Of a stretch of 64,000 bases of DNA, positions 1-64,000 are shown in pieces. The position numbers and the translations under genes are program-made. Source of the stretch: Candidatus Heimdallarchaeota archaeon (GTDB lineage Archaea; Asgardarchaeota; Heimdallarchaeia; JABLTI01); assembly GCA_018238155.1 (NCBI GenBank), contig JABCTZ010000032.1, positions 128,001 to 192,000 of the forward strand, read 5' to 3'. Under the pieces are notes generated by a model. The model had not been told where the DNA came from. It did no database searches and saw only the letters and a program-made list of their open reading frames with translations. Within the stretch, counting starts at the first letter, position 1. Every line of letters begins with the position of its first letter.

Positions 1-8
1 ATGGAGAA

Positions 9-917
9 TTGTCTAAATTTAATAAAAGCCTTCTAAAATTCATCGAAGATTATTCATATGATACTCTCTGGTTCAAAGATGAAAGCAAAAAGACAGATGA
101 AATTCCCGTAGAAGTTATCTCATTATCTGTTATTAAGACAAAGGCAGTTATGCTCTGGAAAAATAAAAGTGAGGTATATAATAAATTATCCGGAGGAGAT
201 TCTCCATACTTCACGAAAAATCCTGAGAAGGTTAGAGGTAAATATTCTATGTATGCAATAGGTATCGGTGTGTTAGGCTCAATCGGTTTCGTTATCGGTT
301 CCTCATTCTTTTTCATTAATGGATTAGTATGGGGTGCCGCAGGTGTAATTGCGGCATCTTTCATTGGGTATCTAGTATCAAATAAAATGCCAAAACTAAC
401 TAAAGAAGGAGCGAAAGCAAAAGCAAGTTGGCAAAGCTATTTGCAATTAATACGTGGACAAATGCTTGGATTCCCTGACCCATATGAACAATTTAGCTTT
501 TCAATGGACCACTTCTCATATCTACTAATTGACCCTAAATTTGATTTACCACATCACCTTAAACATATCGCGAAAAAAATACCCAATAACACCCCTCCTT
601 CTAACTATCATTATACCGCACCATATTGGTATTATTATCCTAGAATATACTTACCAAGGCAATCTGGAATGATGACTCACAGAACAATAACTGGATTCGA
701 CAGTCTTGGTAGAGGTTTTGAATCAATGGTTAATGGAATAAGTAATTTAGCCGAAAGTTTACCAACGGCAATATCAAATATGGCTGAAGGATTAACTGGA
801 GCAATTTCTTCTATGAGTGACGGTTTCACTCCTCCATCTTCGAGTGGAGGTATCAGTGGTTTCGGTGGAGGTTCCAGTGGTGGAGGAGGCGGAGGTGGCG
901 GTGGAGGAATTGGTTAA
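9..917 (+). CDS. DUF2207-like membrane protein, C-terminal part (probably 5'-truncated by the window)
   Basis: Two TM helices, a 'LTKEGAKAKASW' segment and a Gly/Ser-rich tail ending GGGGGGIG, typical of DUF2207. Confidence 0.7.
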   Translation: MSKFNKSLLKFIEDYSYDTLWFKDESKKTDEIPVEVISLSVIKTKAVMLWKNKSEVYNKLSGGDSPYFTKNPEKVRGKYSMYAIGIGVLGSIGFVIGSSFFFINGLVWGAAGVIAASFIGYLVSNKMPKLTKEGAKAKASWQSYLQLIRGQMLGFPDPYEQFSFSMDHFSYLLIDPKFDLPHHLKHIAKKIPNNTPPSNYHYTAPYWYYYPRIYLPRQSGMMTHRTITGFDSLGRGFESMVNGISNLAESLPTAISNMAEGLTGAISSMSDGFTPPSSSGGISGFGGGSSGGGGGGGGGGIG

Positions 918-947
918 CTTCATCAAAATCTAATTGAAATAAGATTG

Positions 948-979
948 CTTTTGGGTGAAAACCCGAAAGATTTTCTTTT
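948..979 (+). terminator. GAAA-tetraloop hairpin with T-rich tail
   Basis: cttttgggt-gaaa-acccgaaag then attttctttt, between convergent genes. Confidence 0.55.
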
Positions 980-1024
980 ATCTAACAGTATTAAAAAAAT
1001 AGCTCTTTGAAAGAGATTAGTTAT

Positions 1025-1744
1025 CTAATCTTCTTTCTTTTGCTTCTCTTTTTTCTTTTTTACTTTCTTTTTTGGTTCTTCCTTTCTGTTGGTTTCAAGC
1101 TCTTCTTTCTTATCTTTTTCTTCTGTCTTCTTTTGCTTATCGTCTGTTTTCTCCTTCTTATACTTCAAAAGTTGATTAGCAATTATTTTTTCAAGAACTT
1201 CTTCTTCTAAATCTTCACTATCAATAACAACAAAATTCAATTTTTCATCTGCAAAAGTTTGAATTATGGGGCTCTTATTCATAAGAATCATACCAATTCC
1301 GCCAAAAAGTTGCATATCGACAAAAGAAAAAATGAATCGTTTGAAACTTAATAAAAGATCATTATTAGTTAAATAGAGAAGTTCACCACTTTGCTCTCCT
1401 GCAATTAGCATCAAGCGGATTCCCATAACTTTTTTACCAATTGTTAAACCATTTGTTTTAATTGGCCAATAAACAAAATAAGCAGAAGAAGCTAACGCTG
1501 TTACAACGCCCATAAGAGGCCAGAAAATATAGAGTAAAACCTCTAAAACAGGTTTAGCAGTTAAGACGAAGGAAACATGGAATACAAAAGGTAAGGCTAA
1601 ACAAACAAATAAGATTAGATCGATGATTAAAAAATCAATAATTGCAGCTATTATTCTATTAGAAATAGATGACAAGGGTTTCTTGATATTGGTAGTTTTT
1701 TTCTCCTCACTCATAAATAAGTCTCCAAATAACGATTGATTCAA
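1025..1744 (-). CDS. RDD family membrane protein with Lys/Glu-rich tail
   Basis: R-IIAAIID, G-TIGKKVMGI and FAD motifs. Confidence 0.85.
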   Translation of the reverse strand: MNQSLFGDLFMSEEKKTTNIKKPLSSISNRIIAAIIDFLIIDLILFVCLALPFVFHVSFVLTAKPVLEVLLYIFWPLMGVVTALASSAYFVYWPIKTNGLTIGKKVMGIRLMLIAGEQSGELLYLTNNDLLLSFKRFIFSFVDMQLFGGIGMILMNKSPIIQTFADEKLNFVVIDSEDLEEEVLEKIIANQLLKYKKEKTDDKQKKTEEKDKKEELETNRKEEPKKKVKKKKEKQKKED

Positions 1745-1823
1745 GATTATAAAAATACATGTTGTTTTAAAAAAATTCTCTAAGGTAAGGAAAAAAGAAG
1801 AAATGAAGGAACTAGTAAAAAAA

Positions 1824-2360
1824 TTACTCAGTCCTTGGTTTCTTTAGAGGTACTAAAGATTCATCAACTTGAACGACAATGGTTTTGCCAAATTGATCTG
1901 CGAATCTTTGGTTGTTGTTGTCATTGGTAATAAAGTACCACGCGATCAAACCAAAAGCAAATCCAGCTTCTATCCAACCAATAAGGGCACGTATAAATAC
2001 TTTACTAAAATCACCTTCAGTAATTGATCTAAGCGTCCATTTAGCTTCATCCTCAATTAACATAAGCTTAATTTTTTGCATCTTTTTACCGATTGTTTGA
2101 CCGTCATTTTTATAGGGCATCCAAACAAAGATGTAAAACATTGCTACAAAACCTAATACGTATAGTACAAAGCTCAATAGATAACTAAGCCAACCACCAA
2201 TAACGGGGATAGTACCTATAACAAAATAGAGAATAACACCTAAAATATAAATGCCGAAAACGATACCATAATCAACAATAGCCGCAATAGCTCGTTCTTT
2301 AAAAGTAGCTAAAGCAACTTTAACATCTGGTTTTTCTGTTTTTTCAGTTTTTTCACTCAT
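1824..2360 (-). CDS. RDD family membrane protein
   Basis: ERAIAAIVD, GQTIGKK and QRFADQFGKTIVV. Confidence 0.9.
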   Translation of the reverse strand: MSEKTEKTEKPDVKVALATFKERAIAAIVDYGIVFGIYILGVILYFVIGTIPVIGGWLSYLLSFVLYVLGFVAMFYIFVWMPYKNDGQTIGKKMQKIKLMLIEDEAKWTLRSITEGDFSKVFIRALIGWIEAGFAFGLIAWYFITNDNNNQRFADQFGKTIVVQVDESLVPLKKPRTE

Positions 2361-2561
2361 AATAAACTAACTCCTACTAATAAAAGGATAATAGTACCTT
2401 CCTTTCGAACGAACTAGTATAAAAATAATTTCAGAAAGAGCAAGAAAAATAAGGAAAACTCGTGAATAAAAAAATCGGAATAACCTTTAAATGCGACAAA
2501 AATATCTCTGCTTAAGGATTTTCAATCAAAATAGGACTCAAATTTCAAACGGTGAAAATAT

Positions 2562-4067
2562 ATGGCAGATGAAGATATATATGCTGACGTTCAGTTAGCA
2601 AAGAAACCAGAAGATGAGTGCGCCAACTCAGCTTCAATTGAAGCAAAGAAAACAGGAAAGATTAATGTTTTCCTTTGGTTTTCATACGATGCTGCGGACA
2701 CCTACTTTTCACAATTAATAATTAGCCTTGCTTTTACACCACTAGCTCTTTTGTTAGGTATAGAAATAGGTTGGACATATACATTCACGTTTGTAATAGT
2801 CTCACTCTTTATGGCATTTTCAAACTTGCTAATAGCTGCTCTTGGACCAATTATGGGTTCTATATCAGATATTGCCGGCAAACGAAAAGGAGCAGTAATT
2901 ATTGTTGCAAGTATTATGGTTGCTTCAACAGCTGCAGTGACTCCTTTTGTAAGTTTTGGTACACCCATGTTTAAATTCTGGATGGCAACCATTCTATTTG
3001 TAATAGCAAACTTCTGCTATCAAGCGGGTAGAATGTTTTACGATGCCCAAATCCCTTTCATTGCAAAAACAGAGCAACGTTCATTTACACAAGCTTTAGG
3101 TGGTTCTCTTAGCTTCATCGGGTCTGTTCTTGGAGTTGTGACAAGTATGGTTTTAGTGGGTATCTTTGGCAAACCAACACATATTGATACTGCTATTTGG
3201 GCGAATGCCTCTATAAGACCTGAAGATATTGAATATGGTGGTCTTCAATGGATGTTTCTTATTGGTGCAATTGTCATGGTAATTATGGCATTACCTTATC
3301 TTTTCCATAAAGAAGTTGAAACTCCAACGAAAGTCACTTTGATAGACAATTTTAAACAATCACGAAAGATTTTCCGGACAACAGGAAAGGAAATTCTAAG
3401 AGATCGAAATTCTTTGCTTTTCTTTCTAGGTTGGTTCTTTATTACCGATGCTGCGAATACTGCAATACTTTATATGACTGTAACTATTCAAGGAGCTGTA
3501 GGATATGATTTAGCAACTACTAATTATGTTCTTTTCGCAGGCATTGGTGGAAGTTTAATTTTTGCTGTTATCACAGGACTTTTTATGAACAAATATGGTC
3601 CAAAGTTAACTTTCATTGTAAATGGTATTTCATGGGCAATTGCTGTTCTAATAATTATTTTCTCCGGTTGGGAGATTGGAGGTATTATGACTCCAAAATG
3701 GTTGGTGTTTTTCGGGGCGTTCTTTGTTGGTATTGGTTTTGGAGGTATCTGGATTGTTGGAAGACAATTCATTATGGTACTAGCTCCACCTTCGAAATTA
3801 GCTCAATATGGGGGTTTCCAAAAAATCGCTGGGCGAGTTAGTGCAATTGTATCTCCACTTATGTATGCTGGACTTATCTTTGCTTTTGAACCACAATTCG
3901 GCATTCGTAATGCCTATCGTTTTGCTTTAGCTTCTCTAATAATCTTTTTCATAATTGGAGTAGGACTAATTTCATTCATTAAAGACCCACACAAACGGTA
4001 TCTCTCTGGTGAGCGTGCGCCTTATACGGGCTTATATGATAAGCAACAAGATGAGGAAATCGCATAA
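2562..4067 (+). CDS. MFS transporter (UMF1/Atg22-like)
   Basis: About 12 TM; W-YDAADT N-terminal motif; GSISDIAGKRK motif A. Confidence 0.85.
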   Translation: MADEDIYADVQLAKKPEDECANSASIEAKKTGKINVFLWFSYDAADTYFSQLIISLAFTPLALLLGIEIGWTYTFTFVIVSLFMAFSNLLIAALGPIMGSISDIAGKRKGAVIIVASIMVASTAAVTPFVSFGTPMFKFWMATILFVIANFCYQAGRMFYDAQIPFIAKTEQRSFTQALGGSLSFIGSVLGVVTSMVLVGIFGKPTHIDTAIWANASIRPEDIEYGGLQWMFLIGAIVMVIMALPYLFHKEVETPTKVTLIDNFKQSRKIFRTTGKEILRDRNSLLFFLGWFFITDAANTAILYMTVTIQGAVGYDLATTNYVLFAGIGGSLIFAVITGLFMNKYGPKLTFIVNGISWAIAVLIIIFSGWEIGGIMTPKWLVFFGAFFVGIGFGGIWIVGRQFIMVLAPPSKLAQYGGFQKIAGRVSAIVSPLMYAGLIFAFEPQFGIRNAYRFALASLIIFFIIGVGLISFIKDPHKRYLSGERAPYTGLYDKQQDEEIA

Positions 4068-4071
4068 AAAA

Positions 4072-4102
4072 GTTGAAGGATTTATCCTTCACTCATTTTT
4101 TT
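4072..4102. terminator. Bidirectional hairpin terminator
   Basis: gaagga-ttta-tccttc flanked by A and T runs between convergent genes. Confidence 0.5.
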
Positions 4103-4123
4103 ATCTAATTCAAAGTATTTTTA

Positions 4124-4492
4124 TTACTCAAGGTTTTTTTCATCTTCTAACATTTGAAGGCATTCTTCATATACTTCAACTGCTTTTCGGAGATGTGGTA
4201 TAATTATTGATCCACCAACAATTAGTGCAACATTCATTGCTTCGTAAAATTCTGCAGGTGTTACATCTTCCTTAACACAGTTGATAATATGGTAACTTAT
4301 ACAATCATTGCAACGTAAAACTGTAGATGCAACTAATCCTAGAAGTTCTTTTACTTTGATGGATAATGCTCCTTCATCATACGCTCGAGAGTCAAGAGCA
4401 AAGAACCTTGTTATTTGCTTGTTACCGCTGTTGAGTATTTTTTCATTCATTTTCTCTCTGTATTTTTTGAATTCTTCTAATTTGTCTGCCAT
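4124..4492 (-). CDS. Carboxymuconolactone decarboxylase/AhpD-like protein
   Basis: GALSIKVKELLGL...LRCNDCISYH (CxxC). Confidence 0.9.
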   Translation of the reverse strand: MADKLEEFKKYREKMNEKILNSGNKQITRFFALDSRAYDEGALSIKVKELLGLVASTVLRCNDCISYHIINCVKEDVTPAEFYEAMNVALIVGGSIIIPHLRKAVEVYEECLQMLEDEKNLE

Positions 4493-4632
4493 TTTGTTAG
4501 CTCCAATTCTTTAACTCTATTCAAATGTTTTATTTCTTTTTCTATTACAGGTTAACTGTTTCCGATATCTTTTTGTAACACAAAGGTTTTTTTTGAATGT
4601 TGTTAATAGTAGTTTAGTTATTATCCAAATAG

Positions 4633-5337
4633 TTGGTGGAAACTCATATGGCTCGAACAGCTCTCAAATGGATACTTGGTTTAATTTTAACAGTTATTGG
4701 ATTCTTTTTTACGGGTGTAGTTGTCGTTTTCTATATATTGGGAAGGAATACCATGGGTGGATTAATCAGTGCTATAGTTATAGGTTCAATTGGATATATT
4801 CCTGGTTTGATCTTAATTATACTTGCATTGGTTGATGGAGCACACAATGTCTTTGACTTGCGGATTTCCAAACTCCTTGAGGAACATGACCGAATCACTC
4901 CAACTGATCTTGCAGAAAAAGCTCGAAGTCGTGAAGATAAAATAGAAGCATCTGTTTCAAGAATTATTGAGAAAGGTCTAATTATTGTTTATTTTGATAA
5001 GGCTACAGGTGAATTTGTTACACAAGAGGGTCGCGCTATAGCTGAACGTATAATGGGAATCATTATCTCCAAAAGACGTGTTACTCTACAATTGCTGTGT
5101 GATGAAACAGGAATGACTGAGGATGAAGTAAAGCGTATTGTAATTGGCATGGAGAAACGAGGATTGTTTGATGGTACCTACGACTGGCAAAGTGGCAAAA
5201 TCCTCTCAAGAGAAGGCACAACCCAGCTTACCGTTGCTAAAACTAGTTGCCCACATTGTGGTGCTCATTTGACTGAACCTCCACTGCCCGGAGAAGAAAT
5301 AAAATGTAATTATTGTGGAAAAATAATTACTGGTTAG
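4633..5337 (+). CDS. Membrane protein: 2 TM, tandem PCI-like winged helices, C-terminal zinc ribbon
   Basis: Hydrophobic N-terminus; two WH patterns (DLAEK...KGLI...FD; LLCDETG...RGLFDGTYD); CPHCG...CNYCG. True start probably ATG at 4648. Confidence 0.7.
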   Translation: MVETHMARTALKWILGLILTVIGFFFTGVVVVFYILGRNTMGGLISAIVIGSIGYIPGLILIILALVDGAHNVFDLRISKLLEEHDRITPTDLAEKARSREDKIEASVSRIIEKGLIIVYFDKATGEFVTQEGRAIAERIMGIIISKRRVTLQLLCDETGMTEDEVKRIVIGMEKRGLFDGTYDWQSGKILSREGTTQLTVAKTSCPHCGAHLTEPPLPGEEIKCNYCGKIITG

Positions 5338-5349
5338 TAATTTAAAAGA

Positions 5350-5370
5350 AATCTCCTTACCTAGGAGATT
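5350..5370. terminator. Hairpin between convergent genes
   Basis: aatctcct-tacct-aggagatt. Confidence 0.5.
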
Positions 5371-5384
5371 CATTCCTTTATTTT

Positions 5385-5834
5385 TTACAACTCCTTTACC
5401 ATGAGGTATCCATCTGATAAATCATCATAATACTCTTTCAATTTGCTTTTTATCTTGAAATCATATTTCTTGTAAAACTGTATTGCGGGAACATTATCTA
5501 TCTTAACTTCTAATCTTACTCTTACAATTGGTGACTTGCGCATCACATCAAGAGTAAATACTAAAATTATCAAACCAATTCCTTTTCTTTGGTGATTCGG
5601 GTGGACAGCAAAGATCATTATATGGGCTGTTTCAATTGAATATATACCAAATATGACAAACCCAACAATTAGTTTAGAGGTGGATTCCACTGCAACATAA
5701 TAATGTTCAACTCCAATAAGTGATTCTGCAAGCTCAAAAGCATCATCTCCTGGGAAACACTTCTCGCAGATAAATTGAATTTCTTTCAGGTCTTTTTTCA
5801 TTACTTTTCTTATTTCTATTGTAGAGCTGCTCAT
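5385..5834 (-). CDS. GNAT N-acetyltransferase (RimI/Ard1-like)
   Basis: AVHPNHQRKGIG, LEV..DNVPAIQFYKK, EYY...DGYLM. Confidence 0.85.
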   Translation of the reverse strand: MSSSTIEIRKVMKKDLKEIQFICEKCFPGDDAFELAESLIGVEHYYVAVESTSKLIVGFVIFGIYSIETAHIMIFAVHPNHQRKGIGLIILVFTLDVMRKSPIVRVRLEVKIDNVPAIQFYKKYDFKIKSKLKEYYDDLSDGYLMVKEL

Positions 5835-6095
5835 CTAAACATTTACTTCCAACAAGTGAACCAAATTAATACTCACTAATCTATTTTTAAGAATTTTTGC
5901 AAGTAATACTGAACTAATTTTCATTAATCATTACTGCTAATGAGGAGTAGTTATATATATGGGTTAAAAACTTCTCAATTTGCATAATGCTTATTTACTA
6001 GAGGAAACTCCTCAAAGTATATTATTATAATCATTTGCAAAAGTAGTGAGTCATCTCTCTTTTTGTGAAGATTATTATTTATTGGTGCAATTACA

Positions 6096-7322
6096 ATGTC
6101 AGATAAAATTTCCGAACTTCTTACAAACTTGAAATCAAAAGATGCAACAATCAGAATTAAAGCAGCAAAAAATTTAGGTGGTTTAGGTGATCGTCGTGCT
6201 ACTCCTGAATTAATGAACACAATAAAAGAAAACCCCGATGTAGAAACTCGAGTTGCTGTTGCAGAAGCTTTAGGAAAAATTGGTGATAGGGTTGCAACAG
6301 AGCTTCTTATTGATACATTTAAGCGTGATCCTGATAAAAAAGTCAAAACTGCAATGCTAATGGCCTTGGGTGAACTTGGAGATGATAATGCATACGATCT
6401 TCTGTATAACGCCATTCTAACAGAAAAACTGTTAGTAATTCGTGAAGCAGCCATTATTGCTATTGGAAAATTGAATAATAAAGCTGTTGCTATTGAACTT
6501 CAGGAAATTGTTCTTGCAGAAAAAAGTACTAAATTAATCGTTGCAGCAATAAAATCACTCTATCTTTTAGGGGAAAGAAAAGCTGCACCTATGTTCAAAG
6601 AATTACTAGAAACATCTGATAATGCAACAATCAGAGCTGAAGTTGCAACAGGTTTAGGACGAATTGGAGGACGAGAAGCATTAACACCATTAATTGCTAT
6701 TCTTAAAAAGGAAAAGGATGAAAATGTTAGAAACTCTATTGTAATCTCACTAGGACGAATAGCCAATACTACGTCAGTAGATTCATTGATAGATGTCTTG
6801 AAAAATGATGAAAGTCCAATCATTCGAAAAAGTGCTGCTTGGTCTCTTAGACGAATTAAAGTTGGTCGAATTTCAAGTGTTCTTATGACTCAACTAGATA
6901 AAGAACCGGTTGAATTTGTTAAACAAGAAATTATTGCCTCTCTTGGTAAACACAAAGAAAGGAAAGCTATTAATGCTATTGTGGAAGTATTAGCAAATTC
7001 AAAAGATATTCAAGTTAGACGTGCAGCTGCAATAGCTCTTGGAGATATTAATGATAAAAAAGCGATTGAACCTTTACTAACAACCCTTGAAACAGATACT
7101 TCTGTTGAAGTAAGAAAATATGCTGCTTGGGCTCTTAGTAAACTGAAAAGTGTTAACTCTAAAGAAATATTAATTGAATATAAACAAAAAGAGAAGGATG
7201 ATTCGGTAAAAGAAATGATTCAAACTGCAATCAATACAATAGAAAATGCTATCAAACAAGCGGAAACCGAAGCTGCAAAAGCAGAAGAGCGTGCTAAAAA
7301 GGAAGAGTATTATTACTTTTAA
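6096..7322 (+). CDS. HEAT-repeat (PBS-lyase-like) protein
   Basis: About 12 repeats of roughly 32 aa (VR..AA.ALG.IG), helical tail ending EEYYYF. Confidence 0.9.
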   Translation: MSDKISELLTNLKSKDATIRIKAAKNLGGLGDRRATPELMNTIKENPDVETRVAVAEALGKIGDRVATELLIDTFKRDPDKKVKTAMLMALGELGDDNAYDLLYNAILTEKLLVIREAAIIAIGKLNNKAVAIELQEIVLAEKSTKLIVAAIKSLYLLGERKAAPMFKELLETSDNATIRAEVATGLGRIGGREALTPLIAILKKEKDENVRNSIVISLGRIANTTSVDSLIDVLKNDESPIIRKSAAWSLRRIKVGRISSVLMTQLDKEPVEFVKQEIIASLGKHKERKAINAIVEVLANSKDIQVRRAAAIALGDINDKKAIEPLLTTLETDTSVEVRKYAAWALSKLKSVNSKEILIEYKQKEKDDSVKEMIQTAINTIENAIKQAETEAAKAEERAKKEEYYYF

Positions 7323-7343
7323 TTTTCCTTTTTTAGATATTTT

Positions 7344-7796
7344 CTATAGTAATTTCTCTTGTTGAAAATCACCAATCAGTTCTCCAAACGATATACCATT
7401 ACTTAATGCATGTGTATATGAGATTTTGTAATTAGTTCCATTGCGAACACTCAAAAGTTGATCTGGAACATGTAAGAATGAAAATCCTTTGCGACGATTT
7501 TTGAATTTTACACCAACATAAGGTTCAAAGCCAATTCTCTTGCTGAATGCAAGTAAACCGACGATTTGCTCCTTGCTAATATAAAGAGTATTTTTCCGTA
7601 TTGTCTTAATTTCAAGAACAAAGAATTTCTTTCGTTTAACTGAACCCGCAATTAGATCTGGTCTTGGAAGAATTGTGCCACCTCCAGATGCAGGCGCACG
7701 AAGAACTGCAAAACCCGCTTCCCAGAACATATGAACTAAATCTCTTTCTGCTTTAACACCACTTGAAGACAAATACACACCCATCATAATGTACAA
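7344..7796 (-). CDS. hjc: Archaeal Holliday junction resolvase
   Basis: G..AERDL...GFAVLRAPASGG...PDLIAG...EIK; true start probably TTG near 7772. Confidence 0.9.
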   Translation of the reverse strand: MYIMMGVYLSSSGVKAERDLVHMFWEAGFAVLRAPASGGGTILPRPDLIAGSVKRKKFFVLEIKTIRKNTLYISKEQIVGLLAFSKRIGFEPYVGVKFKNRRKGFSFLHVPDQLLSVRNGTNYKISYTHALSNGISFGELIGDFQQEKLL

Positions 7797-7942
7797 TAAA
7801 TCAAATAAAAATTCTAGGAAGAGATGGCTAATGATTTTGTTGAAATCGTACTAATAAGAGTTATATTTGAAATCTAAGAGATAAAATTTGTAATTACATC
7901 TTTCTAAAAGATCAAAGGTTTGATTTAAAAATAGAGAATTGA

Positions 7943-8090
7943 TCTGGAAAGCGACAGCCCAAAAATCGACCATTGTTTCAGGGAAAACAATGGGGAGCGC
8001 GTATGGACGGGCTTATCGCAATCCAGAATGCAGGTGAACAGGTCTCATAATGAGACCGGTTTTTTTTTGAACAAGGTCTCTCTTGTTACA
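7943..8090. ncRNA. Candidate structured RNA or cis-element (nested long hairpin plus two small hairpins and a T9 run)
   Basis: GC-rich island with nested complementary blocks 7943-48/8022-27, 7951-54/8016-19, 7956-60/8009-13, 7970-78/7985-93; palindrome 8041-8057; hairpin 8070-8087. No family recognised. Confidence 0.55.
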
Positions 8091-8112
8091 AGCATGATTT
8101 TGGATTGATTTT

Positions 8113-8847
8113 CTAATTCTCAGCCATTTTCATGACCAGAGATATTGCTGAAATGACATCTTTAGCGGGAATACCTTCTCCTCGTTTGTAAATCAAAAGT
8201 GTGCCTTTATTAGATATTTGAGCACTAATTTGACTTCTATTTGGGAGATCAATAAATCCTCTAAAGTAGCTAATAACTCCTTGTCTTCTATAAATGGTCC
8301 ATTCTGCACTATCAAGAATATCGCCATTCAATTGAATTTTATTAAGAGCTTGGTTCTCTAAATCGGATATCTGTACTGTTTTAAGTAAAGCCGCATCCTT
8401 GCATAAATTAACCATAGCTGTATCATTTAAATTTACACTATCGAATTCAACTCCAAGGAGCTCCATTAATGGCACTAATCCTTTCTTAGACACCCATGAA
8501 GTTCCTCGACATTCGAGATATTTTTGTTTAGTATGAATAATATATTCGCATTTTCCTTGTGAATATACTACTTCATTTGTAATTTGATCATCCTTCATTC
8601 TTTGCACTGTGATTGGTTGTCCAATTGTATAGTAGACACTTATCATATTGCTATCTGTATCTACATCTGAAAATCCCTCGTAGAATTTTCTGTTTTTAAA
8701 TTCAACTGGATGTTCTTTCAATTTTTTGACAATCGTTTGTGCACTACCTAAAGTTCCGCCATTAACATGATATAATCTTAAAGGTAAGACCATACCTCGT
8801 GGAATTATTAAACCATTTACTTGGAGAGCCATTTTTTCACCTTGCAT
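8113..8847 (-). CDS. Uncharacterised alpha/beta protein; true start probably ATG at 8832
   Basis: Clean ORF with AGGTGA Shine-Dalgarno 4 nt before the ATG at 8832 and an upstream TATA. Confidence 0.75.
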   Translation of the reverse strand: MQGEKMALQVNGLIIPRGMVLPLRLYHVNGGTLGSAQTIVKKLKEHPVEFKNRKFYEGFSDVDTDSNMISVYYTIGQPITVQRMKDDQITNEVVYSQGKCEYIIHTKQKYLECRGTSWVSKKGLVPLMELLGVEFDSVNLNDTAMVNLCKDAALLKTVQISDLENQALNKIQLNGDILDSAEWTIYRRQGVISYFRGFIDLPNRSQISAQISNKGTLLIYKRGEGIPAKDVISAISLVMKMAEN

Positions 8848-8853
8848 TAAAGT

Positions 8854-8918
8854 CCGAGGACTCCTAACTGACCTCGGTTTCTATTGGAATCCAACTTATG
8901 TGGTTCTCTCTTTATAAA
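8854..8918 (-). promoter_or_regulatory. Promoter and leader of the 8113-8847 gene: TATA, palindrome, 5'UTR hairpin
   Basis: tttataaa 8911-8918; ttgga-a-tccaa 8884-8894 near the expected TSS; ccgagg/cctcgg stem 8854-8877. Confidence 0.5.
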
Positions 8919-9078
8919 CTTTACTCACCTCTCCTTCCATTGGAGCCTTTTTTTTTCGTTGTCTAAATATAATAGAAGATGAAGAGAAGGAATGATTTTA
9001 CAAAAAATGTGAGTTAAAAAGCTAAAAGGACAACCTTAAATCAATGAATGTACCAAACATATTAGTGAGGAATTTATA

Positions 9079-10251
9079 ATGGCAATCAAAAAACTCCAAG
9101 GGTTGAAAGTAGGACGATTACTAGTACTGATATTGTTAATTGGCATTCCTTTAGCTTTTATTTTAATGGTTGTTGGCTCAGAACTTAATTGGTTTGGTCC
9201 GATACTGACTTGGGATATGTTTCTATATATTGGAACTACTGATATCGCTTTCTTACCTGAAGGTTGGGCGAAATTTTTCGTTTGGTTTGGTGCTCCTGTA
9301 TTCTTTAGCATTCCATGGGTAACTTTTCTCTTCATCGACAAAGATCGAGTAGGAGAAACCTTTGATAACATGGGCAGAGCTTTGAGAAAAGTGAGCATAG
9401 GTTTGAACATCTTCTATAGTGTGAATACAATTTTCATATTTATCTTCTTCATATTACCATTTGGTTCTCCAGCAATAGCTGTCTTTGCAGCATTTGGTCT
9501 TGTTCCCTGGTTAGTTAAAAAGAAAACTGGAGCGAACATTCCTTGGTGGCTTACAATGATACCAGGGCTAATATTAGCAGCAATACCTATTGTACTTTCA
9601 GTTGGATATTATGCAAATTATGCTGAAATTTGGACTGGCATTTGGGGAACTTGGACTGGTGCTGGAGCTGGTAATGGAGAAACTCTCTTAGAGCAATTTG
9701 GTTTGATTCATTATCTGTATGGCTTTGGTTATTCTGTTGCAATTGGTGCAGTAGTAGCTGGTTTCTTTTCCTTCATTTATGAAGGGGCATCTCAAGTGGA
9801 TCAACACAACCAGAGACCAAAGGGATTACTCTATATCGTAGAATTTGCTGTCGGTGCAGGAATATTAGCACTATATTTAGCATTACCTATGAATGACTCT
9901 CGAGATATTGTCTTTTATGTGATAAGCGGGATTGCAATAGGTGTAGGTGTGTTAGAATTTCTGTTACGTTGGTTTAAGAAAGTCAAACGAACCGATAAAA
10001 ACAATGTACCAATCGGTGCATATGTTATGTTACCTCTTTTCATTGGGGTCGATTTAATTCGAACAGGAAAAGTCGGTGCAATAAGAAATCATGCACTTAC
10101 TGTAGCATTGGCATTAGTTTGTGTAATATATCTCATCCTATTCATTATGGCATATTCATTTGCCGGAGAAGCTTACCCATCTCGTTGGAGTAAATCTGGT
10201 GATGATGACGACGACGATGATAGTGACGATGATGATTCTGATGAAGAGTAG
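9079..10251 (+). CDS. Polytopic membrane protein with poly-Asp tail
   Basis: About 10 hydrophobic segments; C-terminal DDDDDDDSDDDDSDEE. Confidence 0.75.
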   Translation: MAIKKLQGLKVGRLLVLILLIGIPLAFILMVVGSELNWFGPILTWDMFLYIGTTDIAFLPEGWAKFFVWFGAPVFFSIPWVTFLFIDKDRVGETFDNMGRALRKVSIGLNIFYSVNTIFIFIFFILPFGSPAIAVFAAFGLVPWLVKKKTGANIPWWLTMIPGLILAAIPIVLSVGYYANYAEIWTGIWGTWTGAGAGNGETLLEQFGLIHYLYGFGYSVAIGAVVAGFFSFIYEGASQVDQHNQRPKGLLYIVEFAVGAGILALYLALPMNDSRDIVFYVISGIAIGVGVLEFLLRWFKKVKRTDKNNVPIGAYVMLPLFIGVDLIRTGKVGAIRNHALTVALALVCVIYLILFIMAYSFAGEAYPSRWSKSGDDDDDDDSDDDDSDEE

Positions 10252-10353
10252 GAAATAATCCTAACTCTTCTAAAATTTCTTTTTTATTTATGGAAAAATA
10301 GTTATTTAGCTTGTATTATTATTCTTTTCTAGTAGCTTTCTTGAGGTTGCCAA

Positions 10354-11844
10354 GTGGTTAATGATAATTGGGTTACATTATATGAAAAATCAATTGACAA
10401 AGTTGCTATAAATCTGTCAAATCTTAAAGGCATGTTTGTTGGACTAAATGTCAATGTTGACGCAATTCTTTTTGTAAATCCTGAATTGATTCTACAGCTA
10501 AAACAAAAGTTAGATGTTGATTCAGATGTTCTGGTTCAAAGAATAAAAGAATGGAAAGGGATTATTGAAACGCCTAGTGATTTTTTAACAGGGCTATGTG
10601 GTTGTTTTTCTCAAGGTAAAGCAAGTGAATGGATAATTCAAAACAAAAAAACTTATGATTATTTATTAAGAAATCTCCCCCTTGACACTGAATTGCGGAT
10701 GGGTGGCAATGCAGGTATTATGTCAGAAATTTTGGCTCAAATTGATGTTCCTAATATCTATGTTCATGCAGTATCTCTTTCAAAAGAGCTTCGAGAACTT
10801 TTCTCTGAAAAAGAAAAAATCAAAATACCTATCTTAGCGGACAACAAGAATATTATCTTTGAACATCCTAAGAAAGCTGAATCAAAGAATGAAGATTTGT
10901 ATTTACATATAATCTCTGAATTTGATCAAGGTGATGTGTTACGCCTTTCAGAAGATATTATTTGGAAATGTCCTCGAGATAATCGTTTCATTGCGACATT
11001 TGATCCTCCAAACTCCAAATTAGATTTAATCAAAGGCTTTGAATACGGAATAGATTGTTTAGCAAATAAATGTGATGCATTTATTATTTCTGGTTTTCAT
11101 ATGCTTGATATCAAGGATAATGATATTATTGGTATTCGCGAAAAAATAGTTAACATTTTTAATTTATTATCACAAGCAAAAAAAGCGAATCCACAACTCG
11201 TTCTACAGCTAGAATTATGTAGCACAAAAAATAAAGAAGTCCTGAAACAATTAATCTTTCTTTCAAAAGAAAGAGAAATTTGGAATAGCTTAAGTTGTAA
11301 TGAAAGAGAACTTAGTGAGATACTAGAAATTTTAAACTATGAAAAATTATCAAAATCAATAAAACAACATTGTTATCAAAGAGATATTATTGAAGGGTGT
11401 TTAGAAGTTTCCAAAGACTTGAAGTTAAATAGATTTCATTTACATGAATATGGATGTTATATACTACTTGCTGATAAAGTTAAATTTGATACACCGGAAA
11501 ATCTGACACAAGCATTACTTTTTTCATCTCTACTAACAGCATACAGAGCAAGTACAGGCGAGAATTTAGTATTAGAGTTGGTTAAAAAAAAGGCAGCTAG
11601 TTTTCTACTTAATTTCAAACTTACTAATCAATTTATTCAGATCGCTGAACATTTGGATGAAAAGTATTCAATTGACAAAAATGACTTTATGAAAAATGGT
11701 CGAACAATAATCGATAGCTATCATTTGATAGCTATACCAACAATTCTTATTGATCTACCTCAACTCACAGTAGGATTAGGAGACACTATATCATCAACAG
11801 CTTTAACTGCACAACTTGCATTACAGAAAAATAATTTAGGTTGA
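10354..11844 (+). CDS. ADP-dependent glucokinase/phosphofructokinase
   Basis: GLNVNVDAI, RMGGNAGIM, PRDNRFIA, TVGLGDTIS. Confidence 0.93.
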   Translation: MVNDNWVTLYEKSIDKVAINLSNLKGMFVGLNVNVDAILFVNPELILQLKQKLDVDSDVLVQRIKEWKGIIETPSDFLTGLCGCFSQGKASEWIIQNKKTYDYLLRNLPLDTELRMGGNAGIMSEILAQIDVPNIYVHAVSLSKELRELFSEKEKIKIPILADNKNIIFEHPKKAESKNEDLYLHIISEFDQGDVLRLSEDIIWKCPRDNRFIATFDPPNSKLDLIKGFEYGIDCLANKCDAFIISGFHMLDIKDNDIIGIREKIVNIFNLLSQAKKANPQLVLQLELCSTKNKEVLKQLIFLSKEREIWNSLSCNERELSEILEILNYEKLSKSIKQHCYQRDIIEGCLEVSKDLKLNRFHLHEYGCYILLADKVKFDTPENLTQALLFSSLLTAYRASTGENLVLELVKKKAASFLLNFKLTNQFIQIAEHLDEKYSIDKNDFMKNGRTIIDSYHLIAIPTILIDLPQLTVGLGDTISSTALTAQLALQKNNLG

Positions 11845-12033
11845 AATCCCCTCTAATCAATTATTCGATATCATTTTTGTGTGTGAAAACAAATTCAAAA
11901 TACAATTCTAAGAAATTACAATAGATTTTTTAGTGCAATCCATTCTCAAAAGCAAAACGTATTCTAGTAATGATATGTCAATATTATTTAGGCTTTTATT
12001 AGCTAAGTAAAGAATATACTTAGGTGTTAAATA

Positions 12034-12543
12034 ATGCAACATCATAGCCCAGAACAAGACATAAAAATTGTGGTAACTGGACCTTACAATGCCGGGAAAT
12101 CTGAATTCGTACAACGTTTTGGTGATAGACCAATCAATGTTGCAATAAATGGAACAACAGTTGGAATGGATTTTACTCATGAAATGATTGATGATTTTCA
12201 CGTGCACATTTTTGGTACTCCAGGTCAAGATCACTTTAAAGATGTACAACAATGCGTAGCAAAAGGTGCTGCTGGAATAATAATGGTTGTAGATAGTTCT
12301 GATCCTGCTACTTTTGGGCAAGTTGAAACTCTCACAAAGAGAATAAAAGCTGTTTGTGGTCGTGTTCCAATCATCATTTGTGCAAATAAACAAGATAAAG
12401 CAGGTGCTATTGCTCCTGAAAAAATAAAGCAAATGATTGGGTTCAAAGGAAAAATAATCGGAACATCTGCAGTTAGTGGATCAGGAACGAAATCATCTAT
12501 TATTGAGGTCTTAAAACAAATTCGTAAAGAAAAAGGGATGTAA
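12034..12543 (+). CDS. Small GTPase, MglA/CvnD-like
   Basis: GPYNAGKS, TTVGMDF, FGTPGQ, NKQD, TSA. Confidence 0.88.
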   Translation: MQHHSPEQDIKIVVTGPYNAGKSEFVQRFGDRPINVAINGTTVGMDFTHEMIDDFHVHIFGTPGQDHFKDVQQCVAKGAAGIIMVVDSSDPATFGQVETLTKRIKAVCGRVPIIICANKQDKAGAIAPEKIKQMIGFKGKIIGTSAVSGSGTKSSIIEVLKQIRKEKGM

Positions 12544-12643
12544 CGAGATTTTCAAAGTATTTTACCATCCCCAATTTTTTTTCTTTTATAGCTTTTTTTT
12601 AAAAATAGAATAAAAAAGTAAATGAACTGATCATTTACTTAAT

Positions 12644-13636
12644 TTAATAATATAGCACTTTTTCAGGATCGATCTTAGCGTCATCATGTACTTCCCAAAC
12701 AATTTTCTTCTGTCTTTTCTTGGAAGATTCGAAGATTTTATCTTCTTCTTCTAATTGTTTCATATGGGCTTTAAGTGTTAAATCTTGCACTAAATATTTC
12801 CACGGTTTGTACCATTCGATTCCTAAACTAAGATTTACTTCTTCTCGTATTTCCTCAAATGTACTTGCACCATTTGTTGTGAGAGTGACTAAAATTGTTT
12901 CTTCATAATTATTGTGGGCACTAAGTGCCTGTTTTATTAGTTCTTTAGCTTGTCCACCGAGATAAGCTCCATCATAAGCGGGGCAAAGCATATCTATATT
13001 TGCTCGAGATATAAATGCCAAAGCTTTCTCTCTTTCTACGGTACTACCCGTGAGATCGATTAAATAATTACTAAAACTCATTGGGTAGATGTAGAGTTCT
13101 GCACCGGCAAAAATAGCCTTTTGTTTTGAACTGAAAAACATTGAATGTCCTGCACTAAATCCTGGATAACAGACTGTGAAGATTGTTGTTCCTCCTAATT
13201 GGAATTTATCACTATCATCAAAAACCGCATGTGGTTTTACTCCTTTCAACCTTTCCCAGGGCTCATAGGAAAATTTACCACCTTTTCTATTTGGTTCAAA
13301 GTGTTTCTCAGGTAAATACAAATAGGGTTTTCTAATAGTATCCTCAGCGTCTTTGTGACAAACTAATTCAGCTTTAGGAAACATCTGCTTTAGTTTCACT
13401 GCACCACCAATTGCATCATGATGCTCTCGAGTAAGGAAAATATATTTCACATCTTTAGCTTTTCTTCCAGCATGATCAATACATTCTCCAATTTCATGCT
13501 GTATTGTGTTGCGGATGCCAGTATCAATAATGGCTATTTTTTCATCCATTACTATGTAAACTGCATTTCTTTCTCCTCCTGGACCGTGTTCACCATACAC
13601 ATTCCAAATGCCATCATTAATTTCATTAAATGTCAT
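12644..13636 (-). CDS. Metallo-beta-lactamase-fold protein with C-terminal winged helix (metal ligands degenerate)
   Basis: AIIDTG...IFLTREHHDAIGG; PGFSAGH; C-terminal 'AHMKQLEEEDKI' WH. Confidence 0.8.
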   Translation of the reverse strand: MTFNEINDGIWNVYGEHGPGGERNAVYIVMDEKIAIIDTGIRNTIQHEIGECIDHAGRKAKDVKYIFLTREHHDAIGGAVKLKQMFPKAELVCHKDAEDTIRKPYLYLPEKHFEPNRKGGKFSYEPWERLKGVKPHAVFDDSDKFQLGGTTIFTVCYPGFSAGHSMFFSSKQKAIFAGAELYIYPMSFSNYLIDLTGSTVEREKALAFISRANIDMLCPAYDGAYLGGQAKELIKQALSAHNNYEETILVTLTTNGASTFEEIREEVNLSLGIEWYKPWKYLVQDLTLKAHMKQLEEEDKIFESSKKRQKKIVWEVHDDAKIDPEKVLYY

Positions 13637-14315
13637 TATTAATTACAACACCTTTGATTAATTGTTCTTTTAGAAACTATTCTTTCTTGTATTAGCTAGA
13701 ATCTTGAAAATACACACAAAAGATGCTATAAACATTTCACACACCGTGAAATATTCACTCTTCTTCTATATGATTCGTTTCTAGATGTAATTATAATACA
13801 TGATGTGGTATTTATTCCTTTTCAAAAGAAAAAAAGTATTATCTTCTCATTTAAATAGGGATATCAATAAAAAAATTGATAATAATTCAAGAGATGCAAC
13901 TATGCCAAAAACAGCTGAAATGAAATTTGATTTCTTTGCTTTGTTAATTTTTTCTTGAGATAAAACATTTGTTTATTATATTAAAAAACTTCAATATCCC
14001 TTTTCTTAATACCATTGATTTCTCTTCACTGATTTCTTTAAATCTAGCTAATTACTGGTTCAATAATGCAAAAATTTCATTTTTTTGTTTCAAAACTGTG
14101 TGGAAATATAGGCTTCTTAATTAGTTGTTTCTTAAAACATGTGGGATTGTTTCAATTTCCACCAACTATATCTGTAACACTTAATTTGATTGAATTAAGA
14201 TTCCTAATTATTTTTAATTCAATAAAGAAAATGATATAGTAAATTACAACAAACACTATATTTCTCCAAATTACTAAGGAATTTCTTTGTTGTTCTAATT
14301 TCTGGCATCTGTTTT

Positions 14316-14336
14316 ATTGACTTTCTGAAAGTCAAT
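14316..14336. promoter_or_regulatory. 21-bp palindrome, putative operator
   Basis: attgactttc-t-gaaagtcaat, about 80 bp upstream of the 14418 CDS. Confidence 0.45.
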
Positions 14337-14417
14337 GCAATTTAAATCCATTATATCATCTATAATCTCTGCGTAGTGCAGAATAATTTTTAGATTAGTT
14401 TGTCTTAGAATTTTGTT

Positions 14418-15995
14418 GTGATTAAAATGAAAAACAAGAGAAAAGATAGTTTGATTTATTTGATTTTTTTATTGGGAGTATTAATTTTTTCAATATACTC
14501 ACTAAACAATGTCCAAAGTAAAGGAATAGATCAAAATAACGATTTTATCTATAGGATAGCATCTGATGTTGAACCAAACAATAATTTTACTCAAGCTTAC
14601 GAAGTATATAATTATGATAATTGGACTGGAACATTTGATGAACATGGATCTGATCCATGTGATTATTATAAGATATATCTACAAAATTCCGACATTCTAA
14701 CTATAAAATTGAACATTTATCCTGATTTTGAATTTTATTTCCAAGTTTATAATACAACCTTTCAAGTAATTTTTCATACTTCGGATTATCAAGATAGTTC
14801 ATATGAGATAGATATTACCGCAAATACTACAGGATACTACTATTTTAGTGTGAGTGGTTATAGTACATCTTATAATTTTGAGGTTTTAAGAACAAATGGA
14901 AGTGGGGGGAATCCTGGAGAAGACGAATTAGAACCAAATGATGATTTTGGAAGTGCTACTCCACTCACTTTAGATGGAGATGGAAACCCTATAGACCAAT
15001 TAACTATTGATCCTGCAGGTGAAGTGGATTTTTATTCAATTGACCTGGATCAAGGGGATGACATTAACATTCTATTATGGAATCTCCCTGCAAATTATGA
15101 TCTCGCTCTATTTTATCCTAATCAAACGCTTGTAAGTGAATCTACCAATACAGGCACAACAGATGATGAAATTGATTATGAAAATGCAGAAGTATCTGGG
15201 GCTTACTATATTCGCGTTTCAGATTCAGATTATTATGCAGGAGTATATAATCTTAGAATTTTGTTGGAAGAATATACACCACCAAATAATGATTTTGAAA
15301 GTGCTGCTCCTCTCACTTTGGATGATGATGGAAAAACAACAGAACAACTAACAATTGATCCTGCAGGTGAAGTGGACTTTTATTCAATTGATTTGAATCA
15401 ACGAGATGATATTGAAATTTTGCTATGGAATCTACCTGCAAATTACGATTTAGCTCTATTTTATCCTAATCAAACACTTGTACATGAATCAACCAATACA
15501 GGCACAACAGATGATGAAATTGATTATGAAAATGCAGAAATATCTGGAACTTACTATATTTGCGTTTCAGACTTAGATAATTATGTCGGAGTATATAATC
15601 TAACGATATGGTTGAAATCAAATATATCACCAAATGCAAATTTCACAGTTAATTCAACTATCATAGATCAAGGAGAATGGGTTTTCTGCACTTTCATAGG
15701 CGCTCTGGGAGATCTTCCAACCGAATACCTTTGGAATTTTGGTGATGGTACAGTAAACATAACGACTCAAAATTCTACACATCAATATTTGAGTTTTGGG
15801 GAATTTAAAATCACTTTAATAATTACTGACTCAGATGGTGAAACCTCAACCTTTGTAAAAACAGTAATTGTTAGAAGTTCAAGTAGAACAAGTGGATATT
15901 CCTCTATTTTTGGTTTATCCTTAACCGTTGGTTTCATATATATTCTATTTATGTTTGTAAAAAAGGAACGGGATGGTTTACGAAAAAAAAACTAA
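14418..15995 (+). CDS. Cell-surface protein: signal peptide, 3 PPC (pre-peptidase C-terminal)-like domains, PKD domain, C-terminal TM anchor
   Basis: EPNN/DDF..A, D.Y.I.L..GD and NYDLAL motifs; YLWNFGDG PKD motif; SGY+TM+basic tail. Confidence 0.85.
   Translation: MIKMKNKRKDSLIYLIFLLGVLIFSIYSLNNVQSKGIDQNNDFIYRIASDVEPNNNFTQAYEVYNYDNWTGTFDEHGSDPCDYYKIYLQNSDILTIKLNIYPDFEFYFQVYNTTFQVIFHTSDYQDSSYEIDITANTTGYYYFSVSGYSTSYNFEVLRTNGSGGNPGEDELEPNDDFGSATPLTLDGDGNPIDQLTIDPAGEVDFYSIDLDQGDDINILLWNLPANYDLALFYPNQTLVSESTNTGTTDDEIDYENAEVSGAYYIRVSDSDYYAGVYNLRILLEEYTPPNNDFESAAPLTLDDDGKTTEQLTIDPAGEVDFYSIDLNQRDDIEILLWNLPANYDLALFYPNQTLVHESTNTGTTDDEIDYENAEISGTYYICVSDLDNYVGVYNLTIWLKSNISPNANFTVNSTIIDQGEWVFCTFIGALGDLPTEYLWNFGDGTVNITTQNSTHQYLSFGEFKITLIITDSDGETSTFVKTVIVRSSSRTSGYSSIFGLSLTVGFIYILFMFVKKERDGLRKKN
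14934..15629 (+). repeat. Intragenic tandem duplication, 348-bp unit (one PPC domain)
   Basis: gatcctgcaggtgaagtgga at 15009 and 15357; long near-identical stretches. Confidence 0.9.
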
Positions 15996-16227
15996 AACCT
16001 ATTGATTCCTAAACCAATCTGACGGTTGATTACAGAATATCTGAAAATGAAGCCGTTTTGATTTTTTTTTGAAACATATGAAATACTCAGGCAGATAAAG
16101 AAAATATTGTAACATCCAGTATTTTTAAATGAACTCAATATTTAATTATTAATGAATTTTAATAAGTTAGTTTCTAAATAAGTTACCAAACGCACAAAAA
16201 GTGGGAAATAATCAGGTGTAGAAATCC

Positions 16228-17784
16228 TTGTCACAGTCATCTCGAGAGGTAAAAAAAAGGCTCTTTGAATTTGCTAAAAAAGAATTTTCAACTAAATCAC
16301 CCTTATATGTTGAAGTTCGAAAAGCTAAAGGGGCAAAAACATTCTATAAAGGTCCAGTTCCACAACTCATTTTAACAAAACATAAAGCAATTCTCTTCAC
16401 AGTGTTTGCAGATTATGATTCTCTCTCCCGTTTATATTATTTCAACAGAGATGGCTATTGTATCAAGGATACAAGTTACTCAATGGATAATATCATTAAG
16501 ATAAAGAACCACCTCAAGAAAACAACTACTCGTGTTTTAAGATATCCAAAACAAGAAATAATCCATTCCAAAAGTGAAATCTCTGTTGAGCTAGATAAGA
16601 AATTTGCAAATATTATTGAGAAGATAGAAAAAATAATCAAAAAAAGATTTGAGAGCAGGTCTATTATTACTATTAATGATAATCTTGAATCCCAAACATT
16701 TGGAAAGACATTTGATGTATTGAATGTGAGGGATAGTTTCTTAGAATTACCATTTGGTGCAGAAAAGGAACCCAATATAGGCATTATTCTTGTTTATGAA
16801 GCTTTTAAATTAACTATAGATAGTAAACTACAGTATCCACTTTTATCAAAAGAATTAGCTAAAATAGGAACACTGCTATTTTTAGATGAAAAAGAATTAC
16901 TAGAAAGAGCAATTACAATGAGTGCAATTAATTCTTTTAAATTTGAATCTTTTACACAAAAGTTGTCAAGTAAATTCGTAGAAATAGCTATTTTATTTGA
17001 TCTCGTTGAACTGATAAAAGATTTCACTGATTACAAATTACTTATTCAATCTAGTGATGCTGCTGTCATGTTTATTGAGAGCTTAATAGCCAATCTATTC
17101 TCAAATTCCGATAGCAAATATCGTTTAGCAACATTCATCTATAAATCGATACAAGAAGATATTATTTCAAAGTCTAATGAACAATTTATCGATTTGGCTC
17201 TTGCCGTTTGTTGCTTAGTAGAGAATTTATCTGAAACAACAGACAAGATGGTTTCTCTAAGAATATCCATTGATAAGAAATTTAAAACTAAAGCAAAGGG
17301 TGAGATAGTTGCAGAACTAATAGATTCAATATATAATAATCAAGTTAGAAACGTTGCTGAAAAATGGCAAGCGGTATATAGTCTCTTCTCATCAAAAACG
17401 GATGATTTAATGGATTTAGTTATTGAGAATATGTTCAAGAAAGCGATTTCAATTGACACTGAATATACAACCGAACACTTGGAAAAACATGGGGATATTA
17501 TTTTAACTTTCAAAAATAATTCAGATACGAATCTTGGAACTTTCACAGTAAGTGAGCTTCATTGGACGCCAAGAGAGTCAATGGAAATAATAGGTGTGAA
17601 AAGAAGATTAAAACGCGCAATACTGGAAATTGGCGAAGAAGTGGAATTAAGGATTCCTTTTATACCCAAAAATAGCGGTACAATAAATTTCACGAATTTG
17701 GATGTAAGATTCAATGATCACTCAAGTTTGAAGCATTATATACGTATATCTCTGCCACCTTTAAAAATAAAAAAAAACAGCTAA
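16228..17784 (+). CDS. Uncharacterised protein with C-terminal Ig-like domain
   Basis: Long ORF with TTG start after AGGTG; C-terminal beta-sandwich pattern (LTFKN...FIPKNSGTINF..LDVRF). Confidence 0.65.
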   Translation: MSQSSREVKKRLFEFAKKEFSTKSPLYVEVRKAKGAKTFYKGPVPQLILTKHKAILFTVFADYDSLSRLYYFNRDGYCIKDTSYSMDNIIKIKNHLKKTTTRVLRYPKQEIIHSKSEISVELDKKFANIIEKIEKIIKKRFESRSIITINDNLESQTFGKTFDVLNVRDSFLELPFGAEKEPNIGIILVYEAFKLTIDSKLQYPLLSKELAKIGTLLFLDEKELLERAITMSAINSFKFESFTQKLSSKFVEIAILFDLVELIKDFTDYKLLIQSSDAAVMFIESLIANLFSNSDSKYRLATFIYKSIQEDIISKSNEQFIDLALAVCCLVENLSETTDKMVSLRISIDKKFKTKAKGEIVAELIDSIYNNQVRNVAEKWQAVYSLFSSKTDDLMDLVIENMFKKAISIDTEYTTEHLEKHGDIILTFKNNSDTNLGTFTVSELHWTPRESMEIIGVKRRLKRAILEIGEEVELRIPFIPKNSGTINFTNLDVRFNDHSSLKHYIRISLPPLKIKKNS

Positions 17785-17798
17785 TTTTCTAAATTAGC

Positions 17799-19001
17799 TT
17801 AATAGAGCTCGTATGATCTATTCAAGAATCCTTTCCAAATAGTTGGCATTTTATTTAACTGCTCTTGAACAATTTCTTCAATTCTTCGTTTAGTTTTGCT
17901 ATCAGAATCATTACCTACGATAGCAAGCTCTATAATTTGTGGTTCGGTAATTTTCTTACCAATTTTACTTACAAGATAACAGTCCACACTTTCAACACCT
18001 AATTCATGGACAACCTGTTCAGAAATGTTTCTTGCTGCAATATTATATGTTTTACCAACATGACTTACGGGATTTTTACCTGCAGCTGCTTCCAAGGTCA
18101 TAGGTCGATAAGGAGTTATTAATCCATTTGTTCTATTACCACGACCAACTTGACCATCATCTCCTTGCTCTGCTGAGGTACCTGTAACAGTCAAGTATAA
18201 ACAGTCTTCTTTATCAGCAACATCTGCTACATTAACATCAACGGAAAGATCGCCGCCCCAAACCTTTGAAGAGAGATCACGAATTAACTCCTTGACATCT
18301 TCTTTTGTTTGCCAATAGTGATCAGTATCTACAAGCTCTGTACAAATCATTGCACAAGCAATTGTTAAGTCAATTTTCTTACCGTTTCTAACGCCCATTA
18401 CTTTGATATCTTGACCAATTGCCGGGAATTTTTTCTTGGTTTCAGGATCATTAAGCATCAATTCTGATTTGTAAGTCAATTCTTCAACTTTAGTAAAAGG
18501 TGCAAATCCAATTCCAATGGAAGTATCATTAGCTCGAGGTATTTCAGAATCCTCATCAAAATTACCAACTAAATCTGTACTTCCTGATCTAATCTTATAA
18601 TCAATAATTATATCATGCTCAATGTTAAGATGAGGTAAATCTTTTTTGAGCCAATTCTTTGTTGTTTCAATAACCAATTTACCAATTGGTAGGTATTTAT
18701 TGTTAATTCTTGTATTAACACCTACAGCTCTACCAACGAGAAGAAGATAAATTGGTTCTAGAACTGCTCCATGACCAATTCTTGCTTCAGATTGTCCACC
18801 ACATAATATTGCTTTGTCAACATTGTGGTGTTGTATACCACCTAAATTTTCGACATACCATTTGCTTAAAGCAATGCTTAATTCTTCAGATGCTTTATCG
18901 CACAAAAAATCAGGATGTCCTTTTCCTTTTCGTTCAACTATCTCAACAGGTAATTTTGAAGGGATAACATCGCGATTGTAACTAATAACTAAATTCTTCA
19001 T
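17799..19001 (-). CDS. mat: S-adenosylmethionine synthetase, archaeal type
   Basis: VEIVERKGKGHPD, HHNVDK, ANDTS, GRGNR.NGLITP.RPM..EAAAGKNP..HVGK. Confidence 0.97.
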   Translation of the reverse strand: MKNLVISYNRDVIPSKLPVEIVERKGKGHPDFLCDKASEELSIALSKWYVENLGGIQHHNVDKAILCGGQSEARIGHGAVLEPIYLLLVGRAVGVNTRINNKYLPIGKLVIETTKNWLKKDLPHLNIEHDIIIDYKIRSGSTDLVGNFDEDSEIPRANDTSIGIGFAPFTKVEELTYKSELMLNDPETKKKFPAIGQDIKVMGVRNGKKIDLTIACAMICTELVDTDHYWQTKEDVKELIRDLSSKVWGGDLSVDVNVADVADKEDCLYLTVTGTSAEQGDDGQVGRGNRTNGLITPYRPMTLEAAAGKNPVSHVGKTYNIAARNISEQVVHELGVESVDCYLVSKIGKKITEPQIIELAIVGNDSDSKTKRRIEEIVQEQLNKMPTIWKGFLNRSYELY

Positions 19002-19166
19002 TATAAAATCAGCTTCCTTCTTAGGGATTCCTTGTAGGAAAAATTGGTATTTAAAGTCTTTTCATCATTAAGCAGTAATAAATGAAATTTTGTAGTATCT
19101 TTTTCATCAATTGCTATTTTTCCAATATATTTTTATTTTATGATTTCATAAATGTGTTAAATTCAA

Positions 19167-19961
19167 ATGAATAAGGGATTCGAGTTGACGAGAAACGAAA
19201 CAATCTATGCCTTTTGTCCAAAATGTAATGCTAATCTCGTTATAATGGATGGAATTTATGTCATCACTTGTAATGATTGTAATATAAATCTAGAATATGA
19301 TCTTGAAATGAGGAGATTGGAAATTCTTGGAAAGAAAGTTGAATTTGTATCTGGGAAGGTAATCAAAAGTACAAACATAAATTCAACATTAAGCTCACCA
19401 AGAAGATATTTTCCTTATCTTTTACTTGGAATAGTTACACTTGGAGTTGGATTAATTTTCTATATGATGATAAATTTACGTGATTTAGAAAGTCATGAGG
19501 CACATAGCGAGGAAGAAAAAGGCGCAGAGCCCCTTTTACAATCAGGAGAAGCTTTTCTAAACTTCCATCAAATCTTGCAGAATAGAGTTTTTTACAGTGT
19601 CCGGTATATGGCAATATTATGTGTTATAACAATTAGTTATGATTTAATCTCTGCTGCTGAAAGTAAATATTCCAGTCTTTATTTTCATCTGAAAGGACAA
19701 AGTAAAGAAACAGCTCCGGTTAAATCTCCTCATGCAATGATCTTTATATTTGCATTTATTCTGTATGTTATTTCAATTGCAGTAGTTTTGCCTTCTGCAA
19801 TAACAAGTCTAGTTTACTCTTTACCATCCGTTAGTTTAGTATTCTATATAATGGCTGGTGTTGCTGGAGCTTCATTTCTTGTTATCCTTATTTGTGGTGC
19901 AGTTTGGCAGAAAGCGTTTAATGAACATATAAAAGCAATGAGGAAATTAGGATTTCAATAA
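19167..19961 (+). CDS. Zinc-ribbon membrane protein (DUF4234-like)
   Basis: CPKC...CNDC, LLLGIVTLG, about 4 TM, WQKAFNEH. Confidence 0.6.
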   Translation: MNKGFELTRNETIYAFCPKCNANLVIMDGIYVITCNDCNINLEYDLEMRRLEILGKKVEFVSGKVIKSTNINSTLSSPRRYFPYLLLGIVTLGVGLIFYMMINLRDLESHEAHSEEEKGAEPLLQSGEAFLNFHQILQNRVFYSVRYMAILCVITISYDLISAAESKYSSLYFHLKGQSKETAPVKSPHAMIFIFAFILYVISIAVVLPSAITSLVYSLPSVSLVFYIMAGVAGASFLVILICGAVWQKAFNEHIKAMRKLGFQ

Positions 19962-19969
19962 ATCAATAA

Positions 19970-21079
19970 TTATTTTTTGTTAGATTTATTTTTCTTGTTT
20001 TTCCAAGTTTCTTTCATTTCAGAGAACATTTCCTTTTCACGTGCAGAAAGTTTGGTTGGAGTAACAACTCGAATAATGATATGCATATCTCCTTTACCAA
20101 AACCTTGGAGGTTTGGAAATCCTTTGCCCTTGAGACGATAAATTGCACCATTCTGAGTGCCTGCCTTTATACTAATTTTTGCTTTCTTACTTTTAATTAA
20201 TGTAGGGACAAAAATTGTCTCCCCTAAAGCTGCTTGTGCAATGTTAATCTTCTTTTCGAGTATTAGCTCGTTTTCCTCTCTCTGGAAGTATTTGTGTTCT
20301 TTTAGGGTAATATTTACAATTAAGTCTCCAGGAGGAGCTCCTTGAGGACCTGGTTCACCTTCACCTGAAACTCGTAATGCAAAACCACCATCAATACCTG
20401 CAGGAACTGAAACTTTGATTTTCCTAGAACGTTTTACCATTCCAGATCCTTTACATTGGCTACAAGGAGTATCAATAATCTGTCCAGCACCTCGACATTG
20501 CCTGCAAGATGTTTCATTAACCATCATTCCGAAAGGTGTTCTCTGTTGAACCCTCTCTCTTCCAGATCCACCACAAGTACCGCATTTTCTAGGAGTTGTA
20601 CCCACAGAAGCACCGGAACCTTTGCAAAGATAACATGTAACATTCTTTTTTAATTCAATCTCTTTTTCTATTCCTGCTGCTGCTTCTTCAAAGGTAATTG
20701 GTAAGCTAATTCTAAGATTTCGACCTCTTACGGCTCTGCGTGTTCTACTTGAACGTCCGCCACCAAAGAAATCATTAAAGAGACTTCCAAAAATATCACC
20801 AACCCCTGCGCCTGCAAATGGATCACCACCAGTTCCTCCAGCAGTATGACCTAAACCACCCCACCCTAATCGATCATAAGCTGCTCTTTGGTTGGGGTCA
20901 CTTAAAACGGAATAGGATTCGGACACTTCTTTAAAGCGTTTTTCTGCACCTTCATCACCAGGATTTGCATCGGGGTGATTTTTTCGAGCAAGTTTTCTGT
21001 AGGCCTTTTTTATTTCATCTTGATTTGCGTTTCTTTGAACGCCTAAAACTTCATATGGATCTCTTTTGGAACTGCTCAT
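19970..21079 (-). CDS. dnaJ: Chaperone DnaJ (type I)
   Basis: J-domain HPD, G/F region, four CxxCxGxG repeats. Confidence 0.97.
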
Positions 21080-21356
21080 TTATTAATCACCATGATTATC
21101 TGATTTTCTTTCCTATTCTTCTTACTCTTGAATAATAATTAATTTTCAATCCAGATTTTTTCACTATTTAATCATAGTGATTTTTCTTACATTTATACCT
21201 ATTTTAATTCCAAATTTATTGAATTAAAATGACTATGTTCTATTTTTAATTATTTTGAAACAATACTTTTTGATTTTTTTTAAAAAACTATCCAGAAAAA
21301 TTAATGATGGATGGTATACAAATCTATAAATAACTATTGGTGTAGTGGAAAGCAGA

Positions 21357-21377
21357 TTTCAGAAATAATTTCTGAAA
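21357..21377. promoter_or_regulatory. 21-bp palindrome in the leuC-like leader
   Basis: tttcagaaat-a-atttctgaaa, downstream of TATA-like ctataaat (about 21324). Confidence 0.45.
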
Positions 21378-21402
21378 GAAATCTCGGAGAAGTCGAAAGA
21401 CA

Positions 21403-22659
21403 ATGGGTCAAACAGTAATAGAAAAAATTTTTTCCGCTCATTCTAAAGATGAGGTAGAACCAGGCAATATCATTTGGTTAGACCTCGATGTTCGGAGTGC
21501 CCGTGATTTTGCAGGAGCAAATGTTGTAGGTAATCTACGTAAAAATTACCCTGAAAAATCAAAGTTTGAGAATAAAGGGAAGACGGTCTTCACTTTTGAT
21601 TGTGTAATCCCAGCCAATAATCTTGGATACGCAGAGAATCAACAAACCATTAGAGTTTTTGCAGAAGAAGAGGATATAAAACTCTATGATTCTGAATGGG
21701 GTATTGGCTCTCATGTTCTAATTGAGGATGGATATAGTTTACCTGGAACAACAACTGTAGGCACAGATAGCCATTTGAATATTATGGGTTGTATAGGTGC
21801 TTTTGGTCAAGGAATGGGCGATCAAGATATTGCTTTTGGAATGAAAGCAGGGAAAACTTGGTTCGAAGTTCCACCAACAATGAAGGTTATTATTGAAGGC
21901 GAATTAAAAGCTCCTTGTTCTGCAAAAGATATTACTTTAGCAGTGATTCGTAAATTGACTTCCAAAGGCGCTTTAGGGAAAGCAATTGAATTTGAAGGCA
22001 AAGCTATTGATAATCTCTCTTTACCAGGTAGAATAACTCTCTCATCAATGGTTACTGAAATGGGTGGCATTGTTGGATTTATTCCACCAAGTGATGAAAT
22101 CCTAAAGTACTGTAAAGAACGCGCAAAGACAGATTTTACACCACAATATGCTGATGAGGATGCTAAATATGTTGAAGAGGTTGTTGTGGATATTTCAGAT
22201 TTACGTCCTTTAATTGCCAAACCATTTAAACCTGATAATGTAGTTGAGGTTGAATCTCTAGAAAAAGACAACATTCATGTTGATTCCGGATTCATTGGTT
22301 CTTGCACAAATGGTCGCTATGCTGATATGAAAGTAGCAGTAGATATGCTTAGAGGTAAAGAAGTAGCTCCAAAAACTGTGCTAAAAATTGTTCCGGCAAC
22401 ACGACGAGTGCTTGGTGATATGATTGCCAATAATGATATAAAAGTTCTATTTGATTCTCGAACTGTAGTAAGCAATCCTGGTTGTGCAGGATGTGCATCT
22501 GGTCAAATTGGTATGACTGGTAAAGGTGAGATTCAAGTATCAACTGGAAACCGTAACTTTAAAGGAAAACAAGGTTCGGGAATGACCTATCTCTGTAGTC
22601 CAGAAACTGTGACTGCTTCATCAATTGCTGGAAAAATAATCAGCCCAGATAATCTTTAG
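21403..22659 (+). CDS. leuC: 3-isopropylmalate dehydratase/homoaconitase large subunit
   Basis: GTDSH, FIGSCTNGR, PGCAGC, STGNRNFKG. Confidence 0.9.
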   Translation: MGQTVIEKIFSAHSKDEVEPGNIIWLDLDVRSARDFAGANVVGNLRKNYPEKSKFENKGKTVFTFDCVIPANNLGYAENQQTIRVFAEEEDIKLYDSEWGIGSHVLIEDGYSLPGTTTVGTDSHLNIMGCIGAFGQGMGDQDIAFGMKAGKTWFEVPPTMKVIIEGELKAPCSAKDITLAVIRKLTSKGALGKAIEFEGKAIDNLSLPGRITLSSMVTEMGGIVGFIPPSDEILKYCKERAKTDFTPQYADEDAKYVEEVVVDISDLRPLIAKPFKPDNVVEVESLEKDNIHVDSGFIGSCTNGRYADMKVAVDMLRGKEVAPKTVLKIVPATRRVLGDMIANNDIKVLFDSRTVVSNPGCAGCASGQIGMTGKGEIQVSTGNRNFKGKQGSGMTYLCSPETVTASSIAGKIISPDNL

Positions 22660-22671
22660 GAGGAAAAATAA

Positions 22672-23202
22672 ATGGTAAAACCAATTATACTCAAAGGAAG
22701 GGCAGTAGTAATACGCGAAACTAGCGGAGAACCTATCGATGATGTTGATACGGATATGATTTTTCACAACAAGTATCTTCATATCATTGATATAAACGAA
22801 ATGGGTCAATATGCACTTGACAACCTTGATGGGTGGAAGGATTTTGCAAAAACAACTAAAAAAGGTGATATAGTATTCTTTGGAGCCAATTTTGGTTCTG
22901 GTTCTTCCCGCCAACAAGCAGTTGATTGCTTTACAGCACTTGGTGTTCAAGCTCTAGTTGCGAAATCTTATGGTGCAATCTATAAGAGAAATGCTATCAA
23001 TGCCGGTTTGCCCATACTTCAATCTGATATTATTGATGACAAATCAATAATTGAAACTGGTGATGAAGTTGAAGTAAATCTAGAAACTGGGATGATAAAA
23101 AATCTTACAAAGAAGAAAGAGCATTCCAATAAAGGTATGTCTAAAGTACAAATGGATATCTACAAAGCAGGCGATCTCTTTGCGTATGCAAAGAATCTAT
23201 AA
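22672..23202 (+). CDS. leuD: 3-isopropylmalate dehydratase/homoaconitase small subunit
   Basis: DDVDTDMI, NFGSGSSRQ, IYKRNAINAGL. Confidence 0.9.
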   Translation: MVKPIILKGRAVVIRETSGEPIDDVDTDMIFHNKYLHIIDINEMGQYALDNLDGWKDFAKTTKKGDIVFFGANFGSGSSRQQAVDCFTALGVQALVAKSYGAIYKRNAINAGLPILQSDIIDDKSIIETGDEVEVNLETGMIKNLTKKKEHSNKGMSKVQMDIYKAGDLFAYAKNL

Positions 23203-23296
23203 CCTGTTTTTTTTTTCCTCTTTCATTTTACTTATAACTAATTAGCACAATCATTATAGTAATGAATTACTATTTGTTTCTAAAGGTGTTTAGTGA

Positions 23297-23626
23297 ATGT
23301 CCGAATTAGATAAGAAGTTACAAATAATTGAAGATAGAATGAAAGAGCAACTTTCTTCATCAAAAGACGCAAAATTGATACGAACTTTGATGGAAACACT
23401 CATAGATATTCGCGAAGCATTTGAGGAGTTTAATCGCTTCTTCAAGATTGACATTAACTTAGAGGAATTAGAGAATTTTAAACCACGAGAAGTTCAACAT
23501 TCTGGTGAGTGGGCAGATTCACTAATTAAGATTTGTGAAGTATTAATTGATCTATACGATAAAATCGACAAAGTTGATCTTGCTAAAAAATGGCAGAAAC
23601 GACTCGAGGAACTTAAAAATATCTAA
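23297..23626 (+). CDS. Small helical hypothetical protein
   Basis: ORF preceded by AGGTG. Confidence 0.65.
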   Translation: MSELDKKLQIIEDRMKEQLSSSKDAKLIRTLMETLIDIREAFEEFNRFFKIDINLEELENFKPREVQHSGEWADSLIKICEVLIDLYDKIDKVDLAKKWQKRLEELKNI

Positions 23627-23648
23627 TAGTGAAAAGTTTTTTTACCTT

Positions 23649-24128
23649 TCACTCTTCTTTCTGTTCTTCTAGTGAGTCGTCAATTTCTTTATCACTAAAG
23701 ATAACTTCTTGCTGTGTTTCTTCCTCTTCTTTTTTTGAAAGGGGTTGTTTTTCGTTTACGTCTTCTACAGGAGTTCTCATCCATCCAAAATAAATACCTA
23801 AACCAAGGAAAAGCAAATCACAAACTAACATTAATGTAAGCACAAGTGAATATTCAAGAACAACTTTATTGGCAAGTGGGTCTGGTCTATCAAAAGGGAA
23901 AATACCGATAAAACCACTAATAACAATATATGCCAATAAACCCGCAAATAGGAACATGAATGCGAATCCCCATTTATTGATGTTGATTGCCAGATCGATT
24001 TCTTCTTTTGATTTTTTTACACGGGATGATACATTGGTAATTGTTGCTTGCTCTTTATTGTCTTCTTGGTCTGGTTTACCTGTTTCTCGAATGATTATTT
24101 CCTCCTTAGATATTTTGATAACTATCAC
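23649..24128 (-). CDS. 2-TM hypothetical protein
   Basis: Two hydrophobic helices and an acidic tail. Confidence 0.65.
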   Translation of the reverse strand: MIVIKISKEEIIIRETGKPDQEDNKEQATITNVSSRVKKSKEEIDLAININKWGFAFMFLFAGLLAYIVISGFIGIFPFDRPDPLANKVVLEYSLVLTLMLVCDLLFLGLGIYFGWMRTPVEDVNEKQPLSKKEEEETQQEVIFSDKEIDDSLEEQKEE

Positions 24129-24206
24129 TTGTAACTTTATGATTTAAAATTTAGCTTTATTTAACTATATTTTTAACTTCAAAGTTAGAATAAGCTTAAG
24201 GAAAAA

Positions 24207-24917
24207 TTGTTATTTGAGGTTAAAATAATGTTACATAATTTTGTTTTTCGAAATAAAATAGTTCGAGTTCTCGAGGATAGATTTACTAATTGGGAACAGA
24301 AAGGCTTAATGATTTCATCTTTAATCGAGAAAGAAAGCAATGGATTAGCAATTTTTGTACGTTTAGTAGAAAAACACAGAAAAGTAAAAATAAGAAAGGG
24401 AGCTGCATCTGTTGCTGCTTATATGAAATATAAACAAGTAGCACCACAATTTGTCGAAAGGATTTTTTTGGAGAAGGACTGGAGTGTTAGATTTGCTCTC
24501 TCAGCTACAGTTGCTCGTTTAATTGGTGGTGATGCAATTAAACAATTACAGAACAAGTATAATGAGGTTCTATTGCAATTGACTGATAGTAATAAGAAAT
24601 ATTATTTGACTGTACATTTTGCCGAGGGTTTAAGTTCCATGGGTTTAGAAGAAGCTATTCCTATTTTAATTGGGATGCTTAACCAAGCAATTAACCATCA
24701 ACGGAAACAATCGAATACTCTCATTGTACAGATTCTCTATGGTTTAGGAGAAATTGGCAATGAAGAGGTTATTGATGTTTTACTTGAAAAAAGAAATGCG
24801 AATGCTTTCTTTGCAGAGAATGTTAAAAATAGTGCTCATCATGCATTGGATAAACTTGCCAAGAAATATGGGGCAAGCTCAATTGCACGATATATAGAAA
24901 AAAAGAAGAAAAATTAG
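24207..24917 (+). CDS. HEAT-repeat-like protein
   Basis: DWSVRFAL, EEAIPILI, YGLGEIGNEEVIDVL. Confidence 0.7.
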   Translation: MLFEVKIMLHNFVFRNKIVRVLEDRFTNWEQKGLMISSLIEKESNGLAIFVRLVEKHRKVKIRKGAASVAAYMKYKQVAPQFVERIFLEKDWSVRFALSATVARLIGGDAIKQLQNKYNEVLLQLTDSNKKYYLTVHFAEGLSSMGLEEAIPILIGMLNQAINHQRKQSNTLIVQILYGLGEIGNEEVIDVLLEKRNANAFFAENVKNSAHHALDKLAKKYGASSIARYIEKKKKN

Positions 24918-25032
24918 TATAAGGTTTTGTTCACGTGCATCCAAACTTATTAAAGGAGCTAGAATACAATTTCGTCTTGTATCTCAATACCATCTCATCT
25001 ATTCCTAAATATCACTAAGAAGAGGGTAATTT

Positions 25033-26427
25033 TTGTTTACCAATAGAGTAATTCTCCAAGCACATCTAAAGATGCACATATCTAACATCTTATTCTTTGC
25101 GTTAAATGTATTTCATATTATTTTAGCTTCAACATCAAATATTGTTACCCAAACTGATACTTTTCTAAAATTCAGAATACTATTTTTTAATGATTTTAAC
25201 ACTACAAGATTTCTTTTAGCTTTAGGAATTGTAATATCTCAAATCATTTTATCATATATAGTTTTGTTTAGAAAATTCCGAAAAACAGAGCTGGTATTAA
25301 TAACAGAAAATGGTTTAACTGGAGAAAATAATGATAAAATTCTCCATGATTTGCGAATTAATTCCAAACAAATTTATCAGTGGGTACATTCGCTTGCAAG
25401 TGAACAAGGTATTAAATCTATCAAAAGAATTTATCTTACTGACACAAGTATACCTAATGCACTAACTCTTGATGTCTTGCCACTACCTTTTATCAGGAGA
25501 TCTTGGATTGTTTTAGATGCAAATGTTCTAGAAATACTTGAAAAACGAGAGATAAAAGCTGTTATTTCGCATGAATTAGGTCACGTAAAAAGATTTGATG
25601 GCATTGTGAATCTATTTAGATTTGGAGTTAATTTTCTTGTGTTATTAGCATATGCTTTTTTCATCATATCAATAGTATATCATATAATTGCTGTTCAACC
25701 TATCGTAGCATTAGATATTGCCTTGAAAATTGTTTATTTACTAGTTGTTTTATTCATTATTTATATTTTAACAATAATTAACAATCTTTTAATCAATTTA
25801 TCAAGAAGACAATCTGAATTAATTGCAGACCATTATGCTGCTAGAACTACAGGACGAAATCACATAATAAATGCTTTAGTTTTAATAGGGCAAAGAATGG
25901 ATACAATTTCTGCTTTTGGGACTGAATTTAAGTGGTTAGGCAGCCTAGAAGGAAAAGAAAATCTAACAAGAGAATTTATTCAAGGGTTGAAAACTCTTCC
26001 AACAAAGGAAATATCCAAGAAAATTTCACGAGAAAAAGCAGTATCAATTTACGTTAGTCAACGATTGAAAAATATCCGTGATGATTTATTCGTACCTCTA
26101 AGTGATGAACAAATCAATACATTAACAGAGGTTTCAAGTAAGAAGCTCTTGAAAGTTAGGGAAGACTCTGTAGAAAATGGATTTGCTCTACATAGACAGC
26201 TAAAAACTGATATACATAAACTAACAATTAATTGGTTATTAATAGACAAAGATAAAGATTTGTACTTAAATGATGAAGAAATTGATAGTTTAATTAAGAT
26301 TATTAAGAGTAATCCTGAAAAGGAATTATTTGAGGAAGAAATACAAAAGAAAAGAACAATAATTGGTTATGATCATCCTTCTATAAAACAACGAATACTC
26401 TTTTTATACGAATCATTAAAAAAATAG
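25033..26427 (+). CDS. M48/HtpX-family membrane zinc protease with large insertion
   Basis: PNA, AVISHELGH, SRRQSELIADHYA, HPSIKQRI. Confidence 0.88.
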   Translation: MFTNRVILQAHLKMHISNILFFALNVFHIILASTSNIVTQTDTFLKFRILFFNDFNTTRFLLALGIVISQIILSYIVLFRKFRKTELVLITENGLTGENNDKILHDLRINSKQIYQWVHSLASEQGIKSIKRIYLTDTSIPNALTLDVLPLPFIRRSWIVLDANVLEILEKREIKAVISHELGHVKRFDGIVNLFRFGVNFLVLLAYAFFIISIVYHIIAVQPIVALDIALKIVYLLVVLFIIYILTIINNLLINLSRRQSELIADHYAARTTGRNHIINALVLIGQRMDTISAFGTEFKWLGSLEGKENLTREFIQGLKTLPTKEISKKISREKAVSIYVSQRLKNIRDDLFVPLSDEQINTLTEVSSKKLLKVREDSVENGFALHRQLKTDIHKLTINWLLIDKDKDLYLNDEEIDSLIKIIKSNPEKELFEEEIQKKRTIIGYDHPSIKQRILFLYESLKK

Positions 26428-26544
26428 CTCCCACTTAGAAAATACTTTTTGAATACTTTCAGTTTACTCTTCAGAAAACCTTCCTAAATAAGAAAAGCTT
26501 ATTCTATTCTGAATTGTGCTTATGTTAATTGTTCCATTGGGTGA

Positions 26545-26823
26545 TTGATAATGGTGACCAAAGATTATACTCAGAAAAACACTAATCGTGATGTTTCTGT
26601 AGATGATCATTTAGAAACAAATGATTTTTGCAATGAGTGTTTATACAGTTGGTGTTCCAAAAGAGATAAGGTTTCATATTGTACAATGAAATCAAAAGGA
26701 TTATTTGAGTGCAGAAGTTGCATGATAAAATTAATGAGTGCTTATGAAAAAGAGATTCTAATTAGTGCTGAAATTAAAATCGCTAAAAAAGAGAAAATAT
26801 CTTCAATAATATACTCTTTTTAA
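26545..26823 (+). CDS. Small Cys-rich putative metal-binding protein
   Basis: CNEC-x4-C...C...CRSC. Confidence 0.5.
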   Translation: MIMVTKDYTQKNTNRDVSVDDHLETNDFCNECLYSWCSKRDKVSYCTMKSKGLFECRSCMIKLMSAYEKEILISAEIKIAKKEKISSIIYSF

Positions 26824-26921
26824 TAGGATTTCACTAATTTAGTCACAAGTCATATTATTTCGAGAAAATTTTCTATCGTTCTGCACAATTCCAAAGGGTT
26901 TTATTTAGGATAAGACACCTA

Positions 26922-27371
26922 TTGCTAAACAACTTAGCGGAATTAAACTTGATAATCAATTTACATTTCTACTACTGGCATGAGGTAATGGGTCCATTAT
27001 CTTTCTACTCTTATGGTGATTTTGAGATTACTCAAGAAGATATTTTCATGCTCTTAAGTTCAGTGGAACCTTATACTGTATCAAGTGAATCAACAATTTC
27101 CGGACCATATTTTATTGATGATAAGATCATTATGGTCTATAACAGAAGTATAAATTATCCTGAAGCAAATGATGAACGATTGCGAATTATGGGTACTGAT
27201 TGTTGGGTCATGCTTTCCTGTGAAATTGAGAATGAATTAGTTCTTTTGAGTAAAGTAGAAATTGTTAAAATGATTTTAGATATTGAGTTTGGTACCATAG
27301 AAGAAATTAGTCAACTAACCACTGAAATGGCTGAACAATCTGCGAAAGCAATTCTAAACATCTATAGTTAA
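26922..27371 (+). CDS. Longin/uDENN-like domain protein
   Basis: N-terminal 'FYYWHEVMGP' strand-turn, 'NDERLR.MG' loop, C-terminal helices. Confidence 0.5.
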   Translation: MLNNLAELNLIINLHFYYWHEVMGPLSFYSYGDFEITQEDIFMLLSSVEPYTVSSESTISGPYFIDDKIIMVYNRSINYPEANDERLRIMGTDCWVMLSCEIENELVLLSKVEIVKMILDIEFGTIEEISQLTTEMAEQSAKAILNIYS

Positions 27372-27543
27372 TCTTTTTTTAACATTCAAAGCTATCGGAA
27401 TGATTATTATAATATTAATCTTCTATTAATACGAGAAAACGCCCTAATCTAATGGTCACTTTTGTCCAAAGAAGTCAAAAATGGTGCCCAGAGATAGATA
27501 GGGTTGAATAGTTTATATTAATACAATAACTGGTGAATGTTAT

Positions 27544-28968
27544 TTGTTCGATTTACTAAGATATGGTATCACTACTGGAGAAAAGTTAGGTGCAGCTTAC
27601 GTTGAAGCGCGTTTTGATGACCTACAACTTCGAACTCTAGTAAAAGAGAACCAAAAAATTAAGGAAACAAATCTCAACAGACGTAGAGGACTGGGAATAG
27701 TCGCCTATTATCAGGGTGTCCCAGGGTATTCCTTCACTGCGAGTTTAGAACGAAAGGCAGTAAAAGACTGTGCAAAAAATGCAGTGGGAATTGCAAAAGC
27801 TTCATCTAGTATTGCTAGTATAAAACTTGATTTTGATCGCAGAGAAAAAACAACAAAAGTACATGATCTTAAATTACCAATCAAAAAACATCCAAAGGAT
27901 TTTGATTTGGAATATAAAATCGATTTAATGAATCGTATTGAAACAACTGCACTTGCTGATGTTGACTGGGTTAAATCCTCAAGAGCTTTTTATGGAGAAT
28001 CTTATGGTAAAAAGGTCTTCATGAATAGCGATGGAGATGAGATTTCTTGGGAACCATTAGTTATCGACTTAAGAGTAGGATTAACTGCAGCAGGTTCAGG
28101 AGATAATCTCGTAAGTGGAGGAAATGGAAAAGGTGGCTCAAAGGGATTAGAGCTCTTTGATCTTAAAGAAAATACTCCTGAATACTTAGGAAAAGAAGTT
28201 CATAAATGGACAAATGAGCAACGAGAAGCGAAAGCTGCTCCTGCGGGAAAAAACCGAGCACTATGTGATAATAACTTAAGTGGTGTTTTAGCTCACGAAT
28301 CCTTTGGTCACTGTACAGAGGCAGATTTCATTTTGACAAATAGCTCTGCATTAAAGGATAAAATCGGTGTTAAAATTGGAACCGATATAGTGAATATTTA
28401 TGATGAAGGAACACCCGAAGGTGATTACAATAGTTTCTGGTTACCTTATGATGATGAAGGTACGAAAACAACAAAAACAGTTCTAGTAGAAAATGGTATA
28501 CTGAAAGGATACCTTCACAATAGATCTACAGCAAAAATGCTTGGAGCTGAACCATCTGGAAATGCAAGGGCAATACATTATCGTTTCAATCCAATTCAAA
28601 GAATGAAAAATACCTATTTTGCTCCTGGCAATCTAACTGAAGAAGAAGCTATTGAGCAACTTAAAGAAGGGATATATGCAATCCAAACATCTGGAGGGCA
28701 AGTGAATCCAAGTGACGGGACATTCCTGTTCAAAGCAAGAAGAGGATACTGGGTGGAGAATGGAGAAATTAAATATCCTATTAAAGATGTTACAATCAAA
28801 GGGGATATTTTAACGCTATTAACGAACGTTGAAGGATTAACAAAAGACTTAGAGATGTCTAGTGGATACTTTGGAGGATGTGGGAAAGGAGGACAATACC
28901 CATTACCTGTTGGTTTTGGCGCATCTAAGATACTTTTCTCCGAGGCAATTTTTGGAGGCGAACAATAA
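27544..28968 (+). CDS. tldD: TldD metalloprotease
   Basis: HESFGHCTEAD, YDDEG, SGNARA, RMKNTY, GCGKGGQ. Confidence 0.95.
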   Translation: MFDLLRYGITTGEKLGAAYVEARFDDLQLRTLVKENQKIKETNLNRRRGLGIVAYYQGVPGYSFTASLERKAVKDCAKNAVGIAKASSSIASIKLDFDRREKTTKVHDLKLPIKKHPKDFDLEYKIDLMNRIETTALADVDWVKSSRAFYGESYGKKVFMNSDGDEISWEPLVIDLRVGLTAAGSGDNLVSGGNGKGGSKGLELFDLKENTPEYLGKEVHKWTNEQREAKAAPAGKNRALCDNNLSGVLAHESFGHCTEADFILTNSSALKDKIGVKIGTDIVNIYDEGTPEGDYNSFWLPYDDEGTKTTKTVLVENGILKGYLHNRSTAKMLGAEPSGNARAIHYRFNPIQRMKNTYFAPGNLTEEEAIEQLKEGIYAIQTSGGQVNPSDGTFLFKARRGYWVENGEIKYPIKDVTIKGDILTLLTNVEGLTKDLEMSSGYFGGCGKGGQYPLPVGFGASKILFSEAIFGGEQ

Positions 28969-30329
28969 TGAATTTTGATACTTTAAAAGATGATCTTTTA
29001 TCCCTTGCTGATACAGGTTTAAACTATGCTAAAAGCAAAGGTGCTGAGCAAGCAGAAATTTATGTTAGCAGTATGCATAATATCAATATTAACAACCAAT
29101 CCGGTATGATTGAAGCCAAAGATGGTTTAAACGAAGGTATTGGTGTTCGTATTGCTATGGGTAAATACCTCGGTTTTGCTGCTATGAGTGGTTTAACAGA
29201 AGAAGCGTTAAAACATGCTGTATCTGAAGCAATGTCGGTAGCAAAGTCCGTGAAACAAGAAAACAAAGGTTTTGAGTCCTTTATTTCAAAAGGAAAAGTA
29301 GGCAAAGATGGTCTTCTTGATTCCAATATTGTTTCTATGTCTACTGAAGAGTTAGTTAATAGTGCTAATTTGGTTTTTCAAGATGCAAAAGATTTTGACA
29401 AAAGGGTTATCTCTCCCTCTGCTCAAGTTCAATCCTTCTATGGTGGACATGCAGTAGTAAATTCCGAAGGAGTTGCAGGTGCATCCAAAGCGACAGTTTT
29501 TGTCATTGTGACTTTCATCACTGCTGCAGAAGGTGAGAAGCGTAAGAGTGCTTTTGATTTCAAAGTAACTCGTGAAGTTCCTGAATTTGAAAATTTTGGT
29601 GCTAAAGCTGCTGAGAAAGCAGTAAAGCTTCTTGATTCAAAACCTATGGGACATACTGGAGTACTTCCCACTTTATGGAATCCAAATGTTATGTCTGGTT
29701 TCTGGCAAATGTCTCTTGCTCAATCTATCAATGGTAGGCAAGTTGTCGAGAAGAACAGTTATTTCATGGATAAGCTTGGCGATAAAGTTGGCATTGATAA
29801 ATTATCAATAACTGATGATGGACAATTACCTGAAGGTTTGAACACAACAGCAATTGATCATGAAGGTTCCACCAGACAAACTACACCTATTATTGAGAAA
29901 GGTGTTTTACGTTCCTTTTTATATGATAGTTATTACGGACGATTAGGTAAGGTTCAGAGTACTGGAAATGCTGACAGAGGTCAGGGATATGAAAGTACGC
30001 CAAATATCTCTTCATCTACAGTAGTTATCACTCCTGGAACAAAAAGCTTTGATAAAATGGTATCCAGCATCGATAAAGGTGTATATGTTATGGATAGTGT
30101 TATGGGTATGGGTCATTCAAACCTCATTTCTGGCGATTTCTCAGTTGTAGCGACATCTGCTTATTTGATAGAAAAAGGTGAAATCTCTCATCCTTTAGAA
30201 CCCATTACCATTGCCGGAAACCTTTACAAGAGCTTTAAGGATATCCAAACAATTGGTTCAGATTCAAAACTCTTACAAGCAGTTAAGACGCCTTCAATTT
30301 TATTTGATGGTTTTACTATTGTAGGTTAA
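28968..30329 (+). CDS. pmbA: TldE/PmbA protein
   Basis: DHEG, STGNA, SGDFS; lacks HExxH; overlaps the tldD stop codon. Confidence 0.93.
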   Translation: MNFDTLKDDLLSLADTGLNYAKSKGAEQAEIYVSSMHNININNQSGMIEAKDGLNEGIGVRIAMGKYLGFAAMSGLTEEALKHAVSEAMSVAKSVKQENKGFESFISKGKVGKDGLLDSNIVSMSTEELVNSANLVFQDAKDFDKRVISPSAQVQSFYGGHAVVNSEGVAGASKATVFVIVTFITAAEGEKRKSAFDFKVTREVPEFENFGAKAAEKAVKLLDSKPMGHTGVLPTLWNPNVMSGFWQMSLAQSINGRQVVEKNSYFMDKLGDKVGIDKLSITDDGQLPEGLNTTAIDHEGSTRQTTPIIEKGVLRSFLYDSYYGRLGKVQSTGNADRGQGYESTPNISSSTVVITPGTKSFDKMVSSIDKGVYVMDSVMGMGHSNLISGDFSVVATSAYLIEKGEISHPLEPITIAGNLYKSFKDIQTIGSDSKLLQAVKTPSILFDGFTIVG

Positions 30330-30337
30330 AAAAATAA

Positions 30338-30373
30338 CACCTCTGGAAATTCCCGAGGTGAAACAATTTTTTT
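30338..30373. terminator. Bidirectional hairpin terminator
   Basis: cacctc...gaggtg stem flanked by A and T runs. Confidence 0.55.
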
Positions 30374-31428
30374 TATCTTTTGCCACCACAAGCAGAGCAA
30401 ATTCGTTCGTATTTTTCAAATTTCTCGCCACAGAATGGACATTCATAAATGAAATTGTAGTCTTTATGTATATCTCGCACTGGAGTAATTTTTTTACCTT
30501 CCTCATCTGTAAGGATATCATCTTCAATTTCTTCTAATTTTTCTTCATCCTTTGAGGAAACACCATAATCAATTTTATTAAATCTTTTTTTAGCATAGAT
30601 AATTCCAATTAAAATTAAACTGTATATCCATTGAAAACCAAAAGAAGTACAAAAACCTACCAAGAAATTCTGAAAGAATGAATATCCAATACTCATATTT
30701 GACTCTGTTAAGGTTATAGTAAATGCCATCATACTTGAAGATGAAACTGATGATAAATTTACTTCATACTCAAGCATAAATCCATGTTTTGCAGAATAGA
30801 CGAGACGAAAATACCCAATAAATTCCTCGCCAAAATGTGTTTGAGAAACATGCCCTTGGAAAATATAAACATCTGCCCAAATACCTTGGAATGGATATTT
30901 GGTATGATGAGTAACATTTCTTCTTGGTATTGATGAGAGTGTAGTACTATATATATAGAATTCTTGTTGTTCTTTCCAATTGACAGAAATCATAGATATT
31001 GGTGCAATAATATCTGCAACCTTTAATGTGGTTGCAGAAGAATGATTTCCTTCAGTTCCAAGAGGCAACATTTTCAAAGCGTCATTTGGGTTAATAATTG
31101 GTGTTCCAACTCTATAACCACTATCTGAATAATTTAAATTGAAATCTCCATTAGATTGAACTTGAGCAACAGAAAGTTCAAAGCTATCAATATTTGCAAA
31201 AGCTACAACACTAAGACCAACAATGTCAGTTCCAGTATAGTTAAAATCCCATTTAAAAGCACTTCCTGCTTTTATGCCACCAACTACGATGGCTCCTTGA
31301 GATTCTGATATTGAAGAAATAGTTGTGCCTACTCCTAAGCATATCAAGATTACTAATGCTGTTTTTATAATCACAATATGTTGTTTCATTTCTCCCAAAT
31401 TCCATGGTTTTCTAATTAAATGATACAA
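30373..31428 (-). CDS. Single-pass surface protein with cytoplasmic zinc ribbon
   Basis: Signal peptide, beta-rich ectodomain, TM, CPFCG...CSACG. Confidence 0.7.
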   Translation of the reverse strand: MYHLIRKPWNLGEMKQHIVIIKTALVILICLGVGTTISSISESQGAIVVGGIKAGSAFKWDFNYTGTDIVGLSVVAFANIDSFELSVAQVQSNGDFNLNYSDSGYRVGTPIINPNDALKMLPLGTEGNHSSATTLKVADIIAPISMISVNWKEQQEFYIYSTTLSSIPRRNVTHHTKYPFQGIWADVYIFQGHVSQTHFGEEFIGYFRLVYSAKHGFMLEYEVNLSSVSSSSMMAFTITLTESNMSIGYSFFQNFLVGFCTSFGFQWIYSLILIGIIYAKKRFNKIDYGVSSKDEEKLEEIEDDILTDEEGKKITPVRDIHKDYNFIYECPFCGEKFEKYERICSACGGKR

Positions 31429-31502
31429 GTTAGAACATTTTTATATTTATTTCCTTAACTAACAAATATCTTCTTTTACAAAAATAGAGCTAAGAATTAG
31501 CT

Positions 31503-32342
31503 TTATTCTTTCAAATTCATATCTTTAATTAGCTTATTCATTCCATGAAGATATTTTAATAGATTGTTTTTAATTATATGAACATCACTTTGAATTTCCT
31601 TAATTTCTGCTTTAATATTTTCAATCTCTAAATCAATGATTTGTATTCTTTTCTGTAAACCAAATGTGCTTATTTCGTCGATTTTCTTCTCTTCCTTTGG
31701 TAATTGAAAGTTTATCTCAATTTCAGTGTTATTCTTTTCGTCCCGTTTGTGAAGATCTGAAGCTAATTTCTTGATTTTGGATGACTCTTTGCTTGCTTCA
31801 AAAAGTAGTTTTTCGGTTATTTTGTTGAATAATAGGTCAATATTTTCACCTGTTAATGCACTGGTATTAATATGTAATATTTCATGACCCATTTCCTTTG
31901 ATAAATTTTTCAGAAAACTCTTGAGATAATCATCATCTATATTTTTGTTGTTAATCAAATCGTACTTATTTCCAACTATAACAAATGTTTCGATTGAACC
32001 ATTGCTATTCTTTTTGACTTCTTTGACCCATTTTGGCAAGTTTGATAGCGTTTTATTATCTGTGATGTCATAGACCAACATTGCTGCTTGGCACCCTGAA
32101 TAAAAACTTGCACGAACTTTGTCGAATTTTTGTTGCCCTGCAAGATCGAAAATTTGATATTGCACGGTAAGATTATCTGACAATTTGATTCTCTTGGTTG
32201 CGAAATCGGCTCCGATAGTATAAATATACTCCTTAATTGTAGTTTCCCCTAAATATTTCCTTCTAATACTTGTCTTACCAACAGCAGGGTCACCAATAAT
32301 TACAATTTTCCAAATTAATTTTGCCAACTTTATCATTTCCAT
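31503..32342 (-). CDS. Rab-like small GTPase with coiled-coil C-terminal extension
   Basis: GDPAVGKT, YTIGADF, DLAGQ, GNKYD, TSALTG. Confidence 0.92.
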   Translation of the reverse strand: MEMIKLAKLIWKIVIIGDPAVGKTSIRRKYLGETTIKEYIYTIGADFATKRIKLSDNLTVQYQIFDLAGQQKFDKVRASFYSGCQAAMLVYDITDNKTLSNLPKWVKEVKKNSNGSIETFVIVGNKYDLINNKNIDDDYLKSFLKNLSKEMGHEILHINTSALTGENIDLLFNKITEKLLFEASKESSKIKKLASDLHKRDEKNNTEIEINFQLPKEEKKIDEISTFGLQKRIQIIDLEIENIKAEIKEIQSDVHIIKNNLLKYLHGMNKLIKDMNLKE

Positions 32343-32354
32343 TTTAACATTAGT

Positions 32355-33086
32355 TTATAATTTTAGCAGCCCTTTGATTTCTTTCAGTTTCTCATTTTTA
32401 ACTTTGATTTCATTTTTTAATTTACTTATTAATTCATTTTGGTCATTTATTGTAATATTCAAATGTTCGACCTTTTCACTTAATGCTTGTAATCTAGCAA
32501 TTTTATCTTCCAAAAGATTACTTATTTTTAGAATATTGGCTTCTGTGGCATCAGAATTTGCATTTTTAGTACCTTTTTCAATATGAGCAATTCTTTCTTC
32601 TAGTTCTTTTATTAATGCGTTCTTCTCTTCAAGCTCTTCTTGCTTTTGGACGATTTTATCTTGAAAGCTTCTTCCTAATTGATGTTGAACTTCAATATTT
32701 TCCTTCTCTTTTTTTCCAGTCATACTTCGTAAACGTCGAAAATCTCTGTCTCTAATTTGCAGTTCTTGCTCGAGATTAGTTCGTTCTAAACCAAAGGAAT
32801 GAAGTTTTTCATCAAGAACACCCAGCCGGTTTACCAAAGCTTCAGTAGATTTTGGATCAAGTTCTTCTACATTGTTTTTTGTTTTGGATAACCCATGATA
32901 CCACTCAAAGAGAACATCTTGCATAAGTGGATGAAGGTTTTGCCAGTTCGTTGCTACAATGACCCAAAAATGAGCTCCAGGTAGATCTGGATTTATCCTT
33001 TCTGAAGGTGGTTTGATACTTTTAGGATTTCTTCGTTGATATTCGGGAAGTGAATCCCACAAAGTTGAATTTTCGGATGGGTTCAT
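32355..33086 (-). CDS. Coiled-coil protein with small Trp-rich N-terminal domain
   Basis: Heptad-rich E/K/L C-terminal two thirds. Confidence 0.75.
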   Translation of the reverse strand: MNPSENSTLWDSLPEYQRRNPKSIKPPSERINPDLPGAHFWVIVATNWQNLHPLMQDVLFEWYHGLSKTKNNVEELDPKSTEALVNRLGVLDEKLHSFGLERTNLEQELQIRDRDFRRLRSMTGKKEKENIEVQHQLGRSFQDKIVQKQEELEEKNALIKELEERIAHIEKGTKNANSDATEANILKISNLLEDKIARLQALSEKVEHLNITINDQNELISKLKNEIKVKNEKLKEIKGLLKL

Positions 33087-33173
33087 GATAAACTCACTCT
33101 TATTTCATGATATTATAGTAATAAGATGGGATGCCCTATAAATTTTGTTTTGTATGATAATTTGAGCCCAATT

Positions 33174-33941
33174 TTACATTAAAATATTGAACGTTTTTTT
33201 AGCATTATTAAGAGTAATTTTTGCTACTTCTTCTTCGTCGATTTCCTTTAGTTTTGCGATTTCTTTTACTGCAAAGATAACGTATCCAGGTTCATTTCTT
33301 TTTAGTTCTGGGAATGGTGATAAATAAGGTGAATCTGTTTCGGTTAGTATATGTTCTATTGGTAAACTCTTTGCAAGTTTGCGATATTTCTTTCTGTTAG
33401 TAACAGCTGTTGGTATAGAAATAAAATATCCTCTATCAATGCACTCTTGTGCAGTTTCAACAGCTCCTGAAAAGCTATGCATTATGACTGGAACTTCTGC
33501 TGCGCAAAGATCTTCAACAGCATCTTCTTCTGCATCTCTGCTGTGAATTACTAAAGGTAATTGTAGTTCATTCGCAAGATCAATAAAACGTTGAAAAGTC
33601 TTGCGCTGTTTCTCTCGTAGATCTTGATCTTTAACCCAATAATAATCTAATCCAACTTCACCTATTGCAACAATATCCTTTTTTTCGCTGTGATACTTCA
33701 TCTGTTCAATTATTAGGTCGATATTTAATTTATGATACTGTGCAGGTGATACTCCTAGAGTAACAAAAATATTTGGAAATTGTCTATGATATTTAATCGA
33801 CTGGATGTAATTCTCCACATTAACAGGTGAATCAATGAAGGCAATAACTCCTTTTTCATCTGCATGTTTCAAAATATCGCTTAATTTTGCACCACGTTTT
33901 AGGATATGGTGTATGTGACAGTGAATATCTATTGCTTTCAT
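33174..33941 (-). CDS. tatD: TatD family nuclease
   Basis: DIHCH, AIGEVGLD, IHSR, MHSF, ETDSPY. Confidence 0.95.
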   Translation of the reverse strand: MKAIDIHCHIHHILKRGAKLSDILKHADEKGVIAFIDSPVNVENYIQSIKYHRQFPNIFVTLGVSPAQYHKLNIDLIIEQMKYHSEKKDIVAIGEVGLDYYWVKDQDLREKQRKTFQRFIDLANELQLPLVIHSRDAEEDAVEDLCAAEVPVIMHSFSGAVETAQECIDRGYFISIPTAVTNRKKYRKLAKSLPIEHILTETDSPYLSPFPELKRNEPGYVIFAVKEIAKLKEIDEEEVAKITLNNAKKTFNILM

Positions 33942-33943
33942 GA

Positions 33944-34957
33944 TTAACTCTTCTCGTAATCATTATTTAATCCTAACTTTGTTTTGTCAACTAATAACAT
34001 TAAATGACCAAACCATGTTCGCTGAAAACCTAGCTTCTTATAAAGTTTGATAGCTGGAATATTGCCCTCATCAACTCCTAGAACAACTTCGCTAATTCTT
34101 CGGATCTTCATCCTTGAAATATATTGACTTATCATTTGCCAAGCTATTCGTTTACCACGATATTCAGGTAAAACACCGATTTCTAAAATCATTCCTTTAT
34201 TATTTGTTGTTGCAGTTAACAACCCGGCACATAAATTATCTCTATATTTAGCTATTAAGCAATTTACTTCAAATCCTAATGATTCGAAAATTTCTTTTGT
34301 TCGATTCAGAAAGGATTTTGCAATTAATGGATCTCCAAGGTTTTCAATTTCATGAAGTAAATCTTTTGAATTGCCATATGCTTGACTAATTAGATTAACT
34401 ATATCATTACTAATTTCATTTGAAGAAATTATTTCTATATCCTTATTGAATTCACTTTTCTCTTCAAAAAAAGATGCTGTAGAGCAACTCATTTCTAATC
34501 GATATGATTTACTTTCAAAACCCATTTTTTCAAAAAAGGCCTGATAGATATTGATTTCTTTTTTATTTAGAGCCCAAGATTCTGACCAGATTTCCTTAAT
34601 ACCATTTTCAAAAGCATTCATTGTTCCTTTTTTCACTAATTTTCTGCCTATTCCTTTTCTCTGATATCTTGGATGAAGAAGAGGAAAATGACTTATGATT
34701 TTACTTGTTCCTGAAATAAAATATCTATCAAAACGAATTATACCTGCGGGAAAACCATCTATATATCCAATAAGAAGCTGTTCATCTGAAGTTTTAGCTT
34801 TTAAATCTTCAAGAAAAGACATTTTTACATCATATTCAGTAATATTTTGTCTGCTAAGATATCTCTTCATCCATTTACAACTCTTCATTCCTTTAAGAAA
34901 AATCATTGTCCAGTCATCTGCATGTTCTTCTGAAGCAGAGAAGATTTGTAAATCCAT
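33944..34957 (-). CDS. Tandem GNAT acetyltransferase
   Basis: Two motif-A segments (PRYQRKGIG; PEYRGKRIA) and NIPAIKLYKKLGF. Confidence 0.85.
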   Translation of the reverse strand: MDLQIFSASEEHADDWTMIFLKGMKSCKWMKRYLSRQNITEYDVKMSFLEDLKAKTSDEQLLIGYIDGFPAGIIRFDRYFISGTSKIISHFPLLHPRYQRKGIGRKLVKKGTMNAFENGIKEIWSESWALNKKEINIYQAFFEKMGFESKSYRLEMSCSTASFFEEKSEFNKDIEIISSNEISNDIVNLISQAYGNSKDLLHEIENLGDPLIAKSFLNRTKEIFESLGFEVNCLIAKYRDNLCAGLLTATTNNKGMILEIGVLPEYRGKRIAWQMISQYISRMKIRRISEVVLGVDEGNIPAIKLYKKLGFQRTWFGHLMLLVDKTKLGLNNDYEKS

Positions 34958-35149
34958 TTTTTCTTCAGCCTATATGTTTCGTATCCGAGACCTTGTTTAA
35001 TTTATTTAATATTCTTTATAATGAAACTTCTTGAATCCTTCTCTCAGTTTGTGTTACTAGTAGCTAACTAACCACTCAGTTTTTAAGGAGGATATATCTC
35101 AATGTTTGTGAGATAGTCAGAATTGCATCAAGAAATGAGGTAAATTAAG

Positions 35150-36289
35150 ATGATCAAATTTGTTGATCCACAAGTTGGAGACGAAGAAAAAAAAGCAGTC
35201 AATGCTGTTATTGATTCTAAATATTTGGCAGAAGGACCTGTTGCTAGAGAATTTGAAAAAATGTACTTAGACTATACTGGAGCGAAATATGCTATTGTAA
35301 CTTCAAATGGTACAACCGCTCTTCATCTTGCAATAGAAGCATCTGGAATTAAACCTGGGGATGAAGTAATAACTACTCCTTTTACATTTATTGCGTCAAG
35401 TAATAGTATTTTATTTAATGGAGCAGTACCTATTTTTGCAGACATTGATCCTGAGACTTATAATCTAGATCCTGAAAAAGTAAAAGAAAAAATAACTAAG
35501 AAAACAAAAGCTATTATGCCTGTACATATCTTTGGTAATCCTTGTGATATGAAAGCATTAAAGGAAATTGCCGATGAACATGATTTAATTTTACTTGAAG
35601 ATGCTTGTCAAGCTCATGGTGCTAAAGTAGATGGTAAACATGCCGGAACTTTGGGCGATGTGGGTTGTTTTTCGTTTTATGCATCAAAGAATCTAACATT
35701 TGGTGAAGGTGGTTTAATTCTAACGGATAATGAAGAATTAAAAGATAGTATCATGTGTTTGCGAAACCATGGAAGAACACCAAAAGGTGGGTATCACCAC
35801 ATTCGCATTGGTTATAATTATCGCTCAAATAATCTGGTAGCTGCAGTTGGCGTTGAACAATTAAAGAAACTGCCAAAAATGCTAGATACACGAAAAAGAA
35901 ATGCCGGAATCTTACAAAAAGAACTAGCGGATTTAAATGGATTTGCTTTACAAAAGGTCCTAAAAGGGCATGAACATGCTTGGTATATAGCTGCGGGAAG
36001 AACGGATAGGAAAGATCTACCTGCAACTAAAATTGTTGAAGAATTAAAAGCTAATGATATTGGCTCGAGACAAATTTATTCTGTTCCTTCTTACAAACAA
36101 CCTGCTTATACTAAAATAAACGATTACTACTACTGGGCAAAATTCGTTAAATTCCCAGATTATAGCAAAGTAAGCTGTCCAATTACAGAACGAATTGGTA
36201 GAGATCATTTTCAAATACCAATTAATCCAGGTGTAACTGAAGAAAATATGTACCATATTGTGGATACATTGCGAAAAATCTTTGGTTAA
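35150..36289 (+). CDS. DegT/DnrJ/EryC1/StrS PLP aminotransferase
   Basis: SNGTTALH, EDACQAHG, FSFYASKNL, GYNYR. Confidence 0.95.
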   Translation: MIKFVDPQVGDEEKKAVNAVIDSKYLAEGPVAREFEKMYLDYTGAKYAIVTSNGTTALHLAIEASGIKPGDEVITTPFTFIASSNSILFNGAVPIFADIDPETYNLDPEKVKEKITKKTKAIMPVHIFGNPCDMKALKEIADEHDLILLEDACQAHGAKVDGKHAGTLGDVGCFSFYASKNLTFGEGGLILTDNEELKDSIMCLRNHGRTPKGGYHHIRIGYNYRSNNLVAAVGVEQLKKLPKMLDTRKRNAGILQKELADLNGFALQKVLKGHEHAWYIAAGRTDRKDLPATKIVEELKANDIGSRQIYSVPSYKQPAYTKINDYYYWAKFVKFPDYSKVSCPITERIGRDHFQIPINPGVTEENMYHIVDTLRKIFG

Positions 36290-36333
36290 TAAACGAGTAG
36301 AGAATTAGTTGCTATTAATTGCATAGCAATAAT

Positions 36334-36711
36334 TTACTTCTCATTTTTCTTCTTTTGATAATCTTCAATTGCTCTATGTAAGGCATCAACAGCTAAATTA
36401 CTACAATGCATTTTATGTGAAGGTAATCCTTGTAATTCATTAGCAACATCATCTCGAGTCATTGCTAAACCTTCTTTCAATGTTCTTCCTTTTGCCATTA
36501 CTGTTGTCATGCTGCTAGTAGCTATTGCTGACGCACAGCCGAAGGTTCTGAATTTAATATCCTCAATTTTATCCTCTTTAACTTTTATAGTGATTTCCAT
36601 TGTATCCCCACAAACAGGATTGCCTACGATACCTCTTCCATCCGCATCTTCGATTAGTCCAACATTCTGTGGTTTGGAAAAATGTTCCATGACTTTTTTA
36701 CTGTATAACAT
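36334..36711 (-). CDS. iscU: Fe-S cluster scaffold, IscU/NifU-N type
   Basis: YS.KVMEHF..P.NVG, NPVCGD, FGCASAIA, KMHCS. Confidence 0.95.
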   Translation of the reverse strand: MLYSKKVMEHFSKPQNVGLIEDADGRGIVGNPVCGDTMEITIKVKEDKIEDIKFRTFGCASAIATSSMTTVMAKGRTLKEGLAMTRDDVANELQGLPSHKMHCSNLAVDALHRAIEDYQKKKNEK

Positions 36712-36797
36712 TTTTTTTACCTGCTATATTATTTCTTGTCTCATGTTTTAATAAACCAATTCTATTTTTAAAGACTTAAATAGAATATATCTTAATA

Positions 36798-38024
36798 CTA
36801 GTCATGACCTTCATCTTTTAAGCTCATAACAAATTCTTCTGTGTCCTTCCGAAAGGCAGACATTTCTCTTAAACCTTTCACTACTTCTGGAACTATTTTT
36901 AAAACATAATCAATATCTTCATTGGTAGTCCATCTACCAAGAGTTAAGCGTAATGACCCATGTGCAATTTCTGGTCTCAAACCAATTGCTAATAATACAT
37001 GAGATGCACTTAGTTTCTTCGTTGAGCATGCTGACCCTGTTGAAGCATAAATTCCTTGAGCATCTAATCGTAAAATCATTGCTTCTCCTTCAATATATTT
37101 GAAGGAAATATTGGCGTTATGAGGTAGACGTTTCATTCTATGCCCATTAAGTCGCGTATCCTCAACAGTCAAAAAATAGTCAATGAGCTTATCTCTCATT
37201 TTGGTTGACTTTGTCTGTTCTTGTGGTAAATATTTTTCAGCCAATTCTGCTGCTTTGCCCAAACCAACAATTCCTGAAATATTTTCAGTTCCAGATCTGA
37301 ACCCTTTTTCGTGACCCCCACCATGCATCAAAGGTTCTAATCGGATTCCTTGCTTTTTGTAAAGAGCTCCTACTCCTTTTGGTCCATATAATTTATGTGA
37401 GCTCAAGGATAACAAATCAATTCCTAATTCCTCTACATCAACAGGAATCTTTCCAACTGTTTGTACTGCATCTGTGTGAAAGATTGCACCAGCTTCATGT
37501 GTGATTTCAGCCAATTCTTTTATTGGTTCAATGGTACCAATTTCATTGTTAGCGTGCATTATTGAAACTAAAGCAGTTTCTTTTGTAATAGCATTTTTCA
37601 AATCTTCTAAAGAAATTAGACCGAATTCATCAACAGGTAAATACGTAACCTTTATTCCTAATTTTTCAAGATAATTACTTGTGTTAAGAATTGCTGGGTG
37701 CTCAATTTCAGAAGTAATCATGTGCTTCTTTTCGTTTTTTCTGTTTAGCATTACACCTTTGAGTGCAGTATTATCACCTTCAGTTCCACCTGAATTGAAT
37801 ATTATTTCCTTGATTGACTTTGCTCCAATCAAACTTGCAACACGTTCTCTTGCTTGGAGCAAGGCAACATTTGCATTTTGACCAAGAGAATACATTTGAG
37901 AAGCATTACCATATTCTTCTGAAAAGAATTTCAGCATTTCACCCTTGACTTCTGGATCAACTGGTGTCGTTGCACTATTATCCATATACACTTGTCTTAC
38001 TTCTGACACGATACCACACAGCAT
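36798..38024 (-). CDS. iscS: Cysteine desulfurase (group I)
   Basis: YMDNSATT, HTDAVQ, SSHKLYGPKG, STGSAC. Confidence 0.95.
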   Translation of the reverse strand: MLCGIVSEVRQVYMDNSATTPVDPEVKGEMLKFFSEEYGNASQMYSLGQNANVALLQARERVASLIGAKSIKEIIFNSGGTEGDNTALKGVMLNRKNEKKHMITSEIEHPAILNTSNYLEKLGIKVTYLPVDEFGLISLEDLKNAITKETALVSIMHANNEIGTIEPIKELAEITHEAGAIFHTDAVQTVGKIPVDVEELGIDLLSLSSHKLYGPKGVGALYKKQGIRLEPLMHGGGHEKGFRSGTENISGIVGLGKAAELAEKYLPQEQTKSTKMRDKLIDYFLTVEDTRLNGHRMKRLPHNANISFKYIEGEAMILRLDAQGIYASTGSACSTKKLSASHVLLAIGLRPEIAHGSLRLTLGRWTTNEDIDYVLKIVPEVVKGLREMSAFRKDTEEFVMSLKDEGHD

Positions 38025-38227
38025 TTTGTTTTATATATTCAAAGTTTGTTACTAATTATGAAAAGGTGCTGATTCAATTTCTTAAGTTTTTGAACCGTTC
38101 CTCTTTCTAAATGTAACATTTTCTGTTTTATTACTAATTACTGTAAGTTGTTTCAATAAAAATTTTTTTAGCTCTTTTAAGAAATATTTAAACAGCTCTT
38201 AATTATCAATAACAATCAGAAGGAACA

Positions 38228-39535
38228 GTGAAAAAAATGGCTAAATTATCAGATGAGATAATACAGAAGCTGAAAATGTTTTCAGGTTTTTATAGACTAT
38301 CTAGCAAGGAACGCTTACAGAAAATACAGAAAATAATACCAGAACTTAATGATGATGAAGTTTCTCTGTTATTGAATACTGGTTCTTTAGAATTGACTAT
38401 TATTAACAAGATGGTCGAAAATGCTGTTGGATCAATATCCGTTCCTTTTGGACTCGGAGTTAATTTTGTTATCAATAATAAAATATATGCTGTGCCAATG
38501 GCTGTTGAAGAACCTTCAGTAATTGCTGCTGCTAGTAGTGCTGCAAAGCTTACTCTAGAAACAGGTGGTTTTATCACTTCAGCAACTGAACAGATAATGA
38601 TGGGTCAAATTCAATTATTAGAGATTAAAAACCCAGAATTAGCGATATCTTTGATTTCTTCAAACAAAGACCAAATAATTGAAATTGCAAATTCTAATCA
38701 TCCTTCTTTAATTAGTCATGGTGGAGGAGTGAGAGATGTTAAAGGCAAAGTGCTTGAAACTCGAGTAGGAAAAATGGTTATTTGTGAGCTTTTTGTTGAT
38801 TGTTGTGATGCAATGGGTGCAAATGCTGTTAGTGCTATGGCAGAAGAAGTAGCACCATTTCTAGAAGATCTAACAGGAGGAAGAGCTTTATTACGAATAC
38901 TTTCAAATTTATCTGACCTTAGATTAGCTCGTGCATCATGTATAATTCCAAAAGAGAAATTAGGTGGAGAAACAACAGTAGATAATATTGTTGCCGCTTG
39001 TGCTTTTGCAGAAACAGATCCATATAGAGCTGCTACTCACAATAAAGGGATAATGAATGGAATCTCATCTGTTATCTTAGCAACCGCAAATGATACGCGT
39101 GCAATTGAAGCCGGTGCTCATGCATATGCAAGTATAACAGGTCATTATGGTTCTCTAACAAAATGGATTAAAAATGAAATGGGTGATCTTGAAGGCTCAA
39201 TAGAAGTACCCATGGCTGTTGGAATTGTGGGCGGTGCTACCAAAACTAATCCAATTGCAAAGATTGCGCTAAAAATTATGGCGATAAAAAGTGCAAAGGA
39301 ATTAGCTCAAGTTGCCGTAGCTGTAGGACTTGCACAGAACTTAGGTGCGTTACGGGCATTATCTACATCAGGTATAATTAAAGGCCATATGCGCTTACAT
39401 TCGAAGAATGTTGCTATTTCTGCCGGTGCTCAAGGAGAGCTAATTGACACAATTGCACAAAAAATGGTTGAAGAAAAAAATGTCAAATTCTCTCGAGCAA
39501 AAGAACTACTAGTTGAATTGGATGTCAAAAAATAA
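38228..39535 (+). CDS. mvaA: HMG-CoA reductase, class II
   Basis: EEPSVIAA, DAMGAN, ATHNKGIMNGI, GHMRLH. Confidence 0.93.
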   Translation: MKKMAKLSDEIIQKLKMFSGFYRLSSKERLQKIQKIIPELNDDEVSLLLNTGSLELTIINKMVENAVGSISVPFGLGVNFVINNKIYAVPMAVEEPSVIAAASSAAKLTLETGGFITSATEQIMMGQIQLLEIKNPELAISLISSNKDQIIEIANSNHPSLISHGGGVRDVKGKVLETRVGKMVICELFVDCCDAMGANAVSAMAEEVAPFLEDLTGGRALLRILSNLSDLRLARASCIIPKEKLGGETTVDNIVAACAFAETDPYRAATHNKGIMNGISSVILATANDTRAIEAGAHAYASITGHYGSLTKWIKNEMGDLEGSIEVPMAVGIVGGATKTNPIAKIALKIMAIKSAKELAQVAVAVGLAQNLGALRALSTSGIIKGHMRLHSKNVAISAGAQGELIDTIAQKMVEEKNVKFSRAKELLVELDVKK

Positions 39536-39669
39536 TTTCTAGAAGATGATTACAAAAAACATTTGATTACTGGTAGGTTTTCGACTTTAGTTTTTTTAAA
39601 TAGACAGAATCTACTGTTGGTATAGCTTAGGTAAGATACAATAACTCTAAGCGTTTGGTGTGAAAATAA

Positions 39670-41826
39670 ATGAAAAATTGGAGTAGAATTACTTTAACAT
39701 TTAGTTTGATGGCTCTAGTTTGTATTTCTTTAGCTCCTTCCTCTGTTTTCAGTTGGAAACAAGAAGCAAGCATTTATGCAAACAGACCCAACTTTACTAC
39801 TCATCAATGGTTAGCTTATGAATCAATTCAGCTCTCTCCATCAAGTTCAAGAATACAGTGGATTAGAAATAATCTCTTGGATTTCTGGCATGGTGTAGAA
39901 GCTCCTCATAATTCTGTAATGGCATCATCTTATGCTGTTTCAACAGACGATTATGGCGATATAAATGATTTAATTCTCTATCTTGATGGAAGCGGAACAA
40001 GTGTAACAAATAGCTCACTAGCTGACAGAGCTCAAGATGAATATGATAGTCTTGTAGCTGAACTCGCAAAAGATGAAATGGATGAAGCATTAGCAGCATT
40101 TCATGCAGGTGCGATGACTCATTATATTTCTCAAGCAGGTGTTTGGGGAGCAATTTGGAATGAAACCTTATGGGGTACATTACCAGCAGCAAACTGGACC
40201 TCTTTTGAAAATCAAATAGAAGCAGGTTTAGATGCAAGTAGATTTGATGCTGACCCTGAGGATTGGGTTAATAATCTCTTTACCCTCGCTCCAACAATAA
40301 TTACTCCTGTAAATGCCTATGATGCAGCCGTAGATTTAGCTCAAAATATTCATCCAGTAGCTCAAAGCTTAGGAGATGATTTTGAAAATGATTGGGCAGA
40401 AGTTGGCAATTGGACAACAGCTTACAAAGATGATGTCACAGATTGTTTAACATATTCAGTCGAAGCAATTTATGCTGCTTTAGATCATGCAATGATTTCA
40501 GTTCACTGGAATGGAATCTCTATGAACGATCCAGTGTATACTTATGATAATGAAACAGGTCTTTTTGAAATACCTGAATTTACAGTTACATTTGCAAATG
40601 AAACTGGTAAATACAATTTAACATCTGCAGATGCTGAACTTGCTGAATTTAGACTAATTATTTATCCAGAAAAAGCTTGGGAAGATCCAATTCTTTCTCC
40701 TGAACGTGAGGATTTACAATTCAATGCTGGTACACAGAAATGGTATCATGATGAATATTTGGTGAAAGGAACATCAGCAAACTTGGAACATACAGTTCTC
40801 TATACATTCAAGATGAATCAATCATCTTTAACATGGAGTAATGATTCAGCAATAAAATTCAATGTTGAATATTTCAATATCAATTTGACCAGTATCGTTA
40901 CTTCTTACAATGAAACTTCTAGAAGCGTAAGTATAACTCAGGTAGTTATGGATATATATGAGATTCCTGAAGTTAGGGAATTAGATCCCTCTGAAGTTTC
41001 ATCTGCTCGATGGTATCTCTATACTAAAGGTGAAGGTTCTCAAGTTAGTGAAGCTATCGGAGTTCCTGCTCATGATACAGAAGGAAGACAACCAAATGGT
41101 AATTTAACCTATAATGCTCTCGATGAGTATTGGTATTCACTTGATAATGATATTGGATTGGTCTTTACCGCTGTTTTAGTGCAGTTTTATGTTGTCGTTC
41201 AATTTGAAGTCACTGGTCTTCCTGTAGGATATGAAAAATCGGGCAATTTTGTAGCCGGATGTTTTGCTCAAGACAATGATTACTGGTTTGCAACAAGGGA
41301 TCATCAAATAACCATTTCTGTACCTGAAGTTGTTTTTAACCAAGAGACAAACCTCTTCAGTGTTTACAACATTACTGCCTATTCGGATTACAATAACACA
41401 ATGCTTGGTATCTATGAATTAGCGAATAAAACCATACATGGTCAGGATATTCGGTCATATACTTGGAAAGTGTTCTTGCATGACGGTATTTCTTCAAGTA
41501 TAACTGGTAAGCTTAATTGGAGCAGTGAGCATAATTATTGGTACGTAGAGGATGTTGATGTTTCTTCTTTACCTGATAACAGATATTATCTCTCTGCTAA
41601 ATTAATTAACATGAATGTTAACGTAACCACTTCCCCATGGGGACCACCTTCAAATATTTTCAAAATAAAAAGACCAATGCCGATAATTTATTGGATTCTA
41701 CCTGAATTATTTGTTGTAGGATTTGTAGTGTTATTTGGTTGGTTAGCATGGTGGCGACCAAGACAAAAGAGAATACAAATTGAACTTGAACGTTCACAAA
41801 AAATCGACAAGGGTTTCATGGATTAG
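39670..41826 (+). CDS. Large surface protein with N-terminal Zn-dependent phospholipase C/nuclease P1-like domain and C-terminal TM
   Basis: Signal peptide then W...TTHQWLA, G...HYIS; many N-x-S/T sequons; TM plus basic tail. Confidence 0.6.
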   Translation: MKNWSRITLTFSLMALVCISLAPSSVFSWKQEASIYANRPNFTTHQWLAYESIQLSPSSSRIQWIRNNLLDFWHGVEAPHNSVMASSYAVSTDDYGDINDLILYLDGSGTSVTNSSLADRAQDEYDSLVAELAKDEMDEALAAFHAGAMTHYISQAGVWGAIWNETLWGTLPAANWTSFENQIEAGLDASRFDADPEDWVNNLFTLAPTIITPVNAYDAAVDLAQNIHPVAQSLGDDFENDWAEVGNWTTAYKDDVTDCLTYSVEAIYAALDHAMISVHWNGISMNDPVYTYDNETGLFEIPEFTVTFANETGKYNLTSADAELAEFRLIIYPEKAWEDPILSPEREDLQFNAGTQKWYHDEYLVKGTSANLEHTVLYTFKMNQSSLTWSNDSAIKFNVEYFNINLTSIVTSYNETSRSVSITQVVMDIYEIPEVRELDPSEVSSARWYLYTKGEGSQVSEAIGVPAHDTEGRQPNGNLTYNALDEYWYSLDNDIGLVFTAVLVQFYVVVQFEVTGLPVGYEKSGNFVAGCFAQDNDYWFATRDHQITISVPEVVFNQETNLFSVYNITAYSDYNNTMLGIYELANKTIHGQDIRSYTWKVFLHDGISSSITGKLNWSSEHNYWYVEDVDVSSLPDNRYYLSAKLINMNVNVTTSPWGPPSNIFKIKRPMPIIYWILPELFVVGFVVLFGWLAWWRPRQKRIQIELERSQKIDKGFMD

Positions 41827-41980
41827 AAACCTTTTCTTTTTCCTTTTTTCTTAATTAAACAACAAAATGTTCTTTTTTTTTAAAGATACTGGAGAACTAA
41901 TACAAAGAATTATTTTAGTAATCGTGTTTTATAATACTAATTACATTATCTAGAGAAATTCTAATTGATAAGGTGATACT

Positions 41981-43765
41981 TTGCTTAAATGGATAAGAAG
42001 ACCTGGAAGAATAAATTTAGTTTATTTTATGCTTATAATTATAACTATGACTACTGTGGCATCTGCAGCTACTGTTCAAGCAGCTACGAATCAATATTTC
42101 TTTCGAATTGACATATTAAGCCAAAGTGATCTACCTACTAAGAATATTGCTAATCTCCTAGCTCAAGAATTAGCTAGGATAAGAATTGATTCAATAATAA
42201 ATTCTAACCCTGCAGGTGCTTTTACAGCTGAGCTTGTATCTCGAAATTTTGATATTGTTTTCAGTGAATTCAAGTGGCCTAATTTTGATGTAGATCCTTC
42301 TGTTTACTTCTCCGAAAGAAGCTCAGGTAATTATTGGGGCTTAGATAGTGAAATGACTGGTGGGGCGTTAAACGAAGAGTTACTTCAATCTGGATTAACA
42401 GAAACTAATCTGGTTGCACGAGAAAATATCTACCATCAATGGCAAGAAAATTTTGTGAATGAGCTTTTGCCTGTAATCCCTTGTTATTCATCTGTAGAAA
42501 CATATGCTTCTTGGGATACTTTGACTGGATGGAATCATGATGAAGGTATCGTTGCATCTTTGCCATATATGGATTGGTCTTCCCCTCATTACGGTCAAAT
42601 AAATGATAGTGTTTTCGTTGATTATTTGGATGATTGGAATAGCCTTAATCCTTTATTCGTAGAAGATGATTTTGTTATTTCTTTAATTGCTGAACCTTTA
42701 TTTAGAGTTGATTATGATAATAATCCAGTTCCAGTTCTTGCTACTGGTTGGGAATTCTCAGAAAATGATACTGTCTTAATAATTTCTCTGCGAGAAAATG
42801 TTTTATGGCAACCTGATAAAGATAATCTTTTTACTAGCGAGTACTTTGACGCAGATGATGTTTTATTTTCAATTTTAGCATATCAAGAAATTTCATTAAA
42901 AGGTTCTTATTTTAATTGGATAGAATCTGTTGAAAAAATAAATAATACCGCAGTGAAGATAACCATTGATGGAGATAAGGATGCTGTCAATAGGCAACCA
43001 TTTGCTCCTGCATTAGTATCTCTGAATAACCTTATTCTACCAGAGCATTATTTGAATGTAAGTGTAATAGATGGATTACCAAATACTTCTAGCTCTGAGT
43101 GGGTGGATTTTAGTCTTTTTGGAATGGGAACTGGCATGTATCATTTTGTTCCAGGGCTATATCACGAAGGTGTTCAAGCAGTTTTATATTCCAATGATGA
43201 TTGGTGGGGTTCAACTTTAAATATTGAACAGTACACTTTCAGATTCCTTTCTACATTAAACACAATTCAGCTAGAATTTCAAGGTGGAAAATTAGATATA
43301 TACAAAGAATATCGAGAAACTGACACCAACTTTGATGTTTCTCCATATCTAAAGAAGACTCGTAATAGTTTTGATATGACCTATATTGGTTTTAACTTAA
43401 AATCATCTTCTTGTTCCGAGATAGGTGATCAAACATTGACAGAAGATGGAACAATGTCAAAAGGGCTTGCTGTAAGGAAAGCAATTGCTTCTTTACTCAA
43501 TAAGAATGATTTTGATGATAAGCTTGAAATCGAATTGATGCTAACTGATTCGCCGTTATCAGTTAGATTTGGTTCTTTTGTTAAATCAGACATAACTACC
43601 TATGAAACAAATTTAGAAAAAGCAAAGGAGTATATGTTAAAAGCCGGCTTTGATCCTGATACAATGACTGCTCCAAGTTTTACTATAATTTCATCAATAA
43701 TGTCTATTTTCATTTTAACAGTTATAGTTAGTCTCAATACAAGAAAAAACAATAAGAAGAGCTAA
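41981..43765 (+). CDS. ABC solute-binding protein family 5 (Opp/Dpp-like), permuted domain order, C-terminal anchor
   Basis: SLNPL, EPL, LATGW, LRENVLW, ADDVLFS, GTGMY, VRKAIA, NLEKAKEYMLKAGF. Confidence 0.85.
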   Translation: MLKWIRRPGRINLVYFMLIIITMTTVASAATVQAATNQYFFRIDILSQSDLPTKNIANLLAQELARIRIDSIINSNPAGAFTAELVSRNFDIVFSEFKWPNFDVDPSVYFSERSSGNYWGLDSEMTGGALNEELLQSGLTETNLVARENIYHQWQENFVNELLPVIPCYSSVETYASWDTLTGWNHDEGIVASLPYMDWSSPHYGQINDSVFVDYLDDWNSLNPLFVEDDFVISLIAEPLFRVDYDNNPVPVLATGWEFSENDTVLIISLRENVLWQPDKDNLFTSEYFDADDVLFSILAYQEISLKGSYFNWIESVEKINNTAVKITIDGDKDAVNRQPFAPALVSLNNLILPEHYLNVSVIDGLPNTSSSEWVDFSLFGMGTGMYHFVPGLYHEGVQAVLYSNDDWWGSTLNIEQYTFRFLSTLNTIQLEFQGGKLDIYKEYRETDTNFDVSPYLKKTRNSFDMTYIGFNLKSSSCSEIGDQTLTEDGTMSKGLAVRKAIASLLNKNDFDDKLEIELMLTDSPLSVRFGSFVKSDITTYETNLEKAKEYMLKAGFDPDTMTAPSFTIISSIMSIFILTVIVSLNTRKNNKKS

Positions 43766-43928
43766 TAAATCATTAGCTCAACAACTTTTTTTTTACTTTA
43801 TCTCTGAATTTTCGCTCAAGTAAATTTTTAATCTAAAAAGGATTATTTTTACTAGAAAGTAAAAAGCTTGATAAACAACATTCTTTCAATAAATAAATAG
43901 AAACTAATCAAATGGAGTCAATTGAATT

Positions 43929-44300
43929 TTGTCTACAAAATTTTTAACAAATGAAGAAATAGAAGAGAAAATAAGATTATTTCTTTCTGAACATAGTTAC
44001 CAATTCAACGAGAAAGTTATTGTACAAAAGAGATTAAAAGCAGTAGATTTCGAAGTAATAACATCTGATTCTAAAGTAGCCATTCTTTTATTTCTTTGGA
44101 ATCGCTCTGTTCCATATGATAAGGTATACTATGCTGAAGAATATATGAACAAGTATGAATACGATAAAGTGATTTTAGTAAGTAGACAAATGAGCCCAAG
44201 AGCAAAGGAGATAATTAAAAAAGAGAAATTGCCAATTGAAATAATTTTCGAATCAGACTTTAGAACAATGAAAAGTAGTCCACTATTAGGAAAATTATAG
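43929..44300 (+). CDS. Mrr-like PD-(D/E)XK-fold domain, apparently inactive
   Basis: VDF...V....V...DKVILVS..MSPRAKE...IEII pattern; ExK absent. Confidence 0.55.
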   Translation: MSTKFLTNEEIEEKIRLFLSEHSYQFNEKVIVQKRLKAVDFEVITSDSKVAILLFLWNRSVPYDKVYYAEEYMNKYEYDKVILVSRQMSPRAKEIIKKEKLPIEIIFESDFRTMKSSPLLGKL

Positions 44301-44342
44301 TGAATGAAATAAGTAACAATATTTGTTTCTTTTTTTCTTTCA

Positions 44343-44651
44343 TTATTTCTTGGACGCAAGAAGCTCTTTTGCTAATTTTATTGGTATCCTGGGCCAAATT
44401 AGTTCTAATAATGCACCATCACATTTACTACATTTTACTTTTTTCTCAATGAAACCATCATCATAATATTCATATGAACTAGAAATCAATTTTTCACATA
44501 AAATATCAATATTGCATTTTTCACATCGAAAATATTTTTTAGGTTTTGCTATTTTTGGCGGCCAAGTGTATATTGAGCAAGATATACATTGTGAACGACC
44601 ATCACATTGTAAATGATTTCCTCGAACAGTCATATAATCAAATTCTTTCAA
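44343..44651 (-). CDS. Small zinc-finger protein
   Basis: Three CxxC pairs (CISC, CEKC, CSKC). Confidence 0.55.
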   Translation of the reverse strand: MKEFDYMTVRGNHLQCDGRSQCISCSIYTWPPKIAKPKKYFRCEKCNIDILCEKLISSSYEYYDDGFIEKKVKCSKCDGALLELIWPRIPIKLAKELLASKK

Positions 44652-44807
44652 AGTCTTGAGTATCTAATGTGCACAATCTTTAAACATCTTTTCGGTTACA
44701 GCGAAAATCAAAGCTCCATATGGAGTTTCTTAATAGAAAATTTACCTACTATTCTCTACTGAACCTATTTTAGAGCATTCTTCTTGAAGCTTATTTGATA
44801 CCTATTG

Positions 44808-45041
44808 TTAATCCTCATCGATTTTATCTTTATTAGAGGAAAGATACCAATCTAAATAGTCTTTATTTTTCTTTTTTTGTTCGTACTCTGGATCATCATC
44901 GCTTCGTTTTGAAGCGGCAAAATGTTCGCGCTTCATTTTATCAAACTGATAGCGATTAATAACTAAACCACAAGAGGTGCAAACATAATGTGGTGGATCC
45001 GTTTCCATTTTACCTTTACAACTTGGGCATCTGGGCGCCAT
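44808..45041 (-). CDS. Small zinc-ribbon protein
   Basis: CPSC...CTSCG, YLDWYL; AGGAG RBS upstream. Confidence 0.75.
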   Translation of the reverse strand: MAPRCPSCKGKMETDPPHYVCTSCGLVINRYQFDKMKREHFAASKRSDDDPEYEQKKKNKDYLDWYLSSNKDKIDED

Positions 45042-45175
45042 TTTTTATTACTCCTTTCTAAGTTGATTCTTCTAATATAAATTGGTTTTTTAAATGGTTA
45101 CTTCATTATTAATAATACTACCATTCAACAAAAAAGAGTTTTGATACAACACAATGAATTGAAATTATTATTGCT

Positions 45176-45607
45176 TCATTTCACTTTCTTCACTTTTTGT
45201 TTTTGAATTAGCCTTATTTTTGGTTTTACAACATTGAGTAGAACGGTAATTTTCTCTTTTAGTTTCCAACAGATTTTATAAAATTCTTCTATATTTTCAA
45301 TACCTTCCAATCTATTAAACATATCAAGAGTCTCAAGAAAAGCTTGTCGTATTTTCCGTTCGGCTCTTACTTGTTTGAGTGTTTCCTTAAAGTCCTCTTT
45401 CCATTTCTGACCGAGTGTTTTATCCTCTAAATTATTTAATAACTTTAGAGTAGCAACGATAAATTCCACATCTGATCTCGCTTTCCAAATTGTATCATAG
45501 AATTTAGTGTATTCTTTAGGATCGAGTTTATCGTAAACCTTCTGAATACCTTTTCGAGCATTATCCAATTTTTGAACAATTTCTTCACTTAATGCCAAAA
45601 CATTCAC
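45176..45607 (-). CDS. Helical hypothetical protein
   Basis: ORF directly downstream of gatD. Confidence 0.65.
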   Translation of the reverse strand: MNVLALSEEIVQKLDNARKGIQKVYDKLDPKEYTKFYDTIWKARSDVEFIVATLKLLNNLEDKTLGQKWKEDFKETLKQVRAERKIRQAFLETLDMFNRLEGIENIEEFYKICWKLKEKITVLLNVVKPKIRLIQKQKVKKVK

Positions 45608-45653
45608 GCCAAAGACAATAATTATTTCTTTTTTTTGATTAGGAGTACTAAAA

Positions 45654-47045
45654 TTATTTCTCTTTTATTAGTAATTTGTCTAATCGTTTGTCAACTTTTC
45701 CTTGAAAAATTAAATAGTCATCAAATCTTTCTCGTTTTGTTATTTCACCGGCTAGATTTTTTTGCATTAACTCCTTTACAAAAGGAATTTCTTTAGTATG
45801 ACCAAGAACCCACATTGCTTTTACTAGTGCAACTTCTGGTAACATATTTGCTAGTGGAATAACACCTGCTTGTAATAATAACCTTCCAGTTTCATACACT
45901 TTCATTCCTACAAATCCCCACAAACATTGCGAGGTCATAAAAATGGGTATGTTCTCATCTTTTGCTCTCTCGATAGAATTTCTTTTGTTCCGATTGACAT
46001 GTCCTAAACCTGTTCCTGCGATAACAAGCCCATGATAACCATTGTCTATGTAATAATCAATTATTTCTGAATTCATTCCCGGATAGCTATAGAGAAGCCC
46101 AACTTTTCCATCGATTTTTGTATCGATTTCAAAATCATTTCGCTTTGGATTACGTTTATTATATTTTACTCCTGTTGGTATGATTTTTCCATTTTCTACT
46201 TTAGCTATTGGAGCTCCACCAATTGTCCGGAAAGCATCTCTTCTACTTGAATGCATTTTTCTAACTCTGGTACCTCGATGGAGTAAATTGTATGTATCAC
46301 CAGACATCCCATGCATACAAACCATTACCTCTGCAATATCTGAATGAACAGCCGCTTGCACACTACTGATCAAATTTAGTGCCGCATCACTTGAAGGGCG
46401 ATCACTACTTCTTTGTGACCCTACCAAAATAATCGGTCTATCAACATTTTTGATCATAAAAGAAAGTGCTGCAGCAGTATAATGAAGAGTATCTGTACCA
46501 TGAGCAATTATAATTCCTTCAGGATCAATCCTGTCAACGTAGTTAGCTATTTCATTTGCAATAGTAGACCAATTTGATGGGACAATGTTTTCACTTAAGA
46601 CTTGAAATAAAGAATGAGTTTCAAGATTAGAAATTGCTTTTAATTCCGGTATGGCATTAAATAACTCTTGAGGAGAGAAAGCAGGAATTACTGCTCCAGT
46701 TGAATAATCAAGTTTTGATGCTACCGTACCTCCTGTACCCAATAAAACCACTGTTGGTTTTTTCAAATCTTTTTCATTCACTTTAACCTGAATTTTAAAA
46801 TTAGGTTTTACTTGCTCAATAACCTCGATTTCTTGTATATTGTCTATTTTTATTCCAATATTATAACCATTTTCTAGTTTGATAACTAAATGTTGATCAT
46901 CATTATGTTCTCCTCTTGGTAGAAGAACTCCCTTAAAAATGCCTTTAGTTGATTTTAGTGTGACTTTTGCCCACACGCTGACTTTTCGCTTTTCAAGCCA
47001 TTCTGCTGCAATTCCATAATATCCGGTCTCAGATTCTTCAGGCAC
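45654..47045 (-). CDS. gatD: Glu-tRNA(Gln) amidotransferase subunit D
   Basis: KLENGYNIG, TGGTVAS, HGTDT, GSQRSSDRPSSD, RKMHSSRRDAF. Confidence 0.98.
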   Translation of the reverse strand: MPEESETGYYGIAAEWLEKRKVSVWAKVTLKSTKGIFKGVLLPRGEHNDDQHLVIKLENGYNIGIKIDNIQEIEVIEQVKPNFKIQVKVNEKDLKKPTVVLLGTGGTVASKLDYSTGAVIPAFSPQELFNAIPELKAISNLETHSLFQVLSENIVPSNWSTIANEIANYVDRIDPEGIIIAHGTDTLHYTAAALSFMIKNVDRPIILVGSQRSSDRPSSDAALNLISSVQAAVHSDIAEVMVCMHGMSGDTYNLLHRGTRVRKMHSSRRDAFRTIGGAPIAKVENGKIIPTGVKYNKRNPKRNDFEIDTKIDGKVGLLYSYPGMNSEIIDYYIDNGYHGLVIAGTGLGHVNRNKRNSIERAKDENIPIFMTSQCLWGFVGMKVYETGRLLLQAGVIPLANMLPEVALVKAMWVLGHTKEIPFVKELMQKNLAGEITKRERFDDYLIFQGKVDKRLDKLLIKEK

Positions 47046-47219
47046 TATTCATCCTCTCAAAGAGATTCGTTATATATTTTACATCAATTGAATAGATATG
47101 TGTTTCTTTAAATTTTTGATGAAAAACTGCTTAATAATTACTAACAAAGTTTTATATTCTTAATAAGAGAACGGTTTTAGATATCAAGTGAATTGTTCTA
47201 AATAATTGAGGTAAAAGAA

Positions 47220-49157
47220 ATGGTTCAAACAACCAAAGAACATTCAAGTTATGATTATCAAGCTTTAGGTTTGAAGTGTGGTCTCGAACTTCATCAACAA
47301 CTTGAAACTGGGAGGAAATTGTTTTGCAAATGTAAAACTGATTTGCAACTTGATGAACCAATGGCTAGAATAACCAGACATATGAGACCAACTCTTTCTG
47401 AGATGGGAGAAAACGATAAGACTGCATTAATGGAATTTAGAAAAGAACAAATAATTACTTATGAAGTTCATGATAGCACTTGCACATATGAAATTGATGA
47501 AGCTCCTCCTTTTGAAATTGATTCAAATGCAATAGATCTTGCTTTAACAATAGCTCGCTTATTACAAATGGAAATTCTTGATGAATTACATGTAAATCGA
47601 AAACAATACTTAGATGGTTCTATTCCAGCTGGTTTTCAAAGAACAATGATAGTTGGTGTGGGTGGCAAAGTAAAAATCTCAAAGAGAACAATAAATCTTG
47701 ATATGCTTGCGTTAGAGGAGGATTCGTGTAGAGAAATAACTAATATAGGTCGAAATATTGTTTGGCGTGTAGATCGTTTAGGCATTCCTTTAGTAGAAAT
47801 TGTTACTAAAACATTCAATTTAGATGATCCAAATGAAATAAAGGATATTGCCATCGGAATTAGTAGAATTCTTCGTGCAACTGGCAAAGTAAAACGTGGG
47901 TTAGGAACCATTCGTCAAGATTTGAATATCAGCATTGAAAAAGGAGCGAGAGTGGAAATAAAAGGAGTGCAAATTTTAGATATGCTTCCTGAATACATAA
48001 AATTGGAAGTTATTCGACAGCTAACACTGATAGAAATAAAAGAAGAAATGGGGAAACGGAAACTTACAGCAGAACTTTTTAAAAATAATTATCAAGATTG
48101 TAAAGACATTTTCAAAAAAACAAAATGTAAATTCCTTATTACTGCAATAAAAAATAAAGAAAAAATAATGGGAATAAAACTTCCAAGAATGCGAGGTTTG
48201 TTAGAGAAAGAAGTTCAAATTGGAAGATCTTTTGGTAAAGAGCTTGCTGATAGAGTGAAAGTAATTACAGGTTTAGGTGGAATTCTTCATACTGATGAAC
48301 TGCCAAATTATGGTATCACGGAAGAAGAAGTATCAATACTACGTGAAAAATTCAATTGTCAGCAAAATGATGTAATTGTAATAGTTTTAGGAAAGAAAGA
48401 AGATGCAATTAATGCTATAGAAGAAGTACTTACTCGAGTCAAAGAGGCAATTGTTGGTGTTCCTGAAGAAACGAGGCATGCTATTGATGATGGTACAACA
48501 ACTTTTCGAAGATATTTGAGTGGTGCAAGTAGAATGTATCCCGATACTGATTCTTATCCAATAATTATCTCAGAATCTAGAATAAAAAGAATTGAGGATG
48601 AATTACCTGAATTACTCGATAAGAAAGAAGAAAGATATATTCAGAAATACAAATTGCCTGAAGCCGTAGCTAAAAGTTTATCGCTATCTCCAAAAGCATC
48701 TTTATTTGAAGAACTGGTGAAAATTGGCTTGGACCCAACACTCGTAGCAATAACTTTAGATCAAACTCTAAAATCATTAGAACGTGAAAAAGTCCCTGTT
48801 CAGAAAATAACTGCTAATACAATCAAAGCAATTTTTCAACTTCTTATCAAGAAAAAAATTGCTAAAGAAGCTATTCCCCTGCTTTTACGATATCAAGCTG
48901 AACATCCAAAAGAAAAAATAGATGAAGCACTAGCTGCTCTTGGATTAGTTTCAATATCTGAAGAGGAATTGATAATAATTATTGATACTGAATTAAATAA
49001 TAACATTGAATTATTGCAAAGATCTGGAAGTAGAGCAATACGAAAAATCATCGGTTTAGTCATGGATAAAGTACGTGGGAAGATAGATGGAAAAATAGTT
49101 AATGATCTTGTTAAGAAACAATTATCTGATTTGCTGGAAGCAACAAGTGTAGAATAA
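47220..49157 (+). CDS. gatE: Glu-tRNA(Gln) amidotransferase subunit E
   Basis: GLELHQQL, DGSIPAGFQRT, RGLGTIRQDLNISI, RMYPDTD. Confidence 0.98.
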   Translation: MVQTTKEHSSYDYQALGLKCGLELHQQLETGRKLFCKCKTDLQLDEPMARITRHMRPTLSEMGENDKTALMEFRKEQIITYEVHDSTCTYEIDEAPPFEIDSNAIDLALTIARLLQMEILDELHVNRKQYLDGSIPAGFQRTMIVGVGGKVKISKRTINLDMLALEEDSCREITNIGRNIVWRVDRLGIPLVEIVTKTFNLDDPNEIKDIAIGISRILRATGKVKRGLGTIRQDLNISIEKGARVEIKGVQILDMLPEYIKLEVIRQLTLIEIKEEMGKRKLTAELFKNNYQDCKDIFKKTKCKFLITAIKNKEKIMGIKLPRMRGLLEKEVQIGRSFGKELADRVKVITGLGGILHTDELPNYGITEEEVSILREKFNCQQNDVIVIVLGKKEDAINAIEEVLTRVKEAIVGVPEETRHAIDDGTTTFRRYLSGASRMYPDTDSYPIIISESRIKRIEDELPELLDKKEERYIQKYKLPEAVAKSLSLSPKASLFEELVKIGLDPTLVAITLDQTLKSLEREKVPVQKITANTIKAIFQLLIKKKIAKEAIPLLLRYQAEHPKEKIDEALAALGLVSISEEELIIIIDTELNNNIELLQRSGSRAIRKIIGLVMDKVRGKIDGKIVNDLVKKQLSDLLEATSVE

Positions 49158-49165
49158 AGAGCAAT

Positions 49166-49690
49166 TTATTGTGATAGCTTTTTCACATCGATTTTCATTT
49201 TTACTACTCTACCGTATCCTTCATCAGATTCTTCAAGAATGTTTCTTCCTATCATATCATTTACTTTGTCGCGAATAATTCGCCTTGATGAGGTCCCTCT
49301 TTCTTGTTTTACAAGTGCTGTTAGCTGAGAAATATTCTTTGGTCCTTCTCGAGTTAAAACATCTACAATTAACCTCTCAATGGCATCAAGATTGACATCA
49401 GGACGTAATCTCATAATCCATTTTGAGGGGGAGAATATTGTTGCTACATTCGTTACTTCCTGGAATGTCCGTAATAATGCAAGGGTCATATTGAGAGATC
49501 CGGTTGCATCATGTAAATCAGGGCTCATCTCATCAATCTTACTCTCTAAAGCAGAGATTCTTTCAATTGTCATGTCTAACTTGTCATTTAAAGCTTCAAG
49601 AGCACCAAAATTAATTGTTGTCTCTTTTTTCTCTTTGTTCTGTTTTTCTTTATCTGACTTTGACATTTTCTTGCCCTCATTGGAGTCCAA
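49166..49690 (-). CDS. Coiled-coil plus winged-helix putative regulator
   Basis: IVDVL...GPKNISQLT..V...RGTSSRRIIRDKV..M..RNIL. Confidence 0.65.
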   Translation of the reverse strand: MDSNEGKKMSKSDKEKQNKEKKETTINFGALEALNDKLDMTIERISALESKIDEMSPDLHDATGSLNMTLALLRTFQEVTNVATIFSPSKWIMRLRPDVNLDAIERLIVDVLTREGPKNISQLTALVKQERGTSSRRIIRDKVNDMIGRNILEESDEGYGRVVKMKIDVKKLSQ

Positions 49691-49812
49691 AAGATTGGTT
49701 GATTTACACTTTAATATACTTTAATTACATATTTCTGATATTTAAACCTTTTATTATTCTAAAAACTCAAAGATGTTTCCAATAGAAATTCACAACTTTG
49801 AATTCTAGCTCA

Positions 49813-50184
49813 TTAAATTAAGACTGAAAAGGTCTTTAACTTCTTTCCAGTCTCTTTTTTTGGTTCCGATATTTTATTCTCATCATCATCTGTACTTCTA
49901 GTTCTATTTTTGTTTATTATTTTAAGAAGACCTAATATGCTTCCATAATCCTTAAGCATTGATTGGTATTTCTTGGCAAAACTCTTTCCATCTTTTCTTG
50001 GCATACCATTTTTGACCAATTTACGTTGGATACGGATTCTGAATATTTCTCTCCTACATGGTAGGATAATTAACCTTGGCAAAATTACAAAAGTGAATAT
50101 AATACATGACCAGGTTAATTGTAATGTAATAATGAATATATTCGCTAATTTTTTCCAAAATTTACCACGAGCCATAAAAAACAC
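49813..50184 (-). CDS. Small membrane-anchored basic protein
   Basis: N-terminal TM, KLVKNGMP motif. Confidence 0.55.
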   Translation of the reverse strand: MFFMARGKFWKKLANIFIITLQLTWSCIIFTFVILPRLIILPCRREIFRIRIQRKLVKNGMPRKDGKSFAKKYQSMLKDYGSILGLLKIINKNRTRSTDDDENKISEPKKETGKKLKTFSVLI

Positions 50185-50215
50185 AACCTGCCTTCGCTAA
50201 AACAATTGTTGAAGA

Positions 50216-50542
50216 TTAATCCTCATGTTTCTTTTTGGTATCGATATTTATGTTTTGCATTGCTTTTCCAATGATATTGATTGAATCTGCATATTTATCA
50301 ACCATATTGCGAACCATATCTTCTGGGAGACCTTGCTCTGTAAGGGTTTTGTAAATTGTTCCAATTCCTAAAGCATATTGCTCTGCTGTTTCAGCGGAGT
50401 ATAATGCGTTGAATAATCCCTTTATTAATCCTGGAATTTCTTCATTGATTACTCCAAGGAGCTCTTTAATATCTTCAACAGGGATATCATCGCTATCTTT
50501 CTCAATTTTGATTCTTGTTTCTTTCTTTGTTTCTTCAGGCAT
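50216..50542 (-). CDS. Small helical hypothetical protein
   Basis: AGGTGA RBS; IPGLIKGL...YKTLTEQGLP. Confidence 0.75.
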   Translation of the reverse strand: MPEETKKETRIKIEKDSDDIPVEDIKELLGVINEEIPGLIKGLFNALYSAETAEQYALGIGTIYKTLTEQGLPEDMVRNMVDKYADSINIIGKAMQNINIDTKKKHED

Positions 50543-50683
50543 TTATTAATCACCTAACTATTTTTAGTGTCTATTATAACATTTAGCTGGTCACAATATA
50601 TGAGTTCATTGGTGAAATGTGCTCAGACAATCTACTAATTAATTCGGTATTCATAATTTTCAATTAATTCTTCCAAAAGTTTA

Positions 50684-51862
50684 TTGAAAACAAAGGTAAT
50701 ACTAAGGAACAATAATTCATTTGATGTGTTGTTAATGGCTGTTCCATTTGTACAAGCAATTCCGAGTATTTTGGCAATTCTCTTTTGTTTAACTATTTTG
50801 ATATTATTAAGTTTGAATTATATTTTGAATAGATTTCTCCCAACATTGTTGTTTATATTATTCTTTGTTGGAATACTTCTTTGGTCAATAACAAAACTTG
50901 TAAGTGTTTTACTTCCAGAAACCACAAGTGTTGATTTTGTATTCTATTGGAAAATAGGTTCACTAACGATATTGATTTTATCATTAGTTGTTATAACCTT
51001 CTTCAGAGATCTCTTAACATATTCAACACTTTCTTACCCCTCTGTAATTGTCTCTTTTTTTGCGGGAATATCAATTGCAGCACTTTGGTGGGGAGATTTT
51101 GTGCAAGTTAACTTTAATACAGCTAGTGGGTGGAATACTGATTATGAACCTGCTTGGTTTTTAGTCATTCTCTTAGTTTATCTTGCGATTGTGTATATAT
51201 TCATGTTTAACTTATTGATTGGTGGATTAGTCAAAGCTACCGTTAAAAAACAGAAAGTTCAGATTTCTCTAATAATAACTGGATTAGCTATTGCCTCCCT
51301 TGGAGGTACAGTGTTTAATTATGTGTTAAATCTAGCTCTCCCAAATTTAGGTGATATGGATTTAATTTTTGTTGTAGTAGGATTTGCTATTGTTGCGGTT
51401 GCATATCTAAGATCTCCGATTCAAATCTATTTTGCTCCTGTAGTTGCTCATCGCTTACTCGTAATAAATAATGATGGACTACCGCTTCTCTCTCATGACT
51501 TTTGTGAACTAGGCGAGGATGCATTAACAATGGATTCCACTCTCATTAGTGGTGCATTATCTGGTGTTGTTAATATTCTTAAAGAAACACTTTCAAGTGA
51601 ATCCGTACCACGTCTTATCCGTCTTGACGATCGGGTATTGCTCATTGAAACTTCTGAATCAGCTCTTTACGCATTAATTGTTGATGATGATTCAATGGTA
51701 TTGCGATCTGCTCTCAAAGATTTTTCGAAGGAATTTGAAAAAGGTTTCAAAGAAGTACTTAAAGACTGGAATGGATTAGTAGATGTTTTTGATGATGCTT
51801 ACACCTTGATTACAGAAGACTTCGCATTCATCTTATCAAGCAAATCAACAACAAAAAAATAG
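50684..51862 (+). CDS. 7TM-like membrane protein with C-terminal longin-like domain
   Basis: About 7 TM, then LLVINNDGLPLLSH...LISGALSGV..ILKE...F..EF...F. Confidence 0.75.
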   Translation: MKTKVILRNNNSFDVLLMAVPFVQAIPSILAILFCLTILILLSLNYILNRFLPTLLFILFFVGILLWSITKLVSVLLPETTSVDFVFYWKIGSLTILILSLVVITFFRDLLTYSTLSYPSVIVSFFAGISIAALWWGDFVQVNFNTASGWNTDYEPAWFLVILLVYLAIVYIFMFNLLIGGLVKATVKKQKVQISLIITGLAIASLGGTVFNYVLNLALPNLGDMDLIFVVVGFAIVAVAYLRSPIQIYFAPVVAHRLLVINNDGLPLLSHDFCELGEDALTMDSTLISGALSGVVNILKETLSSESVPRLIRLDDRVLLIETSESALYALIVDDDSMVLRSALKDFSKEFEKGFKEVLKDWNGLVDVFDDAYTLITEDFAFILSSKSTTKK

Positions 51863-52050
51863 AAAGAGTGACTTTGGATAATTTCTTTCTCTATGCAATT
51901 TTTGTTTGAAAAAATTGTTCTTTTTGAGCACCTATAATTGCAATATTAAGTAAGATATGGTAAGACATATATTCTATATAATCTCGCAAGTCATTGGATA
52001 CAAAGAAATATTAGTAATTGTTGAAAGAGCTTTGATTAACATTCTATCCA

Positions 52051-52063
52051 AAAGATTTATAGA
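52051..52063 (+). promoter_or_regulatory. BRE/TATA promoter of the ribosomal protein operon
   Basis: aaaga-tttataga about 75 bp upstream of rps13. Confidence 0.45.
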
Positions 52064-52136
52064 ATGATATTGAAGCTCGGAGTTCAGTAAATACAAGAAG
52101 ATTTAGTCTCAATTGAAAAACTAGAGGTATTTGTAA

Positions 52137-52595
52137 TTGTCTCAAGAATTTAAAAATTTCCAGCATTTAGTGCGAATTTCCAGCACCGATATCAAAGGAG
52201 ATAAGCAAGTAGTAAATGGCTTAACCTATATTCGGGGTGTTGGTAGCAGATTAGCAGATGTTATCTTGAAAAAAGCAGAGATTCCACACGATGCGTTCAT
52301 AGGTATGCTCACTGATGAGCAAATTAAGAAACTTAATGAAATTATCGCTGATCCAATTAAATTTGGTATTCCATTTTGGTTTGTAAATCACGTTAAAGAT
52401 CGTGTAAGTGGTAAGAACATTCATCTAACTGGAAACGATTTAGCACTTTACGATAGAAATGATATTGATCGTTTGAAGAAATTAAGAACTTATCGTGGTG
52501 TCAAGCATCAAGCGGGCCACAAAGTAAGAGGACAAAGAACCAAGAGCACAGGAAGAGGTGGACGATCCTTAGGTTTTGCTCGAAAGAAATTATAA
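52137..52595 (+). CDS. rps13: 30S ribosomal protein uS13
   Basis: LVRI..TDI.G, IRGVG, YRG..H..G.KVRGQRTKSTGR. Confidence 0.98.
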   Translation: MSQEFKNFQHLVRISSTDIKGDKQVVNGLTYIRGVGSRLADVILKKAEIPHDAFIGMLTDEQIKKLNEIIADPIKFGIPFWFVNHVKDRVSGKNIHLTGNDLALYDRNDIDRLKKLRTYRGVKHQAGHKVRGQRTKSTGRGGRSLGFARKKL

Positions 52596-52606
52596 GGTGA
52601 AAAACG

Positions 52607-53404
52607 ATGGGTGATCCAAAAAGAATTAGAAAGAAATATAAAACTCCTCGCCAACCTTTCGAAAGACATCGTATTGATTCTGATTTAGCTCTCATTGGAA
52701 AATACGGTCTAAGAAATATGAAGGCCGTTTGGAAGTTGAATACGTTACTAGCTAATTTTAGAAGCAATGCAAGACGACTTTTAAGTCTCGATGTAGATGA
52801 TCGAAAAATTGGCGAACAAGAATTAATTGGTAGATTACAACGATTAGGTTTATTGGATGCAAAAGCTACCTTAGATAATGTCCTAAGTCTTAAGATTGAA
52901 TCTTTCCTTGAAAGAAGACTTCAAACAATGGTCTACAAAAGCGGTATGGCAACAACACCACATCATTCTAGACAAATGATTGTTCATGGTCATATTATAA
53001 TTGGTGATAAAATAGCAAAATCACCAAGCTATATTGTTCCTGCTGCAGAAGAGAAGCTTATTGTTTTTAACAAACATTCTCCTCTTGCAAAGGAAAGTCA
53101 CAAAGCTTTACCAAGTAATGTTTTCAAAAATAAGAAACCTCAAGCAGATAAGAAGGATTCTAGACGTGGTGACAGACGTGGCGGTAGACCAGGTGATAGA
53201 GGTGGACAAAGAAGACCTCAAAGAACTCCAGGTCCATCTGCTTCAAAAATAGTTGAAAAAGAAAAAGCAGATGTTGATGTAGTGAAAATTGCTATTGATG
53301 CACCTGAAGCAGCAATCCAAAAAGAGGCTAAAAAAGACACTAAAAAAGAGTCCAAAAAAGAACCTCAAAAAGATGCTAAAAAAGAAATCAAAAAAGACAA
53401 GTAG
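52607..53404 (+). CDS. rps4: 30S ribosomal protein uS4 with long low-complexity tail
   Basis: MGDPK...KKY.TP, YGLRN, LERRLQT, RQMIVHGHI. Confidence 0.97.
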   Translation: MGDPKRIRKKYKTPRQPFERHRIDSDLALIGKYGLRNMKAVWKLNTLLANFRSNARRLLSLDVDDRKIGEQELIGRLQRLGLLDAKATLDNVLSLKIESFLERRLQTMVYKSGMATTPHHSRQMIVHGHIIIGDKIAKSPSYIVPAAEEKLIVFNKHSPLAKESHKALPSNVFKNKKPQADKKDSRRGDRRGGRPGDRGGQRRPQRTPGPSASKIVEKEKADVDVVKIAIDAPEAAIQKEAKKDTKKESKKEPQKDAKKEIKKDK

Positions 53405-53833
53405 GTGAATTATGTGAGTACTGCACAAGAACCCCCTAAAAAGAGAAGAGTTATCAGAACCGGAATAGTTCACATCTATTCTTCCTACAATGATACAATT
53501 ATCACTGTAACAGATATTACTGGAAGCGAGACAATCTCAAAGCGTTCTGGTGGTATGTATGTTAAAAGCGATAGATTTGAATCCTCTCCATATGCTGCAA
53601 TGAGAGCAGCTTATGATGCAGCAACAGCTGCAAAAGATAGAGGAATAACAAAAATTAATATCGCTGTACGAGCTCCAGGTGGAAATGGTCCTAGAACACC
53701 AGGTCCAGGAGCACAAGCGGCAATCAGAGCATTAGCAAGATCTGGTCTTAGAATCGGACGAATCGAGGAAGTTACTCCTATCGCCCATGACGGCACACGA
53801 AGAGCCGGTGGCAGAAGAGGTAGAAGAGTATAA
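53405..53833 (+). CDS. rps11: 30S ribosomal protein uS11 (start probably GTG at 53414)
   Basis: [38 protein letters not shown]. Confidence 0.98.
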
Positions 53834-53854
53834 TCTATACGGAGCGAAAAAAAC

Positions 53855-54040
53855 ATGGGTCAAACCTATTACACAATGCCAACTTGTTCATGTTGCAACC
53901 GAAAAATCACTCCAGATGATATCGGCTCTGTCAAATTCAGATGCCCTGAATGTGGAGATGTAGTTCATATACGCTGTTCCTTCTGTAGAAAGAAAGAAAT
54001 CGGTTATACTTGTCCTTCTTGTAATTTTGTAGGACCATAA
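53855..54040 (+). CDS. DUF1610/HVO_2753-like zinc-finger protein
   Basis: CSCC...FRCPECG...RCSFCRK...YTCPSCNFVGP. Confidence 0.85.
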   Translation: MGQTYYTMPTCSCCNRKITPDDIGSVKFRCPECGDVVHIRCSFCRKKEIGYTCPSCNFVGP

Positions 54041-54054
54041 AAATAGATAAAAGT

Positions 54055-54074
54055 GAGAGTAAATATTTACTCTC
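54055..54074. terminator. Perfect 20-bp palindrome between convergent genes
   Basis: gagagtaaat-atttactctc. Confidence 0.5.
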
Positions 54075-54118
54075 TAAATATTTTCTTTTTAATAAAACCT
54101 TAATTCTAAAAATGAAAT

Positions 54119-55294
54119 TTAGAGCTGATTAAGACGATTGATCATTTCGTCAATTTGTTCAAGTGATATTGAACCAAAACTCGCTCTAATATAGCCTTCT
54201 CCAGAAGGACCAAATTCTGATCCAGGCACAAGTGCTACTTTTTGTTTTTCAAATATCAACTCACAAATATCCTTTGAATTTGTGAAATCTTTATGCTCTG
54301 TTACTTTAGGAAATGCATAGAAACTTCCTTCTGGAGTGCGACAAGTAAATCCGTCAATACTGTTGAATCCTGAAACAATTTTCTCCATTCGTTCTTTTAA
54401 GGTGTTTCTTAGATAGTTAGTAAATTCATCTCCTTCAGGAGCATTGATGAAATCTCCTAATGCACTTTGTTGTGCTGAGGGAGCATTAGCTACAACAAAA
54501 CTATGCATTTTAGCAATTGGGTCAACTAATTCCTTTGGACCTGCAATGTAGCCTATTCGCCATCCAGGAACACAATAAGTTTTTGAAAAGCTATTAAGAA
54601 GAACGGTTCGTTCATAAGCACCTTTTATTTTTGGAACGCGAATATGTGTTTGATCAGTAAAAATGCATCTTTCATATACTTCGTCAGATAAAATAACTAA
54701 GTTATTATCAATTGCTAAATCGATAATGGGCTTTAATTCTGATTCAGTCATTAACTCTCCTGTAGGATTAGATGGGAAATTTAGGATAATAGCCTTCGTT
54801 TTTTCAGTGATATATTGATCTAAATTGGAAGTATCAATTTTCAGATCATCTGTAGGTTTTAACCAAACAGGTTTTCCTCCTGCAAGAATAACTTGCCTTG
54901 GATAGGTTAGAAAAGAGGGATCAGGTATTAATACCTCATCTCCTGGTCCAATATAAGCCATAAGTGAAGAAAAAATTGCTTCACAACCACTTGCAGTTGC
55001 AAGAATGTCTGTTTCCGGATTATAATCCAAATTGTACCATCGCTTATTCTGTTCGGCGATAGCTTCTCGATATTTGGTAGTTCCTCGAGTTGGAGAGTAA
55101 TAATTATCTCCACCTTCAACAGCTTTTACAAGTGCTTGTATCAAACCATTCGGTGTAGGAATATTTGGTTGACCAATTCCAAGAGAGATAACACCAGGAA
55201 TGCCTTGTGCTCTTGCGAACATTGCTCGAATACCAGAAGGCTTAATTTCATTTAAACGATTAGCTACTTTCATTTTAGTCATTATGAAACCCAC
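54119..55294 (-). CDS. Class I/II PLP aminotransferase (AspAT-like)
   Basis: NFPSNPTG, SDEVY, SFSKTY..PGWRIG. Confidence 0.95.
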   Translation of the reverse strand: MGFIMTKMKVANRLNEIKPSGIRAMFARAQGIPGVISLGIGQPNIPTPNGLIQALVKAVEGGDNYYSPTRGTTKYREAIAEQNKRWYNLDYNPETDILATASGCEAIFSSLMAYIGPGDEVLIPDPSFLTYPRQVILAGGKPVWLKPTDDLKIDTSNLDQYITEKTKAIILNFPSNPTGELMTESELKPIIDLAIDNNLVILSDEVYERCIFTDQTHIRVPKIKGAYERTVLLNSFSKTYCVPGWRIGYIAGPKELVDPIAKMHSFVVANAPSAQQSALGDFINAPEGDEFTNYLRNTLKERMEKIVSGFNSIDGFTCRTPEGSFYAFPKVTEHKDFTNSKDICELIFEKQKVALVPGSEFGPSGEGYIRASFGSISLEQIDEMINRLNQL

Positions 55295-55463
55295 AATTAA
55301 ACATCATTAAAAACGAATATTGATTAATAGTATTATTGATTAGTTTTGATGGAATAAAAAGCATTCGACGAGCAAAAACCAAATATAGTCTTTACAATTA
55401 ATTTAAATAAATCTCTAGTTTAGACGAAATATTACATACATATTGACTCGAGGTAAATAAAAA

Positions 55464-56396
55464 ATGAAAATTTTCTCATTTAAAACAAAAGATGGAGTTC
55501 CTCGGTTAGGAACTTTTTGGCATGACAATGAAGTAATTGATATTCTCGAAGCTGATGAAAAACTACCAAAACCTAAATTTGAAAAAGTTAGAGAGATGAA
55601 AGACTTGATCGAATTAGGAGAAAGTGGATTAAAAGATCTTCAAGAATTCATTACTGAACTTAAAGATATTAGCGAGAAAGAAAATGAAATATTTCAAAAA
55701 ATAAAAAGCAATTCATTTTATCCTCTTGCAGAAATTGAATTCCTTCCACCATTAAGAAATCCACAAAAGATAATTTGTTTAGGAAGAAATTTTGCTGAAC
55801 ATGCAAAAGAAGGTGGAAAAGAACCACCAAAAAATCCAATGATCTGGGGAAAGTTTAATTCAGCAATAATTGCCCATCAAGAAAATATTGTTTTACCAAA
55901 GATTTCGAAAACAGTAGACGTAGAGATAGAACTTGTTGCAGTTCTGTCAAAGAAAGGAAAACACATTCCAGAAGAAGAAGCATTAAATTACGTTTTCGGT
56001 TATACAATTGGTAATGATGTTAGTGCAAGAGATTTTCAATATACAGATAAACAATTTACACGTTCAAAAACAATGGATACATTCGCTCCACTCGGTCCAT
56101 GGATAGTTACTCGAGATGAATTACCAGACCCACAAGACCTTGAAATGGAATTAACAGTTAACGGCAAAACATGGCAAAAATCAAATACCAAAAACATGAT
56201 ATTTACAGTGGCTTATATTATCTATTACCTATCAAAATCATTTACATTTGAGCCCGGAGATTTAATCTTTACCGGTACACCTTCAGGTGTTGGTCATTAT
56301 CAAAAACCACCTTCGTATCTAAAAGAAGGAGATATTGTGAAATTGACTATAGAAAATGTTGGGACACTTGAAAACCCTGTAATAAAAGAGAACTAA
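55464..56396 (+). CDS. Fumarylacetoacetate hydrolase family protein
   Basis: KIICLGRNF.EH, EIEL, NDVSARD, FTGTPSGVG. Confidence 0.95.
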   Translation: MKIFSFKTKDGVPRLGTFWHDNEVIDILEADEKLPKPKFEKVREMKDLIELGESGLKDLQEFITELKDISEKENEIFQKIKSNSFYPLAEIEFLPPLRNPQKIICLGRNFAEHAKEGGKEPPKNPMIWGKFNSAIIAHQENIVLPKISKTVDVEIELVAVLSKKGKHIPEEEALNYVFGYTIGNDVSARDFQYTDKQFTRSKTMDTFAPLGPWIVTRDELPDPQDLEMELTVNGKTWQKSNTKNMIFTVAYIIYYLSKSFTFEPGDLIFTGTPSGVGHYQKPPSYLKEGDIVKLTIENVGTLENPVIKEN

Positions 56397-56432
56397 GACA
56401 AAATCAACCAAAGTTAAAAGGAGAAAGAGTAA

Positions 56433-57389
56433 ATGCCTAGACGACCTGATGCTGAACTAGTTAAAACATCCAAGTTCAATGAATTGATGTTTCATTTTAT
56501 GTTAAAAAGAAATGAGAGTGCTATTTATTTCGATATCCAAGTGGACCTTACTCACACGTTTGAATATCTTGAAGACTTCAATAGAGGTCGTGATGAAAAG
56601 GATAAACTGACCTTATTTCAAATATTCCTTACAGCAGGAGCAAGGACTGTTGCTTTGAGACCAAAAGTGAACAGATTTGTTTCAGGACGTCGCTTATGGC
56701 AAAGAAATAAAATAATCTTTGGTTTCGTCGTAAAGAAAGAGAAAACAGATGAAGGTGAAGAAGTAAATGCAATGATTGAGTTTGATCCATATGACACTCT
56801 TGATATTGTGCAGAAGAGAGTTTCTGCAGTTATCCATGAAGCTCGATATGGTGAGAATCAAAATGAACAGGATGTCAAGTTCATTGGTGCTTTGCCAAGA
56901 TGGATGATGAATCTCTTATTTAAGTATATAATGTGGAGTGATCAAAAAAACTTCGCCCCTTATTCAGTAATAAAGACTACACCAATGTGGGTTACAGTAT
57001 TTATTGCTCATTTAGGTTCTATAAATATGGATGCAGCATACCATCATCTCTTTGAAATAGGAAACGCTGGTTTATTTATCACAATCGGAAAAATTCACAA
57101 AGCTGCTGTTGTAAATCAAAAAACAGAGGAAATTGAAGTCAAAAAAGTAATGAATTGTCGAATTAGTATAGATGATCGCATTGCTGATGGAGCTTATACA
57201 GGTCCTGCTGTTTACATGTTAAGAGATTTAATCGAAAAGCCAGAATTGTTAGTTAATCCTCCTAAGCTCACTCACGAACAATTAGATAAACTGATGCTGA
57301 AAAAATATAAGAAAGAACGATTAGAACGAGAAAAAGCAAGGAAAAAACAGCAAAAAAAGAAAATTAAGAGAAAATCATCTGAACTTTAA
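56433..57389 (+). CDS. Stand-alone 2-oxoacid dehydrogenase E2-like acyltransferase domain, copy 1
   Basis: VDLT, P.VNRF, HLGSI, IDDRIADG; no lipoyl domain. Confidence 0.8.
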   Translation: MPRRPDAELVKTSKFNELMFHFMLKRNESAIYFDIQVDLTHTFEYLEDFNRGRDEKDKLTLFQIFLTAGARTVALRPKVNRFVSGRRLWQRNKIIFGFVVKKEKTDEGEEVNAMIEFDPYDTLDIVQKRVSAVIHEARYGENQNEQDVKFIGALPRWMMNLLFKYIMWSDQKNFAPYSVIKTTPMWVTVFIAHLGSINMDAAYHHLFEIGNAGLFITIGKIHKAAVVNQKTEEIEVKKVMNCRISIDDRIADGAYTGPAVYMLRDLIEKPELLVNPPKLTHEQLDKLMLKKYKKERLEREKARKKQQKKKIKRKSSEL

Positions 57390-57403
57390 AGGAGTAAGAA
57401 GTT

Positions 57404-58348
57404 ATGCCTAGACGACCTGATGCTGAACTAGTTAAAACATCCAAGTTCAATGAATTGATGTTTCATTTCATGTTAAAAAGGAATGAGAGTACTATTTTTT
57501 TTGATATTCAAGTAGACCTCACTCGCACGTTTGAATTTCTCGAAGATTATAATAAAAATCGCGATGAAAAAGCTAAACTAACCTTATTTCAAATATTGCT
57601 TACTGCTGGAGCAAGAACTGTTGCTTTGAGACCAAAAATAAACAGGTTTGTTTCAGGACGTCGTTTATGGCAAAGAAATCATATTGTTTTTTCATTTGTA
57701 GTAAAGAAAGAGAAAACTGATGAAGGTGAAGAAGTAAATGCAATGGTCGAATTTGATCCATATGATACTCTTGATATTGTGCAGAAGAGAGTTTCTGCAG
57801 CTATCCATGAAGCTCGATTTGACAAAAACCAAAATGAAAAGGATGTTAAGTTCTTTGGTGCTATGCCAAGGTGGATTATAAATCTCATTTTTAAGTATAT
57901 TATGTGGAGTGATCAAAGAAATTTTCCCCTACACCCAATAACAAAAGGTACGCCAATGTGGGCTACAGTATTTATTGCTCATTTAGGGTCCATAAAAATG
58001 GATGCAGCATATCATCATCTCTATGAAGCAGGAAATGCAGGTATATTTCTCACAATTGGCAGAATTCACAAAGCAGCTGTGGTAAATCAAGAAACAGAAG
58101 AAATTAAAGTCAAAAAAGTAATGAATTGTCGAATTGCTATAGATGATCGTATTGCTGATGGTGCTTATACGGGACCTGCTGTTTACATGTTAAAGGATTT
58201 AATTGAAAATCCAGACTCTCTGGTGGATCCACCTGAGCTAACGCACGAACAACTAGACAAATTGATGCTGAAAAAATACAAAAAAGGACGATTAGAACGT
58301 GAAAAAGTAAGGAAGAAACAACATAAACAACAAAAGAAGAATAAATAA
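57404..58348 (+). CDS. Stand-alone E2-like acyltransferase domain, copy 2
   Basis: Highly similar paralog of 56433-57389. Confidence 0.8.
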   Translation: MPRRPDAELVKTSKFNELMFHFMLKRNESTIFFDIQVDLTRTFEFLEDYNKNRDEKAKLTLFQILLTAGARTVALRPKINRFVSGRRLWQRNHIVFSFVVKKEKTDEGEEVNAMVEFDPYDTLDIVQKRVSAAIHEARFDKNQNEKDVKFFGAMPRWIINLIFKYIMWSDQRNFPLHPITKGTPMWATVFIAHLGSIKMDAAYHHLYEAGNAGIFLTIGRIHKAAVVNQETEEIKVKKVMNCRIAIDDRIADGAYTGPAVYMLKDLIENPDSLVDPPELTHEQLDKLMLKKYKKGRLEREKVRKKQHKQQKKNK

Positions 58349-58372
58349 ATGGGTATAAAACAGACCCATTTT

Positions 58373-59968
58373 TCACCAACCAATTGCACAGCCATCTCTT
58401 CTTGGGTCTGACCCTCCAAAGAGAACATTATTTTCATTGTCAATTGCAATTGCTTGAGCACCACCAAAGAACTGTCCTGGTTCAGCTTTTAATTGATGTC
58501 CTTTCATCAATAATTTACCTCGGGCGGTAATATCTATCCCATATTCAAGAGCAACAGAATTATCATCAAAGTGGACAAATCGTGGTGCTTCAATAGCTTG
58601 TTGGACATTCATGCCAAATTCAACCATATTAAGGAAAATTTGCATTTGTCCTTGAGGTTGGACATCACCACCCATACAACCAAAATTCAGCACAGGTAAT
58701 TCGTTTTTTGTAACCATTCCCGGAATAATTGTATTGAAGGGTCGTTTACGAGGTTCGTAAACATTGAGGTGGTTTTCTTCTAGGGAATATAAACTTCCAC
58801 GGTTTTGTAAACAAATGCCAGTTCCTTCTGCAACTAATCCAGAACCGAATCCATTGAATAAACTATTAATAAAAGAGACAACATTTCTATCCTTATCAAC
58901 AACGCTCAAGTAAACAGTATCACCAGAAGACCAATCTAAACCAGGAGTAACATTATTAGCTGCTTTATTTAAATCAATTCTAGCACGTTGTTTCTGGGAA
59001 TATTCCTCGGATAATAATTCTTCAATAGGTAGTTTGTTGAAACTTGGGTCGGAAGCAAAAGTCCTAAGGTCTGCCCAAGCAAGCTTCTTAGCTTCAATAA
59101 GTAAATGCAAATATTGAGCGGAGTTATGAACCATTGAATCTAGCTCAAAACCTTTGATAATATTGAGTTCTAAGAGAGTTGCGATACCTTGTCCATTTGG
59201 TGGATGTTGGAAAACTTCATAATCTTTGTATTTTGAGCTAATAGGATCTACCCATTCTGCTTCAAATGCCGCGAAATCATCCAAGGTAAAGAAGCCATCG
59301 TTATTTGATGTAAAATCAACTATTTTTTTAGCAATTCCACCTTGATAAAATTCTTCTGCGCCACCTTTAGCAATTGCTTTGAAAGATTTCGCAATAGCTT
59401 TTGAATAGAAAACTTCACCAACTCTTGGAGCCCTTCCATTAGGAAGGTAATTCTTTGCTGTTGCTGGATGGTTATTTAATTTCTCTTCGGCGCGATGCCA
59501 AGAGTATCCTACAAGTTCACTTACTGGAAATCCATTTTCAGCATAATAAATAGCCGGTTTGAGAACCTCTTTGAAAGACATAGTACCAAATTTTTCAAGC
59601 GCTTTACTGAAACCGCTAATTGCACCTGGAACACTAACAGAATAAATACCAGTGGTTGGTATTTTGTCAAAACCTTTTTCTTTGAAGTGATCCAAAGTGA
59701 GATTTTTAGGTGACCAACCACTCCCATTTAGGGCATGAATTTTATCATCTTGTTTACTGTGAATAAGAGCAAACATATCTCCACCAATGCCACAGCTCAT
59801 GGGTTCTACAACATTCAAAGTAGTAGCAACTGCGACAGCTGCATCAATAGCATTTCCACCCTTCTTTAAAATATCAATACCAGCTTGAACAGCTAATGGT
59901 TGACTAGATGAAACCATGCCATTTTGACTAATGATCATTGATCGATGTGAGCCACGAATTTCAAACAT
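58373..59968 (-). CDS. ggt: Gamma-glutamyltransferase
   Basis: GGNAIDAAVA, GIGGD, GDTVYLSVVD (Thr nucleophile), MGG..QPQ, SDPRRDG. Confidence 0.95.
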   Translation of the reverse strand: MFEIRGSHRSMIISQNGMVSSSQPLAVQAGIDILKKGGNAIDAAVAVATTLNVVEPMSCGIGGDMFALIHSKQDDKIHALNGSGWSPKNLTLDHFKEKGFDKIPTTGIYSVSVPGAISGFSKALEKFGTMSFKEVLKPAIYYAENGFPVSELVGYSWHRAEEKLNNHPATAKNYLPNGRAPRVGEVFYSKAIAKSFKAIAKGGAEEFYQGGIAKKIVDFTSNNDGFFTLDDFAAFEAEWVDPISSKYKDYEVFQHPPNGQGIATLLELNIIKGFELDSMVHNSAQYLHLLIEAKKLAWADLRTFASDPSFNKLPIEELLSEEYSQKQRARIDLNKAANNVTPGLDWSSGDTVYLSVVDKDRNVVSFINSLFNGFGSGLVAEGTGICLQNRGSLYSLEENHLNVYEPRKRPFNTIIPGMVTKNELPVLNFGCMGGDVQPQGQMQIFLNMVEFGMNVQQAIEAPRFVHFDDNSVALEYGIDITARGKLLMKGHQLKAEPGQFFGGAQAIAIDNENNVLFGGSDPRRDGCAIGW

Positions 59969-60232
59969 TTTGATTACCCTATTTTTCTTCGTCGTTTAAT
60001 TTTTATAGATATTGGTTAAATTAAATATCATAATACTCGGTTTAGAGGTAGTTTTTATTCATATCTAATTCTGAGAAAAAAAACTGTTTCTGATAGTCTA
60101 GTTTCTTTGAGTAAATCAGTTAAGTAATGAAATTGCATCATATACAAAGAAGAAAAATCAGTATGGATTTAATAAAAAACCATTTTTGCCAATTTAAAAA
60201 AAAGAAAAAAGGAATTGATTAAATCCTTATTC

Positions 60233-61522
60233 TTATGGGAGATGAATTCGAAGTCTTAAAGGAGCATGATTTTTAGGTTCCATACTTCCTAACATCAATC
60301 CAACAACCGTACAAAATAGATCAAATACACCTGGAACTTCAGGTCCATATAATGCGGAGATGAAATTATTATAAATATTGTCAAGTATACTGGACATCAT
60401 ATTGGCAGTTGCATCTTCATATGCAACACAGTATGCATTGCCTGTCATGAATTCAGGTTGATAAAAAATATGGGTGTTTTTACAAGATCTACAAATAGTA
60501 AAAAATTCCAATTTGAAATCGGAATCCCATATCTTCACCTGACATTTAATCTCAACAATTTTTCCATTAAAATCAAATTGATCGTCTTCGTAAGCGATAT
60601 TTGAGTTTGAGTAAGTAAGTATTTTATCAATGTCATCTGGATCGATGTTTTGTGCATGTCCATTCTGATCGATTATCTTGATACTGAATGTACCAGCTTG
60701 TTTTTGCCATCCTGTAGAGTCTTTTAGTGAAAGATCGCCGCTACCTGAACTAAAGGTTATATGAATATCTGCTATAGCAAATGAATGATATAACCTCAAA
60801 TTAACTTTGATACTACTCCCATCATTTTCTGTTGGAGATACAAAATCGATTGCTCCCGCAGCTATCTCAACTATTGGTATATGAAGACTTACGTCAACTC
60901 GTTTATAACCGCTAGAATAAACACTTCTAATTTCAGAAACATGGTAAGCTTTTGAAATTTTCAGAGTATAGGTTTTATAATCATACGTTTTTAGATAGAA
61001 TGAATAATAACCTATTGAATTTGTAGAAACTGTTTTTGAGTAACTACCTGTTGGTGATCTCAATTTTACTGTTGCACCGCTGATTTTTGCACCAGTTTCA
61101 GTTTCCTTAATATACCCATAACATTTGAAAACATGTTTACTAACAGCAGTTGCTAAAGAAGCATCTTTTCTATATCTACCTGGAGATGAAAATGACCATG
61201 AAAAAGTTTTATAACTATTCTTTGAAATGGTTAATTTAAAGTTTAAATAAAACTCAACGGTAATCCTAACTGAATAGTAACCTGTTGAACTTGAATAGAC
61301 AGTTTTTGAAATACCCATTTCATTTTCCCTTAAAACAATTTTTGCCCCCGAAATGGCTAAACCAGTACTTGCACTTCTCACATAGCCATAACAAGTAACT
61401 GTTGTACTGCCACTTCCTCCTGGTGGAGGAATTGCTTTAGTATCCATAATACTAACAAATGTAGACACAGCTAAAATTGCTAGAATTAATCCCATAATTT
61501 TGATTTTTGTTGATTTTTTCAT
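60233..61522 (-). CDS. Secreted protein with two carboxypeptidase-regulatory-like beta domains and an unknown C-terminal domain
   Basis: Signal peptide; two copies of GY...TG..ISGA...L...T...GYYS...Y.L.ISK. Confidence 0.75.
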   Translation of the reverse strand: MKKSTKIKIMGLILAILAVSTFVSIMDTKAIPPPGGSGSTTVTCYGYVRSASTGLAISGAKIVLRENEMGISKTVYSSSTGYYSVRITVEFYLNFKLTISKNSYKTFSWSFSSPGRYRKDASLATAVSKHVFKCYGYIKETETGAKISGATVKLRSPTGSYSKTVSTNSIGYYSFYLKTYDYKTYTLKISKAYHVSEIRSVYSSGYKRVDVSLHIPIVEIAAGAIDFVSPTENDGSSIKVNLRLYHSFAIADIHITFSSGSGDLSLKDSTGWQKQAGTFSIKIIDQNGHAQNIDPDDIDKILTYSNSNIAYEDDQFDFNGKIVEIKCQVKIWDSDFKLEFFTICRSCKNTHIFYQPEFMTGNAYCVAYEDATANMMSSILDNIYNNFISALYGPEVPGVFDLFCTVVGLMLGSMEPKNHAPLRLRIHLP

Positions 61523-61711
61523 TTTACCACTTCTATAAGTTCTATATAATACTTAATAATAAAGTATATAAATATTATTAAATTATCTTTTTTATTATAT
61601 TTTCTAATCGTCAAAGAAATATTCATCTATAGGTAGAGTTAGAGATACCTCAAGAATTTTTATGATAGCAAAAACTCTTTAGCAGTTTGAGAATGTAAAT
61701 AAGTCATTGAC

Positions 61712-62104
61712 TTGGATTTGAAAATCATGATACTTGGAATAGACGTAGTTTTTATACATAGCAAGAATCCAGAATTGATGGCAGATTGGTATCAAGAGAA
61801 ACTAGGATTAGAGATAGAAAATACAACCTCTGATTTAAGTTGGCAAGAATTTGCTTTATCTGAAAAGCGATTTCCAACAAGATTTGCATTAGATTATGGT
61901 GGATCAAATCCTTCGTTAGTTGAACAACAACCAATTATTATATCATTCAAAGTTGCTGATATTCACAAAGCAGTAAATGAATTAGAGAAACGAGGAGTTT
62001 TTTTTCCTGGTTCTCAGAAAGTATTTGATGTAGGACCAACTTTGGTTGCAACCTTTAAGGATCCAGAAGGTAACTATTTGCAAATATCTCAAAGAAAAGA
62101 ATAA
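61712..62104 (+). CDS. VOC/glyoxalase family protein
   Basis: WYQEKLGL, FKVADI..AV.EL..RGV, FKDPEGN. Confidence 0.9.
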   Translation: MDLKIMILGIDVVFIHSKNPELMADWYQEKLGLEIENTTSDLSWQEFALSEKRFPTRFALDYGGSNPSLVEQQPIIISFKVADIHKAVNELEKRGVFFPGSQKVFDVGPTLVATFKDPEGNYLQISQRKE

Positions 62105-62118
62105 AAATAAGAGAGTGA

Positions 62119-63213
62119 TTAACGGGTTTTCTTCGTACCCGCAATCATTTTTTCTAAATTTTCAAGACCTTCAGGATGCTTGTCAAAATATCTATGAACT
62201 GGTTCGAGTATTTTCCCAAGGCTTTTAGCAACAGCATTTTTTAAATCAAGTGGATGTAGCTTTCCTTCAACAAAATCCTTCTCAAGATCTGCATAGTTAA
62301 GGTATTCAATATCTCCACCAAATTTTGTAGGGCGTTCGATTTTCATTGTATAACTGTCTCTTACAAAGAGTAAGTGCTCTGAATATTCCATAATTGGATT
62401 TCCCTCAGCAACTTTTGCAGGGCAAAATGCAGTCTTTAATTTTCTTTTAATATCTGTTTCAGTATCGTGAATGAAGATACATGTTTCAGGTTTAGATTTG
62501 CTCATTTTTGCTTCAATTTTAGCCATATCTGGATCCGCATCCGAATCCATTTTGGAACCACTGCCTTTTAATCCAGTAAGTAGTGGAGTATGAATAGCAA
62601 TTGGTTTTGGTTTACCAAGATTCTTAGCACAATCCCGAGCGATCATATGAGCTTTTCTTTGATCCATACCACCAAAAGCAATATCAATATCCATATAGAA
62701 AATATCCGCTGCTTGCATTGCAGGGTAATAAATCCAAGCGCTCTCTACATCTTTCATTCCCATAGCTCTACCCATAATTGGTAATGCACGGAGAACGCGA
62801 TTTAATGAAGTACTTTTTGCCACCTTAATCAAAGTAGCCCAATAATCAGCATCATTAACAATTTCGTTTGACCAGCGATAAGTTACTTTATCCTCAGTGA
62901 GACCGAGTGCTTTGTACCCTTCCTTAAAGTACTCACCGGCAATACGGATTTTATCTAAATCTCCATCAAGCTTGTTATTAACCCAACTGTGCCAATCAGC
63001 AAGAAAAATGGTCATATTTACACCAGCATCCACTAGGTCATGCATTTTCATTGCACAAAGTAAGCCATTACCTATGTGGAGTTTCCCACTGAGCTCGAAG
63101 CCAATGTAAGAATTTGGTTTCTTTTTCCTTTCGAAGAGAGGTTTAATCTCATCTTTTACGACCACTTCTTCAGTATTTCGAGTAATTAATTTTATACGTT
63201 CTTCGATTTTCAT
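62119..63213 (-). CDS. tyrS: Tyrosyl-tRNA synthetase (archaeal)
   Basis: YIGFELSGKLHIG, YPAMQAADI, GGMDQRKAH, KMSKS. Confidence 0.97.
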   Translation of the reverse strand: MKIEERIKLITRNTEEVVVKDEIKPLFERKKKPNSYIGFELSGKLHIGNGLLCAMKMHDLVDAGVNMTIFLADWHSWVNNKLDGDLDKIRIAGEYFKEGYKALGLTEDKVTYRWSNEIVNDADYWATLIKVAKSTSLNRVLRALPIMGRAMGMKDVESAWIYYPAMQAADIFYMDIDIAFGGMDQRKAHMIARDCAKNLGKPKPIAIHTPLLTGLKGSGSKMDSDADPDMAKIEAKMSKSKPETCIFIHDTETDIKRKLKTAFCPAKVAEGNPIMEYSEHLLFVRDSYTMKIERPTKFGGDIEYLNYADLEKDFVEGKLHPLDLKNAVAKSLGKILEPVHRYFDKHPEGLENLEKMIAGTKKTR

Positions 63214-63370
63214 TTTTTGCCGCTCCTTGGTAGACCAGTTCTAATTGGATACAAATATCAGAAATAACTGACTGATAAGTTTGCGCTTTGGTTATAAATT
63301 CTTTGTTTCAAATTTTATCCTTGTATATTATTTTTAACCACATCTTAAGAAACAACAATATTGAAAGTAG

Positions 63371-64000
63371 TTAATATCTTTCGAAGAAAAATTCCCCACT
63401 TTCTCTTTGTTCACGATCAAGTCTACTACTATGTTTATTTATCCTCGCTCGACCGGTTTCAACATCTCGTCGAAAAGTAATATCAAGCGTTTTCAAAAAT
63501 TCATTCATTCCATCTCTCTTACCAAAAGGACCTACAGTAAAACCACGAACACCCGGTTCTCCTAAAAAGAGAAGGACTCTATCTCCAAGAATATCCGCTA
63601 TTTGCATATCATGTTCAATAGCAATAACTGAAGCATTGTACAATTTTGCTGCATTACGAATAATTCTAGCAACTTTGATACGCTCCTCAACATCAAGAAA
63701 AGCTGCTGGTTCGTCGATGAGATACAAATCTGCTCGTTTTGTAAGACAAGCTGCAATGTAGACTCTTTGAAGTTCTCCACCACTTAATTCTGTAATTGGT
63801 TTATCAAATAGATGTTCTATGCCAAGAGGTTGATAGAAATTCTGTTTGAGCATTTTCTCGCCAGTATATCTCTCAGCGAAGTTCATTATGAATTCATCGA
63901 CTGTGCCTTTATAGTCTCGAGTGATAAATTGTGGTTTGTAAGATACTTGAGCCATAACATTTGCTGAACCTCTATCTGGTTGTAGGATTCCAGCAAGCAT
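63371..64000 (-). CDS. rli1: Ribosome recycling ATPase ABCE1/RLI1, C-terminal part (5' end outside the window)
   Basis: SYKPQ, LSGGELQR, DEP.AFLDVEER, ITFRRD..TGR.RINK..S.LDREQ. Confidence 0.96.
   Translation of the reverse strand: MLAGILQPDRGSANVMAQVSYKPQFITRDYKGTVDEFIMNFAERYTGEKMLKQNFYQPLGIEHLFDKPITELSGGELQRVYIAACLTKRADLYLIDEPAAFLDVEERIKVARIIRNAAKLYNASVIAIEHDMQIADILGDRVLLFLGEPGVRGFTVGPFGKRDGMNEFLKTLDITFRRDVETGRARINKHSSRLDREQRESGEFFFERY

Follow-up and report, generated by a model that had tools for sequence, protein, structure and literature searches.

What does the GC-rich island between the gene for a 239-aa protein and hjc encode in this Heimdallarchaeota genome, from which strand is it read, and to which gene does it belong? 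In the 64,000-nt stretch of DNA analysed here (the window), a sequence-only reading had singled out positions 7943-8027 as an 85-nt nested hairpin and proposed it as a candidate novel noncoding RNA, with a place in the 3'UTR of the preceding gene, in the leader of hjc or in an independent plus-strand transcript. The four nested complementary blocks are present exactly as described (tctgga 7943-7948/tccaga 8022-8027, gcga/tcgc, agccc/gggct and ccattgttt 7970-7978/aaacaatgg 7985-7993), and they enclose an asymmetric internal loop of 9 x 15 nt. The contrast in base composition is also as reported, with a GC content of 0.40-0.49 in the element and 0.22-0.30 in the flanking AT-rich spacer. The 85-mer folds better on the minus strand (-35.9 kcal/mol, z -5.5) than on the plus strand (-30.5 kcal/mol, z -3.6), again in agreement with the earlier description, and none of 200 shuffled sequences equalled either value.

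The 85-nt boundaries proved too narrow. Past 8027, the aligned related loci share an invariant GCAGGTGAACAGGTCTC, then a variable hairpin, then the likewise invariant GAACAAGGTCTCTCTTG..AAGC, and conservation ends at ~8099, so that the hairpin at 7943-8027 is the 3' two-thirds of a larger element of ~158 nt (7942-8099). Of the two covariance models that we built, R1 represents the plus sense and R2 the minus sense; they locate the element at 7942-8099, with 159.6 bits (E 2e-36) for R2. The element is single-copy in its own genome; neither a second copy nor a long complementary target was found elsewhere in that genome, where no complementarity exceeds 19 nt. BLAST searches against relatives recovered it from every assembled genome of the same genus and also from a sister genus, and homologs are present in 10 of the 11 genomes of the family and at all loci retrieved by means of the 239-aa protein. 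In most loci, nucleotide identity to the window copy is 71-81% for the RNA, whereas the ORF reaches 60-76% and the 90 nt of spacer that follow reach 52-60%. A copy with a 30-nt insertion (L036) has 64% identity, and at the most distant locus the values are 71% for the RNA, 60% for the ORF and 43% for the protein. By nucleotide identity, conservation of the RNA equals or exceeds that of the 239-aa ORF.

Collecting the spacer from relatives also allowed us to assess covariation. Alignment A5 contains 21 distinct sequences fitted to the covariance model, and 95.4% of its cells are standard pairs. Both sides change at 16 of the 36 pairs (48 cells), and none of 500 column shuffles reached these values. 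In a control in which the 3' partners were slid by 1-3 columns, pairing was 34-49% and the covariation score fell from 0.240 to 0.03-0.06. Compensatory changes above shuffle controls, the mark of a conserved structured RNA, are thus present; they lie in the rod, where they involve 9 of the 16 pairs of P1-P3 and 7 of the 9 pairs of P4 (Table 1). Constraint is not limited to the helices, and ~40 unpaired positions within CAAGAGAGACCUUGUUC, UGUUCACCUGC and ACGCGCUCC are invariant among the 21 distinct sequences. We are highly confident that 7942-8099 is a real, conserved and structured RNA of ~158 nt on the minus strand. The proposal of a novel conserved RNA is borne out in relatives in both respects, conservation and covariation.

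The minus strand is settled by four independent lines of evidence, all read from the aligned sequences. First, when the 36 pairs are read in the minus sense, 15 of them contain G·U or U·G cells, 35 in total, whereas only four cells are A·C or C·A, three of them in a degenerate copy (L074); on the plus sense, the counts are reversed. Second, in 10 of the 21 sequences the apical loop of P4 on the minus sense is C(UUCG)G, U(UUCG)G, C(UCCG)G, C(GCAA)G, U(GAAA)G or G(CUUG)C, and the plus-sense complements of these loops are not recognised stable tetraloops. Third, on the plus sense, 8 of the 21 sequences have a run of U6-U9 in the middle of the element, and an archaeal polymerase would therefore terminate ahead of the last invariant block. 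Fourth, a run of at least four T lies 1-12 nt past the RNA in 20 of the 21 loci listed and 26 nt past it in L074. In the window, the U5 tract at 7927-7931 is probably an archaeal transcription terminator; as a sequence feature only, the run of at least 4-5 U that characterises archaeal oligo-U terminators is present shortly after the element on the sense strand.

These observations bear directly on the proposal of an independent small RNA on the plus strand, transcribed from a promoter at TTTAAAAA and ending at a hairpin followed by T9. Both motifs are present in the window genome, TTTAAAAA at 7924-7931 and the hairpin with T9 at 8041-8069; plus-strand folding of the helices is feasible as well, and L015 contains one U·G pair that is A·C on the minus sense. 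However, the wobble counts favor the minus strand by 35 to 4 and the tetraloops are meaningful on that strand only. Moreover, the T9 tract occurs in a single clade and lies inside the conserved block, with conservation extending 30 nt beyond it. Between the end of TTTAAAAA and the stem there are just 12 nt. This spacing is too short for a TATA box, given that archaeal TATA boxes lie ~20-23 nt upstream of the start site, and the A/T tract reads equally well as the minus-strand U5 terminator. The two motifs stand as described, but the independent RNA built on them fails and is extremely unlikely. The element might also act as DNA, i.e. as a cruciform or a protein-binding site tied to the flanking recombination genes. 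Its inverted repeats and its position between an RdgC-fold gene and a Holliday-junction resolvase gene would suit such a role, but strand-asymmetric G·U wobbles and RNA-type tetraloops are unexpected in DNA, and helices with bulges and the 9 x 15 loop are kept by compensatory changes. We find a DNA-level element scarcely credible.

The features of the RNA and of the adjoining gene are listed in Table 1. From 5' to 3', the RNA would consist of block CAAGAGAGACCUUGUUC, the hairpin GGUCUC/GAGACC, an exposed linker UGUUCACCUGC, the rod P1-P4 and the oligo-U terminator. Block A includes the first copy of a GAGACCU(U)GUUC motif that is present twice in the RNA; it may form a small ACAAG/CUUGU hairpin (8071-8086), a candidate pairing of invariant sequence. 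Hairpin H2 varies by a minus-sense U·G wobble in seven sequences, and genus g2 (L018) has GUGUUUCC/GGAAACAC in its place. The mean predicted unpaired probability of the linker is 0.74-0.90 in 13 of 15 orthologs, and L018 has a second copy of it. In the large internal loop of the rod, AUACGCGCUCC is unpaired in the consensus structure and would lie on one side, with the U4-U7 tract facing its core from the opposite, U-rich side. Among the 21 distinct sequences, this core, ACGCGCUCC, does not vary, and the first two bases of AUACGCGCUCC hardly do. The U-rich tract, UCGAUUUUU, resembles the Sm site AUUUUUG in several species, and a protein might bind there. The module of hairpin and UUCACCUGC is duplicated in the sister genus (L018).

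Table 1. Coordinates in the window of the conserved RNA, its parts and the adjoining 239-aa gene.
Feature	Positions	Strand	Basis or remark
Whole conserved structured RNA, ~158 nt	7942..8099	minus	covariance model R2 and homologs
Invariant block A, CAAGAGAGACCUUGUUC	8069..8085	minus	identical in 21/21 distinct sequences
Hairpin H2, GGUCUC/GAGACC	8041..8057	minus	100% of cells paired
Single-stranded invariant linker UGUUCACCUGCA	8029..8040	minus	invariance and predicted unpaired state
Rod domain P1-P2-P3-internal loop-P4 (the hairpin of the sequence-only reading)	7944..8026	minus	compensatory changes
P1	8022-8026/7944-7948	minus	
P2	8015-8019/7951-7955	minus	
P3	8008-8013/7956-7961	minus	
P4	7985-7993/7970-7978	minus	
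AUACGCGCUCC, nearly invariant, 5' side of large internal loop	7994..8004	minus	21 distinct sequences
UCGAUUUUU, U-rich 3' side of internal loop	7961..7969	minus	U4-U7 run in 21/21 sequences
U5 tract 12 nt past P1, probable archaeal transcription terminator	7927..7931	minus	
239-aa RdgC-fold protein gene	8113..8832	minus	ORF open to 8847; orthologs begin MALQ
Shine-Dalgarno AGGUGAA of the 239-aa gene	8836..8842	minus	conserved 4-6 nt before ATG in orthologs
Promoter and 5'UTR of the mRNA of the 239-aa gene	8854..8918	minus	alignment of 19 upstream regions

Two further structures were considered and rejected. A long-range helix RUGC/GCRY that would close the 5' domain has a covarying look on the plus sense, but it fails on the minus sense and does not track from clade to clade. 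A switch between mutually exclusive hairpins, in which the GAGACC of block A and the downstream GAGACC would compete for GGUCUC, is unsupported because the downstream hairpin alone covaries in L018, where block A is unchanged and left without a partner. Two other GCAGGTGAA sites in the window were dismissed as the repeated coding motif of a 525-aa ORF. This ORF (14418-15995, plus) contains a ~350-nt repeat encoding IDPAGEVDFYSIDL-type units. In the genus g2 copy (L036, 3241-3430), the 30-nt insertion duplicates the module made up of the hairpin and UUCACCUGC.

To which gene does the RNA belong? With the 239-aa protein as anchor, we fetched 22 loci from genome and metagenome contigs, and the RNA lies immediately 3' of the gene in all 22; three distant loci, in which protein identity is 42-57%, also carry it after the gene. 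In the orthologs, the 5' edge of the RNA is 0-18 nt past the stop codon (13 nt in the window copy), and there is no conserved TATA-like box in the 30 nt before this edge in the loci examined. In a survey of 83 class genomes, RNA and protein turned up together, in the same members of a single family, and a sample of 149 other genomes of the phylum yielded no copy of the RNA. The absence of both from one family member (G008) is only apparent, as its contig is broken inside hjc. A remote homolog of the protein in another family (G042) has no such RNA after its gene, and thus the protein does not strictly need the RNA. Three metatranscriptome contig sets from the same study do not cover the element and speak neither for nor against its transcription.

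In the window, the gene downstream of the RNA on the same strand is hjc (Pfam Hjc), which raises the possibility that the RNA is a leader, i.e. a riboswitch-type attenuator in which ligand- or protein-dependent folding of the rod decides between termination at the U-tract and read-through into hjc. The arrangement invites this idea: hjc is the next gene, in the same orientation, in genus g1 as well as at the distant loci, a stem and a U-tract lie between RNA and hjc, and the large conserved internal loop is aptamer-like. However, in the sister genus g2 (L036) the RNA is kept after the 239-aa gene while the next gene encodes an LRR protein, which argues that the RNA belongs with the 239-aa gene and not with hjc. 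In addition, the distance between RNA and hjc varies from ~75 to 190 nt, no Rfam riboswitch matches, and a conserved A/T box before the ATG suggests that hjc has its own promoter and a leaderless mRNA. As a consequence, the leader proposal was not upheld, and we consider an hjc attenuator very unlikely. The A/T box, TTTTTATTT, is located at 7788-7820 of the window (minus), ~21-29 nt before the ATG of hjc.

By contrast, the other minus-strand proposal, a 3'UTR of the gene at 8113-8847, agrees with the position of the RNA directly after the stop codon in all related loci. Given the spacing of 0-18 nt, the U-tract and the lack of a promoter, the simplest reading is a 3'UTR that is transcribed together with the 239-aa ORF, and such co-transcription is likely. 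We lean, on balance, towards the RNA being part of the 3'UTR of the RdgC-like mRNA and acting in cis.

The 239-aa protein has 48 homologs, all from Asgard/Heimdall archaea and all annotated as hypothetical, and it has no sequence-level match in Pfam, NCBIfam or PDB. Its AlphaFold (AF2) model (pLDDT 88, pTM 0.82) matches E. coli RdgC (2owl) with a Foldseek E of 9e-9 and a VIA-align Z of 14.3 over 220 residues (rmsd 4.2). The next structural matches are CENP-L (Z 9.6), followed by Iml3, CENP-N and TBP-type domains, with RdgC well above them. On this model, the product is an RdgC/CENP-L-fold protein, an assignment of fold that does not imply a ring dimer or DNA binding. The protein is confined to one Heimdallarchaeia family and is encoded beside hjc. 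A literature search returned no description of this RNA or of any Asgard RdgC-like gene.

The upstream region of the gene is conserved as well. AGGTGAA is found at the Shine-Dalgarno position in only 2 of the 41 long ORFs of the window. A TATA box, GTTTATAA, lies at ~8911-8918, and the invariant UUCCAAUAGAA (8879-8889), which follows about 23 nt later, is probably the 5' end of the mRNA. The 5'UTR contains a hairpin at 8854-8877 with the loop GGUCAGUUA; its stem sequence differs among species, with covariation of the stem seen by eye only, and RNAalifold found no consensus structure in the 5'UTR alignment.

How might a 3'UTR element of this kind act? We infer a cis-acting function in 3'-end formation and post-transcriptional control. 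The stable rod together with the U-tract would set and shield the 3' end of the mRNA, and the 3'UTR domain would control expression of the RdgC-like protein in cis. By the most concrete route, the exposed UUCACCU would pair with AGGUGAA, the Shine-Dalgarno sequence of its own mRNA, resulting in communication between the 5' and 3' ends or in translational auto-inhibition. The nearly invariant loops would offer a platform to a binding protein, which might be the encoded protein itself.

The linker UGUUCACCUGC is invariant, and its UUCACCU has 7-bp complementarity to the conserved AGGUGAA. Both UUCACCU and the Shine-Dalgarno sequence are invariant, and the pairing is therefore without covariation support. 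Additional GCA pairing beyond the Shine-Dalgarno match is restricted to the G000 clade, and the energies of whole 5'UTR-3'UTR duplexes are no better than those obtained with shuffled 3'UTRs. AGGUGA is simply a good Shine-Dalgarno sequence, which counts against a special pairing. The anti-Shine-Dalgarno mechanism is, at present, a lead only. UUCACCU also resembles UCACCU in the 3' tail of 16S rRNA. The linker and P1 (UUCACCUGCA..CUGGAU, window 8022-8040) share ACCUGC, CUGGAU and UCACCU with the 16S 3' end GAACCUGCGGCUGGAUCACCUCCU of the same genome (L076, 2965-2992). As a longer match, this likeness was rejected, being non-significant in local alignment with 52 of 300 shuffles scoring as high.

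The constraint on ~40 unpaired nt exceeds what a terminator or a stability element needs. It is explained by an RNA that acts in trans or is bound by protein no less well than by a cis-acting 3'UTR, and is the main argument for a trans-acting or protein-bound role. In the trans-acting alternative, the RNA is stable and acts either as a small RNA derived or processed from the 3'UTR, or as a ribonucleoprotein subunit or partner of the RdgC-fold protein, in which case neighbourhood would signal co-function and not control in cis. The strict co-occurrence of RNA and protein is in keeping with this idea, as is the invariance of ~40 unpaired positions where protein identity is as low as 43%. The repeated GAGACCU(U)GUUC and the duplicated hairpin-UUCACCUGC module in L018 are as expected of multivalent binding sites, and the U-rich tract is Sm-site-like. 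Against it, the RNA has no conserved promoter of its own and begins 0-18 nt past a stop codon, and the genome holds no complementary target longer than 19 nt. A trans-acting RNA is thus possible but doubtful in our estimate.

A more specific form of this alternative, which we regard as quite improbable, is that the RNA is the dedicated partner of an RdgC/CENP-L-fold ring protein, acting in trans in a ribonucleoprotein specific to this lineage of Heimdallarchaeia. The invariant loops, the repeated GAGACCU(U)GUUC sites and the 16S-tail-like UUCACCUGC..CUGGAU segment would then act in trans, e.g. as a sink that titrates Shine-Dalgarno sequences or factors of ribosome biogenesis, or as a means of loading the ring protein. 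If true, control of recombination would be coupled to an RNA cofactor.

Whether it acts in cis or in trans, this is a large RNA with strong constraint on its unpaired segments, and it is inherited together with a protein that is itself uncharacterised. By its fold, this protein connects RdgC of bacteria with CENP-L/N of the eukaryotic kinetochore; its gene adjoins that of a Holliday-junction resolvase. Should the RNA regulate or partner the protein, it would offer an entry to post-transcriptional control and DNA recombination in the closest archaeal relatives of eukaryotes. To our knowledge, very few conserved structured RNAs have been reported from Asgard archaea, and we know of hardly any archaeal 3'UTR elements with covariation support besides SECIS. 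Our alignment, together with its covariance model, could be the starting point for a new RNA family.

How does this RNA compare with known classes? The sequence-only reading had been unable to match the hairpin to any of them, and our searches lead to the same result. At gathering thresholds, Rfam 15 (4227 models) has no match in the whole window. At E<=10, only five chance matches were obtained in 7780-8130 on both strands, with 10-17 bits compared to thresholds of 46-100, and ARAGORN found no tRNA or tmRNA gene in the window. The RNA is a new family, confined to one Heimdallarchaeia family, and is of a known general kind, namely a conserved structured UTR or noncoding RNA element.

Among archaeal guide RNAs, box H/ACA guides share with it the shape of a stem, a large internal pocket and a second stem, and the occurrence as a GC-rich island of an AT-rich genome. 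However, the upper stem of our RNA is an uninterrupted helix of 8-9 bp capped by a UNCG, GNRA or CUUG tetraloop or a hexaloop, and has no L7Ae site. The trinucleotides past P1 vary (AUC, CCA, UCA, AAC), with no conserved ACA. H/ACA RNAs have a spacing of ~14-15 nt between pocket and ACA, and the 3' strand of the lower stem is, with 18 nt, too long for this rule. Assignment as an H/ACA RNA was thus rejected for lack of a K-turn or K-loop, lack of an ACA box and wrong geometry. Box C/D was rejected because the 21-sequence alignment has no invariant RUGAUGA, and CUGA is limited to one clade, where it falls in the variable apical loop. Archaeal SECIS elements are similar in being conserved, covarying hairpins with an internal loop in mRNA 3'UTRs, and both act, or are presumed to act, on their own mRNA. 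By contrast, our RNA is ~158 nt long with three further conserved blocks and has no Rfam SECIS match; a SECIS was rejected, as neither the upstream ORF nor its orthologs contain an internal stop codon, UGA included.

Two further comparisons concern the mRNA ends. In bacteria and archaea, 3' ends formed by a stem and oligo-U often double as regulatory RNAs. The RNA described here shares with these ends and with 3'UTR-derived small RNAs a stable terminal stem, a U-tract and a position directly after a coding gene, but it is far larger and far more constrained in sequence, and this constraint lies in unpaired segments. In haloarchaeal mRNAs, sequestration of the Shine-Dalgarno sequence in cis and functional interplay between 5'UTR and 3'UTR are known. 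The likeness here is the exposed, pyrimidine-rich UUCACCU that is able to pair with the mRNA's AGGUGAA; unlike in those mRNAs, the candidate anti-Shine-Dalgarno sequence is ~800 nt downstream, in the 3'UTR, and lacks covariation support. By analogy, archaeal 3'UTR elements and regulatory RNAs embedded in terminators appear to be the nearest functional counterparts of this RNA.
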